DNA from: Rhynchobatus australiae
Taxonomy: Eukaryota
Assembly (NCBI GenBank): GCA_034780895.1
Contig: JAUZTB010000064.1
Location: 59,838,044 to 59,902,043, forward strand
DNA: 64,000 nt
Reading direction: 5' to 3'
Part shown: positions 1 through 64,000 of the stretch, piece by piece
Layout of the letters: each line of letters begins with the position of its first letter
How positions within the stretch are numbered: position 1 is the first letter of the stretch
Notes under the pieces: generated by a model
The model's database searches: none
What the model was told of the DNA's origin: nothing
The model's input: only the letters and a program-made list of their open reading frames with translations
Translations under genes and position numbers: made by a program

Positions 1-64
1 ATATACACTAGAGGTGGGGAAAGGGGTGGAGAAAGGCAGCAGAAACACCATTCAGAAATCCCAC

Positions 65-141
65 CTGAACACCTGGTGTGTCTTGAACTTGAAGTGCAAG
101 TTGCTCTCGATCTACTTGTACTTGTCTGGAGTATAACGTAC
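65..141 (-). CDS. RASL11B: RASL11B coding exon 3 (77 bp): (G)TLYSRQVQVDREQLALQVQDTPGVQ; contains the G3 box DTPG
   Basis: Acceptor atatttcag (142-150) and donor CAG|gtggg (64-60). Frame is continuous with exon 2. Peptide matches the RASL11B pattern LYxRQVQxxxExLALQVQDTPG. Confidence 0.96.
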
Positions 142-267
142 CTGAAATATTATTAGCAAATAGAGAATTACTTCATTTTTGACTGAATGGTAGAGTTGAT
201 ACAGACTAAATGAAGCTACTCGATGCCGTAAATCAGACTCCTAAGTATTCTTAACATGGGCACTTAC

Positions 268-324
268 CCGCATTTCTTTCGTAGTCGCCAATAAACCTTC
301 TGGTTAAAAACCGCACCACCAAAG
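268..324 (-). CDS. RASL11B: RASL11B coding exon 2 (57 bp): (A)[18 protein letters not shown](G); switch I region
   Basis: Acceptor ttcttcttcag (325-335) and donor G|gtaagtg (267-261), phase 1/1. [20 protein letters not shown] is the RASL11B signature; RASL11A has AMIVRF...DYEPNTG. Confidence 0.97.
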
Positions 325-715
325 CTGAAGAAGAAATAAGTGGGATTGTGAAGTTGCGTGTCAACCCAAACGTGGATTCTTCCCCACATCCCCCTCCCGC
401 TCCAAATAATGCATTTCACAGTGGACGGGGAGACGCAGAGCTCCAGTAAAGAATTTCTCTCCAGACCACTATTCCCCAGAGCAAAATAACTCCGATTTTC
501 TCCATTTGTCAAAACCCCTCCTCCGCCGCGTGGGGGACACGTCCTTGGCTGCAGCCGGCGTCGGAGGCTCTCTGCAAAACACACATCAAAGCCCGGCGAA
601 CCAACCTGCTGACCCCGCAGCTCAGCTCCCTGGGCTCATAGCCACAACCCACCACACCGACCGGCGCCTGCAGCTGACCCGCCGGGTTAAGGCTCGTCCA
701 GCCCAACTCCCTCAC

Positions 716-830
716 CCGTTTTGCCCACGGCGCTGCCGCCGATCACCGCGATCTTGATCACCCGGTTGCTGGGCGTATATTCCGCAGGTCCATACTCCTG
801 GATCGTCGACATGTTCTGAACCAGGCGCAT
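716..830 (-). CDS. RASL11B: RASL11B coding exon 1 (115 bp CDS): MRLVQNMSTIQEYGPAEYTPSNRVIKIAVIGGSAVGKT; Ras-like small GTPase P-loop
   Basis: ATG at 830-828. N-terminus MRLxQNMxTIxEY is typical of RASL11B. P-loop GxxxxGKT. Donor G|gtgag at 715-711. This is part of ORF 687..977 in the track. Confidence 0.96.
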
Positions 831-991
831 ATCAGAGCGGTAGCGACGGGAAGCTGGCGGGGAGCAAGAGGGGGTGGGTGGGAAACAAGACAGGAGCGAA
901 GACGGTGGCAAGAACCCCCCGGAACCGCGGTCCGGAACCTGGGCACAAGCCGGGCCCACGATCCAGACCCGCGCCACAACACGCTCCCGCG

Positions 992-1098
992 GACTGGAGC
1001 TGCGGCTCCCGCTCTGCCGCCTTTTATAGCCAACCTGCGCGCAGCCGCTGATTGGTCACCGGTGATCCCGCCGATTGGATGCTTGCGGGCGGACGTCA
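992..1098 (-). promoter_or_regulatory. RASL11B core/proximal promoter: Inr-like CCAGTC (997-992), TATAAAA (1028-1022), two CCAAT boxes (1055-1051, 1078-1074), GC box GGGCGG (1087-1092), CRE-like TGACGTC (1098-1092)
   Basis: Motifs read directly, in canonical order and spacing about 165-270 bp upstream of the ATG. The TSS near 995 is inferred. Confidence 0.75.
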
Positions 1099-1216
1099 TC
1101 TTACCTGCGAGCCCTGGATCGCGCGCACCGCCGGGCAACCGCGAGCCGTGCCCGCGGCCCGGGGCAGTGCGCGCACCTTTGCTGGGTGGCACCCGGCCCG
1201 GCACCCCCTTATCGTT

Positions 1217-1335
1217 ACAGAAAGTGTTGGAAATACTCAGCAGGTGTGATGATATGCGATGCGGCCTGACCTGCTGAGTATTTCCAGCATTTTCTGTTTT
1301 TATTTTAGATTGCTGGCATCTGCAGTTTTTTTAAA
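1217..1335. repeat. Internally deleted palindromic Penelope-derived repeat (29-bp inverted arms)
   Basis: 1217-1245 and 1269-1297 are reverse complements at 27/29 positions. The arm sequence (cctgacctgctgagtatttccagcatttt) recurs across the window and at the 3' end of the Penelope remnant near 52.0 kb. Confidence 0.75.
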
Positions 1336-1689
1336 ATTTTCATCTCCTATCACTATTGTGCTTGGTTTCTTCAAGTGGACTCGTGGGAGCAACCATAGTT
1401 TTCTATTCAGTCAGATTACATTTTCAACGTTTCACTGACAAGGAAAACTAAGCAACGCGAATGAACGCGTGTGTTACTTTTGAATGACTTTTTTTTTAAC
1501 AGTAGCACGTTTCTATACTTTCGTCTCTTTGTTCAATGCCCAGGCAACACATTATGTGCAAAGAAACCACCGTAGTTTAATAAAAGTGTTCAGTTCTCCC
1601 TAATCGTTTGCATGTAATTTTAACTTGCTAAATGATCTCAGAAATATCAAGCTTGAAGATAAGGTGACAAGTCTGCAAAGATAGAAGGC

Positions 1690-3130
1690 AGTTGATCCAT
1701 TTAGTCCATGCCAGCTCCCTGTACCCATCTGATTTCCTTTTGAAATCATTGACCATCTTTGCTTCTACTAACCTTCTAAGCAGTGAGGTCCAGCTCATTA
1801 CCACTGGCTGCGTAAAAAATAGTTCTCCCTCACATCCTTGTAACCTCACATCTAGTATCTCTTGCCCCAGTCACTGCATACTCTGGCCCTTTTCTTTGTT
1901 TTAACTTATCTAAATGGGTCACACCGCCATCAAATCTCCATTCAACCTATTTTGCTCAAGAAGAACAAACTTAGTTTCTCCAGCCAAACAGTAAAGTTAA
2001 AATACTTCAACCCTGGAACTATTTAGGTAAATCTCTTCTGCACTTTCTTTAGGACCTTCACATCCTTCTTAAAATGCGATGAGCAGAACTGGATCAATCA
2101 TATTGTCATGACCTAACCAGAGCTTTATAAAGGTTCAGCATTACTTTCCTACTTCTGCATTCAATATTTATAAAGCCCAGGATCCCACATGCCTTGCCTG
2201 TTACNNNNNNNNNNNNNNNNNNNNNNNNNNNNNNNNNNNNNNNNNNNNNNNNNNNNNNNNNNNNNNNNNNNNNNNNNNNNNNNNNNNNNNNNNNNNNNNN
2301 NNNNNNNNNNNNNNNNNNNNNNNNNNNNNNNNNNNNNNNNNNNNNNNNNNNNNNNNNNNNNNNNNNNNNNNNNNNNNNNNNNNTCTGCCTGCTATCCATG
2401 TCCAATTGCAGCTGCATGGCATATTCGCCATATTTTCAAGATTGGTAATATTGACAAATTTTGAAATTTTACTTTATATCCCAATACCCAAGGCATTTAT
2501 ATATCTCAATAAAAGCAATGGTCCTAGCAGACTCTTGAGGAGTACCACTGTTTACAATCCTCCAGTCAGTAAAAGATTTACCTCAGCTCACTGTTTTGTG
2601 TCTTTATGCAGGCTGACAATGACTCTCCTAATCCACAATGTTAATCAATCTTTTATGAAGAACTTAAACATTTGGACCACATCCACTGCATGCCTTCATC
2701 AGCCTTCTCTGGTGGTACTTCTAAAAATTCAGTTGGGTTACTCAAATACAATCTGTCCTTTACAGATCTGTGTCAGTTGCCCTTCATTATGTCCTCTGAA
2801 AGCATCAGTTAATCTTTTCCCTGATTATTGTTTCTCGGCCATCATTCACCACTGCTCTTATACTGTAGTTACTAGGAATGTTTTCACACCCTTTCTTCAA
2901 TAAAGGTATCACAGTTGCCACTTCCCAATATTCTGGTACCTCCCCTTATATGTTGGGAAGGCTAGAAAGTTAAGGCCTTCCAATACCTCGACTCCACTTC
3001 TCTGAGCAACCTGGGATGCAAGCCATCTGGTCCAGGTAACTAATCCAGTCTAAGCAGTACATCTTGCCCACCAATTCTCACCCATCCATTGTTTTTACCA
3101 ACTTTTGATCAGCTTTCGTTTCTTGGTTGA
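1690..3130 (-). mobile_element. Degraded CR1-clade LINE (ORF2 RT region to 3' end)
   Basis: Minus-strand remnants GKACGILGFI...RSRKVMLNLYKALVR and a PGPDGLHP-like motif near 3030; many stops; contains an N gap. Confidence 0.75.
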
Positions 3131-3779
3131 TTGCTATTAAAAAGTGCTCAATTAAGTATTCTGGCCTTACTCCAAACCTCTAAAATTAATCAGTTTCTTT
3201 GCCCCCCCGCCCTTACTTCCTTCTTACAATTTACATGCCAATAGAAGATTTTAGTGTTCTCATTCTCATACTTTGTCTTATTTTCCTGTTCATTTCCCTT
3301 CACACTCTGTTGTATTAATGCAAATTACTAAGTCTCCAAAGCACATATGTCTGGAAAACATCTTCTGAGAATTATCAAGTTATTAACAAGTGAAAACATC
3401 AATTATGCTACAATTTTGTTATTTAAACATTGATCAGAATGTCCTTAGTGGCTTTTAATTAAAGGAAACTTAAAAATTGACAGTAAGGTGTGCTTTAGCT
3501 TTAATAACCTATTGGAAGGTCTGTCTCTCACTTTGAATAAAGAATATCCTTTTTTAAACATCCCTTTGGAATGGTAGCTCTTTCTGCTTTTATCTCTTCT
3601 TAAAGTAATTCTTCAACCCCACTCTTTCCACATGGCAGGAGCATTCAAGTTCAGCAAGTGGAAGCTGTAAATCCTGGGACTGCCTCCTTTTTCACCAATA
3701 CCTGCATCAAGAACCAGCACTGAGCCCCTCAATAGTCTCAGCGAGCTCCATTAGCAGTTTGCATAGTTCTGATGTCCAA

Positions 3780-4100
3780 CACCAGATTCTCAAGAAAAAC
3801 ATTCTACTCCAAGCTCCATCATTGAAAGAGATCACCGGGCAGACAGAGGAAAACATTCCAGGGTGTGCTCAAGGACTCCTGGAAATCTTTGGCCCATGAC
3901 TATTCAAAGTGGAGTATTGAGAACCTTGAGTCTCTGCAATGGGAGGATATAAGCCATCTCAGAAACTAGCCACTCACTCACTCCACCCCCTCCATTAGGC
4001 ATCTCCTGCTAGCTCCTGCTCCATCTGTGGAACAGCCTATGATTCCCACATGGCCTCATTTTGTCATCCCAGAACTGGAATGGATCTCATCCCCAATGCT
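3780..4100 (+). mobile_element. Degraded RTE-like LINE 3' fragment
   Basis: Remnant resembling the RTE ORF2 end (GRQRK..(KD)VLKxS..SLAHDxSKW); similar to 33230-33570. Confidence 0.5.
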
Positions 4101-4374
4101 TAAGAAGACTATTTCTCACAACGTATGGTTTCTTATTGACAATGTTTTGACAATCATGCATCACATGATTAATTGGAAGTGCCTTCTAGTGTCAGTTGAG
4201 GTCTCAGTGGCAAAAGATTACAGATTCAAATCCTCCTCTGAAGACAGCAGTTTTGATTCTTTGTTATTGCATTACTGGAGCTAGGGAGAAAAACCAATTC
4301 AAAAGGCACAGCCATTAGAGGCAGAAGATCATGTAATGCAACCTCAAAGAATGGTAAACATTTGTAAGCCAATC

Positions 4375-5240
4375 ATCCCAGCCCCAGGACATCCCAGTAC
4401 AAGTTCATTAGGGCAGTGTCCCAGCACCAATCACTTACAGGAGTTCCTACCCTGAGATCCACAGGGCAGTGTCCTAGGTTCAATCACCTACAAGAGTTCT
4501 GTAGGGCAATGTCCTCAGCTCAGTTATTTCCAACTGCATCACCAATGCCTTTCTCTCCAAATAAAGTCAGAAGTGGGTTTGTTTGCTGACGGTAATGGTG
4601 CACAGTGGTACATCAGACAGCGTTGTTGCCCCAAAGCTCCAGGGACCCAGGTTTGATCCTGACCTTGGGTCCTGTGTGAAGTTTGCACATTTACTCCATG
4701 ACCAGGCAGGTTTCCGCTGGCTGCCCTGGTTTCCTCCCACATCCCAAAGACATGCTGGTAATTCATATATCTACTGTGAATTACCCCTGAGTGTATGTAA
4801 ATGACAAAAGGATCAAAGCAGATAGGCATGTGAGAGAGAATAAGATGTAGGGAAACAAGGAAATAATCGATTTGAACTGATGGATTGCTCTATTAAAAAC
4901 TGGCATGGACTCTATAGGCTGAATGGCCTTCTTTTGTGTCCCAATAAGTAAATAATTACACAATGTCCAGTTCCATTCACAACCCCTCAGATAACAAAGC
5001 AATCCATGCATGCAAGACTGAGACAGCATACAGACATATAAGAACATGAGTAGGTGTTACATGACTGGCAGACAATACCCATCTCCAACAAGTGACAGAT
5101 TAACCACTTCCTCTTGTTGGTCAACAGCATTACTGTTACCTAATACCCCACCATCGACATCTGGGAGATCACCATTGGCGAGAAGCTTAACTGGATTAGC
5201 CTCATAAATACAGAAGCTAAAAGACGATGGATTTTCTGCA
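4375..5240 (+). mobile_element. Old non-LTR retrotransposon RT fragment (CR1/L2 group), interrupted by a V-SINE
   Basis: QPQDI..GVPQGSVLG-type coding (agggcagtgtcc, locally triplicated at 4410-4515) and tttgctgac (FAD of the catalytic motif) at 4582-4590. The LINE resumes after the SINE at about 4956. Confidence 0.65.
4591..4955 (+). mobile_element. HE1/V-SINE family tRNA-derived SINE (near full length)
   Basis: tRNA-like head with A/B-box remnants, V-domain tgtgtgaagtttgcac...gtttcctcccacatcccaaagac, and a CR1-derived 3' tail (gctgaatggcct). Confidence 0.8.
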
Positions 5241-7348
5241 TTAAATTACTCTTGTCCTGTCTGTCCCTGAGCAGAGGAGTTGCTTCCAGTATCTGAGTCA
5301 AATTCTATCAATCAATGGGTGCTTACTGTGCAGAAATTGGCTAGTGAACTTTTATAATTCAAGAAGCATTCACCGGCAGCACAATGTTTTTGTATGTCCT
5401 GCAAGGGACCTATAATGTGTTATATAAATGTATATCATACTTATTTTTCCTCTTGTCAGATAGGTTCTTATATTTTATGTTGGTAGAGGGATAAATAATG
5501 TTTTGGGTGCTGAGAGAAGACCTTTGCTTTTCTTCAAATAGTTTCATGGAATCTTTTAAGGCTATCTGAGAAATCAGATGGTTCCTCTCTTTCCCCCATG
5601 ATGTTAAGGAGAGAAGCAGGGTATTTAGATGCCAGCTTTTCATTTTTATTGTTCTTTTTTTGCTTGCTTTACTTTTTCTCCTGACTCATGCTGGCTGTGG
5701 TTCTACTGGTGCCAACCAGCCTCCAATATGTTGACCAAGAGATCATTCATAACGTATGAGATGAGAAAGTGGGTCAATCCCTCTCTAGTCTGTTAGCTCA
5801 GCTCTTTGCTAGACAATATATTTATCTGGGTGGTGGGTTTTCTGTCAGTCCTGTTGTGATAAATATGTTTACGAAAGAGAAATATCACAACACATATTAA
5901 AATATCAACCAAGCATGCAGCTGATAACAGATTGGACAGACTGAAATTTATAGAGGTTGTTTATCCTGAAGAAGTATAGTACCATGATAGTCCTTAATCA
6001 CAGGGCTTTTCTACNNNNNNNNNNNNNNNNNNNNNNNNNNNNNNNNNNNNNNNNNNNNNNNNNNNNNNNNNNNNNNNNNNNNNNNNNNNNNNNNNNNNNN
6101 NNNNNNNNNNNNNNNNNNNNNNNNNNNNNNNNNNNNNNNNNNNNNNNNNNNNNNNNNNNNNNNACTCAACTCTTTGACTGCATTTGATTGTTTGCATCAT
6201 AGGTACTAATCGATGTATATGAACAGATCAGCACTACAGCATGTAAACAGTCCTGCTCAGGGATCTCTGGAAGAGCAGGTCAATTTTAATGTTTTCTAGG
6301 AAAAGTACTGAAGGTAGTTAGCTCTTAGCTAGGATTCAAATGTTCACATGAAAGGGAACTTAAAACTTCAGTTTCCACTGGCTCTGTTACTTTGGTAAAA
6401 GATTATCTTGTCAAGGAGATATCATGCCACACATCTAAATCTGATTCAAGGGAGTTCTTGTACACAAATTATGCATCAACTTTCTTTCAGTGCATGGTTA
6501 AAATTGTTTTGTCCTGTTATAAATTTATGCTAGAATTAAAAATCTGATTCCTCTCACCAAACTCATAATTTTCATTCCTTTTCCTGCAGCTTTCTATATT
6601 GTTTGCTATTTCTACATAATTTATTGAGCTTGATATTCACAGTGTAAACCCAGCAGATCTTTCTGAGAGGCACAGAATTTTGAAGGAGACATGATCTCCC
6701 ATTTATATATTCCACTTAAGTCTTCCATTGTAAGTAAACTTGTGGCCATGGAGAGTTTAGACATGAATAATGACAATAAATGAATTTTCTTTACTTTTAA
6801 TTTTTCTTGTCGTTTGAACTCTGCGCTAAATGGAAACATTCTTTTCATATTTTTCATTTGAACCAAATGAAAACATTGACAGTAGGTCACAATGAACTAA
6901 AGTGTACTTGTATCTAGATTAACATGTCACTAATGCTGTACTCCTTTAGGAATAAATTGAGGCTTGATTGAAAATAAATAATAATTGATTCACTCATCAA
7001 GTTGAACCATTGAGCAGCAGAGCAATCCAGACTTGGACAGTCCCAGGTCCAATTGCTAGTGTATACAGAATTAGCTGATAGTGTGACAGTTGGAGCTCTA
7101 CAATTTGTCTACGTGTCCTGAATCAGCANNNNNNNNNNNNNNNNNNNNNNNNNNNNNNNNNNNNNNNNNNNNNNNNNNNNNNNNNNNNNNNNNNNNNNNN
7201 NNNNNNNNNNNNNNNNNNNNNNNNNNNNNNNNNNNNNNNNNNNNNNNNNNNNNNNNNNNNNNNNNNNNNNNNNNNNNNNNNNNNNNNNNNNNNNNNNNNN
7301 NNNNNNNNNNNNNNNNNNNNNNNNNNNNNNNNNNNNNNNNNNNNNNNN

Positions 7349-7600
7349 ATAGTAACCTGAGGGGCAACTTTTTTTACACAAAGTGTGGTATGTATGTGGA
7401 ATGAGCTGCCAGAGAAAGTGGTTAAGGCAGGTACAGAAACAAGTTTTAAAATACAGTTGGACAGATACATGGATAGGAAAGGTTCAGAAAGTTATGGGCC
7501 AAATGCTGGCAAATGGGACTAGTTTGGATGGGCATCTTGGTCAGCATGGACCAGTTGGGCCGAAGGGCCTGTTTCCATGCTGTATGACTCTATGACTCCA
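7349..7600 (+). mobile_element. CR1 LINE 3' end with (TATGACTC)n-type tail
   Basis: gggccgaagggcctgtttccatgctgtatgactctatgactc terminus; 5' part lies in an N gap. Confidence 0.85.
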
Positions 7601-7929
7601 TGACATGCATGGATTCTGGACAAGGACAGAACAAAACAACAATATCCTTTGTGGTTGAACAGTCCAGCAACATTTCCAAGGCTCGCATATGTGTAATGTA
7701 TGCTTGGTTTCAGGTGACAAACATACATGAAGGCATTTTCCTGCAACCATTCAAAACTTTTGGAAAAAGGAGAAAAAAAAGACAAGATAAGTAACTTTTA
7801 AGTGTGCTATGAAGAGCAACAGACATTTTTCAAGACAGAAATTTATCTTTGAAAGGGTTTTCATTAAGTCGTACCAAACAGCAAAGAGACTCAATATTAA
7901 GAAGCACAGACAAAAAAGAACAGGGTAGT

Positions 7930-8450
7930 GATTCTAATCCATTCTATTATTGGTTGCATTTTATTAAAGTATTATCTCTGGGTTTAGATGACCTTGGAAA
8001 AGATGTAAAAGGCTTGTAAAATCTTAAGGGAATACACAAAGGTTATAACAGCGATTACAAAAATTACTTGTGAGGAAAGATTAGGGAAAGTGAACACACT
8101 GTATTAAAATAATAAGGGGGGGTGTGAAAATGATATTTACAATATGAGGTAAACAATAATAAACTATTTCTCCTTGTCAATGATTCAGTTACTTAGGGGC
8201 ATGTATTTAAGATCATGGGCGAAAGAATAAATGGAGAAGTTGGAAGATTTTTTTTACAAAGAAGAGCTTTCAGACAGACATGGAGTCAGTGGTGGAACCA
8301 GAAATCACTATGGCTTCTGAAAGGGAAGTGGAAAATTAATTGAAAAATAATAATTGCAACAGATCTGGAAAGTGGCAGGGGAATAGGTGCATGTGGCTAA
8401 CTCTTACAGAGCACTGTTTCACTTATCCTCCTGCCCTGTACTTAATATCT
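7930..8450 (+). mobile_element. Highly degraded CR1 LINE 3' fragment
   Basis: Remnants of the EERL..LG and TRGHxFKI-type C-terminal coding and the 3' UTR. Confidence 0.55.
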
Positions 8451-8459
8451 ACCTTCACA

Positions 8460-9227
8460 ATCAGAATCAGGTTTATTATCACTGCTATATGTTGTGAAAT
8501 TTGTTGTTTTGTGGCAGCAGTACAGTGCGAGACATAAATTACTATAAGTTACAACTAAATAAATAAATAGTGCAATAGGGGAATAATGAGGTGGTGTTCA
8601 TGGACTGTTCAGAAATCTGATGGCAGAGAGGAAGAAGCTGTTCCTGAAACATTGAGTGTGGGCCTTTAGGCTCCTGTACCTCCTCCCCGATGGTAGTAAT
8701 GAGAAGAAGATGTGTCCCGGATGGTGAGAGTACTTAATGGTGGATGCCGCCTTCTAGGGGCACCGCCTCTTGAAGATGTCCTTGATGGTGGGGAGGGTTG
8801 TGCCTATAATGGAGCTGGCTGAGTCTCAACCTTCTGCAGCCTCTTGCGATCCTGCACATTGGAGCATCCATACCAGGTGGTGATGCAACCGGTCAGAATG
8901 CTCGTCACTGGACATCTGCAGAAATTTGCAAGAGCCTTTGGTGACATACCAAATCTCCTCAAACTCCTAATGAAGTAGAACCACTGATGTGCCTTCTTCA
9001 TGATTGCATCAATGTGTTGGGCCCAGGATAGATTTTCCAAGATGCTGACACCCAGGAACTTGAAGCTGCTCACCCTTTCCACTGCTGCTTCCTCAATGAA
9101 GACTGGTGTGTGTTCTCCCTAATTCCCCTTCCTGAAATCCACAAGCAATTCCTTGGTCTTGCTGACGCTGAGTGTGAAGTTGTTGTTGTGACACCACTCA
9201 ACCAGCTGATCTACCTCACTCCTGTGC
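8460..9227 (-). mobile_element. Rex1/Babar-type LINE, RT C-terminal region and 3' end
   Basis: ORFs 8804..9082 (ERVSSFKFLGVxIxxNLSW..HIDAIMKKAHQ..YFIRSLRRFG) and the end of 9119..9712 (LVEWCHNNNFTLSVSKTKELLVDFRK); continues into an N gap. Confidence 0.85.
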
Positions 9228-10467
9228 NNNNNNNNNNNNNNNNNNNNNNNNNNNNNNNNNNNNNNNNNNNNNNNNNNNNNNNNNNNNNNNNNNNNNNNNN
9301 NNNNNNNNNNNNNNNNNNNNNNNNNNNNNNNNNNNNNNNNNNNNNNNNNNNNNNNNNNNNNNNNNNNNNNNNNNNNNNNNNNNNNNNNNNNNNNNNNNNN
9401 NNNNNNNNNNNNNNNNNNNNNNNNNNNNNNNNNNNNNNNNNNNNNNNNNNNNNNNNNNNNNNNNNNNNNNNNNNNNNNNNNNNNNNNNNNNNNNNNNNNN
9501 NNNNNNNNNNNNNNNNNNNNNNNNNNNNNNNNNNNNNNNNNNNNNNNNNNNNNNNNNNNNNNNNNNNNNNNNNNNNNNNNNNNNNNNNNNNNNNNNNNNN
9601 NNNNNNNNNNNNNNNNNNNNNNNNNNNNNNNNNNNNNNNNNNNNNNNNNNNNNNNNNNNNNNNNNNNNNNNNNNNNNNNNNNNNNNNNNNNNNNNNNNNN
9701 AAGATACCACAACTCCTCACTGTACTGATGCCTATAATATATTCCTGCCTACACTGCTAGAGTATTGCAATTTCAACGACTTTCAATATAACTCTAATTT
9801 TGTAAAGCTGGCAGAATTTAAAATGTACTGTTCTATGGATTTATGATTGCAATGGAGAAGGATGGATTTGGTTTTATATCTGATTTACATCTGGCCAACT
9901 TAACTGAAATATAATCAGAAAAATCTTGCAGGGGTCTTGCATCTTCCTTCGCACACAAGCTGGCCCTTTGTCCGAAGACAGCACAGCACCACTGGGAATT
10001 CTGAATCTAGGCTGAAGTTGGGTCTTCACTCTCATTAACATTAGTCAGTTGAATTTCCAGCTCACTTACATGGCTTCAGGAGTAAATACACTATTGGAAA
10101 TGTTGCCTGCTCCTGGACAGGACGTCTTCAGTCAATTCATGCAATGGGAACAGGCGAAGTATGTCCAATTCTTCCAAATTTTGGTGTGGATGTCTCTGTG
10201 GAAGAAACAGTAAAGGTTTAAGGAAAATACAACTTTGGCACAGGGCAGCTCTGTGTTGCTACATGCAATTTCAATTGGCCATCGCACAAGTGCACTAAAG
10301 AGCTCAAGGTCATAACTCATCCAAACGGCACAAAAGCAAAACAAATATTTGCTGTCTTTGACTGCACAATGGTCCAGGGGTTAGAAACTAGGACCCAAAG
10401 AGAGAAACACAGAGGAAAAAAATAATTAAAATGATTTATGTAAAATTAGATAAAAATTCATAGGGTG

Positions 10468-10627
10468 ATAGAGAGGTACAGTGTGGAAGCAGGCCCTTCA
10501 ATCCATCGAGTCTGCACCAGTCACTTTACACTAATCCAATATTAATCCCATTTTTTAATTCTCTCCACATTCTCATCAACTCTCCCTGGATTCCACTACT
10601 CACCTACACACTTGGGGCAACTTACAA
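10468..10627 (-). mobile_element. HE1/V-SINE 3' half (rest in N gap)
   Basis: attctcatcaactctccc...cacctacacacttggggcaacttaca matches the copy at 63420-63715. Confidence 0.7.
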
Positions 10628-12029
10628 NNNNNNNNNNNNNNNNNNNNNNNNNNNNNNNNNNNNNNNNNNNNNNNNNNNNNNNNNNNNNNNNNNNNNNNNN
10701 NNNNNNNNNNNNNNNNNNNNNNNNNNNNNNNNNNNNNNNNNNNNNNNNNNNNNNNNNNNNNNNNNNNNNNNNNNNNNNNNNNNNNNNNNNNNNNNNNNNN
10801 NNNNNNNNNNNNNNNNNNNNNNNNNNNNNNNNNNNNNNNNNNNNNNNNNNCTTTGCACCAAAATAGTACCATCCAGCTCAGGACTCCTTAGAGCCAATTC
10901 ATAAAAGACAAACAGAAGAGGCTAGTCCTTCTTCAGAAAAAGCACAAGAGCTTACTCAGGACAGCACAGGCAGGCAACCACTCATGAGTTGTGGCAGGTG
11001 TAACACTGACCGTGCCAGGGGAATCAACATGGAAAACAGGGGGACCGAACAGCTTCCTGAGGGGAAGAGGACTAATGGGACACCTGGAAGGCCATTAATG
11101 GTCCCCATACTCAAACTGACGTGGGTGTAGTGGACGTATGATACAATACCTGGGACCTGTGAATGGGGAGAGAGGCAACAGCATTTTCTCTGCCCACTGC
11201 ATGAAGGTGACCATGCACAGTTCAGGATTTTGCTGAGGTCAACATAAGCTTTGCAGTGTGCTCATCAATGGAAAGATGGACATGAAAAGTAAAAGATACA
11301 GAGAACATAGGACATTGTTCAGAGTCAGGAAATTTGAGCAGTGGCCTAATTTAAATAATCTATATAAAGGCAATTTAAGCATACTAGTATCACAGCCATT
11401 CAATACTAGCTTCTAATATTTTGGTAAATGTCCATCAGCATCAAAACCTAGTACTACCACAAGGCTTTAGTTCAACATGCTAAGCAAATACTATTAACAC
11501 ATGGCAACTTGCTGTACAGAAGAGGAATGAAGTTACTGCTGTTTAACTAAGCAGGCAGTTGGGTAGTGGTCATGATAGTCTGTGTTTATTGTTGTCAGAA
11601 CGGCTGACAACCTTCATTTTTTACTATTTACACACATATTGCAAATTTGTTAAATGATTGGTCAATGCAATGAGCAGGGGAAAGAATCAGGTTTACATTC
11701 CACATACATTGAAACAGAAAAAGATGAATCATTGTTTTACTGTGTATTTTCTGATTTAATCCAAATTTATGCAATAGAAGGTTGATGTATGATGTATGAA
11801 AAGGAAGAAACTGGGAAACTTACCCATCAGCCCCTTATGGATGTAAACAGGAAACGTGAATCAGTATTTTGCAACATAATGTGCAATGGTCAAATCATTT
11901 GGGACAAGGCATTATTTACTCACAGAAAATAGCAAGCAGTAAAATTCCTTTGCACGAAAAGCATGTTGTAACATTATTCTGAAAATTTAGTTAAAAAGTA
12001 AGTTAAATTAAAACATAGAAGAAAATCCT

Positions 12030-12215
12030 ACATCCAAACCTTGAAACTTTCCACCTCTTCCACCTTCAAGACATTCTGCAAGTCTTTAACCAATCTGTGC
12101 TAATATCGCAAGTGGCTTAGTGTCAAATTTTGTTTGATAACCTTTCTGTGAAGTAGAGTGCCTTGGAACATATTAACATGTTAAGGTGCTATATTAATAT
12201 ATAAGCTGTTATTGT
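12030..12215 (+). mobile_element. L2-type LINE 3' tail remnant
   Basis: tgtgaag..gccttggaacatattaacatgttaaggtgctatat..ataagctgttattg terminus; similar remnants at about 20520-20750 and 36125-36432. Confidence 0.55.
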
Positions 12216-14171
12216 TTTATCTGGTTCTGGGCTGAAATAAAGTATCTCCTGAGTCACAGTTTACTGTTACTGTTTGAAGGATGTAACTCTGAAGAATTTT
12301 CCAAACACAGGAATAGCATTTGCAGCATTTTGTTTCTGGCAAGTCTGCAAAGAATATTTGATATCATTCCAAAAAACAACTACAAGAACCCCTTAAAAGA
12401 CAAAGATGAGTGAGCAAAGGCACAAAGGCTGCATAGCACAAGATAAAGCTGTCACATGAAACAGATTTTGTATTTATTTTTAGGGGGAAATAAGCCTATG
12501 TTCCTTGTTACTAGTTTCTGGCAGAGGTATTAATTGCTTTTTATTAATAGAATATTAACGTGATTTTATTATGTTTTTTTTTCCAGCAGTTCATAGTTAC
12601 GGTCTCTATAAACTACATTCATTAATAGTGAAATAAAGAGCTTAGCCCTGAAGCAGTGTCCTGTGCTTTGGTGTATACTTTCATATCTCTGATATCCCAC
12701 ATGTTCAATCCAAGAACTCGGTCAGGACACACGTGAAGGTAATGACTGGAGTCAAGCATTGTTCCAAAGGAAGGAGGATGGGATTGAGATAAATCAAAAT
12801 TTTGCCAGCCTCTTGGGCCTAATGGTATTTTGCTTTCTTCATAAATTATTATATTTTCTACTTGTGTTTTGTAAAATTTACGAGCTGGGGATACAAAGAG
12901 AGATCACCTCCTGAACAAGGCAAAGGCAAGCATTGTGGACACACTCTGGCCACTTGCCAGAGCAACGGAATACATCAATGGCTTGGCAGAAATTTGGGGC
13001 TCTCTTTCTGGCTGGTGATCTGGAACCTCTTGCTGGAATATTGCTCTTGGGACTGAGAGAAAATACAAAGAGAAACTTATATTTCAAAACAACCCAAAGA
13101 GCTTTACAGCCAAAGAATTCTCTGCAGAGAATAGTCACTTGTAGGAAAAATAGTGACCAATTGATGAACCCCCAGCCTCCAAGACAAGGAGGCAATAATG
13201 TTGTCATTGACCCTCAGCTGCCACTGACTGGATCTCTTTGCAGTCTCCTCCTTTTGTGAAATTATTTGAAGAGTCCAAAATCTAACATTCTAAGCCATTC
13301 CTTCCATTGCCCTTGTCATTGTACAACTGCTGATGTGACATGTAACCATATTTTCACCATCTTACTGCTAAGTTCTGAGAACTGATTCTTTTTTACATTT
13401 GTAAGACTGCAGAAATACAGGGAATGAAAAATTATGGAGCAACACTAATGAAAAATTATCATTTGTCCTATTAAACTCATTCCTTCCACGGAACCGGACG
13501 TCTTCCCCTAACAAGGAGGTTTCCCACCTAATTATTATGCTGAGAGACCAGTCTGCTTAAAAATCATGATTATTCCAAGCCATCATCAAAATATGCGCCC
13601 ACCCCATATCTTTACTATTTGTCTCCGACTCCAAGATGACATAATGCTACTCTGCAGAACTGCAAAGACAATGCATTCAATCAGCACAGCTTATATCTCC
13701 AGTTCTAATTCCTACAGCTGTTTACTCCTCAGTAACTTTTCAGCTAACTTTTATTTTTCAAACTACCTTCAAAATCATTGGGTAATCTGGTGTTGCATCA
13801 ATGGTCTAATATCACTATCTGTTCCAGCTGATAGGCAACAGCAGCAAATTGTGTTATAACATCCAAACATGAAGTAATGTTTAAGCACAATCGATAGCTC
13901 CACAGGACTGGTATAAAGTCAGAAAAGCAGAGGCTTGAACCTTGATGGAAACATGGTGGATGATCAAGAGAACAACTAAGGAAATTCATCCCACATTAAG
14001 TGACTGTGAACCCCAGTCCAAGATTCACATGTTTATGAAAATTTCAGAGAGACAAAGGCTAGCTGATTCATAAAAGATTCTCTGCACTCACCATGTTTGG
14101 ATCTCCATGGTTATATTCAAGATCGCTCACACCATCTCCAGTTCTCATCCCTTCCTCTGCCAAGCCACATA

Positions 14172-14990
14172 ATAGAGTCATAGAGTTATACAGCTTGGAA
14201 ACAGACCCTTCGGACCAACGCATCCATGTCAACTAAGGTGTCTTCCTGAGCTAATCCCATTTGCCTGAATTTCATGCATATCTCTCTAAACCTATCCTAT
14301 CCATGTAAGTGTCCAAACATCTTTTAAACATTGTAATTATACCTATCTCTACCACTTTCTCTGGCAGCTGGCTGTATATACCCAGCACCTGCTGTGTGAA
14401 AAACTTGCTTCGTAGGTCTCCTTTCAATCTTTCCCCTCTCACCTTAAACCCAAGCCCTTTAGTTTGAAACTACCCTACCCTGAGAAAAAGACTGTAACCA
14501 TCCACCCTATCTATGCCCCTCATGATTTTATAAGCCTCTATAAGGTCAGCCCTCAGCCTCCTTCACTCCAGGGAAAACAGTCCCAGACTATCGAGTCTCT
14601 CTTTATAACTAGCCCTCTAGTCCGAATAACATCATTGTGAACCTTTTCTGAACTGTCTCTAGCTTAAGCACATCCTTTCTATAGTATGATAACTAGAACT
14701 GTACACAATATTCCAGGCACATTCTCACCAACGTCCTATACACCTGCATTATGATGTCCCAACTCTTGTACCCAGTGTTTCATCTGATGAAGGCAAGAGT
14801 GCCATACGCCTTGTTCTTCACCTTGTCTCACTGGCCTGTAGTTCCCTGGCTTGTCCTTGCAGCTCTTCTTAAATAAAGGCACGTTGTTAGCCATCTGGAG
14901 TTTTCCAGTACCTCACCCGTGGCTAAGGAATATATAAAAACTGTTCCAGGGTCCCAGCAATTTCTTCCCTAGCTTCTCACATTGTCCCAC
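14172..14990 (-). mobile_element. CR1 LINE 3' portion
   Basis: Tail atagagtcatagag at the left end, followed by typical CR1 3' UTR and ORF2 C-terminal remnants on the minus strand. Confidence 0.85.
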
Positions 14991-15369
14991 AAACTCTTAG
15001 GAAAAAGAAAAAAATGCAGACCTTAACCACATAATTCTGGCCAAGGAATTGCAACATTTTTTAGAAGCTCTATCTCTAGAATTAAGGTACCCATCAGTCT
15101 GTTTCAGAGAATTTTAAATATTTCATGGAATAATTCAAAGAAACTTAAAATGTTTTGTCGATGCCCAAGCCAATAGCTTCCTTGGAAAACTGGAACTGAT
15201 TGTTCACCTCATTTTTTTTTGTTCTTACATGTCCATTAAGTTAAACACTATGTTACTGTACCCTGATAACGTGGTAAAATGTTATATAAGTGTGTTCATT
15301 TCCTTTTATATCTGTGAAACACTAGTAAGAAGGTTAGAGATTTTTATGAAGGTAACAGCAGAGACATAT

Positions 15370-15945
15370 AAGGTTTAAGAAGGCATATGTCTTCATTAGC
15401 CAGGCCATAGTCTATAAGAACAAGGAAGTTATGGTACAACAACATTGGTTAGGCCCCTGCTGGAGTACTTGGTACCGCACTGTTGAAGGATGAGATTGCA
15501 CCCGGAGGAAGTCCAAAGGAGATTCACCAGTATGTCATCTGGGATGGAGTGTTTCTGCTATGATGAGATGGATGGATAGGCTGGATTTGTCTTCTGCACT
15601 GTAGGAAAGGCTGAGGTTTTCAAAATTATGAAACTATGATAGTGAGGAACATTTCCCCTTAGCAGAGGTGCCTGCAAACAGACAGCATGCACTTTAGGTA
15701 AGGGATAGGAGGTTTAGAAGAGATCTGAAGAAGAATTTTAAAACCTGGAACTCACTACCTGAGGAGTGGTGGAGGCAGGTACTCCCACAACATTTCAAAA
15801 ATTTAGATGAGGGTTTGAAACACCATGGCATAGGAGGCTATGGGCAGAGTACTGAAAAATAGAATTAGTACAGATCGGTACTCAATGGACAGAAAGGACA
15901 AAGTGAACAAAAGGCTTATTTCCTTGCTGTCTGACTCTTTAGCTC
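15370..15945 (+). mobile_element. CR1 LINE 3' portion, degraded
   Basis: TLVRPxLEY-like and RRFTxM remnants; ends in ctgtctgactct. Confidence 0.75.
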
Positions 15946-16599
15946 TACAAATTGCAAAGCAAATCTGCTTCACCTAACGAACAGTTTGGAACTTGCCACT
16001 TTAGCCTGCACATGAGAAGTTGGTCTTTTAACAGCAACCAAAGAGGGAGTGTAGTTATGAAACCAATGCATGTGGAGTTCTGTTTTATAAAACCTCAATC
16101 ATTCTAACAACCTCTAACCTTTCTTTCTTTGAAACTTCAGTTTTTTCACTAATATGGCAACCTTCACTGCAGCATACCTGTGCACACATAAATCGCACTT
16201 AGGTAATGTTGTTTTGGATGCAACACCAGTAGTTAAGGGAATATTTCCTTCTGTTACTATGGAGTTTGTACTGCCTCTTGGCCATTTTTCATCTGACTCT
16301 AGTCTCAACACAATTAGATTCTTCAGTTTGGCCCAACACCTAATTCTCTGCCAAGTAATGCTCCAGGTGCAGAAACTTTCGAAATAAGCTGGCACAGCTA
16401 CAAAGGGAGGCCCCTTTGAAACAGCACAATTGCCGAAACATCCCAGTTAATGACTATTAGTTTTGGCAAGTCTTTCCAGTCAGCACCCTTGCTGTTGTCA
16501 CTGCGTCTTATCATTTTAACAAAAATATCCAGTGATATCAATAATTTTGTCTCACAGCAGTAGTGAATCTCTGGAATTTTCTACCGAGACAGCTTTGGA

Positions 16600-16830
16600 G
16601 GCTACAAACAATCTGCTGGTGGACCTCAGCGGGTCAGGCACCATCTGTGAGAAGAAAGGAATTGTTCATGTTTTGGGTCAAAACCCTGCATCAGGACTGA
16701 GAGAGGAGAGGCGAGATGGCCAGTATAGAGAGGAGAAGGGGAGTGGTGAGAAAGGAGTCCGGAGTGATTGGTGGACTGAGGAGGGGTGTAAGATGACAGG
16801 CAGGTAGGGGAGTTGGGCGAGCGAGTGAGG
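16600..16830 (-). mobile_element. Penelope-type terminal repeat (pLTR) fragment with a decayed hammerhead motif, inserted into a LINE 3' end (16545-17030)
   Basis: Minus strand reads cagtc-ctgatgc-a-gggttttgaccc-aaaac (about 16699-16670); homologous to 51840-52050. Confidence 0.7.
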
Positions 16831-17139
16831 AGGTTAGATCACTGGAGGTCCTCAAAGAGGAAGTAGATAATTTTTTTTTGAAAGATTGGGGAATTGAGGG
16901 CTATTGGGAACTGGCAGAGAGGGGGAGTTGAGGTCTGGGGTAGATCAACCATGATCAAATGGAATGGCAGGACAGGGCTTGGGGGGCCAGGTGGTCTACT
17001 CCTGCTCCTATTTTCATGTGTTTTTTTTATTTCTTTTGAGTTTCACTAATCAGTGGCAACATCCTGACTTCGGTGGAGTCATCCCATTCTAGGCTAACCC
17101 TCCAGAGCAGATTTGCAGGAGTCCATCTCTCAGGAGAGA

Positions 17140-17400
17140 TCTTAAATCCAAGGTTTCAATTTCAATTGAATTCAAATATTCCATGGCACCTTGAACAACA
17201 GCAAGTTTTCCTGTTGCCCAAAATCTACATTTATCCCTCTAGCAACATCACTAAAGCAGATTATTTGGTTGTTATCTCATTGCTTTCACCAAGACCTACT
17301 GCATAAGTAGCCTGCTACAATTTCTTAACTTACAGCAATGACTACATGTCTACTTCCAAAGTACCTTGTTAACTCTAAAGGGATTTGGGATGCCCCTTGG
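17140..17400 (+). mobile_element. DeuSINE (SacSINE1/AmnSINE1-like) remnant
   Basis: Deu-domain-like atttatccctc..caacatcactaaagcagattatttggttgttatctcattgct and tail ...tttgggatg. Further remnants at about 13070-13165 (-), 21855-22030 (+), 27650-27890 (-), 61595-61885 (-). Confidence 0.65.
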
Positions 17401-17439
17401 GATTTGGGGTTGAGATTTGGGATTGAGAATGTCACTTGC

Positions 17440-17870
17440 TACTTATCACTCCATGATTAAACATTGTCTTGGTCTTGCTGCATGCAGGCACGAGCTACTT
17501 CATTTGCTGAGCAGTTGAGAATGGAACTTCTAAGACATATTGATGGAAAGAAAATCACTGATGAAGCAGCTAAAGATAGTTAAGTTTAGGACTCTGTCCT
17601 GAGAAGCTCGTGCAGTGATGTCCTGGGGCTGGGATGATTAACCACTGACAACAACAACCAGCTTCCTTAGTGAGAGGTACGAATCCAATCACTGGAGTAT
17701 TTTTCCTTTAATGCCAGATTTCCTTGTTGGCAGATCTGTTCAAGTGCTGCCTTGATGTCATTAACAGTCACTTTCACATTACCTCTAAAATTCAGTGCTT
17801 TGTTACAGGTTTCAATCAAGGTTTAATGAGGTCTGGAGCCAGGTGGTCTTGGGAAATCCCATACTGCTTA
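17440..17870 (-). mobile_element. Old LINE RT fragment (same family as 4375-5240)
   Basis: Reverse complement encodes a decayed QPQDITA(G)xxQxxVL..IFSCFI segment. Confidence 0.65.
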
Positions 17871-20800
17871 AAGTTCATGGAAAGTAATAAACTTAAGTAG
17901 TATTTTAGTGAATGCTTGCTAAAGGTGTGGAATATATTCCCAAAGAGACTGAACTTTCCAAATTTTCTCTCTACCCAACCATCCTGAAGGCCTGGTCCCT
18001 CACTAGGACAGAGCTCCCTAGAGCAGTCCCCTTATTCCAGAACTCAGCCCAAATCAGCATATACAGATTAAGGCAGATTTTTGGATGAAATTATGTTTGG
18101 GAGCATTAAGAATTCCACTCTGGGCACTGCTCTGTGAACCTAGTAGATTCTAGACGGGCAGCAATGTGTTCAAGGCAGCCCAATATTGGGAAGGGTCCCT
18201 GGTACAACTTCTAGGCCACCTTTTCACATGACATGGTCTCAACTCTGTGTTTCAGATATGAAGCCTATACTTTGCAAAGATCACTTCTGGCACAGTATGT
18301 CCATACATCATCTGTCATTTTGTATGCCTGGACATTCACTTTGTGCCTAAAACCTTTTTCAGCCATTGCTTCTGTTGTATTCCCCCAATCCTTGACATCT
18401 TCCAGAAATTGCTGCAGAGCATTGGCAAGTATGATATAAATGGCTGATTATAGCTATATTTCTCTGGGACATTGCCAATCTCCTGCTTGGAAAACTGCAA
18501 AAATCTCAGGTGTTTTTATTTCATGTAAGTATTCTTTGATGTGTCAATACATGGAAAACTTGAAACTACTCACAAACCTTCTTTAAACCTTCCATAGCAT
18601 TCAGATCTCAGCCCTCAAGACATGTGGGTTTCCTTATTATTGTGCAGAATATTTTCCTTTGGTTCTAACAATTTATGTCAGGAGCCGGAGATAATTATCA
18701 GGTGCGTGTGCTGTAAAATACATCAAAATTGCTCTGCTCATGCTTGATTTCTGCACAGCTCTGATGGGTAGCTCAAAGAGGATCATATTTTCCTTTTTAC
18801 TGTGTCTGACTAACATCTGTGGCACGGAAATTCATCCTTGCACAAGAACACATGCTAAAATGGGTATGTGTGACGGACCTGTGTCAATATCTATCTGAAG
18901 CCACTATGAAGTAATTTTAACAAGTTTAAATAATGTTAAGAGTTGTGCATTTGAGTAGTGTAAATGGCAGGGCAGTAGTAGGAACTACAAATTAGCTGTG
19001 TGTAATTTTGGGAGTTGCACACGAACTTCAAGCTAACTGGCATAATGTGTGACATCATGGCTGGAGCACTAAAATGAGGCTTCTCTACTGGATGCATTAC
19101 TGGATGTAGTGGAGTGATATGGAGTGAAGTGCCATGAGGGGAAGATTCCGGAGGAACTATCCCGCTCCTTTGTCACTGCATTAGATATTATGGTGCTAAA
19201 GGTGGATACTCATGGAAAGGATTGAAACAGTCACAAGGCCCTTTGAATAATGATCAGAAATTTGATCCATTGTTTCATTTGAGCTGAATCCACCAATGTC
19301 ACCTGCACCAAATGAAGAAAGTAGCTCTGTCACACACACAAGCAGACCTGCAATATTCCATCAGTGCCTACTTTTCCATTTGTGGCTCATGCTGTTTCTT
19401 TGATGGAAATTCAAGCTCCTATGTTTCAGCAGTGATGGGTTTGATGATTGATATCAATAGTACAAGCCTGGCTTCCTTCATAGTCACATTATGCTCAGGG
19501 GAGCTTGTGATCCTAAATTATATTACACTGTCTGCACTGCCTAAAGTCCCAGATCCATTCAATGACTGGTTTTAATCTCAGTTCAAATGCGCAGCAGATA
19601 ACCAGCAGATAGCTATGAGGTTTAATTTCTAAACTAAAGAGATATGTTTTACCTTCTGGTGTTGAGAGATCACTGTCATGGATTCCCTATATTATCAGTC
19701 AGGGCCTTGTGCAGTAGAGTTAGCTCTGGGAGGAGATCCAGTTAAATGTTTTGCCTTATGTTGATATCCTTCTCCTGGAATCCTGGCCTTTTGTAGTCCC
19801 CTTGATGTTTTCTCTATTTACAACATCCCCTTTCAGAACAGCAGTCAGTGTTCTTGTTAGTTTTGGGCAGCTTCCTGTCTTGTACCACTGGGGTGGGCTA
19901 AAATGAACAGTTAGATGAAGGATACTCCTGCTGCTGCACAGTAGTGTCATGCTTATAGTGTTAAATAGTAAATTCAACACATGGATTACATCAAACCAAA
20001 TCCCAACTGCCAAGACAAAATGTTCACAAACCTGCACCCTGCACAACCCTACCAGTCAGCTTCTCTTATTTTGCTCTCTAAGAATGTTGACTGAATCTGA
20101 ACGATCATTTACCTGTGCTTATACTTGGCCCTTGAATTTTCATTCACTCCTGCTGTAACTTTGGCAGAAGACTGGTGAAAGAAAGAATGTCAATGGCTAC
20201 CTTAAGCTGCATCTCACTGCCGTTCCGTTATTCTGACAAGCTGCCTCCAAAGATAGTTGAAAACAAACCTGCTTGTAACCTGATGCTCCCATTAGTATCA
20301 AATCTTGGCAGTAGTCTGTGCAGAATGTCTTAGAGAGTGCTCATATCTTCATGGCTGGAGTGCACCTCACACTCATGGAAAAATTAGTCTCTATCAGGAA
20401 CTTTATCAATGTATACAGCATTAAAGACTGCCTCTTGCTGCTCTGTACTCTCGACTGAATCCCACTCATCTCTCTATTGGCCTGAATCCGGCATCCTTGC
20501 CCCTAGCCCCCCTTTACTGGTTGTACCTTCAGCTTTGTGGGTTCCATTGCCTAAAATTCCTTTCCTGCAATTCACCATCTTTCTATGCTCCCTTGCTTTG
20601 TTTTACCATTTCTGAAATGCACACTTTTGATTAAGCTGTTGTTTGCCCATCCTATTCTTTCCTTCCCTGTCTTTAGGTCACACATCCGTGAGGCCAGTTG
20701 GAAGACTATTCCATGTAGAAGGTGCTGCATGATTCCGAGTTGTTGCTATTGCATTCCCTCTTGCGAGCATTGTTTTAGTTATCTTCCACTAACCATGCTT

Positions 20801-23681
20801 TTGATTTTGTCTTGTTTTTCCTGGCAGCCTCCAGGCAGAAGCTATCTTGGCACTCTTTGCTGGTCTTGTGACATGACAGGATGCACTTAATAAAAGCAAT
20901 TCCCTTTTAAGATTAGAAGTGTAGATCTTAATCTCACATTTTCTTTGAAATATTTGGATCTTCCTAGTAACAAAGTTTGATCTGTTCTTTGCTCCATTAT
21001 TCCTTTTTTTCTCTTCTCTCTTTTAACAATGATTTTTTTCCTCTTTTATGATCCATATGTTAGTGGCACACTCTTACAGAACTACCAAGCTTGTCAGTTT
21101 CACAGCATCTTGTAGAAGTTACAAAGGTGCACAGGCACAATTTGCACTGATAACACAATGAGGATATTGAGTTTGTCTTTTGACACGGACAGGACACAAA
21201 AGCAACCAACAAAATGATGTACATGCAGCAACTAGTACAGAATAAAACCGGCTTCATTATTTTCGTTATCTAAGAATGACAAAAATGCATTCTTCCTAAA
21301 CCAACACACTGCAAACTGCAGAAGGTTAGAAAGCTATAAATCCAGATAGAAAAATACAGGGCATTTATGAATATTTCTGGGCACCATTAATATTTTACAA
21401 GAGACTAGCAGAGATACATGATTTTCACATTAAGCATGCACTGAGAAGTTTCCTTACAAATATATCAATTTCATCCCCATATCCTTAATTAACCTCAATT
21501 CAAAACTAGTGAAAAGATAGCTTGTAGCTAACAATGTGCAGATAGTCCTGGAAATTTCCCAAATGTATATGTTTCTTTGCCAGAATTTCCAGACTCTGCA
21601 CTTCCGTTCCTTCTCCTCAAGGGAGGAATGCCAGACATAGAAAGAGTTATGTGGAGACAGACATGATGTAAAGGCTGTTAAAGGATTTTGAATGGATAGA
21701 AATTTAATTTAGTTCACCCCACACTGAGAACTTTAGACGGTGACAATAATTGTCCAAGTTTCCTTTTCAACGATTCCTCTTTGAATGAGACAGTTCCTAA
21801 TTTATCTGATGCAAAATTAGAAAGATGTGATTTTTCCTCTTAGAAGGGCATAAAAATTCCATGAATCTTTTTAAAGATGTCCTGGGCAACACCTTTTTTT
21901 TAACTAACATCACTGAGCAGATTGTTTGGTAACTTTCCACATTACGATAGTGGCTACATTTTAAAAATAATTGATTGTGAAGTACATTGGAACATCATGA
22001 GAGGTATTATATAAATTCAAGCTGTTTCCTTGAAATGATTTTTAGGAATGGAAATAATATTCTGATTACAGAATCTCAGAATTATTAAATATCTGTTCAA
22101 ATAATTGCTCAGAAAATGTTACTAATTCATAAAACCGATTATCAGCTCATTTTTCAACTGATAGGTAATGCAAGCACACCAGTGTACACAAAAGAGACAC
22201 TTTTTGTCAAATATCAGTTCAGAGATTACATGGTGAACATAATGAGATGTTTTTCAGGTTTCTGAGTTGTACACATAGATCATTCTGTGTTTGGCTGGTC
22301 TGTATAAAACAGATCAGGAATACAAATCTTGGCATGTCTTTCAGTGATCCTGAATCCCTATGTCTTTAAAGAAAGACAAAGAGGAACAAAAGGGATCTCA
22401 GGAAGATTCATCCTCACTCCATCTCACCATTCTTTAAAAAAGAGTAGCAGCGCCAGCAAGGGTACAAAAAAAACACAGGGTTGTTATCAGAAATACAAGG
22501 GTTTACTTCACAGGAAAGGATGAATATTATGGGTTTGTTTTCTCTTGAAAGAAAGAGAAATGTCTTTGATAGAGTGGTTAGAGAGTGCTTCAACTTGTGG
22601 GGAAGAGCAAACCTTGAGCAATCAAAACATGATGGTTATTGGAAATCAAACAAGAAATTGAGAAGAGTCTTCTTTACCCAGAAAATAGCGAGGATGCGGA
22701 ACTCATTCCCAAAGGGTGTGGTTGAGGTGAATGGTGTAGATTTGAATGCCAAAACAATGGCCCACAGCAACACTCAGATTGACCTACTGACTCAGACTCC
22801 AAAAGTTCACTGTGAACAATGTCCATGCCCCTCCTTCTGTGACTGTCAGACATGGCAGGAGGGCTGCTGGAAGGGTGGGTATAGGAGTTATGCAGTGGGC
22901 TCATTGAGGTGGGCGGAGAGGGGTTGGAACAGATGATTATGGGTGGGGGTAGGGCCAGGCAGTGACTGTGGGGCGAGCAGATGATGAATGGCTGATTGAT
23001 CAGGTAAAGGATGGGAATGAGGGTCAGTCAGATGATAGAGGGGAGTGATGAACCAAATGGTGGATGGTAGTTGGGTAGATGATGGAGAGAGACATGCTGA
23101 AGATATTGGCAGTAAGTGAGGATTATAGTTGATGTTGAGGGTGGGGTGAGGGGGCTGTTAGTGGAGGTGGGAATGAATACCAGCAATGATTGGGAAGGGA
23201 AAGTTAAAAAGACACCTAACTGGATAATGGTGGCTGCTCGGACTCTCTGGAAGCAGCACAGATTTTGTGGAGCCCTTGAACTAATGCTGAAGCAGACGTC
23301 AATCCTCCACTTAAGAACTTCTTCAATGTTCTTCTGAGTCTCATGTACACTATAAGATCTTATACAAGCAATATAAAAAGAGCATTGAACCGACTCTTGT
23401 GAGAGACAGCCTCCATGCACTAGCACACAGCACCAATGAACTGCTAGTGTTACTTTTAGTCTCTGGTCCTCTCACTAGTTTGGGCATATCTGGTATTGAA
23501 ACATCGGATGCACTTATGCGGAAGCTAGAAGGGAATTGAGTGTTATACCAATCGAGGTAGGATGAGAAGAAACTCATGTAAACCACAGTCTGGCTGGGCC
23601 AAATGGCCTGCTTCTTGCTGCAGGTTAGGGGGCCAGAGGCTCAGAGTGCTCAATAATCAGGAAGCATGTTAAGGATGCATG

Positions 23682-23683
<2 letters not shown>

Positions 23684-23731
<48 letters not shown>
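23684..23731 (+). repeat. (TG)24 microsatellite
   Basis: Perfect dinucleotide run. Confidence 0.98.
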
Positions 23732-23734
<3 letters not shown>

Positions 23735-24079
23735 TTAATGTGCTCCTCTGAAAGTGGTCCTGACATGGCCCTGTTGAGCTGTACATTCCATTGTCATTCT
23801 ACGAATTCTGTCCATGGCTTCCACCCTCTTCATAACGCCTACTGAATTATGTGTAAAGGTATAAATACAACAATCTAGGTAGAGCAAAGTTTGACTAAGG
23901 AGGCCATAATGATACTTTGTTATCTGCTCCACATGGTGACAGAATAACTCCGTTGCAAGTTTCATCCAAAACCATGAAGTTAAAATTTCTTTCAGTTGTT
24001 CAAAGAATTGCTGTATAGACCAGTACATTTTGCTTTTGTTTTCAACTGTCCTGGAATAACAACTTTCTTTTTAATATTT

Positions 24080-26290
24080 GCAACAATCTCATGAGAAGGT
24101 CAACCTAATTTGCCTGGAGAATGGGCATCAGGTTGTGGCACTGAAAAGCAGAAAAAAAGTGCACAAAGGATTGGGAGGGATAGATAGCACTGGAACAAAA
24201 TGTTAGCATGGTGTTAGATGGGGCCAGTGTAAGAGAGAGTACAAGATGATCTCAGATAGGTTTTCTGCACATGGATGTAAATACACTAACTGTATTAAAC
24301 AAGGCTGAACAGATACAGGTGCAATTAGCCACAAAGGATCAAGACATTGGGGATTATAATGGAGATCCAGCTGAAATAGAGGCAGAATGATATCTAAACA
24401 TTCCTGGATGCCAGGTGTTCAGATAGGACAAGGAATAGTAGAAAGGGTGTATTGATTGATGAGGATAATGCAATGCCAGATCGGTCCAGGAATTGACTGC
24501 AATAATCAACTTGGTTAGTGCTAAGAAACAATAAAGGTGTTATTACATTACTGAGAGTATTCCATATGATTCTGGGGAATGAGGCAGGCCAAGCGAAGCA
24601 AATATCAGTGGGGAATATTTAGGAATAGCAAACATACCATTATAGGGTTTAGAATAGTTATTGAAAAGGGTACAAACCAGTCTAAGATGAAAAGAGTTAA
24701 TTGGAGATGGGAATCCAAAAATATTCTGTGGACACGTAGAAAATAAATGAGTGAAGGTGGAGATTTGGGGACAAATCAATGGCGAAATATGGGATCTATT
24801 CTGGGAGGCTGAAGGCATAGCATGAGGTACTGAATGAATACTTTGCACTTGTATTTACTAGGGGAGAAGATGCTGCTGGAATGTCAACAAGGATATAATT
24901 GAGATACTGGAGGGCTAAAATTTAATAAAAGAAATACAAGAAGGTCCAGCTGTACTTAAATAGGATAAACATTTGGTCCATATGGGATCCTTCCTGAGGG
25001 GTATTTGCCACTATCTTTCAAATTTCTGTACAAACTGGGGAGATGCGTAAGAATTAGACAACTGCAAATGCTAAAACTTTGTGCAAAAACATATCAAAGA
25101 TGAACTACAGGCCAGTTAGTTAAAAACATGGTGATGGGAAAACTTCTAAAAACAATAATTAGAGACAGAGCAAGCAATCACTTGGACAAGTGTATACTGA
25201 TTAAGGAAAGCCAGCATTGATTTGTTAAAGGCAAATTTTGTTTAACTAATGATGGAGTTGTTAGATGAGTTAACTGAGAGGGTGGATGAGGGAAATATAC
25301 AGTAAATGGCAGGACCCTTAAGACCATTGTTGTATGGAGGGATCTTGAGGTGCAAGCCCATAGCTCCCTGAAAGTGGCAACACAAGTAGATAGGGTGGTA
25401 AAGAAGACAGATGGCATACTTGCCTTTATCAGTTGGAGCGTTGAGTATTAAACTCAGTAAGTTATGTTGCAGCTGTATAAAACTTTGATCAGGCCACATT
25501 TGGAGTATTGTGTGCACTTCTGATCACCGCATTACAGGAAGGATGTGGAGACTGTGGAGGGGATACAGAAGGGGTTCACCAGGATGCTGCCAGGATTAGA
25601 GACTACTAGGTATAAGGAGAGGGTGGACCAACCTGGGTTGTTTCCTCTGGAGTGTCAGAGGGGTGACCTGATAGAAGTATATAAAATTATGAGAGGCATA
25701 GATAGGGTAGATAGTCAGATTCTTTATTTCCCAGGGTGGAAATGTCAAATACTAGAGGGTATAGCTTTAGTTGAGAGGGCAAGGTTTAAAGAAGATTTAC
25801 AAAGCAGAGTGCTAGGTGCCTGAAACATGATGCTAGGGGAAGTAGTGGAAGCAGACATAACAGCAAAGTTTATGAGGCATTTAGACTGGCACATGAACAG
25901 GCAGGAAATGGCGGAGAAAAGGCCTTATGCAGGAAGATGTGTAATTTAAATTGGCATCATGGCCAGTACAGACTTTGTGGGCCGAAGGGCCTGTTCCTGT
26001 GCTGTTCTCTTCTATGGTCTATGAAATGCAGTTGATGTTGTGCATACGAACTTCTAAAAGGAGCTTGATGAAGTGTCATATACATGCTTGTGATCAAGGT
26101 TGATGGAATAAAAGGGGCAGTAACAACATGGAAAAAAATTGGTAAGTGACAGGAAACAGACTGCAGCAGTAAACAGTTTTTTTCAGACTGGAGGGAAATT
26201 TACAGTGGTGTTCCTTAAGGATTGGTATTGGGACCACTGATAAATATATATTAATGACAATTTCCGTTTTTGCAGATGACACGGGAAGTG
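24080..26290 (+). mobile_element. Old long CR1 LINE remnant (APE endonuclease to RT), interrupted by a younger CR1
   Basis: Endonuclease-start remnant near 24265, LNEYF..VFT, ESQHxFVKG..CLTN, then after the insert AVDVV..(D)F.K.LD.V and FADDT at 26269-26283. Confidence 0.75.
25297..26022 (+). mobile_element. 5'-truncated younger CR1 nested in an older CR1, flanked by GAAAT direct repeats
   Basis: ORF 25545..25823 (FTRMLPGLE...RGDLIEVYKIMRGIDRVD); tail tctatggtctat; gaaat at 25292-25296 and 26023-26027. Confidence 0.85.
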
Positions 26291-29200
26291 TAAGGATAGC
26301 AGGCTGCGNNNNNNNNNNNNNNNNNNNNNNNNNNNNNNNNNNNNNNNNNNNNNNNNNNNNNNNGATGAAATGTAACACACCAAAAGACAAAGAGTTGCAC
26401 TTCAATAGTAAGAATAAAGAAAGGCAACTAACTTACCAGCACAGTTCTAAAGGAGTAGAGGAACAGACAGATCTGGGGCTTTATGTGCATACTTTCCATT
26501 CATCTTTTGTTATTGCATTATTCTACATATAAGTAAAAGATAATGAATAATTTAGTACATTTATATAGCATTTTCAGATGTGAAAATATAGAGTTGCCAG
26601 GATGTGCTCNNNNNNNNNNTTTCTCAAGGAAAAGTCACCCTATTCTCTTTATTCTCGTTTGTTGAAATCGGTACAAGGCCATTTTAATTTTCAGCCAAAC
26701 TCTGATATAAGCAGCGCAGAACTTTTTCATTTACCTCTTGGGTCTATGCTAGTCCAATGGGCAGATTTAAGTTCATTACTTGGACTGTACTGTCTAGAGT
26801 GATATTATCTTACAGTTGCCATTGATTACAGCATATTACCACTGGCAGTAATCCAATGCCTGCTGCAATTACTGCTGCTCCACATTGCCAATAAACAAGC
26901 CAGAATGGAATACTCTTTATATATTAAATTTACTTTAATTACAAATGCAATAGTTAATTAGCAAAGAAGCAGATTAAGCTATACTTTATAAAAAGGAAGT
27001 GGATCTAACTGAAGTTAAGGTGTAGGAGAGATGGTAAGTCATTATTGTAGTGGTCCTCAGTTCCCCATCCAGACTCCAGGGTATTTAAAGACATAGGAGG
27101 CAATTTCTAAATCATTGAACATATTTTTCCAGATCAATGCCTGGAAGTTATTTAATAAGGTAGGAAAGACAGCTACATAGATAATGCAACCAACCACCAT
27201 CTAACCGCCTCAGACAGACACAGAAAGAGGATCATTCAGCATAAAACATCAGACACATAAGGAGGAGGATAACTGGACTTCTTATCCATGGCCAGGAAGA
27301 GAGAAATTGGAAGCTTGTCCTGTATACCAGACAATGTGAAGTATTCTACTACAATTTGTTTAAACTACTCTGGAGTCACAGGACTACTTAACTTCCCTTT
27401 TGACAGTAAGATGTTTTGAACAATAGTAAATGTAAGATATTACTAAATTATTCAGATCAAGGAAGTAAATTGTACCCGGTACTTTATCCCTAAGCACTTC
27501 ACAGATCATTTCTTAGATATAGTCAGCATGGAGGTAGTACACAGAGGTTGTTTGACCTGAAATAGTTCTGTTTACTTCTACCCAAATGCTGCCTGACCTG
27601 CTGAGTATCTCAAGTTTTTTTCTGTTTTTATAGGGGAAAAGTACACATAGGATTATCCAAATAGTATTTTCCTGATGTTGGTGGATGAGGGAGAATTGAT
27701 GACAGGTTCACCAAGAGGATTCACAGTGCTTTGACTTACATTATGGGGTCTTTCATGTTCACTTGAAAGGCAACAGCTCAACACAAAGCTTCTTAAAGAT
27801 CAGGAATAGATTATATACTCAAGCCCTGAATGTGGTTCAAATCTACAACTTTTTTTTTACTAAGTTGTGAATGCTAACATCTAAGCCAAATTGACTTTTA
27901 CCAGCCAACTAGGAATAAGCTAATGCAGAGAAATTTAACTAGATAAAATAATTAATTAACTCACAAAATTACTTTTTGTCTTTATTTTCTGTTAGTGCAA
28001 ACTTAAATATTTCCAGCTGTTATTACATGGGTGTTTTTCATTTAGGTTTGCTTGCAAAGTGGCTTAATACTCCAAAATAAAGACCTTCCTAAAATCATTT
28101 CTATTCAACAAATTGCTAGTTCTGTATTCAAGGGTGAGTTTTAAAAACTCACAATATTTTGTGATAAAAATAAATCTCACTTATTGCTTTATTTGTGCCT
28201 CACTTTCAGTGTAAGCTTTTCAAAATCTAAGCCTGTGAATTTTTCACATTTGTTTCAATGAGAGCTACTGCCTCCAAAGTGTGAAAATTTAGTTCATTTT
28301 CTCCTCTGCACTTGCCCCATTTAACCTACTGTTGCATTCCTAGAAGTAAGAATATCAGGATCCAGTAGTTTTGTTTAAAAACAATATTTTTATGGCACCT
28401 CAGACAATGTTGGAGGAGACAGAGGCAGAAATTAGTACTCCCGAATCCAATTAGAGCTGATATGACTGGGATTGAACAGGACCTGGACTATCATAGAGAG
28501 TAGACAATTCTTACTAGTGGGCAGAAATTGCAGGGGGTCTCATTTTTCAGAGGTGCAGGAAAAAGAAGTGAGAATTGATGATGTCACCTGCTGCAATTCC
28601 TTGGAATCCCATCCCCTGTGCCCCCAATTATCCATCTATGTGAAAAGGAGGAGAAAGACCCTGACACATTCAGAAGTGGTACCCACCTTCTTATTATTAC
28701 CCAACTCCTTTACAGCAGCCATACGTAAAGAGATCAGAGGCTATATTTGAAAGTAGTCTTTGTAAAATAGGGCCAGTCTTTTCTTCATTGGCTTTCTGGC
28801 TGTCAGACTTGTCAGCATAGTCTTCACATGGCTTGCAGATAGTACACTTCACAGCTCTCCCCCAGTCAAGTTGTGCCAAACTAACATTCCCCACTCAGGA
28901 TAGGTACATCGCCTGGAAATCAGAACTTCACTGGAATGAGATGCTCTGAAAATGTTCTGCTCCACCACTGTTAGACCAGCAGATTGGGATCCTGAGCTTT
29001 TGGGTCTGAAATGGTTCTTCCTTAGCAAAGTTATCAAATGATTGATAGACCTCAAAGTACTTGTGTTGGTGCCAAATAGTTTGTTATTTCAAAAAGAATC
29101 TCCATTTATAAGAATAGTACCCTCACAATAATTCTAAATTTTAATTGCGTGATGCATGGATTTTCAAATCTTGTAAAAATTGTGTTGTTCAGGATATACT

Positions 29201-29599
29201 CTACTTGTGGTTAAAGCAAAACCTATACTGTGAACTTCTAGTTAATCCAAGTCCATCTTTACACCAGCCTTTATCATTGCTGAAAAAGTACAGTATGTTC
29301 TCAGTTTTGGTGATAAACGCTCCTTGACGCAGGAGGGGTTAAAAATGCCGTAAAGCTTTATTCACATCGAATAGCAACCAGATGAATCAGGCTGGAGTAC
29401 TTACTGCATGAAACAGAGTTCAGCCCCAGTGGCTGAGTCAGTTTACTCTGAAAGGAACTGATGAGGAAGTGTGATCACTTGTCAGTTCTGAGTCACCAAT
29501 CTCATTACGGGAATCTGCCTTAAACACTTTCTTGAAGTCTTTTAATCTCCAAATAAAATCAAGGAATGCCTAATTCCAGAATATCATTGCCAGAAGAAA

Positions 29600-30480
29600 A
29601 TTTTGCAGATGGTGCGCACTGCAACCACTGTGCACCAGTGGTGGAGGGAATGAATGTTTAGGGTGGTATGATTATAATGGGTTCCTTTCTCCTGGACTGT
29701 GTCAAGGAACATCGAGGATGTTAGAGCTGCACACATCCATGCAAATGGAAAGGATTCCATCGCACTGCTGATTTATGTCTTGTAGATGGCGGAGGGGATT
29801 TTGGTGTTAGAAGGTGAATTAGTTGCCACAGAATACCCAGCCTCTGACTGCTCTTGTGGTCAGAGTATTAACGTGGCTGGCCCAGTTGCAATTCTGGTCA
29901 ATGGTAACTCAAGCCCCCTGAGATATTTATGGGATGGAACTCAGTGATAGTATTGACACTGTAAGTTAAAGGTAGGTAAATAAATTCTCTCTTGTTTTAG
30001 AACCCACCTCACACCCCCACCTCCTGCCTGTGTACTGCCATCTCTGGCATGTTTGTACAATCTGTGGGACAGGATGTAAGTAATGTAGGAGTCTGTTAGA
30101 ATACAACAATGTCAGGTGGCTGTTTCACTAGTCTGTAGTCTCCCAATTTAGACACATCCCTAGGTGTTTGTGAGGAAGATGTAGGAAGGTTGACTGCACT
30201 GGGAGTGACATTGTTGTATCTGAAATTTGTGTCTACATCTATGCTCGGTGGTCAGTCTTCTTTTGCTTCAATGTACTATTAGTGGTACAACTGTGTCATT
30301 CAAAAGGCCATTTCACAGTCCACCAGTGTGGAGCCAAACCAAGTGAAGATGGCAGATTTCCTTCCCTAAAGGGTATTAGTGAGTCTGATGGGGTTTTATG
30401 ACAATCCAGAAGTTTAGCTTTTTTAAAATTTCAGATTATTAAATGATTTACAATTCCATAGCAGCTATGGAGGGATTTGA
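29600..30480 (-). mobile_element. Old LINE 3' region remnant
   Basis: cactgtgcaccagtggtggagggaatgaatg and gatggcagatttccttccctaaagggtattagtga motifs typical of a dispersed elasmobranch LINE end. Confidence 0.55.
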
Positions 30481-32399
30481 AGTAAGGGCTTTGATTTACA
30501 AGTTCAGCAACTAAAGTCATTCATGAGCCATTAAAGTCAGAGAAGCACAGAAAACAGAGGTCCATCAAGGTTTCTGCAGGGATATCCATGTGCACAAATA
30601 CCTCACTTCCTTCAACCTCACTTCCTACATCAAGTCAAAAGTAATGAAGTTCTCCAAGACTGAGACCATTTGTTAAGCCATCTCAACCATTGTCTTCTGT
30701 TCCTCTTCCTTATTACTCCTGACATTCTCCATGTCTCTATATATGCTACCTCCTCTCATTCTCTTTCCCTCACTCTATTTGTTTGTCTGTATGTCTCTTC
30801 CTTTCTCTGCAGTTCTCTCTTACCTCCTCCCTGTCCTCTGCAAACTTATTTCTTGCATGAGTACCATGAACCCAGTTTTACTCAATCTCAGATCACAAAT
30901 CCTCTTGTATGTTATTCTTGTTGACATTATAAACAACCTGATAAAAGTCATTAACCTGAAATGTTAACTTTTGTTTCTCCACGGATGCTGACTGACTCAT
31001 CAAGCATTTCCAGCACTCTTCATTTCTTCAGAATTCCAGAATATGTGATATTTTGTATATGATTTTCTTTGGCTAAGATTTCTTTGGTCAAAATTACAAA
31101 TGACATCCTGCAGGTACCATTGTTCAGCGTCACTTCCTCACCTTTCCTCAGTAGTTCATTTAGTAAACCGCACCACATTCTTCTACTATCTCTACTCAAC
31201 AATTCAATTCTGTGGGACTATACTTGCGTTGTTATACACTCCTCTCCATCCATATGTAATCTTTGGATTTCCAGTAATAACTTCCCTTCCAAGTTACCTC
31301 TTCTCACCAGCTCCAAACATATTCTGGATCTGTCCTTTTCCCTTTCTACTTGATGCCTCTTGACCTTGCCATGTAATCTCCAGTCTTTCACCATTCACCC
31401 CCATCCTCTTTCCAAGCTAGCATTTCCAAAAGTATAGTAATCTACTGCATGCATCATAACTTTGAATGTGTTGGAATATTGAGAGGGCCAATCGTAGCTA
31501 AGTGTGGAATCCTGATGAGTCAGAAGATATCACTGTGTTGCATGTGACATTAAATTGAAGACCAGCAGTTTCATCCAAGTAGCCTCTGATGACAAGCAGG
31601 CTGCCACATAGCCAGTGATCTGTGTGGGATAAACCAGTGAAAAGTAATTAGGACGGAGAAGCCCTATCTAATAGCTCTTGATTATGCAGCAAACTGAAAC
31701 TTGAGAAGCTTGAAAGACTGGATGGTAGGACTCAAGAGAAGCAGACAACGTATTCATGAGACAGATCCTGACTTGGTTTAGGATGATGTCACAATAGCAT
31801 CAGTGAAATTAACAGTGCCCCATGTTGTGCTTTAAGGTTATGTACTGCCAATAAGAAGCATAAAATCTTATTAATCGATGGATAGAAAGAAACCAATCAG
31901 ATCATTACCACTTTCTGCTGCAAAGCTATGGTAGATTTTTTTATATAGTTGCTCATTTTCATGAGAAGAAATAGTCGGCTGCCATTTCTCTTGCACAGAC
32001 TTCAGATGTGCGCTCACGCTGGCTGAGACAATGTGGCTGGATATAAGGGAACAAAAAGCAATGCCTGTTCTGTTCCTTCCTTCTCTTGCTGGAGGATAAC
32101 ATTCAGGATAGTCTGAAGGCTTAAAGTTCAAGATTTGTCTTTGTTTTGTTTTCCCCTGTACTCAAATACCTTTTAACATTCACCCCTCTACCAGGCAGGC
32201 CAACAAGGAGACCTGTAGCAAGATGAAGCAGGCAAGAGGCCCTGAACATTCTTGTCTGTGTCATTACACTTCCTGTAGTTGATGTGCTCCTATTTCAGGC
32301 ACAGGCCAATTTAAATGTTTGAAGAAACATGAGGAAAATCAGGGTAGTGAAACAGAGGCAGTGACTTAACATGCAATGAGAATGCTAAATCCCCCAGGT

Positions 32400-32690
32400 G
32401 CAATTCAGAGAAAAGCCATACTAATCCCATTTCCTTTCCCCTTTTCCCTGTAGCCCTACTAATTATTCCCTCTCACATGCTTTTGATTATTTTGTCACTT
32501 ACCTACACAAGCAGTAATTTGCAGGAGCCAATTAACCTACCATCATGTCTTTGGACACGGGAAGGAACCAGTGAACCTGGCAGAAACTCCACAATCATGG
32601 GAAGAATATGCAAACTCCACACAGACAGCAGCTGATGTGAGAATCGAACCCTCGTCACTGGAGCTGCAAGGCAGCTAACTGCCATACCTC
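32400..32690 (-). mobile_element. HE1/V-SINE
   Basis: V-domain gaagaatatgcaaactccacacagacagca and B-box complement gaatcgaaccc. Confidence 0.8.
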
Positions 32691-33229
32691 ATACCATCCT
32701 GAGGTGCATATCTTAATACCAACATTTTCCTTTCTGCTTTCTATTCACCTTTCAGTCCAGTGTGACACATGACACAGACTCGCATTTGCATCTTGATGTT
32801 TTTCAGAGGCCTCTTACCAAATCTTCTGAAAGAGCCATTTAGTTATATCCACAAAAATGACAAACAAGAAGCAAACCAGGTGGACAACATGACAGGACAA
32901 AAGGCACACTCAGTCACTCAGCCTCTCAAAGTGCCCTTCACTCACATGTAGAGCCTGGTCCAAAGCTGGAGGATCAGAAGCTGGACTCACGAGTAACTTC
33001 CTCACCCATCGGCTAACATCCTGATACACTGTCCCACCAGAAGCATGACCAATCAGAGGATGGAGAAAAGTGGTACTTGATTGGTGGAGATGGCCTGATG
33101 GAGATGGCTCTGGGAATGTATAAAATTGACACTGAACCACATGAACTCCCATGATCCTATGTCAAAAATAGACAAGGGAACCTCCTGATGCTGCTCCACA
33201 TCAAGCTCATTTTCTTCTTACACTTGCTC

Positions 33230-33570
33230 CACGACGAGATACAAGCAGGCTACATCACTGGTAAGCCCGTCTCACCAGAGTTCCTAAACAGATACCCTAT
33301 TCTGAGCTCTGCTATGGCAAGAGACTATCAGGAAGATAGAGGAAAAGATCCAAGGATGTGCTCAAAGCTTCTTTGAAGCAACATCCCTCGGCCCATCTGA
33401 GTCCAGAAGAAGCATTTGGGATGGTCTTGAGAATGTTGAGGTGAAACACTGGGAGCAAACAGGGGCACTACATAAGCAGTGGAAGGAGTGCGGCAGCTCA
33501 CAAACTACCCACCCAACTGCCCTGTCGCTGCCTCCTGCCCCGCCTGTCGAAGAGTCTGCAATCCCTACAA
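33230..33570 (+). mobile_element. RTE-like LINE 3' fragment
   Basis: Remnant PKQIPYSELCYGKRLSGR*RKRSKDVLKASLK. Confidence 0.65.
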
Positions 33571-34704
33571 AAGCCAAGATTGTCAGACATGTAAACTACA
33601 AGGGAATCAGGGAGAATGGGAGAGTGATGTTGACTCCAAGACTGGATCAGCCATGATGTTATGGAGTAGCAGAGCCCAGTGGCCTACTCCTGATCCTGTT
33701 CTGATGCTCCCCCCGTGAATGATTTGGTAGATTGAGCTGGCAGTGCTGAATGGCCTGAATGCACTTACTCTTGAAGTTGATACATGTCTGAAAGATCGGG
33801 GATGTGGAGAACTGACACAGCAGAGGCCTGAGGCAGATCAGCCATGATTGTATTGAATGGCAGGGCAGATTCAAGGGGCCTGGTGACCTACTCCTGCTCC
33901 TATGTACTTGCTTTTTAGTTGTGAGGTAGATAAATTTGGCCTTCAGCTGTATGACCTGCAGCTTCCCCTTTCACTTGCTGCAAGCGCATTAGTCTTTGGT
34001 AATATAGTGACCACCACCCAGTCCACACACAGACCATGTCCTGAGTTGTGTTGAACTTCCACCATGTTCTCCTTGATAGATTGTGAACAGAACCAGTACC
34101 TCTTCAACACTACGAACCAGCTGTCTGACCCAGTTTCAATGCAATGCATAGTAGAGCATGTACTACCAGGCACACCTGATAACTGGATGGTCACATGGTG
34201 CACTCCAACATTACAGGAGTGCAGGCTAAAGAGCAAAGATGGTCAACAATAAGGAAATGAAATGAACCAACATCCAACCAATCAGATGTCACTCTGTGAC
34301 CATGCTACATTTAGTTGTTAATTGGGATGAACAATTGTTATAGAGGCAGGTTGATGATGGGGAGCTGGGGATGTGGGGAGGGAAAAGCTCCATGAATATT
34401 TCCATATATTATTATTGTGAATGCTTAGTGCCCTATTATCTCAGCTGCACAGATCACTGCGGAAGTTGCTCTGGAGAGTTCCATCTACCAAGAAATATTC
34501 AATATCTTACCAATAACCTTCCCTCAAGCATAAGGTCAGAGAGTGGTCATTTGCTAATGATTGCACCATGCTTGTTTCAATTATAATTTCTCAGAGCAGA
34601 CCCAGGCAAACCTGGATTTGGTGGGTACAGAATGGATTTGTGTGCGTACAGAAATATCGTGCTTTTGAGCAAGTAAGCAGTTTTTGTAAGAGAGCTTAAA
34701 CAAC

Positions 34705-34859
34705 TGTTAGAGACCAGCAACAAAAGAAACACACCGAAACATGTATAAGTGTTAAAAACTACTTTATTAATAACTACTTATCATAATAAGTAAAATAAAA
34801 GTAAAAATGTTAGAATGTTAGAAGTAAAAATGTTAAACCCCGAACATTAACTCCCAAAA
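34705..34859. mobile_element. Possible LTR-retrotransposon LTR edge running into an N gap
   Basis: Abrupt start with TGTTAG, followed by an AT-rich actttatt segment; the other end is hidden. A similar candidate lies at about 54568-54900. Confidence 0.3.
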
Positions 34860-36899
34860 NNNNNNNNNNNNNNNNNNNNNNNNNNNNNNNNNNNNNNNNN
34901 NNNNNNNNNNNNNNNNNNNNNNNNNNNNNNNNNNNNNNNNNNNNNNNNNNNNNNNNNNNAAATGTCTGTGTAAAACCATTTCCACTATGTTGGCAGCAAA
35001 CCATTAATTGCTGTTTTTAAGCCAGGGTTTGCTGCTGTCTGCTAATAATCATTATAATGTAAATTATATTAAGCTTACATTGATAGGTAGGTCTGTAATT
35101 TTTTTCATCTTAGTTTTTGGTTTTGGCCACAGCATTAACCTATATGATACTTTAAGCCAAGCTGAGTGGATGATAGCCCAGGCTCTGAGACAGTTACTGT
35201 CCTTTGGTCTGTTACTTTCTCAAGCACCTCAAAAGCCTATCACTTTAATTTGCCCAGCCACTTCCAGATTTTGTGCTTGAAGTTTATGAAAATTCTTGAA
35301 ATAACAAATTGTAGTCTTTAACAGAAAAAGCAACCAATATTTCTCACTCTGCCCTCAATGGTAATTAGATTGTATTGAAAAGCCCACAAAGGTGGTGGAC
35401 AAAAGGCTCACTGTGCATAAATCAGTGCCATGCTGAAGTGCCAGGACTAGAAATTTGCTGCTAATATGAGGTGATACACTCTCTTCTACATCTCTTCCAA
35501 AACAATGGATTTTATGTTGCATTAAAAGCAGACAGAACTTTTCCTCAGGGGACCAGGGGAGTTCTTTAGCTGCTCCTGCTGCCAAAAATGCTCCAGCAGC
35601 TGAGAATATTGACTTTTTTTCCTCACAGGCTTCCTGATAATAGCCAGAATATTGTTAGGAGCATGCTAAAAAAAAATCAGTCTGAAAAATTCACTGTCAG
35701 CAGCAAGAAGTTGGGCAGATGCAAAACCAACCATGGTTACTTCTTGGGATATGACATAACAATGCACAGGGGAAAGTCTCAAAATCTTGGTCTAAATTAT
35801 ACAGACTAAGAAGTCCTAAGCTAAATCCATATTGTGCTTAGTTACATAGTACCTAGCACAGGCAAAAGGACCAAGTTTGGTCACATTGACCGAGAAATAA
35901 GGAAATGAATATAGGATAGGCTCCTGCTATCCAGTAATCCATGCCAGAGGTTAGAATAAGCTCAGGAACACCTGTAATGCTTTCCACAGTTAGATGGCCA
36001 GCTGGCATTCGTTGTTATGGTTCAAACAGAAAGAAATACAACTTGTAAGTAATATTACTGATTTGTATTCTAGGCAAGGAGGGAGGACGAGGATAAAATT
36101 GCTTTCAAATCTCTTCATGGTACTTTTCCTCCGGTCTTATAACCCTTCAAGAAATCTGCACTCCTCTCATAGAACCATCTTGATCACTGAAGTTAATTGC
36201 TCCACTGCTGGCATACTTCAGATGCAGAGGTCCCACCTCTCCAGCTCCCACCATTCTTTGCTCCTTCAGGATGCTTCTTAAAACCTATCCCTTTAACCAA
36301 AGTTTTCGTGATTTGCCTTAATAACTCAGTCTTTAGTTCGGTGGAATTTTTTTGTTTGATAACACTCCTGCAAAGCATCTTAGAACATTTTCCTGCGTTA
36401 AGGCTATTTTTTTTTAAATGGAAGTTATTGTTGAAGATCAGAGGACAGCATTTATGAAAGTGGGTCCCCTGTACGTATTCTGCTGGGAGTCAAACCTAAT
36501 TGTCTGCTTTTTGATTATGGTTTGATTCAGATTGCTCATTGTGAGGTAGATAATAACTAAAATATTCTTACAAGGAGGGAGTCAATATTAAAGAGGAAAC
36601 ATACTGCATTTCCAAATCTAAGTTTGTTTATTTACTTTTTAAATATTTGTCATTGCCAATTGATAAAGCAGCATTCCTTTATATTATTGTTAGCAGATGG
36701 TGGCTGTCAAAGCCAATCAGCATCAAATACTTACTATAAGGGTTGTCTCTGCATTCCAGAAATGCATGACTGTCAGCCAAAACAATAATGTCCAAATATG
36801 TTCTGCTCTATTTCTTCTATATTCCTCGTTCGTTCTTTTCCCCCTTCCCATGCTTGGGTACAGTTCAGCAGATCCCCTCGGGTATCTGACCCAGTGGGA

Positions 36900-37195
36900 T
36901 TAATCATGTGTGTGAGGTTTGATTGTGCGGCTATTTCTATCATTGGAGCAGCACAGACAAGCCTGATCTTGTTTCAACATCCACTTTCGTCCATAGTAGG
37001 GGGATCGCTGAATACTAACAGAGCATAAAAATCCGAACTGATTTTCCCCTCTCTAATCCCACAGCAGTGAGGCCAACTGTGGTGCCCCTTCTGCTGGGCC
37101 ATTGTAGATTGCTAACATACTGTGGATTGAACTTGTTACATTCTCAGTCAAGAATGGCTCAGTGATCACAGGATAAACTCACAAATTAAGCCTTC
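36900..37195 (-). mobile_element. Degraded tRNA-derived SINE of a second elasmobranch family
   Basis: ctgattttcccctctctaatccc..tgaggccaactgtggtgcccct..ggattgaac; a related copy in opposite orientation lies at about 49920-50150. Confidence 0.5.
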
Positions 37196-40029
37196 TGTAC
37201 TCGTTTTTTTCACTTGTGCTCACCAAATAGTTTGAATAATCTTCAAAGATGGTTAATGGAGATAAAAATTAGTTAAGGTCATTGCAATACTGGGACCAAA
37301 AGGTTCCACAGAAGGTTGTGTTAGATGAATAAATAATTTCTTTTATGTGCACCTATGCATGAGAATGCCCAGTCCTTATTAAAGAATTTTCAAACTTTCA
37401 TAATCAGCAAACTGACTATAAGTTACTATATAGATCAGCCTAGTCTAGATAGATAATTTTGATAAATATTAGACCATAAAAAAACCCATTCTTACCATTA
37501 GTTGAAACACATACTGTAAAGTATGCAATTACATAAAACTCTTTGTGCTGTGTTTGATTTTAGTCACTTTTAAATTAGACTCATTCCAGTCTGTTGCTAT
37601 TGTTTCAGTCCTTCCAAATGCATATATTTAAATGTCCATATTTATTTCTGAATTTAATCTGTAGTTATGTCACAAAAATGATTTTATATTTATGAAGCGC
37701 TGAAAAACAGTAAATATCTTTGATCTGTAAATTTATGTTTTTATGACGGGTGGTGGTTTCAGTCAGATTCAGTGCTGTAGACTCTCTATACAGAGCTCTT
37801 ACTCACTTCACACAGAAGTGTGAGCCTATATGCACACTACATGGGAATATAGCATTGGCAGTTGTCAAATAGAACATTCTTGTGACTATAGTTTGACAGT
37901 TGGAAGTTATAGAATCACANNNNNNNNNNNNNNNNNNNNNNNNNNNNNNNNNNNNNNNNNNNNNNNNNNNNNNNNNNNNNNNNNNNNNNNNNNNNNNNNN
38001 NNNNNNNNNNNNNNNNNNNNNNNNNNNNNNNNNNNNNNNNNNNNNNNNNNNNNNNNNNNNNNNNNNNNNNNNNNNNNNNNNNNNNNNNNNNNNNNNNNNN
38101 NNNNNNNNNNNNNNNNNNNNNNNNNNNNNNNNNNNNNNNNNNNNNNNNNNNNNNNNNNNNNNNNNNNNNNNNNNNNNNNNNNNNNNNNNNNNNNNNNNNN
38201 NNNNNNNNNNNNNNNNNNNNNNNNNNNNNNNNNNNNNNNNNNNNNNNNNNNNNNNNNNNNNNNNNNNNNNNNNNNNNNNNNNNNNNNNNNNNNNNNNNNN
38301 NNNNNNNNNNNNNNNNNNNNNNNNNNNNNNNNNNNNNNNNNNNNNNNNNNNNNNNNNNNNNNNNNNNNNNNNNNNNNNNNNNNNNNNNNNNNNNNNNNNN
38401 NNNNNNNNNNNNNNNNNNNNNNNNNNNNNNNNNNNNNNNNNNNNNNNNNNNNNNNNNNNNNNNNNNNNNNNNNNNNNNNNNNNNNNNNNNNNNNNNNNNN
38501 NNNNNNNNNNNNNNNNNNNNNNNNNNNNNNNNNNNNNNNNNNNNNNNNNNNNNNNNNNNNNNNNNNNNNNNNNNNNNNNNNNNNNNNNNNNNNNNNNNNN
38601 NNNNNNNNNNNNNNNNNNNNNNNNNNNNNNNNNNNNNNNNNNNNNNNNNNNNNNNNNNNNNNNNNNNNNNNNNNNNNNNNNNNNNNNNNNNNNNNNNNNN
38701 NNNNNNNNNNNNNNNNNNNNNNNNNNNNNNNNNNNNNNNNNNNNNNNNNNNNNNNNNNNNNNNNNNNNNNNNNNNNNNNNNNNNNNNNNNNNNNNNNNNN
38801 NNNNNNNNNNNNNNNNNNNNNNNNNNNNNNNNNNNNNNNNNNNNNNNNNNTCACCATTCCAAGAAAAAAAATATTTGGGTGGTAGGGTACTGGAAATGAA
38901 AATCTATTAGGACAGAAAAGCTCCGAAGGTTATTATTTCTGTGACTTAAAAAGTTATATTTTTTGAAAAGTTAAGCAATTCTCTCTCCACAGATGCTACC
39001 TGACCTGCTGAGTATCTCCAGCATCTTTTTATACCTGATTTATGTGTGCATGGTAGGCGTCATCATAACAAAGTAACTTCTGATGTAGCCAATTGACTGA
39101 AAACTGGTGGAATTTGTCAAATTAACACATCAACCTTCAAAGCAGACAGTATAATGTTGAGACATTTTTTCAGTTCATGATCTAAATGTTCAACACATTT
39201 CTCCTGTCAATTCACTATCATTTGTTGTGAGTTCACTCAGAATTTCCTCACGAGTTCGCTGGATCAGCTCAGCCATTGCAACTTTGCACACAAGTAAGTT
39301 CTGGCCGAAGTTACATTTTAAATTACCTCCGGAGAAATTCATCTTTTTAAAAGAATTATATAATTGGCATGTTCGCATTGCTATAACGGGTAAAGATATT
39401 CTGGCATATAGCAGCAAGAGAGCAGGATGTTTGATTCCCAGGCTGCGGCGAGTTAGCCAAGCTTAGCTATATAGTGATATAATGGTCTCAGCACCACTGG
39501 GGGAGGAGGCAGACAATTCAACTTCTGGCATATCCTTGGGGCAACCAGTGGAGCATGGGGCCCTATTTTGATGAGGTTGGCCAGGCTGGATGCTGATGAT
39601 CTTTCTCCATACCTTTTACTTTAATTGGCATTCCATCAGCAGAGAACAGGTTGTGGGATTAACCAATGTCTCTCCTTTTTTGGGCAATATAGACATAGTA
39701 TGACAGGCTTCCATCAGAGCCACAAATTCCTATGATTTTATGGTTTGCTGCTTCTGATCTTTATCACTGTTGACATCTGCAGGATCACTTTCCAAGTTTC
39801 CATTGTTAACAAGGAATATCACTCAACAGGTGAACATATAGGTGAATCGTGGGCACAATGCCTACATTTTTCTATGCTTTCATATTAAATTGCCTAACAG
39901 ATGTTAACTAAATCGGGCTTGGTCACCTGTTATAGCCAATAGTCACTGTCTAACCGCTGACAACAGAATGGTCATTGGGATTTGAAATAAAAAAACAGAG
40001 AATAAGAACTCCACANNNNNNNNNNGTAC

Positions 40030-41385
40030 ATAAAAAAAATAGCTAAAATAAGTATTTCCTCAGATGATGAGACTGGGGAATTAATTGAGGGAAATAATGA
40101 ATGGCAGAGGCTTTGAACAAACACTTTGCATCTGTATTCACGACAGAAGACAAGAAAAGCACTCCAATACAGGAGCGATAGGGAGAAACTTGAAACAAAT
40201 TACTAACACAACAGAAAAGATACTGGCAAACTATTGGGACTAAAGGCTGCCAAGGGCTTTGAACCTGATGGCCTGCTTCCAATGTTCTTAAGAGAGGTGG
40301 CTGCAAAAATAGTGACGCGACCATTGTAATCTTTCAGAATTACTCGGATTCTGGAAAAGATCCAACAGATCGGAAAATAGCAAATGTAATGCCCTCTGTT
40401 TCTCTTGCCAAAGATGCTGTCCGAGCTGCTGAGTGCTTCTGACATTTTCAGTTTTTATTTCAGATTTACAGCAGTTGCAGCTNNNTTTTCAATTTTCATG
40501 TATTACAGCCAAATTTGTGGCTAATACAAGGATGGACAGGAAGGCAGGTTGTGAGGAGACTAAGACTCTGCAAAGGGATACAAATAGGTTCAGTGAGAGG
40601 GCAAGAGTTTGGCAGATGAAGTGTAATATGTAAAATTGTGAGATTATACGCTCTGGTGAGAAGATTAGAAAATCAGAGTATTGTTTAAATGGAAAGAAGC
40701 TACAGAATGGTGTGCTACAGAGGGATCTGGATATCCTTGTACATCAAACACAAAATTAGCATGCAAGTACAGCAAGTAATTAGGAAGAAAAATGAATTGT
40801 TAGCCTTTACTGCATAGGGGATAGAGTATAAAAGTTGCTGCAACTGTAAAGTGGTTGGTGGGATCACACCAAGGTTACTATGTACAGTTTTAGTCTCTAT
40901 ATTTAAGGAGAGATTTACTTGCTTTGGAGGTTTGTTAGGTTGATTCAAGGATTGAAGCAGCTGCTTTAAGAGGGAACGCTGAGCATGTGGGGCCTGTACT
41001 AACTGGAGTTTAGAAGAATGAGAGATTATCTTATTGAAACATACAAGATTCTGTGCAAGCTTGGCAAGGTGGATACTGAAAAGATATTTCCCCTTATGGG
41101 GAAATGTAGAACTCAGGGGGGAGGATATTGTTTCAGAATAAGGGACTGCCCAGTTCTGAGATGAAGAGGAATCTCTCTCAGAAGGTCAAGAATCTTTGGA
41201 ATTCTCTACCATCGAATATATTCAGGCTGAGAGAGACAGATTTTTGGTCTGCATGGGGGTTAATGGTTATGGAGAACAGACAGGGCAGTGGAGCTGAAGC
41301 CAAGACCAGATTAGCCATGATTTATTCAATGGCAGAGCAGGCAGCTGACAGTGCATGGCCTAATGCCGTTCCTACTTGTTAGTTT
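40030..41385 (+). mobile_element. CR1 LINE remnant (RT to 3' end) with a Penelope-derived insert at about 40395-40480
   Basis: AEALNKHFASVFT, PDGLLPxxL, KFVANT (degenerate KFADDT), WQMKCN; tail ggcctaatgccgttcctacttgt. Confidence 0.8.
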
Positions 41386-41844
41386 GTTATGGGGCATGCT
41401 TTTGGATTGCAATTTTCCATAAAACAGGAGTAGGTTTTCCACATCAACAGATTTACAATGGGAAGTGCCTTGGGATTATATTATACTGCTAGTATTATTC
41501 TGTTAGTATTGTACCACAGGAATTTCATTCAAGTTATATCAATTCACTTCTGCTGCATGCTTGGTGGGTTCCCAGGCAGTATCAGCAGCCCCTTGGGTGA
41601 TGTCAGCCTCTATGGGAGAAAACTCTAATCCTACTACACCAGCACAAGATCCAGGCACAAGTGAAGCAATGCAGTGACAAGGTGTGAGAATCTTCAACCA
41701 TTAAGTCCACAGGTTAAACAACTCTTCAGCTGTATGCTAACTGTTTATGACATGGAATAAGACCCAGCTATTGGCCCTGAGGAAAGAGGTCCTCAAAATC
41801 AAACTCTCTGGGAATACTATGGTTAAAGAATCAACCATACCTTG

Positions 41845-42250
41845 AAACAAAGCTCTATCCTGGACAAATCACATCAATGCTACGGCCAAGAAAGCTCACC
41901 AGTGCCTCTACTTTCTCAGAAGGCTAAATAAATTTGGTTTGTCCCATTTGACTCTCACCAACTTTTACCGATGCACCATAGAAATCATCCTATCTGGACA
42001 TATCACAGATTTGTATGAAAACTGCTCTGCTCAATACTGCAAGAAGCTNNNNNNNNNNNNNNNNNNNNNNNNNNNNNNNNNNNNNNNNNNNNNNNNNNNN
42101 NNNNNNNNNNNNNNNNNNNNNNNNNNNNNNNNNNNNNNNNNNNNNNNNCAATGTAACTGCACTGTGTAATGAATTGATCTGTACGATTGGTTTGTAAGAC
42201 AAGCTTTTCACTGTACCTCGGTACATGACAATAATAAACCAATACCAATA
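41845..42250 (+). mobile_element. Rex1/Babar-type LINE 3' end
   Basis: KKAHQxLYFLRRLxKFG..LTNFYRCTIEIILSG and tail caataataaaccaataccaata. Confidence 0.8.
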
Positions 42251-42631
42251 GAACAGCATAGCACAGCAACAGATCCTTCAGCTCATGATGTCTATGCTAA
42301 TCTAACTAATCCCATCTGCCTGCACAAGGTCAGTATACTTTTATTCACTACCTGTTCACGGGCCTGTCCAAATGCCTCTTAAATGTTACTACCATATCTG
42401 CTTCCACCACACCTCCTGGCAGTGCATTCCAGGCACACACAACTCTCTGTGTAAAAAATGTGCCTTGTAAATCTCCTTTAAACTTTCCCCCTTTCAACTT
42501 AAAGCTATGCCCTCTAGTAATTGACTTTGCCACACTGGGTAAAAAACTCTGACTACCTATGCCTTTCATAATTTATGTACTTTTATCAGGTTGCTTTTCA
42601 GTCTCCGATGCTTCAGAGAAAACAATCCAAG
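42250..42631 (-). mobile_element. CR1 LINE 3' end
   Basis: ORF 42348..42569 (TRGHSFKLKGGKFKGDLQGTFFTQRVVCAWNALP). Confidence 0.85.
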
Positions 42632-43298
42632 TGAGGATATGACAAAGCACATTGATGAAGGTAGGGCAGTGGATGTGGTGTACGTGGATTTTAGTAAGGC
42701 ATTTGATAAAATTGCTCATGGAAGGCTCAGTCAGAAAGTCAGAGTGCATGGGATCCAGGGTAACTTGGCTGTGTGAATTCAGAATTGGCTCACCCATAGA
42801 AGACAGAGGGTGGTGGTAGATGAAGAATATTCTGCCTGGAGGTCAGTGACCAGTGGTGTTCCGCAGGGATCTGTTCTGCGACCCTTGCTTTTTGTGATTT
42901 TTATAAATGACTTGGATGAGGATGTGGAAGGCTGGGTCAGTAAGTTTGCTGAAGATACTAAGGTTGGTGGTGTTGTGGATAGTGTAGAAGGTTGCTGTAG
43001 ATTACAACAGGATATTGATAAAATGCAGACCTGAGCTGAGAAGTGGCAGATGGAATTCAGTCCAGAAAAGTGTAAAGTGATACACTTCCAGAGATCGAAT
43101 TTGAAGGCAGAATATAGGTTAATGGCAAGACTCTTAGCAGTGTGGAGGAACAGAGGCAGCTTGGGGTCCATGTCCATAGATCCCTCAAGATCCACAGGTT
43201 GATAGGGTTACTCAGAAGGCGTATGGTGTGTTGGCCTTCATTAGTCAGGGTATTGAGTTCAAGAGCCGTGAGGTAATGTTGCAGCTCTATAGAACTCT
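42632..43298 (+). mobile_element. CR1 LINE RT core, relatively young
   Basis: AVDVVYVDFSKAFDKIAHGRL and VTSGVPQGSVLRPLLFVIFINDLD..SKFAEDTK (ORFs 42591..42776 and 42810..43034), with in-frame stops. Confidence 0.92.
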
Positions 43299-43398
43299 NN
43301 NNNNNNNNNNNNNNNNNNNNNNNNNNNNNNNNNNNNNNNNNNNNNNNNNNNNNNNNNNNNNNNNNNNNNNNNNNNNNNNNNNNNNNNNNNNNNNNNNN

Positions 43399-43433
<35 letters not shown>
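43399..43433 (+). repeat. (AC)n microsatellite adjoining an N gap
   Basis: Perfect run of at least 17 units. Confidence 0.95.
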
Positions 43434-43436
<3 letters not shown>

Positions 43437-43477
43437 TTAAAGGAACCTCACTAATTGTAACCTAGTCCGTAACAGAA

Positions 43478-43830
43478 GTCATGAGGGGCAGAGATAGGGT
43501 GAATGCAGTCAGTCTTTTTCTCAGGGTTGGGGAATCAAAAACTAGAGGGCATGGGTTTAGGGTGAGAGGGAAAAGATTTAATATGAGTCTGACAGGCAAC
43601 TTTTTCCACACAGAGCATGGTATGTGTATAGAATAAGCTGCCAGTGGAAGTGGTTGAGGCAGGTACATTAACAATGTTTAAAAGACATTTGGATGGGTTC
43701 ATGGAGAGGAAAGGTTTCGAGGGATGTGGCTAAACAGGAAAATGAGACGAGCTTAGATGAACATCCTGGTCAGCGTGAATGAGTTGGGCCGAAGGGCCTG
43801 TTTCCGTGCTGTATGACTCTATGAATCTAT
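43478..43830 (+). mobile_element. CR1 LINE 3' end
   Basis: Same terminus as 7349-7600 (gggccgaagggcctgtttccgtgctgtatgactctatg). Confidence 0.85.
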
Positions 43831-44054
43831 TGGACTAGCAATCAGATATTGGACTCAGGATCTGGATACCCAGATAGTGATTCAGATATTGGACAAGTGA
43901 TCCAGATACCTGGGTTAGTTATCTGGAAGCACGATTCCAAGTTCTACAGTGGGCTGAGGAATTTAAATCCAGTTAAAAATATAGACCTCGGGAGAACCCT
44001 CAATATTGGAGGCCTACGCTACTGGATTGTCATTAAAACCCTGCTGGTGCATTG

Positions 44055-44890
44055 CAGTCTGATCACTGCTTTACAGGAAGGATGTAGAAGCCTTGGAGAG
44101 GACGCAGAAGAGGATCACCAGGATGTTCCTGGTTCAGAGAGTATGAGTAATAAGGAGAGGTTGCACAAACTTGGATAGTCAGAGGCTGAGGGGAGACCTG
44201 ATAGAAGTTTATAAAATTATGAGAAGCGAATTTGAAGGCAGAATACAAGGTTAATGGCAGGACTCTTAACAGTGTGGAGGAACAGAGGGATCTTGGGGTC
44301 CACGTCCATAGATCCCTCAGGGTCGCCACGCAGGTTGATAGGGTATGGAGTTCTGGCCTTCATTAGTCCAGGTACTGAGTTCAAGAGTTGCAAAATAATG
44401 TTGCAGCTCTACAGAACTCTGGTTGGACCACACTTGGAGTATTGCGTTCAGTTCTGGTTGCCTCATTATAGAAAGGATGAGGAAGCTTTAGAGGGTGCAG
44501 AGGAAATTTACCAGGATGTTGCCTGGATTGGAGCACATGTCTTATGAGGATAGGTTGAGCAAGCTACGGCTTTTCTCTTTGGAGAGAAGGAGAATGAGAG
44601 GTGACTTGATAGAGGTGTACAAGATGATAAGAGGCATAGATTGAGTGGACAGTCAGAGACCTTTTCCCAGGGCAAAATTGGCTAACACGAGGGAGCATAA
44701 TTTTAGGGTGATTAGAGCAAGGTATAAGGGGGATGTCAGAGGTAATTTTTTTTTTTACACAGAGAATGGTGGGCTCGTGGAAATGGAGGGCTATGTGAGG
44801 GAAGGGCAAGATAGATACTAGAGCAGGATAAAATATCAGCACAACATCATGGGCCAAAGGGCCTGTACTGTGCTGTGATGTTCTATGTTT
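44055..44890 (+). mobile_element. Two stacked CR1 3' fragments (44055-44227 and 44228-44890)
   Basis: ORF 44254..44547 (MLQLYRTLVGPHLEYCVQFWLPHYRKD); 44228-44420 closely resembles 43096-43298; tail tgatgttctatgtt. Confidence 0.85.
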
Positions 44891-47800
44891 GTCCAACCTC
44901 TCCTTGTAACTCATACTCTCTGATCCAGACAAGATCCTTCCTGGTTGCAGTTGCCTTGTCCGGGATGCACTGAACACCATCTGCAACTTACTAAGAGCAG
45001 CACAAAGCCCTACACAGACATTTCCTTTAATGATCTTTGAACACAAAAGAGAGATAACACCCACGATACCGTATTTCATTGCCTGTTCTTATCCAATTAA
45101 GACAAACGTTTCCAAAACTAAGTAGCAAGTCAACTCTTTTTTTTCTTATAAGTGTAATCATTCAATTAAAGATAAGGTTTCTTCTGAAATGAAACAGAAA
45201 ATTTTCAACAGGAGGTCAGGCAGCATTCAGGGAGAAATGATTAATGTTTCAGAATATATGTTCTAATCAAAGGTCATCGATCCCAAACATTCTCTATTTC
45301 TCTCTCCACAGATGCCGCCTGGCTTGTCCAGCATTTTTTGATGGTATTTCAGATTGACACCATCTACAGTACTTTGCTTAGCACATCGCCTTTGTTCCTG
45401 TAAAAATCATCAAATTAGAAGTTTCCTAACAAGTAGGAGGGCAGAAGTAAGGGCCAGTAGGGACCAAGGAAGTCTCATCAACAGTACAGTGAGATAGCTT
45501 CATAATCAACAGGATATGAATGGTTTAGCCAAGGAGGAAAAAAAATCAGAGCTTACAGGAGTTGTAGATTTATCTCCAAATGTAGGCTGAAGTAGCTACA
45601 AATGAGTGGGTTTAGTTATTGTCATAATTCTTCCATGAAAACAGGACTCAATTTATAATGTGCTTGGATCTTGGCCAATTTAAAGTCTCATTAAAGGTTC
45701 TGCCTGTAGCTGCCTGACAACTTACACAGAGTTTATTTACTTTTTAATCAAGCCCAGCATTTATTGCCCATCTCTAATTGCCTTCAAGGAGGTAGTGAAT
45801 CATCTTCTTGAATTGCTGCCATTTTTTCTGGTGAAGATGCTTCCACAATGTTGGGAAGAAAGTTGTGATTTAGTCCAGTTAAGGGATCATAGTGCAGCAG
45901 CTTTGTCCAGATCAGAGAAAATAAAGATGAGCCAGAAGGAGCTTGTAGTCACCTTTAGTACCTGATCAACTTGATATCTCTGTGCTGTTAAAGTGATTCT
46001 TTTTTTCTCTCAACAAAGAAGCAAGGATGCCGAACAAAGATTATCCCCTATGATTTGAAGGACTCAATCAGAAATTCAAAATTTAGCAGAGTTAAAATTA
46101 AAGAATCATGTTATTGGGGTGTAGGCAAAGTCTGCCATTTCTTGCCAATCTTAATTGCCTTTGACGATCACCTGGGATCCATCCTCTCGAATCAGGCAGA
46201 TAAAAGTATTCGCACAGTGCCCATAGGTAGGGAGTTCAAGGATTGCAGTCCATAGACGATGAGGGGAGAGCAATATTTCCAAGTCAGGTTGACATATGTG
46301 ACTGGGATGGGGAATTTGCAAGTGGTGCAACCTCTGCACATCTGTTCTACCAGATGGTGAGGTCATAGGTTTGGGAGACAACAAAGACAGCATGCTGAAT
46401 TGCTATGGTGCGATTTGCTGTTATGTTCAGCAGCAATTAATTAGAAAGCTTTCCTGCTCCATTTCCTTAATATTGTGTCCCTGAGCTGCCAGTTTTTAAA
46501 GCAAATGAGGAAAGAATCCCTTTCTCCACCCCACTACAGCTCTTGTGCACAACCTCCACATCACAAATAACCATTGCTTTTCAAATTAAATGAAGAAACC
46601 TATAACTTTCTTACATTTAAATTCCTGCAATAGTTTGCTATNNNNNNNNNNNNNNNNNNNNNNNNNNNNNNNNNNNNNNNNNNNNNNNNNNNNNNNNNNN
46701 NNNNNAGTACGACAATGGACAAAACTCTCAGTCAACAACCTCTGGATCATGTTTATGAACTAACATTCCACAAATGGATAAGTTCTTACATTTTAAAATC
46801 TAGAATATAGTCCCATTAATAACAGACCCTGATTTCTCATTCTGTTATCAGCTGAAATCAAGATTACAGAGCTGCTTTTGCACAGTCAGAAAATCTGTCA
46901 GACAATAAAAGCAAGTTTTACAAATCTATCAGTTGTCAGATACAAAAGCTGCTAAATGACATACATTACTATATAACATGTTATTTCAATGACTGAACAA
47001 GAATTCTTGGACAGCAAAAAAAAAGTGGCTGTTTTCACAACAAAGCTTGTCAGCGAGGCATATCTGTCACAAACTGATCTTCAGACAATTACACCCATAG
47101 GGGTTGTTTTTACATTTGTAATCTATGAAGTCAAAAGAAGTAAAAGAAAAGGACATGAATCCCTGAGATGGAGATGTAACAAATGTCTATTTTTGGACAT
47201 CAAGTCTTTCCCCTTTTTAAATATAATTTATTCTATGATTTCATTGACAGTGCAACATTCAAAAGTGAAAAGAGAAATACTATCCTTCCTGCCAAACCAC
47301 TCCTTCCAAATGAAAACCAAGTACAATTTGCAATAAAGGTAGAAAATATTTAAAAATCTCCATAATACTGTATCTGTGCAGAGGGAGAAAGTCAGCATTT
47401 TAGATCAAACATTTAACATTTATTAGAGGAATGCAATTGAAAATTTAACATTTATTGGAGAAATGTCATTCCCATTAGAATGGCATTCCTCCAATAATAT
47501 TTGCATTGTCCTGTCAGGAAATCAGCCTGCTCCTTGTGCAGTTAGATCACATGGTTGAATTGATAGTTTTTAATTCAACCAATCCTTGTTGGCTGATAGC
47601 CAATGATTATGATAGGAACTGCTGGAAAAAATTAGGAGTGGTACTGTTGATCCTTAACTTAAATTTGAAGACATTTGGAGTNNNNNNNNNNNNNNNNNNN
47701 NNNNNNNNNNNNNNNNNNNNNNNNNNNNNNNNNNNNNNNNNNNNNNNNNNNNNNNNNNNNNNNNNNNNNNNNNNNNNNNNNCTATTCATTAACTAAGAGA

Positions 47801-48749
47801 TCAGTGGACTTACAAATTGTTTTTTTTTGTGTGTTTTATTGTATGATTATCTAAGACACGAGTGTTATCCAGTTCTCTTTGTAATAGATGTATGAATATT
47901 GATGCTTTATATTAATCTGTATTGATTTGAAAACTAATAAAAAAGATTGAAAAAGGAACTGCCAGTTAACAGCTGTTCAGGACATTAGGAAGTTCTGGAT
48001 AGACATGGCCAAGAAGTAAATCTGAAATGTCCTGAAACAGATGTTGGTGCATCTGACTTTCTGCTCTGTCTCTGGACATGCCATCAGGTCCAATGGTAAA
48101 GCAGACTCATTCTTAAGCACCAGTGTAGATGCATTTTGGATCTGACCCCTATCTTTATGTCAGGAAAGGTGAGCATGGGAACAGAGACCTCGTTTAAATG
48201 AGATCCTGTGAAAACTGGTGGTTAAGAACTTGTGTTTAAATTTATGTTTTTACTTGTAGCATTAAATACCTTAGAAACATTTAAAAGATATTAAAACAGC
48301 TTTCATCAGAGAGGTTTAAAAACTGTTCAAAGGGTGTTGACAGAGAGCGAGCTGTCAAAGAATGTCTAGACATTCCATGGTGGGGCCTCAGGATATGCTA
48401 CCTGAGGCCCAGTCACAGTACAGCATACAGTCCACCTGTTGGGTCCAAAGGGTCAGCTTGTGCAGCCCTATACATTCTGGAAAAAGTCCTAGTGGGTGGG
48501 AGATGTGGGTTGTGAATCCAGACGTTCGGTTAGGTCCAGCACAAATCAGCCCATTTATCTTGCAAGCAAAAATTACACCAAGCCCCTTTAAAACCTTACA
48601 GCCTGCAGCAGTAATATCCAAACATGAACAGGGGAAGAACTGACACCAAAATCAATCCCATTCTTTTCTAGTGCTGGATTTTCCTTTTGGTATATTCGAA
48701 ATAGCTCTATCAGTTTCTTTATACAATTTTGTTAATATAACAAAAAACA

Positions 48750-49880
48750 TGAGAACATAAGAAAGAAAGAGTAGGGGTAGGCCACTTGACTCCTCAGTTC
48801 TGCCACGTCACTCAATCTGCCCCAGGTCTCATCTCCTCAAGAGCCAATTCCCCAATTCCCATAGCTCTCAGTTCCCCAATCTTCCAAAAATTTATCATCG
48901 TCCTCTTTGAATACCCCCAATTATCTAACTTTCACAACCCTTCAGGGGAGAGAATTCCAGAGATTAACCAACCTCTGCAAGTGGTTCCTACGCACCTTAA
49001 TTTTTAATGACCAGCCCTTATGTTGTAATTATGTCCCCGCATTCAAGGTTCCTCTACAGGTGGAAACATCTCAATAATTACCCTGTCGTGACCTCTTAGG
49101 ATGTTATATGTGAGAGGAATGTAAAGGCAGACAAGATTGCAGATGAGTGAAGTGCAGAGAGAACCTAAGTGTTCTTGTGCACAAATTGAAAGTAGCAGCA
49201 GGCAGGTGCAGCAAGTGGTTAGCAAATGGCATATTGGCCTTTATTACAAGAGGGTTGGAGTCTAGGAAAGGGGAAGTATTGTTACAATTGTACAGGGTAT
49301 TCATGAGACTCATACCTGATATACTATGCACCAATAAGAAAGGATATACTGGCTTTGGAGGCAATCCAAAAGAGATTCACTGGGCTAATTCCTGGATTCA
49401 CTAGGCTAATTCCTGGGAATAAGAAGGTTGTTCTATCCCAAATGACTAAATAAATAAGATCTGTATTGTTATAAATTTAGCAGAATAAAGGATAATCTTA
49501 TTGAAACATACAAGATGCTATTGGGTAATGACAGTTTAACATTGAAATGTTTCTACTAGTGGGAGAATCTCAAACAAAGGGACATAATTACAAGGATATG
49601 GTCATTTAAAACTGAGGTGCTTTGGAACAACTTCTTGCAGAGGTTGGTGAAGCCCTGGAATTCTCTATCTTGAATGTTTATGGAGGCTAGATCATTGGGG
49701 TATTTAAGAGGAAGTAGGTACATTTTTGGAAGATCAAGGAATTGGGAGATATGGGTATCTGGCACAGAGGAAGAGTTGAGGGCCCACAGTAGATCACCCA
49801 TGATCACATGAATGGTGGGGCAGGCTTGAGGGGCCAAGTAGATTACTCCTGCTCCTATTTCCTTGTGGTCTTATGATCTT
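48750..49880. mobile_element. Back-to-back pair of CR1-type 3' ends (minus 48750-49108, plus 49109-49880)
   Basis: Outward-facing tails aacataaga and cttatgatctt; ORF 49147..49404 (ANGILAFITRGLESRKGEVLLQLYRV). Confidence 0.75.
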
Positions 49881-51423
49881 TAACTCTGTGATAAATGTCC
49901 TTAGCCTGCACCATGAGAGGCATTACAATTCTCTTTGGTGCTCTCTGGGTTAAGGAAGAGAAAATCATTCAGAATTCCTACCCCTGAAGGCAATTCACCA
50001 AACCTTTTGCAGGAAGTGCGCAGATCCCCTGTGGTCAAGTAACCTGCTGACACTCTGTCAAGGCTCAGCCATCAATAATGGCCCACTGAGGAAAATACCA
50101 GATGGTGGCTGACACTCTTAGAACTGTATCTCAGCAAGTGTCAACTCTTTGGAAGATATCAGCAGAATAAAGGCTGTTTGTATTAGTCTTAAAGGAGGGA
50201 TTATGCAGTGGGCCCTAGTGTGGATCTCATGGCCCAGCCACAATCACAAAGAAGACTTAATGGATTTGTTAAGACCAGCTGGCAGGAAGGCATGGTAATA
50301 ATAAAACCAAAGGCAAATACAAAATGAATTAAAACAGCAGATAAAAGCTTTTTCTAAATGAATCTATTGGAAGTTTTACAATCAAAGTGTACTTTAGCAA
50401 AACTTGTCAGAACCTTGGTAAAATGTGAATCCATTACCAAAGAAAGTATGATGCACTATCCTACCAAAAACACTTTTCTGTCTATTCCGACTCAGGGAAT
50501 GAAGCAAAATTAATGTAAAAGAACTCAGTATTCAAATTTAATAAAACCCCAAGAAAATCATCTAAAGTAATTTTGGTTTATTGCTGACAGATATTATATA
50601 CTGTAAGGGAAATTTGATCCGGTCATTCTCCGACACCAAAAGGATTTGTTTAAAGTGGACAATCCAATACAAATAATTTAATGTCTAAATTCAGAGACCA
50701 GAATTATCTTCATGTAATTGTCTGGCAATTCATAATGAACAATTAGATGGGAGAAAGTCAAAAGGAAATTTTTTGAAAGGTTAAATGAATCTGATTTCAT
50801 AGATTCATCCCAGTGCTTTAATCATTAAAGATGAAAATGTAATGCTTTACTGATAATTATCCTCAGTATGTACATGTATTTTTAAAAGCTTTGAATGCAG
50901 ATCAAAAGAGTCAACTGCTCTCAACAATACCTTCATACATCAAAGTTAAGCATTTATTATATGATGACTTTCTGATTTGAATAATTGAATAACCTATCAT
51001 TTTTCAAACTCAATGTAACATTCTCCCTGAAGCTCTATTTGAAGTAACAGCAAATGTCACATTGATCATAATAGACCAACAGTTACATTGTTGCAAGAAA
51101 ACAAGAGCTGGGGTGGAATGCAGATGTGTGGGAGAGATATACATGCAANNNNNNNNNNNNNNNNNNNNNNNNNNNNNNNNNNNNNNNNNNNNNNNNNNNN
51201 NNNNNNNNNNNNNNNNNNNNNNNNNNNNNNNNNNNNNNNNNNNNNNNNNNNNNNNNNNNNNNNNNNNNNNNNNNNNNNNNNNNNNNNNNNNNNNNNNNNN
51301 NNNNNNNNNNNNNNNNNNNNNNNNNNNNNNNNNNNNNNTTATGAATTTCCATTACCCAAGTGGCCAGAACATGCAAGTTGCCTGTATTTCTCCACAGATG
51401 GAAGGAAGAGAAAGTAGCATAGA

Positions 51424-52075
51424 ACCCACACCTCCTCTCTTGCCACCATCCAGGGCCCAAACAGCCCTTCCAGGTGAAGCAGACTTTCACATGCCCTCTA
51501 CTGTCCTTGTTTATTGCATCTAGTGTTCCCAAAGTGGCCTCTTTTACATCAGTGAGACCAGGCGCTGACTAGGTGGCTGCTTTGCCAAGCACCTGCGCTC
51601 CATCCACCAAGGCCTTCTGGAGCTCCTGCCCCATCAACTTGTTTCTTTCCCTTCCTCCACCCACTCCTACTGCCCAGCACTCACACACTGCTTCCACTGG
51701 GTCCTCTTCCTCAACAATCTTCCCATCCCACCTCCCTTATTTGGATCTTTACTCCAGCATCCTTTCCTATCTGATTCCATCATCTATAGCCTTTGTCACT
51801 TACACCTATCACCTCTCAGCTTCTGTCACTATTTCCACTTTTCTCTCCTCCATCTGCCTATCAACTCCTCCTCACCTGGATCCATCTATCACTTGTTAGC
51901 TCTTGCTCCACCCCTTCCCTTTACCTCTTTATACTGGCTCTCTTTCAGTCCAGATGAAAGGTCTTGACTGGAAACATTGACTGTCCATTTCTCTTCATGG
52001 ATGCTGCCTGATCCACTGAGTTGCTCAAGCATCTTGTTTGTTGCTCCACATTCCAGTATCTGCAGTCTCATGTCT
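51424..52075 (+). mobile_element. Penelope-like retroelement 3' remnant: GIY-YIG endonuclease relic plus terminal repeat (pLTR)
   Basis: Pieced translation TIQGP/KQPFQVKQTFTC/STVLVYCI*CSQSGLFYISETRR*LGGCFAKHLRSI (about 51445-51604) matches the PLE VY..C..C..YIGET..L..R..EH motif. It is followed by a pyrimidine-rich UTR and a hammerhead motif. Confidence 0.85.
51946..51983 (+). ncRNA. Decayed minimal (dimer-type) hammerhead ribozyme of a Penelope-like element
   Basis: CAGTC-CAGATGA-AAGGTCTTGACTG-GAAAC-ATT-GACTG. Stem I CAGTC/GACTG is intact, the core has CUGAUGA>CAGAUGA, and the palindromic ACGT has become ACAT. Confidence 0.7.
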
Positions 52076-55000
52076 CCAAATTTTGGGAGTGAGCAAGTTT
52101 ATAATGTACGTAGACATCACTATCTTCTCAATTCTTTATGCTGGAAAAGGTGCTGACATAATTTCAAGCTAAACTGACCTAAGACATTCGGCAATGGCAC
52201 TGTTTTCTTTTACTGGACTGGAGGCTTTGGTGGAAGAGATGATAAAGACTTCCCATGTCCACAGTGAGCTAGAAAGTCTTCCAGTGGCAGATTCCAAAGG
52301 CCATGGGAGAAGAAATTTCTTTCAATCAGTGCCAAGAATCAAGCCCCAAAGATTCAGGTATAAAAACACAACTCAATAACCTCAATGAAGTTCAATGGGT
52401 CATCAGTGAGTACATTTGTAAATGCCAATAACCCAACTGTAGCACTAGCCTCAGTCCCTGCTTTCAGTGCGCCACACCCCCATCACTCACCTACTAACAG
52501 TCTATTAATCAGGCCTGAGCCAAGCTTTATTTGCTTTAATACACCCTCAGATATTTATCATTGCTGCAAACTTCACATTTATATCTGGAAGCATTGCAAA
52601 TATCCATTCATGACAACTATATTAACCAAGCACATTGTGCCACACCAATGAACAAACTTTACCTGCATGCGTGGAGAAAGTGGCTCACAACTCTAGCAAC
52701 AGTATCTAACTGATGAGCATCAGAAATCAGTGCATCATTTGCCCTACATTAAAATCCATGCCCACTATAACCCAAATTGTCATAAGTGTGTATGGCCAGC
52801 AGTGGAGAGGAAGTCATAGATGGTAGCAGTATCTTCATATCTAATCTTTCATACACCCATTTCACCCTTGTCTCAATCGCCTCTGCTTTACATGAGAGAT
52901 GTTGAAACTCTTGCTTTCTACCCAATAAATCCCCAACTATATTCCTTTTCATATGCCCAAGCACTGCAAAATGGGTAGTGCTGAAGAGTTAAAATATACA
53001 CTGCTAAATCAATTTAATAGTGCCAGAGGTTTCCAGAACTTTAAGTAATTTTCCAAGTCATTTCTAAGCCAGATGCTAGATTAACCACAGAGGTTAATTT
53101 AGTGATAAGATCATCATATGGTGAGTTACCTGCTAATAATAGCCCAATGGAGGGGGAAGGATAACATAGTTGTCTCATTCCAGAGGAAAAAATAAATCAC
53201 CATTGATTTCTGATGCAGAGGAATTGAATGAGGACCATTGAGGCAGCCTGCAGTGGCTGGCAGGTATCCACTGTGGAACAGTTGGTGCATTGAGAGTCCC
53301 ATTTCAAAGATTCAGCACCACCTTGCAGAACACACTCTGCAAAATCTAGAGCCCAACTTTTCTAGCATGGATGTAGTGGCCAGCTCAGTTTTGACGTGCA
53401 GACTTTAATTTCATGCACCATCTGATGGCCAATGCCCAGCTTCTATTACAGCACAATAGAAGCCACCTAATATCTGAACCCTGCAGTGAAGAACTCTGAC
53501 TGCTGTTATGCCTGTGTTCAGAACTTCAGGATATCACAGCAGTCAAATGTTCAACATATTATGGGATTGCTAACACAGCTCCTAGGAACAATGGTTCTTA
53601 AGAGCACAGATCTGCTAAACTCCCACAAGTATCTTTACTGTTGCACACCAGCTTGTCAGCCTTGTTACCTACAGCTCCTACAGAGGACAAGCCTAAAGCG
53701 GAGACTTATTACCAAAAGCAGCACAACCAGTTGAACTCAGACAAGTTGGGTTACAAACCTAGGTTACCCTCTCTTTATCCAGCTACTCCTCATATATAGC
53801 TTGGGTCATGGAACAAACCTTCATGATGCCAGAGGTCCTTGTGGTAAGATGCTGAATGTAACTAAAGGGTTACAAGCATCTTTCTCTGTTAGGACAATTT
53901 GTTTTTCCCCAGGAGTTACTGAAACTGTGTTGTGAAACAGCAAGACATCAATATGGATGGTAGCCCCAAGCATTAATTGGGTGCAGTTAAACAGGCAGCT
54001 TTGCAAAACAATCAGGGTCTGCTTGAGCCAAGTGAGACAATGGGGAGTGTTAATTTGCCCATCAGACAAGATCCCAGGGCGTTGCTTGAGTTTGTCACAA
54101 ACCTTTCTCAGCTGCGCACTCATGGAGCCACCCGCCCGCTAGAAGATTGAAAATTTTTCTGTTCATTAACAGTTGAATTTTTCTGCACTAATGACCGTTG
54201 AGACTCTCAAAAACAATGGGAAGGTTTAGCAAAGGTGTGGAAACCTTTGTTATGCTAGGACCAAATGAGGCACAAAGGCCTCCTTGACTATAAAGATGCA
54301 TCCCACAAGAGTCCTTCAGAGCTTCTCCACAAGTTGGTTCATGGCCAACACCTGCCAACTGTCAAAATCTTCTGAAGTACCCCAGGACTCCCCTTCAGTG
54401 ATAGACTGAGTGGCAGAGAACACAATGTTGCCAAGTACTGGATGCCAATAAGTATTGCTGAGAACTACATGCAAACTTGAGGTCAATTTTACCAGGGAAG
54501 TGGTAAGTGGAAGAGTTTGGGATTTTGGTTCTGTTTCTTTTCATTTGGGTTGATTAGATTTGTGTAGTGTTACAGACTAGGTTACTATTGGCAAATGTCC
54601 CTTTAAGATTGTGTGTGTGGGTGGTGTGCTTACATCAACAGNNNNNNNNNNNNNNNNNNNNNNNNNNNNNNNNNNNNNNNNNNNNNNNNNNNNNNNNNNN
54701 NNNNNNNNNNNNNNNNNNNNNNNNNNNNNNNNNNNNNNNNNNNNNNNNNNNNNNNNNNNNNNNNNNNNNNNNNAGGTGTCATTTGGGTTCCAGAGTGGAA
54801 CATTCAAGAGCCTTTTGGGGCGAGGAAGATGCGGTGGAGTCATCACTGCTGAGTAAACACTGAAGGTTTTAGAGATCTCTCTCCCTCCTTCCCCAGAAGG
54901 AAATCAACAAAAACATGCAAGCCTGCAACTTGTTTTAAAGAGGGCAGCCTGATACCAGAAACTTCAGAATGGACCATCAACAATATCTTGAACTTCCATG

Positions 55001-55703
55001 CAGCACTAATCGAAGACATGCCAGCTGCTCAGACAATCAATTACACATGGGCTTACTGTAGATCATTTTGTAGGAGTGCTGGTTGTAGGGAAGTATTAAT
55101 TTTCCACATCCTGGATTTAAAACTGCAGGCATTATGGGTGTTGACATGTTTGCTCCTGGACACTTTGGTGCTCATTATCACTCTTGCCCCCAGGCTACCT
55201 CTGCCCAATTATTAGGTTCAGGAGTAAAATTCTTGACTAGAGAAAGAGCAAGGTTACCATGAGCTGTCAGATATGGAGGCAGCAGCAATAAAAGCCAAAA
55301 ATTGCAGAATAGTCAGACAGCATCTGTTGAGAAAGTTAGCATTTCATGTCAATAGCATTTCTGAAAGAAAATGCTGTATGTTTACTCAATCTGTAGCTGG
55401 TAATCAAAGGTTGAGTGAGAATATCCAGGCTTGAAAACTTACCCAGACACAAATTCTGATTCATCTAGTTTAACACTATGGTAGTCACAGTCAATATTGG
55501 GGAAGTTAATAGTCATCCACCATTAAAACCTTATTAGCCCTACAGCTATCTCCTAATATAGTCACACCTAATTCCCACTGACTACTCAGTGGGGTGGGGG
55601 GAGAGAATAAATTATAGTACAATCTCAAAGATATCACCCCCTTCTTATTCCTAATTTCTATAATTAGGANNNNNNNNNNNNNNNNNNNNNNNNNNNNNNN
55701 NNC

Positions 55704-56750
55704 ATGATGTTCTCCCTAATCAAAAACACAACTCGCCCTCCTCTCACCTCCATCTATATCAGGCCTGTAGCATTTGTATCCTGGAACATTGAGCTGCCAG
55801 TCTTGCCCATCCCTCAACCATACTTCTATAATAGATATCAAAATCCCATGTGCCTACTTATGCCCCAAGTTCATCTGCCTTACCTGTCAAGATCCTTACA
55901 TTAAAATAGATGCAGTTCAGCCTATCACACCTTCCTGTGGCTCCTTGGTCTGTCCTTGCCTACTGGATTTGCTTGCATTAATTTCCTCATTTGCTTCAAG
56001 TTTCTCATCTGTCACACATTCCTTCCAGATTAATTTAAACCCTACACAACTCTAGCAAATCTCCCTCCCAGGACATTGGTTCTTCTCCAGTTCAGGTGCA
56101 ACCCATCCCTCCTGTACAGGTTACCTCTGCCCTTGGTGATCCCAATGGCCAAAGAACCCAAATCCCTCCCTTCTGTACTAACTCATCAGCTACACATTCA
56201 TCTGCACTATTCTTCTATTCCTATCCTTACTGGTGTGTGGCTCTGGGAGTAACCCAGAAATTACAAGCCTGGTGGTCTTGCTTTTTAACCTTCTGCCCAA
56301 CTCCCTATACTGCAGAACCTCATCCCTTTTCCTACCAATATCATTGGTAGAAAACTGTACAGTGACCTCTGGCTGCTCATCCTTCCCCTTGAGTACATTT
56401 TGCACCCAGACCTCCTTGACCCTGGAGGCAACATACCACACTGGATTCTCAACCACAAAATCTCCATCTGTCCCCTTATCAAGTCACTACAGCTGCCCTC
56501 AACTCCATTCTCTCCTACTGTGCATTAGCCAGTCATTGTGCCAGTTATTACCACTCCCCTCCTAAACAGTATCCAAATGAACACTTTTTAGGAGGGGAAT
56601 GACCATAGGAGAATCCTGCACTTCCTGTCTAACCCTCCCCCACCCCCCAGTGGTCATCCAACTGCTGCTTGTGACCACCTCTCTAAAGCTTCCGTCAACG
56701 ATGGCTTAGGTTCATGGATACTCCCAAGGGAGCCCAACTGCAGCTCCAGC
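55704..56750 (-). mobile_element. CR1 LINE 5' region with ORF1 SGNH-esterase-like domain and start of ORF2
   Basis: ORF 56190..56456 (RVKEV..VQNVLKGKDEQPEVTVQFSTNDIGRKRDEVLQ..RELGRRLKSKTTRLVISGLLP) is characteristic of CR1 ORF1. Confidence 0.85.
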
Positions 56751-57334
56751 TTTAGTTTACTTCAAAGCTATCACTGAAGAACTAATTTAACAGGTGCAAT
56801 ATATTAAGTCACATCCCAACACATTTACTTCTGCATATTGCAATCTCATGAAGGTTTAAGCCTTTTCAATTCAAGGAGACTAAAGTAGAAAATACTCTAA
56901 TTTGTTTAGCAATTAGACCACAGTACTTTCTGGTCTTATATCTCAGCCATGAACCATGTCAAATCATAAAAATGAAAAAAACATCACAAGATTCCCAATG
57001 AATTTACTTTGCAAATACAAGCAACTTAGATAACATCAAAAGTTGAATTTTTAATATTTTTCCTTATATATTTTGCTCCCCCCCAAAAAGAGTTCTATTT
57101 AAGGTCAACATGCCCTTAATGAACAAAACTGAAAGACATTTGATAGTAGAGAGTACTTCAGATGAACACTGATTTTGCTTTCAGATGCTTCACAGTATCA
57201 ACAAATGTCAGCAGCATTAAGATTTACAATTTCCCAACCAATAACAAATGTGTTTCACTACAGTGCTGATACTTGCCAGAATGTATCAAGGTACATTAAG
57301 CATTATCTAATCACTCATTGATCAACAAATCAAT

Positions 57335-57453
57335 GAAACAGAGGAACTCAGTGGGTGAGGCAGCATCTATGGAAGGAAGTGGACATTTCAGGTCAAGACC
57401 CTTCATCAGGACATTTCCCTCTATAGATGCTGCCTGACCTGCTGAGTTCCTCC
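57335..57453. repeat. Palindromic Penelope-derived repeat retaining a hammerhead core on the minus strand
   Basis: Arms gaggaactcagtgggtgaggcagcatctat / atagatgctgcctgacctgctgagttcctc; minus-strand CTGATGA-AGGGTCTTGACCT-GAAA at 57409-57386. Confidence 0.75.
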
Positions 57454-58286
57454 TGAAAATGGGCAGTGGCAGATGGAATATAGTGTAGAGAAGTATACAG
57501 TCATACACTTTGGTAGAAGGAATAAAGGCACAGACTATTTTCTAAACTGGGAGAGAATTCTGAAATTGGAGGTGCAAGGGGACTTGGGAGTCCTCGTGCA
57601 GGATTCCCCAAAGGTTAACTTGCAGGTTGAGTTGGCAGTATCCAAGGCAAAGGCAATGTTAGCATTGATTGAGAGGATTAGAACATAAAAGGACACAATG
57701 CTGAAGCTTTGTAAGGTGTTATTCAGACCACATTTGCAGTATTGAGAGTTTTGGGCCCCTATCCAAGGATGTGCTGACATGGAGAAGGTCCAGAGGTTTA
57801 CAAGAATGATCCCAGGGTTACTGTATGAGAAACATTTTATAGCTCTGGGCCTGTACTTGCTGGAGTTTANNNNNNNNNNNNNNNNNNNNNNNNNNNNNNN
57901 NNNNNNNNNNNNNNNNNNNNNNNNNNNNNNNNNNNNNNNNNNNGCCGCACGGAGCGAGAGAGATCTCGAAAACCGTCTGATTACTGTAAGGCCCAGATGG
58001 TGTGGACATGGAGAGGATGCTTCAGGTAGTGGGAGAGTCTAGGACCAGATGGCACATCAGAATAAAAGAACATCCCTTTCCAACAGGGACAATGAGAAAT
58101 TTCTTTAGTCAGAGGATGGTGAATCTGTGTAATACATTGCCATAGATGGCTGTGGAAGCCAAGTCATTCAATACATTTAGAGTAGAGGTTGATAGAATGG
58201 GGTCGAGAGCACAAGATAAATCAGCCACAATTGAATGGCAGAGCAGACTCAATGGGCCAAATGACCCAATTCTGCTTGTCTTGTTT
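57454..58286 (+). mobile_element. CR1 LINE 3' portion inserted into the Penelope-derived palindrome
   Basis: WQMEYSVEKYxVIHFGRRNK...DLGVLV; the palindrome arm resumes at about 58291 (gtgttgctccagattc); ctcc on both sides. Confidence 0.8.
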
Positions 58287-60570
58287 CTCCACTGCAGTGT
58301 TGCTCCAGATTCTTAAATCAAGAATTTAATGGCACCCAGAAGCATTTCAGGCACTTACCTGTATAAGGGTTCATTTCAGGTATCCACTGTCATGTACATT
58401 ATAGTACAGCTGAAAATCAGTTTTGATAAGGATTTACAATCTGAAACATCAATTCCTCTTCCCAGTTGCTTGACCTGATGAGCATTTCCAGCATTTGCTG
58501 TTATTATAAATCTACTGGGAACACTGTACAGGTAGCCCATACATACAAGCATTTGTGACCAGAATAGATTTGCCACCACAACAAATGGGAGCTGTACTGA
58601 GTAGGGTAAAGCTGGAAACACTGAGCAGACTCAGTCAGTAAGGCTGACAACCACTCTTCCCACATGTTCATTCACCTCCACAGCTGTTTGTTCACTTTTG
58701 ACTTGCAACCAGTTCCCTGGAACAGAACTCTGTTGTAACTTGACTTCCTGTGTAGTAATTTGAGTTTAACAAATCTACTGGAGGTTTCTACTGACATTAG
58801 CTTAGTACCCAACCTATCCCAATTTTCTTAAGACTAATTTGCCATTCCCCATGGCATAGTTGGCCCACCAGCAATACTCTGCAGATAGCAATTTAGCCAA
58901 CTACCAGATTTTCCATCCAGTCAATACAGACTTGAAAGTTAAGGAAATTTTAAAAGTGCAATGATCTTCCTATTTTAATGCTGCAAATTAAAGTAACTAA
59001 AAAATTACTTTTGTATATTCTTAGTTTCATTTATGAAGTGTTCAAATACAAGGTCCTAAATCCCTGAAGAACTAACTTTGACACACCAGAAGAGGTTATT
59101 TGTGCAGTTGACTTCTACATTGCAGCAGGTAATAGCAATTCACCCTCACATAATTTAAAGTTTACCAAGAAATCTTAAGATATGGAATAAAAATTTGCTC
59201 ATGAAATGCAGGATTTTATTTGCAACTCACAGCTGACATGGTTTTGCATTACATAAAATTGTGATACATACCATTTTGTAGGAATGCAACCTCCCTGATC
59301 AAGTGTTGTTTGCCTGCCTGAGGACAAAGAACAAATTCTATAGCTGGTTCAAATGATCATGCTCAAAGCCTGAGATAGCACAATGGGAAGCTTGCATTCT
59401 ACTCAGAATGGAGTATAAACATCTCACTGCATCTCAAAGGATCACCTTTTGCTTAGATAGGATTTGCCATGAAGTCTTCTATTGCTGCACATCCTGCATT
59501 CACTTGGAGAACTGGTCACCACTGCTTTTAACAGAAAATGGTCTTGCTGCTTGCAAAAGACCTGTGTCTGCCTATATTATGTACATACTTAACACCTCAG
59601 CTATGGGAAACAATCAATACATTCTAAAAATACAAGGACAACTTAATACATTTCTGCAAAATATAAAGTATTAATGTTTATTGTACAAGTCACTAAATTA
59701 TTCTGGGATGATCAACAAAAACAAGTGAAAGGGCAAATAATCCAAGTTACAATTTAAAAGTTTTGATGCACCACAGAATGTGTTGGATTACATGTTCTCA
59801 CATTTATGCTGCTCCCGGTTTGATTTACCTAGAAAATAGAAAATAGTTTATCATTTTGCAGCAAATTCAGCCCTCTCCATTCACTTGCTCTGGTGTATGT
59901 TTTCACATACACAGAAGATAATACCCATACCAAAACATGGCCTGAGGCTAGCGAAGTTATTAAACGAGATTAGAACACCACACACACACAAAGACCACTG
60001 ATACTATTCAGAAGAGATAAATGCTGGAGGAAGTCAATGGGTCAGGCAGCATCTGGGATAGTCAACATATTGGATTGATATCCTGCATCACAACTAAATA
60101 AGTTGACCTTCCCAGATGCTCCCTGACCCACCAAGTTCCTAGTTTTTTTTGCTTCAGACCAAATACAAGGTAGGTTTTCACGATGCAGTGACTCAATTCT
60201 ATCAGGCACAAAATTACACCAATATTCCCTGGTTATTCATCTCAATTACTGAGAGATCAAATGCTATATTTGCTTAGATACAATCACTATTCTTCAAAAC
60301 CAAAATTTGAGCAATTCACTAGTATAAAATTAATCTGTGGCATTTACAGCATTATATAAACCATACTCATTTTACCATCTTCATTTTTTCCATTAACTCT
60401 GGGGAAAACCCCAAACATACTGAAATGCTTTGAGAGATGGATATCAAACCCGATCATGTATGAAACCCAACTCCCTTCCACCCCCAAAAAAATGTGACTC
60501 AGTATTTTGTGAAATCAGGTAGCATTTATTCATACTCACCCCACTCTCAGCTGCAGTTATAACAGAATAC

Positions 60571-60707
60571 AGTTGTTCCTTACGACAGGATCCAAAGCAA
60601 TGATAATGCATTTTGCTTTGTGTTTTAGAAAGAAATTGCTCTGCCCTTCTGTGTTAGTCATCCAAGACATAATCAGTCTTGGATGGGCAATGATGAAAGG
60701 GGGAGAC
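60571..60707 (-). ncRNA. SNORA26: Box H/ACA snoRNA, SNORA26-like (copy A)
   Basis: Hairpin-hinge-hairpin-tail fold. 5' stem CATCCAAGAC/GTCTTGGATG, H box AGAGCA (60642-60637), 3' stem CAAAGCAA/TTGCTTTG, ACA (60576-60574) 3 nt from the end. Pocket arms TAAAAC and CCTGTC are complementary to conserved 28S GACAGG-UUA-GUUUUA. CTAACACAGAAGGG and TTTGGATCCTGTC..ACAACT match recalled SNORA26. Confidence 0.9.
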
Positions 60708-61983
60708 AAATTAAGAAATTCCAAGCAGCTCAGGCACAACCCCCTTGCACAATCATACCTCATAGCACGTTCTTCCAGATTTCAAATCCCCATTATTTGT
60801 GCTCATTTCATTGCTCTGCAAATGGGGAAAAAATTTAAACAGGTATGACAGCAACAAAATTTAATCATTACAATTTCTGATACAAATCTACAGTTGTTAA
60901 AAAGTTAGCTTTTAATAATCAAGACAGACAAGAGATTCCCTTGCCTTGGATTTGAAGGAATATCTTTGTTACAGGTCTATTTACAGTCCAAACTGACAAG
61001 GTTAAACAAAGTTAAATTCTTCTAGTCTTAAATTTTCTGGTTTCTCCTTTTAACCTCACTTCCCTTAATTTTGGCTCAGTTTATTTCATTAAGTGTATTA
61101 GTTAAAAGCTTTGAAGTTGCACTATACTTACAATATATAAAATCTGACTGCTACAACTGCACACATTAACTTTAAAATCTGAAAAGCCCACAAGTTTTCT
61201 GCCAGTATGATCCAAAATCCAGCAGGACCTTTCGTTTAGATAAAGAAGTGATCTGCAGTTGACATTAAAACCAGAAAGTAGCAATAAGGTACAGATTTTT
61301 TTGCCTGTTCCTCTTGCTGCACCTTCAGGCATTTATCAAATAAAAACACAAGCAATGAAGACTTGGTAACTTAAGAGAACTGTTGTGTCAACAGTCCGTC
61401 AAAGGTGNNNNNNNNNNNNNNNNNNNNNNNNNNNNNNNNNNNNNNNNNNNNNNNNNNNNNNNNNNNNNNNNNNNNNNNNNNNNNNNNNNNNNNNNNNNNN
61501 NNNNNNNCAAAGGTGCCAAACATTTGTAATGCTTCTAAAAGTCACTGACATTCAATATAGTTCAAAAACAAAACTAAACAATCACTATAACACCAGAATT
61601 GCAGTGTGCCTTTTATCCTCACAGCTACAACAATCTGCTAAATTGAATGGACCAGTGGATTTAACCTGCCACAAGATCAAAGAGCAGATTCGCTAACATT
61701 AAAAGCACAATCTCAGAAATTCATGCCATGTCATTGTAGGATATAGCAGCAGTTTGTTTGCAAATTTCAGTGGACCCCCAAGTTCAAAATTTTGATGTTT
61801 GAATGTATTTTAAGGATAAATGTTGGTAGTTTACTATGGATCTTTATACTACACATGCTAACATTCTCACCTGAGGACACCCAATGCTTTGTAAAATGGT
61901 TGCCTCAATGAAAAACATTGAGATTGTAAAGCTGTGCCAACCTTGAATTTCTTCAATGTCCAAGGCAATAACTTAAGAACAAT

Positions 61984-62114
61984 AGCTGTTCCTCACGACA
62001 GGATCCAAAGCACTGACAGCACATTTGCTCTGGGTTTGAGAGAGAAAATAATCTGCCCCTCTGTGTTGGACACCCAAGACACTGTCTGCCTTAAATGGAC
62101 AATGAAGGGGATGC
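61984..62114 (-). ncRNA. SNORA26: Box H/ACA snoRNA, SNORA26-like (copy B)
   Basis: Paralogue of copy A: H box AGATTA (62054-62049), GCTTTGGATCCTGTCGTGAGGA-ACA-GCT end (ACA at 61989-61987), stem CCAGAGCA/TGCTTTGG, 5' hairpin closed by CCCCT/AGGGG. Confidence 0.88.
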
Positions 62115-62362
62115 AAAACAAAACAATTTATACTCAAGACATTTTACTCTTACTGTTCCCCACCTTGATAACTCATAACACTTCCAAATGTACATCCATC
62201 TTCATTTTTGATTGTTTATTCAATTCACCTACAATTGGAGAAGCAGAAACATAATAAAACTACCAAATTTAGGGCTTCATAAGCTTACTTAGAAGCACAT
62301 AATTATGAAGATGCTATTTAAAAATCTGTAAAAAAACTGCAATAGTCAATTAATAGAAAGAA

Positions 62363-62493
62363 GTGTGTTCCTCTAGACAGGATCCAAGACAACAAGAAAA
62401 ATGCCCCGGTCTGAAAGAGAAAATTATTTACCCCTTGGTAATGGCCATTTAAGACACTGATCATCTTAGATGGGCAAAGCTGAGAAGGGGGAT
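62363..62493 (-). ncRNA. Box H/ACA snoRNA of the SNORA26/SNORA27 family, SNORA27-like 5' hairpin (copy C)
   Basis: H box AAATAA (62429-62424), ACA at 62368-62366, 3' end TGTCTTGGATCCTGTCTAGAGGA-ACA. The 5' part CCCCCTTCTCAGCTTTGCC...TGTCTTAAATGGCCATT..AGGGG resembles recalled SNORA27 more than SNORA26. Confidence 0.83.
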
Positions 62494-63419
62494 TTGGACA
62501 ATGAAACCCAATTATCAGCATTACTGCTGACTCAATCTAATTGATCTTAAAAATTTTGCAAATATAAATTACTTCAAATCATCCACAACCCTGAACTTTA
62601 CGGTTTCATCATCTTGTCATCAATTGTTGCCAGTCTCGTTTGTGTGGTTTGAAGCCCAAAAGCATGAATCAGTTAGTAATAAAATGGAACTGCCAAAAAT
62701 AAAGTTTCCCTTCTAATTTGAAAGATCCAATACCATATTCCCACTGCCCTAGTTGAGATTTACCGACTGAGCAAAGACAAAAATTAAAATGAGTTTATGG
62801 TTCATTTCAGGTTAAATCAGTCACCATCTCATCTTTTCTTCCCAACTCACAGGCTATTGCATTACAAACCAATCTCTTCCCTCAAGTTTCTTCATTGGAA
62901 TCCATGAGATTTGGTTTCCAGTTCCAGCAGAATGGAAATGGCAAAAATAATGTTCAAATGTGACCACTGTTCTCAACCTGTGTTCAACCAAATGTGTTCA
63001 TTGTTCTCAACCTACTGGCATTGTAGCCCAACAGCTGGCCACTACACCCATAGCAAATTATATCCATAGCCCAGCAGGCTGCAATTCCTCACTTGGTTGC
63101 ATTCTTGTTTAAACTAGCTCAGACACCTACAATGGTTTCTCTCCCCTCAGGTGATATTACCCTTACAGCAGCCAAGCCCACCCCCCAACCTCATGCTCAG
63201 GATACTTACTAGTGCCCTTACACTCCTTGTCTACATTAGTGATATTAAAATAAAACACCTACCACAACAAGCTTCTCAACCCAAAGCAACGATTGCTTAT
63301 TTCCCTCCATAGATGCTGCCTGACCTACTGAGTTTCTCCAGCATTTTGTGTGCATTGCACAAGCATTTTGTTACCTCTTCCAAAACTCCTATTTCAAATG
63401 TGTCGCTGTATATGAATGA

Positions 63420-63715
63420 ATCATGTAGCAAGGAAACAGGCCCATAGTTCCGATGGGCCCACGCCGACCAGCTTACACTAATGCCATTGTATTCCCCGCA
63501 CATTCTCATCAACTCTCCCCCAGGTTCTACCCTCCCATCTGCACACAAGGGGGCAATTTAGTGACTAATTACCCTACCACTCTGCACGTCTTTGGGATGT
63601 GGGAAGAAAGCAGAGCAGCCGGAGAAAACCCATGCGGTCACAGGGAGAACGTACGAACTCCGGAGGTCAGCATCGACCATGGGTGGTTAGAGCCACCAGT
63701 TGCACCACCTTACCA
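63420..63715 (-). mobile_element. HE1/V-SINE
   Basis: gtctttgggatgtgggaagaaagcagagcagccggagaaaacccatgcggtcacagggagaacgtacgaactcc V-domain. CpGs are still present, so it is young or lies in an unmethylated region. Confidence 0.85.
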
Positions 63716-63769
63716 CCCCCTTAAAAACCACGTGCTCCACTTAGATTAAGAAATATTAAATTTCACCTG

Positions 63770-64000
63770 CCCGATGACCGAACGGTCCATTTACCAACCC
63801 CATTTATAAACTGGACGCGGGTATCTGAAGAACACTGCGCTTGTATCCTCGTCATTTCAACCCACCAGAACTGCGTGGAAGGGAAGCTCTGGCGACTCCG
63901 CCATGTGACCGGGCTTCAACCCCCCGCTCAGTAACCGAGTCCCGACGCCATCGACCACGAGGTCGGCACCGGCCCGGAGCCGAACCATGCGGGTTGGGGC
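63770..64000. promoter_or_regulatory. Edge of a second CpG island with YY1-like CGCCAT motifs (63899-63904, 63946-63951)
   Basis: Sharp rise in GC/CpG up to the window end; interpreted as the promoter/first-intron region of the snoRNA host gene. Confidence 0.7.

Follow-up and report, generated by a model that had tools for sequence, protein, structure and literature searches.

The window, a 64,000-nucleotide stretch of DNA from Rhynchobatus australiae, carries three genes for H/ACA snoRNAs of the SNORA26 family. All three copies share a predicted 3' pocket for 28S Psi4522, and their 5' pockets have probably split, with that of copy 1 directed toward 18S Psi1177 and those of copies 2 and 3 toward 28S Psi4549. 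The existence of several SNORA26 copies is already known, there being two in zebrafish and two in Xenopus, and the three copies reported here extend the pattern by one. It is the predicted pocket divergence, rather than the copy number, that is new.

Three SNORA26 matches (RF00568), all on the minus strand, were the only Rfam hits in the window. Each covers model positions 1-122, and the gathering score of the model is 40. Copy 1 is located at 62363..62491, with its 5' end placed on the basis of the lower stem; the Rfam alignment (62363-62477) scores 43.2 bits with an E-value of 1.7e-4, the H box, AAAUAA, lies at 62429-62424, and the ACA box at 62368-62366. Copy 2 occupies 61984..62110 (Rfam 61984-62102, 74.3 bits, E 7.7e-12), with its H box, AGAUUA, at 62054-62049 and its ACA at 61989-61987. 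Copy 3 is positioned at 60571..60703 (Rfam 60571-60690, 65.3 bits, E 1e-9), its H box being AGAGCA (60642-60637) and its ACA lying at 60576-60574. The three paralogous minus-strand blocks claimed in a preliminary description of the window are all above the family threshold, and the identity proposed there, that of H/ACA snoRNAs from the SNORA26/SNORA27 clan, is in agreement with the Rfam match, the boxes, and the two-hairpin fold. An ANANNA H box and an ACA three nucleotides from the 3' end were also as described in all three copies. Within the clan, SNORA26 is the best match for every copy and SNORA27 (RF00443) for none. The shared 12-mer TTGGATCCTGTC, the 3' guide motif that is identical across the copies, occurs three times versus an expected 0.45, a count reached in 0 of 100 shuffles. 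The copy bodies are 65-75% identical, as compared to 47 +/- 3% for random local pairs, with copies 2 and 3 forming the closest pair. No fourth copy was found in a permissive E-value scan of 54000-64000, where three of the 13 matches listed were SNORA26. The word tandem, applied earlier to the cluster, is not appropriate, for the copies are not arranged head-to-tail and are spaced by 253 and about 1280 nt.

As delimited by Rfam and HGNC, SNORA26 is missing the 5' side of both the lower stem and the pocket. In each copy, a run of C residues 8-14 nt upstream of the Rfam start pairs with a run of G residues preceding the H box. When the C-run is added and hairpin 1 is folded alone, a lower stem, an open pocket, and an upper stem are observed in all three copies, the upper stem being that quoted in the preliminary description. 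In these folded models the snoRNA genes begin 8-14 nt before the Rfam model, and with the added bases the 5' pocket takes on its canonical form. For human SNORA26 the annotated start is 53579416, whereas expression begins at 53579405, which is 11 nt upstream (PMC4914119), and the Xenopus SNORA26 copies have listed lengths of 138 and 136 nt (PMC6984369); the 122-nt Rfam model is thus short. The claim of two hairpins per copy holds for hairpin 1 as folded, whereas hairpin 2 is canonical in one of three copies by minimum energy and in three of three by the Rfam alignment. Whole-molecule folding of the short (Rfam) spans gave z-scores of -1.25, -0.58, and -3.36. The changes in the 10-bp stem were earlier said to preserve pairing, and they do so in 29 of 30 cells, the sole exception being a C-A mismatch in copy 1. 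Only one of the ten pairs, however, shows a double-sided change, and four show one-sided changes. Covariation over the upper-stem rows was equaled or exceeded in 270 of 500 shuffles, with only three sequences available, and 4 of the 30 consensus pairs carry double changes.

Every pocket was scanned against 1418 uridines contained in a protist 18S and 5.8S rRNA (L166) and a non-vertebrate 28S rRNA (L108). The target rRNAs were stand-ins, supplemented with short human and Xenopus contexts, and none was from a cartilaginous fish. Human and Xenopus modification maps supplied the contexts of Psi3694, Psi4522, Psi4546, and Psi4549 in 28S (PMC6182160) and of Psi1174 and Psi1177 in 18S. Note that the fits to 18S-1177 and 28S-4549 were first spotted by eye and that the scan came afterwards. 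In the rRNA search, 2 of the 57 viral-contig matches were 28S pieces, the 18S motif had no viral matches, the 107 metagenome loci looked non-vertebrate, and one of two matches in genomes was full protist rDNA. Positions 1302-8616 of L166, although filed in a bacterial genome, constitute a complete eukaryotic rDNA unit and represent contamination of that bin; the unit contains one or more group I introns, and telomere-like repeats are found at the contig end.

All six pockets pair with a known vertebrate pseudouridine context at 14-15 nt from the box, the shuffle test having been applied to the hairpin 1 pockets. The preliminary description named 28S Psi4522 as the target of the copies. This covers the 3' hairpin only, and the fit of the 5' pockets to different sites was missed. 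Copies 1 and 2 provide only four contiguous left-side pairs for 28S Psi4522. In the scan this known target ranks second for copy 3, sixth for copy 2, and outside the top six for copy 1, and because it ranks so low the scan must be regarded as a blunt tool, unable either to establish or to dismiss a weak guide.

The 5' pocket of copy 1 extends over 62438..62483, with its left strand at 62483-62474 and its right strand at 62444-62438, and it is positioned 15 nt from the H box. When placed on 18S-1177, the left strand forms ten contiguous pairs 3' of the target uridine, and the right strand forms four pairs followed by two more past a bulge. The 18S-1177 equivalent is the best site, ranking first among the 1418 uridines at -24.4 kcal/mol, with the next independent site at -19.8 kcal/mol. 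Only 2 of 300 pocket shuffles fitted as well, and no other hairpin 1 beat its shuffles. By inspection, the left helix would reach 12 pairs with the allele that organisms B and E carry at 62484; among the shared substitutions listed, it is the sole one inside a snoRNA. The 18S-1177 pseudouridine is present in nine of nine vertebrates mapped. Its published guide is Xenopus SNORA26x (PMC6984369), and according to that report the 1177 element is absent from the SNORA26 of every other species. The human guide could not be identified (PMC4914119). No prior assignment of a non-frog 18S-1177 guide was found in the papers searched. Copy 1 appears, from its sequence, to be the second case of a SNORA26 with the 18S-1177 element, after Xenopus, and the case for its pocket having diverged toward 18S Psi1177 is strong.

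The 5' pockets of copies 2 and 3 (62103-62099 and 62068-62062 for copy 2; 60691-60687 and 60656-60650 for copy 3; both on the minus strand) are predicted to accommodate 28S Psi4549, which ranks third of 1418 for copy 2 and first of 1418 for copy 3. With the Xenopus 28S-4549 context each forms 7+5 pairs in the same register as copy 1, so that 1+2 bases beneath the upper stem stay unpaired, and neither pairs with the human 28S-4549 context. The two pocket positions that differ between these copies both face a target G, such that C-G is exchanged for U-G. In 30 of the 107 eukaryotic 28S loci the searched hexamer is followed by the bases needed by the pocket, which is the commonest continuation. 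The uridine at 28S-4549 is modified in Xenopus and is 100% pseudouridine in human (PMC6182160). Under its alternative number, Psi4579, the guide is given as "Unknown" (PMC9941101). The entry "28S-4549" is absent from the searched target file of PMC4914119, the supplement of PMC6984369 lists neither 4549 nor 3678 as a target, and term searches of the main text found no guide for 4549/4579 in PMC3349704, PMC10454564, PMC8763049, PMC12976135, PMC11863803, and PMC12776523. No prior guide for 28S 4549/4579 was found in the papers searched. Divergence of the copy 2 and 3 pockets toward 28S Psi4549 is proposed with moderate confidence.

One alternative is that copy 1 guides 18S Psi1177 whereas in copies 2 and 3 the 5' pocket serves some other site or lacks a target altogether. 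Neither pocket beats its shuffles, for 72 of 300 (copy 2) and 87 of 300 (copy 3) were as good on energy, and in that test the best site for copy 2 was a competing uridine at position 1229 of L108 with 7+3 pairing. Careful published target searches, moreover, left 4549 without an assignment. Those human searches, however, may have employed the short annotation, as judged from the gene coordinates. In addition, the register of copy 1 falls on a known pseudouridine for which no guide is listed and which is top-ranked for copy 3, and the differences between copies 2 and 3 maintain pairing. We consider this alternative rather unlikely.

The preliminary description treated the copies as redundant guides. 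Accordingly worded, such a reading would have them function through the 3' pocket for 28S Psi4522 only, as a matter of dosage, with the 5' complementarities arising by chance and the hairpins serving a structural role. It accords with the identity of the 12-nt 3' motif, with the nonsignificant 4549 fit, and with published tables in which 4522 is the only target assigned to SNORA26 with confidence (PMC4914119, PMC6984369). The 14-16 pairs between copy 1 and 18S-1177, on the other hand, are better than 298 of 300 shuffles and match the Xenopus specificity, and the AACAC strand is kept from the three ray copies to human SNORA26 and the Rfam consensus. The copies are probably not redundant because their 5' pockets fit different sites, and an explanation by dosage is unlikely.

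Could copy 1 instead be a SNORA27-type guide for 28S Psi3694? SNORA27 (ACA27, RF00443, in RPL21) belongs to the same clan and shares the 3' target 4522, 28S-3694 is the site assigned to its 5' pocket, and by eye the first 20 bases of copy 1 resemble the human SNORA27 5' end. Zebrafish dancr is annotated with snora27 (PMC12694859), and a 4 + 4+3 pairing with 28S-3694 is possible for copy 1 only. The calculated energy for 28S-3694, however, is -9.4 kcal/mol versus -25.1 kcal/mol for 18S-1177, and the best clan match is SNORA26. This assignment is highly improbable, although a dual role for copy 1 is conceivable. The SNORA27 host is protein-coding, unlike the non-coding host predicted here. The left strand of human SNORA27 differs from that of copy 1 by one missing G, the absence of which perfects its pairing with 28S-3694. 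By inspection, human SNORA27 can also be placed on 18S-1177, with four pairs on the right (the first being U-G) and 6+5 on the left at 15 nt from the H box, which makes it a candidate human guide for 18S-1177.

Four of the 13 listed sequencing runs were aligned (X1, X2, X3, X10), and all were contigs with DNA-like coverage. Among the joints listed for these runs, none falls on a predicted splice site, which is to be expected of DNA contigs. In a source-like run the depth over the snoRNA copies is about 5-10 as compared to 2e4-6e5 over neighboring repeats, and in a blastn search against the window the three copies matched only each other above noise. These observations rule out a dispersed repeat, a concern raised at the outset, and the copies are single-copy DNA. 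In organism E, a second species, one contig of 2949 nt spans 60029-62585 with all three copies. Of the 25 substitutions listed as shared by organisms B and E, one, that at 62484, lies in a snoRNA. In the three pieces covered by both organisms, none of the 23 listed shared substitutions falls within the 219 snoRNA bases out of 1650, which is a weak result (P about 0.04) that leaves out 61604 and 62484 as lying outside the pieces. Decay of any of the copies into a pseudogene, or an origin from a dispersed repeat, is scarcely credible given the depth, the single organism E contig, the boxes intact in three of three copies, and the one listed shared substitution in 25. This holds even though copy 1 is barely above threshold, with one mismatched stem pair and a second loop that is shortened, and even though one nucleotide of the copy 3 loop, at 60611, is deleted in organism E.

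An assembly gap of 100 N (61408..61507) separates copies 2 and 3. The same eight bases are found on both flanks, and the organism E contig crosses from 61397 to 61511 with two letters between. The gap is very likely an unmerged overlap rather than missing sequence, and a fourth copy hidden within it is very unlikely given the repeated flanks and the bridging contig. The organism E contig also contains about 270 extra bases at 60402-60432 (record 376 to 674). Very high-copy repeat fragments, with a summed depth of up to 6e5, are located at 60019-60140, 63299-63352, 63560-63660, 57339-57456, and 58194-58276; some are inverted pairs that give weak, sub-threshold Rfam hits to plant miRNAs. These fragments are likely pieces of shark/ray SINEs or MITEs.

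The first three coding exons of RASL11B were identified through protein matches at 830-716, 324-268, and 141-65 (65..830, minus strand). Eight to nine of the 15 matches bear that name in full or in part and none is RASL11A. Exons 2 and 3 weakly match RERG/RASL12 and Rap1, and the Atlas gives weak Ras leads. The closest named relative is from a ray (90%), with a chimaera at 79%, in keeping with the cartilaginous fish host suggested in the preliminary description. The snoRNA copies share the strand of RASL11B and precede it by about 60 kb on its upstream side, which is the position of DANCR. The DANCR host is multi-exon and non-coding, is situated between USP46 and RASL11B, and carries its small RNAs in separate introns, and this arrangement is reported for the elephant shark as well (PMC12694859).

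Consensus scores predict two non-coding host exons on the minus strand, one between copies 1 and 2 (62164..62228; acceptor 62229, donor 62163) and a homologous one just upstream of copy 3 (60759..60815; acceptor 60816, donor 60758). A candidate last exon at 59660..59828 (minus strand) has a strong acceptor at 59829 and an AATAAA at 59682, its 3' end being approximate. A CpG-rich stretch at 63501..64000 on the same strand (GC 0.55, CpG o/e 0.81), with a donor candidate at 63766, may represent the host promoter or first exon. No Pfam family was above cut-off in the 54 minus-strand stop-free frames. In the copy-3 unit (60703-60830) a donor GT follows TATGAG; the copy-2 unit (62110-62245) reads TT there, and the next donor candidate is 8 nt on. 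AG|GT sites at 61870, 59828, and 62228 on the minus strand score as acceptor and/or donor. No donor of the region scores higher than that at 61870, where an additional small exon located between copies 2 and 3 may end.

The flanks of the copies were initially considered unrelated. This is correct for five of the six comparisons, which are at chance (171-996 of 1000 shuffles), but the upstream 130 nt of copy 2 can be aligned with those of copy 3, all the way from the acceptor to the donor, with a score of 35, reached in 1 of 1000 shuffles. Since copies 2 and 3 share this exon-like upstream block and resemble each other most, a unit of exon plus snoRNA was most likely duplicated locally to produce them. 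The choice between an expanded and an ancestral multi-copy state, left standing earlier, is in this way partly settled, the multi-copy state itself having been known beforehand.

The RPL21 locus has the order USP12-RPL21-RASL11A, so that RPL21, the host of SNORA27, lies beside RASL11A. The DANCR and RPL21 loci look like sisters of a genome duplication, and DANCR may be a decayed RPL21 copy. No L21e domain was detected in the 54 stop-free minus-strand frames, a search in which a true Ras exon was also unmatched and which is consequently insensitive. No paper on DANCR-RPL21 paralogy was found in the literature searched.

A single non-coding host transcript likely yields the three snoRNAs, each released from an intron of its own. 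By analogy with established H/ACA biology, splicing and trimming would be accompanied by loading of dyskerin, NOP10, NHP2, and GAR1, and the uridine positioned at a distance of 14-15 nt from the H or ACA box would be isomerized. Following duplication of the exon-plus-intron unit giving rise to copies 2 and 3, as their sequences suggest, a few point changes could redirect one pocket from one rRNA site to another that resembles it. SNORA40 (ACA40) provides a parallel: that family serves 18S-1174 and 28S-4546 (PMC6984369), which precede the two proposed sites by 3 nt each, and the 18S and 28S regions are therefore alike enough for one family. SNORA40, though, is of an unrelated family and host, and one RNA is assigned to the two sites, a task that in the ray would be split among separate copies.

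Like the ray copies, human SNORA26 (HBI-6, RF00568, in DANCR) has the covariance model match, the boxes, the 4522 pocket, the position upstream of RASL11B, and the strand. Human DANCR, however, contains one SNORA26 and the ray window three copies. Counting all small RNAs, zebrafish dancr (snora26 and snora27) and human DANCR (SNORA26 and MIR4449) each hold two (PMC12694859), as compared to three here. The forward primer for zebrafish "snora26" contains CATTCAAG, a SNORA27-type pocket strand for 28S-3694 (PMC12694859 S5 Table), and zebrafish copy names may thus not track the 5' targets. In Xenopus tropicalis, snoRA26 and snoRA26x are neighbors, as part of a general trend toward more copies than in human; snoRA26x combines a 5' pocket for 18S Psi1177 with the 4522 pocket, as does copy 1, and no 5' target is assigned to snoRA26 (PMC6984369). 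Because the 1177-type copy is second in Xenopus and first here, the likeness of copy 1 is one of specificity, and orthology with SNORA26x is not implied. For the 5' pocket of human SNORA26 no target is accepted, 4606 or 2299 being given with a low score (PMC4914119). The "reported" 28S-4606 is the target of SNORA81, and the aliases HBI-6 and HBI-61 suggest a mix-up of names (PMC4914119).

By eye, human SNORA26 keeps the 7-pair right strand. To be placed on 4549 it would have to pair in a register two bases away and to carry CATG just upstream of its annotated start. A broader proposal, which we regard as tentative and somewhat doubtful, is that SNORA26 guides 28S Psi4549 (4579) in jawed vertebrates including human, that an 18S Psi1177 guide is shared with cartilaginous fish, and that in human this latter job may fall to SNORA27. 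Within that proposal, the role of SNORA26 would have been overlooked because its annotation omits the first 11 bases. 28S Psi4549/4579 is fully modified in human with no listed guide, and the 18S Psi1177 guide is known only in Xenopus. The ray copies name specific guide candidates for these sites, together with a reason for the oversight, namely a 5'-truncated model. If the proposal is true, DANCR-locus phenotypes may include the loss of a ribosomal mark without backup, and the family would illustrate cleanly how a duplicated snoRNA can switch targets through a handful of point changes.
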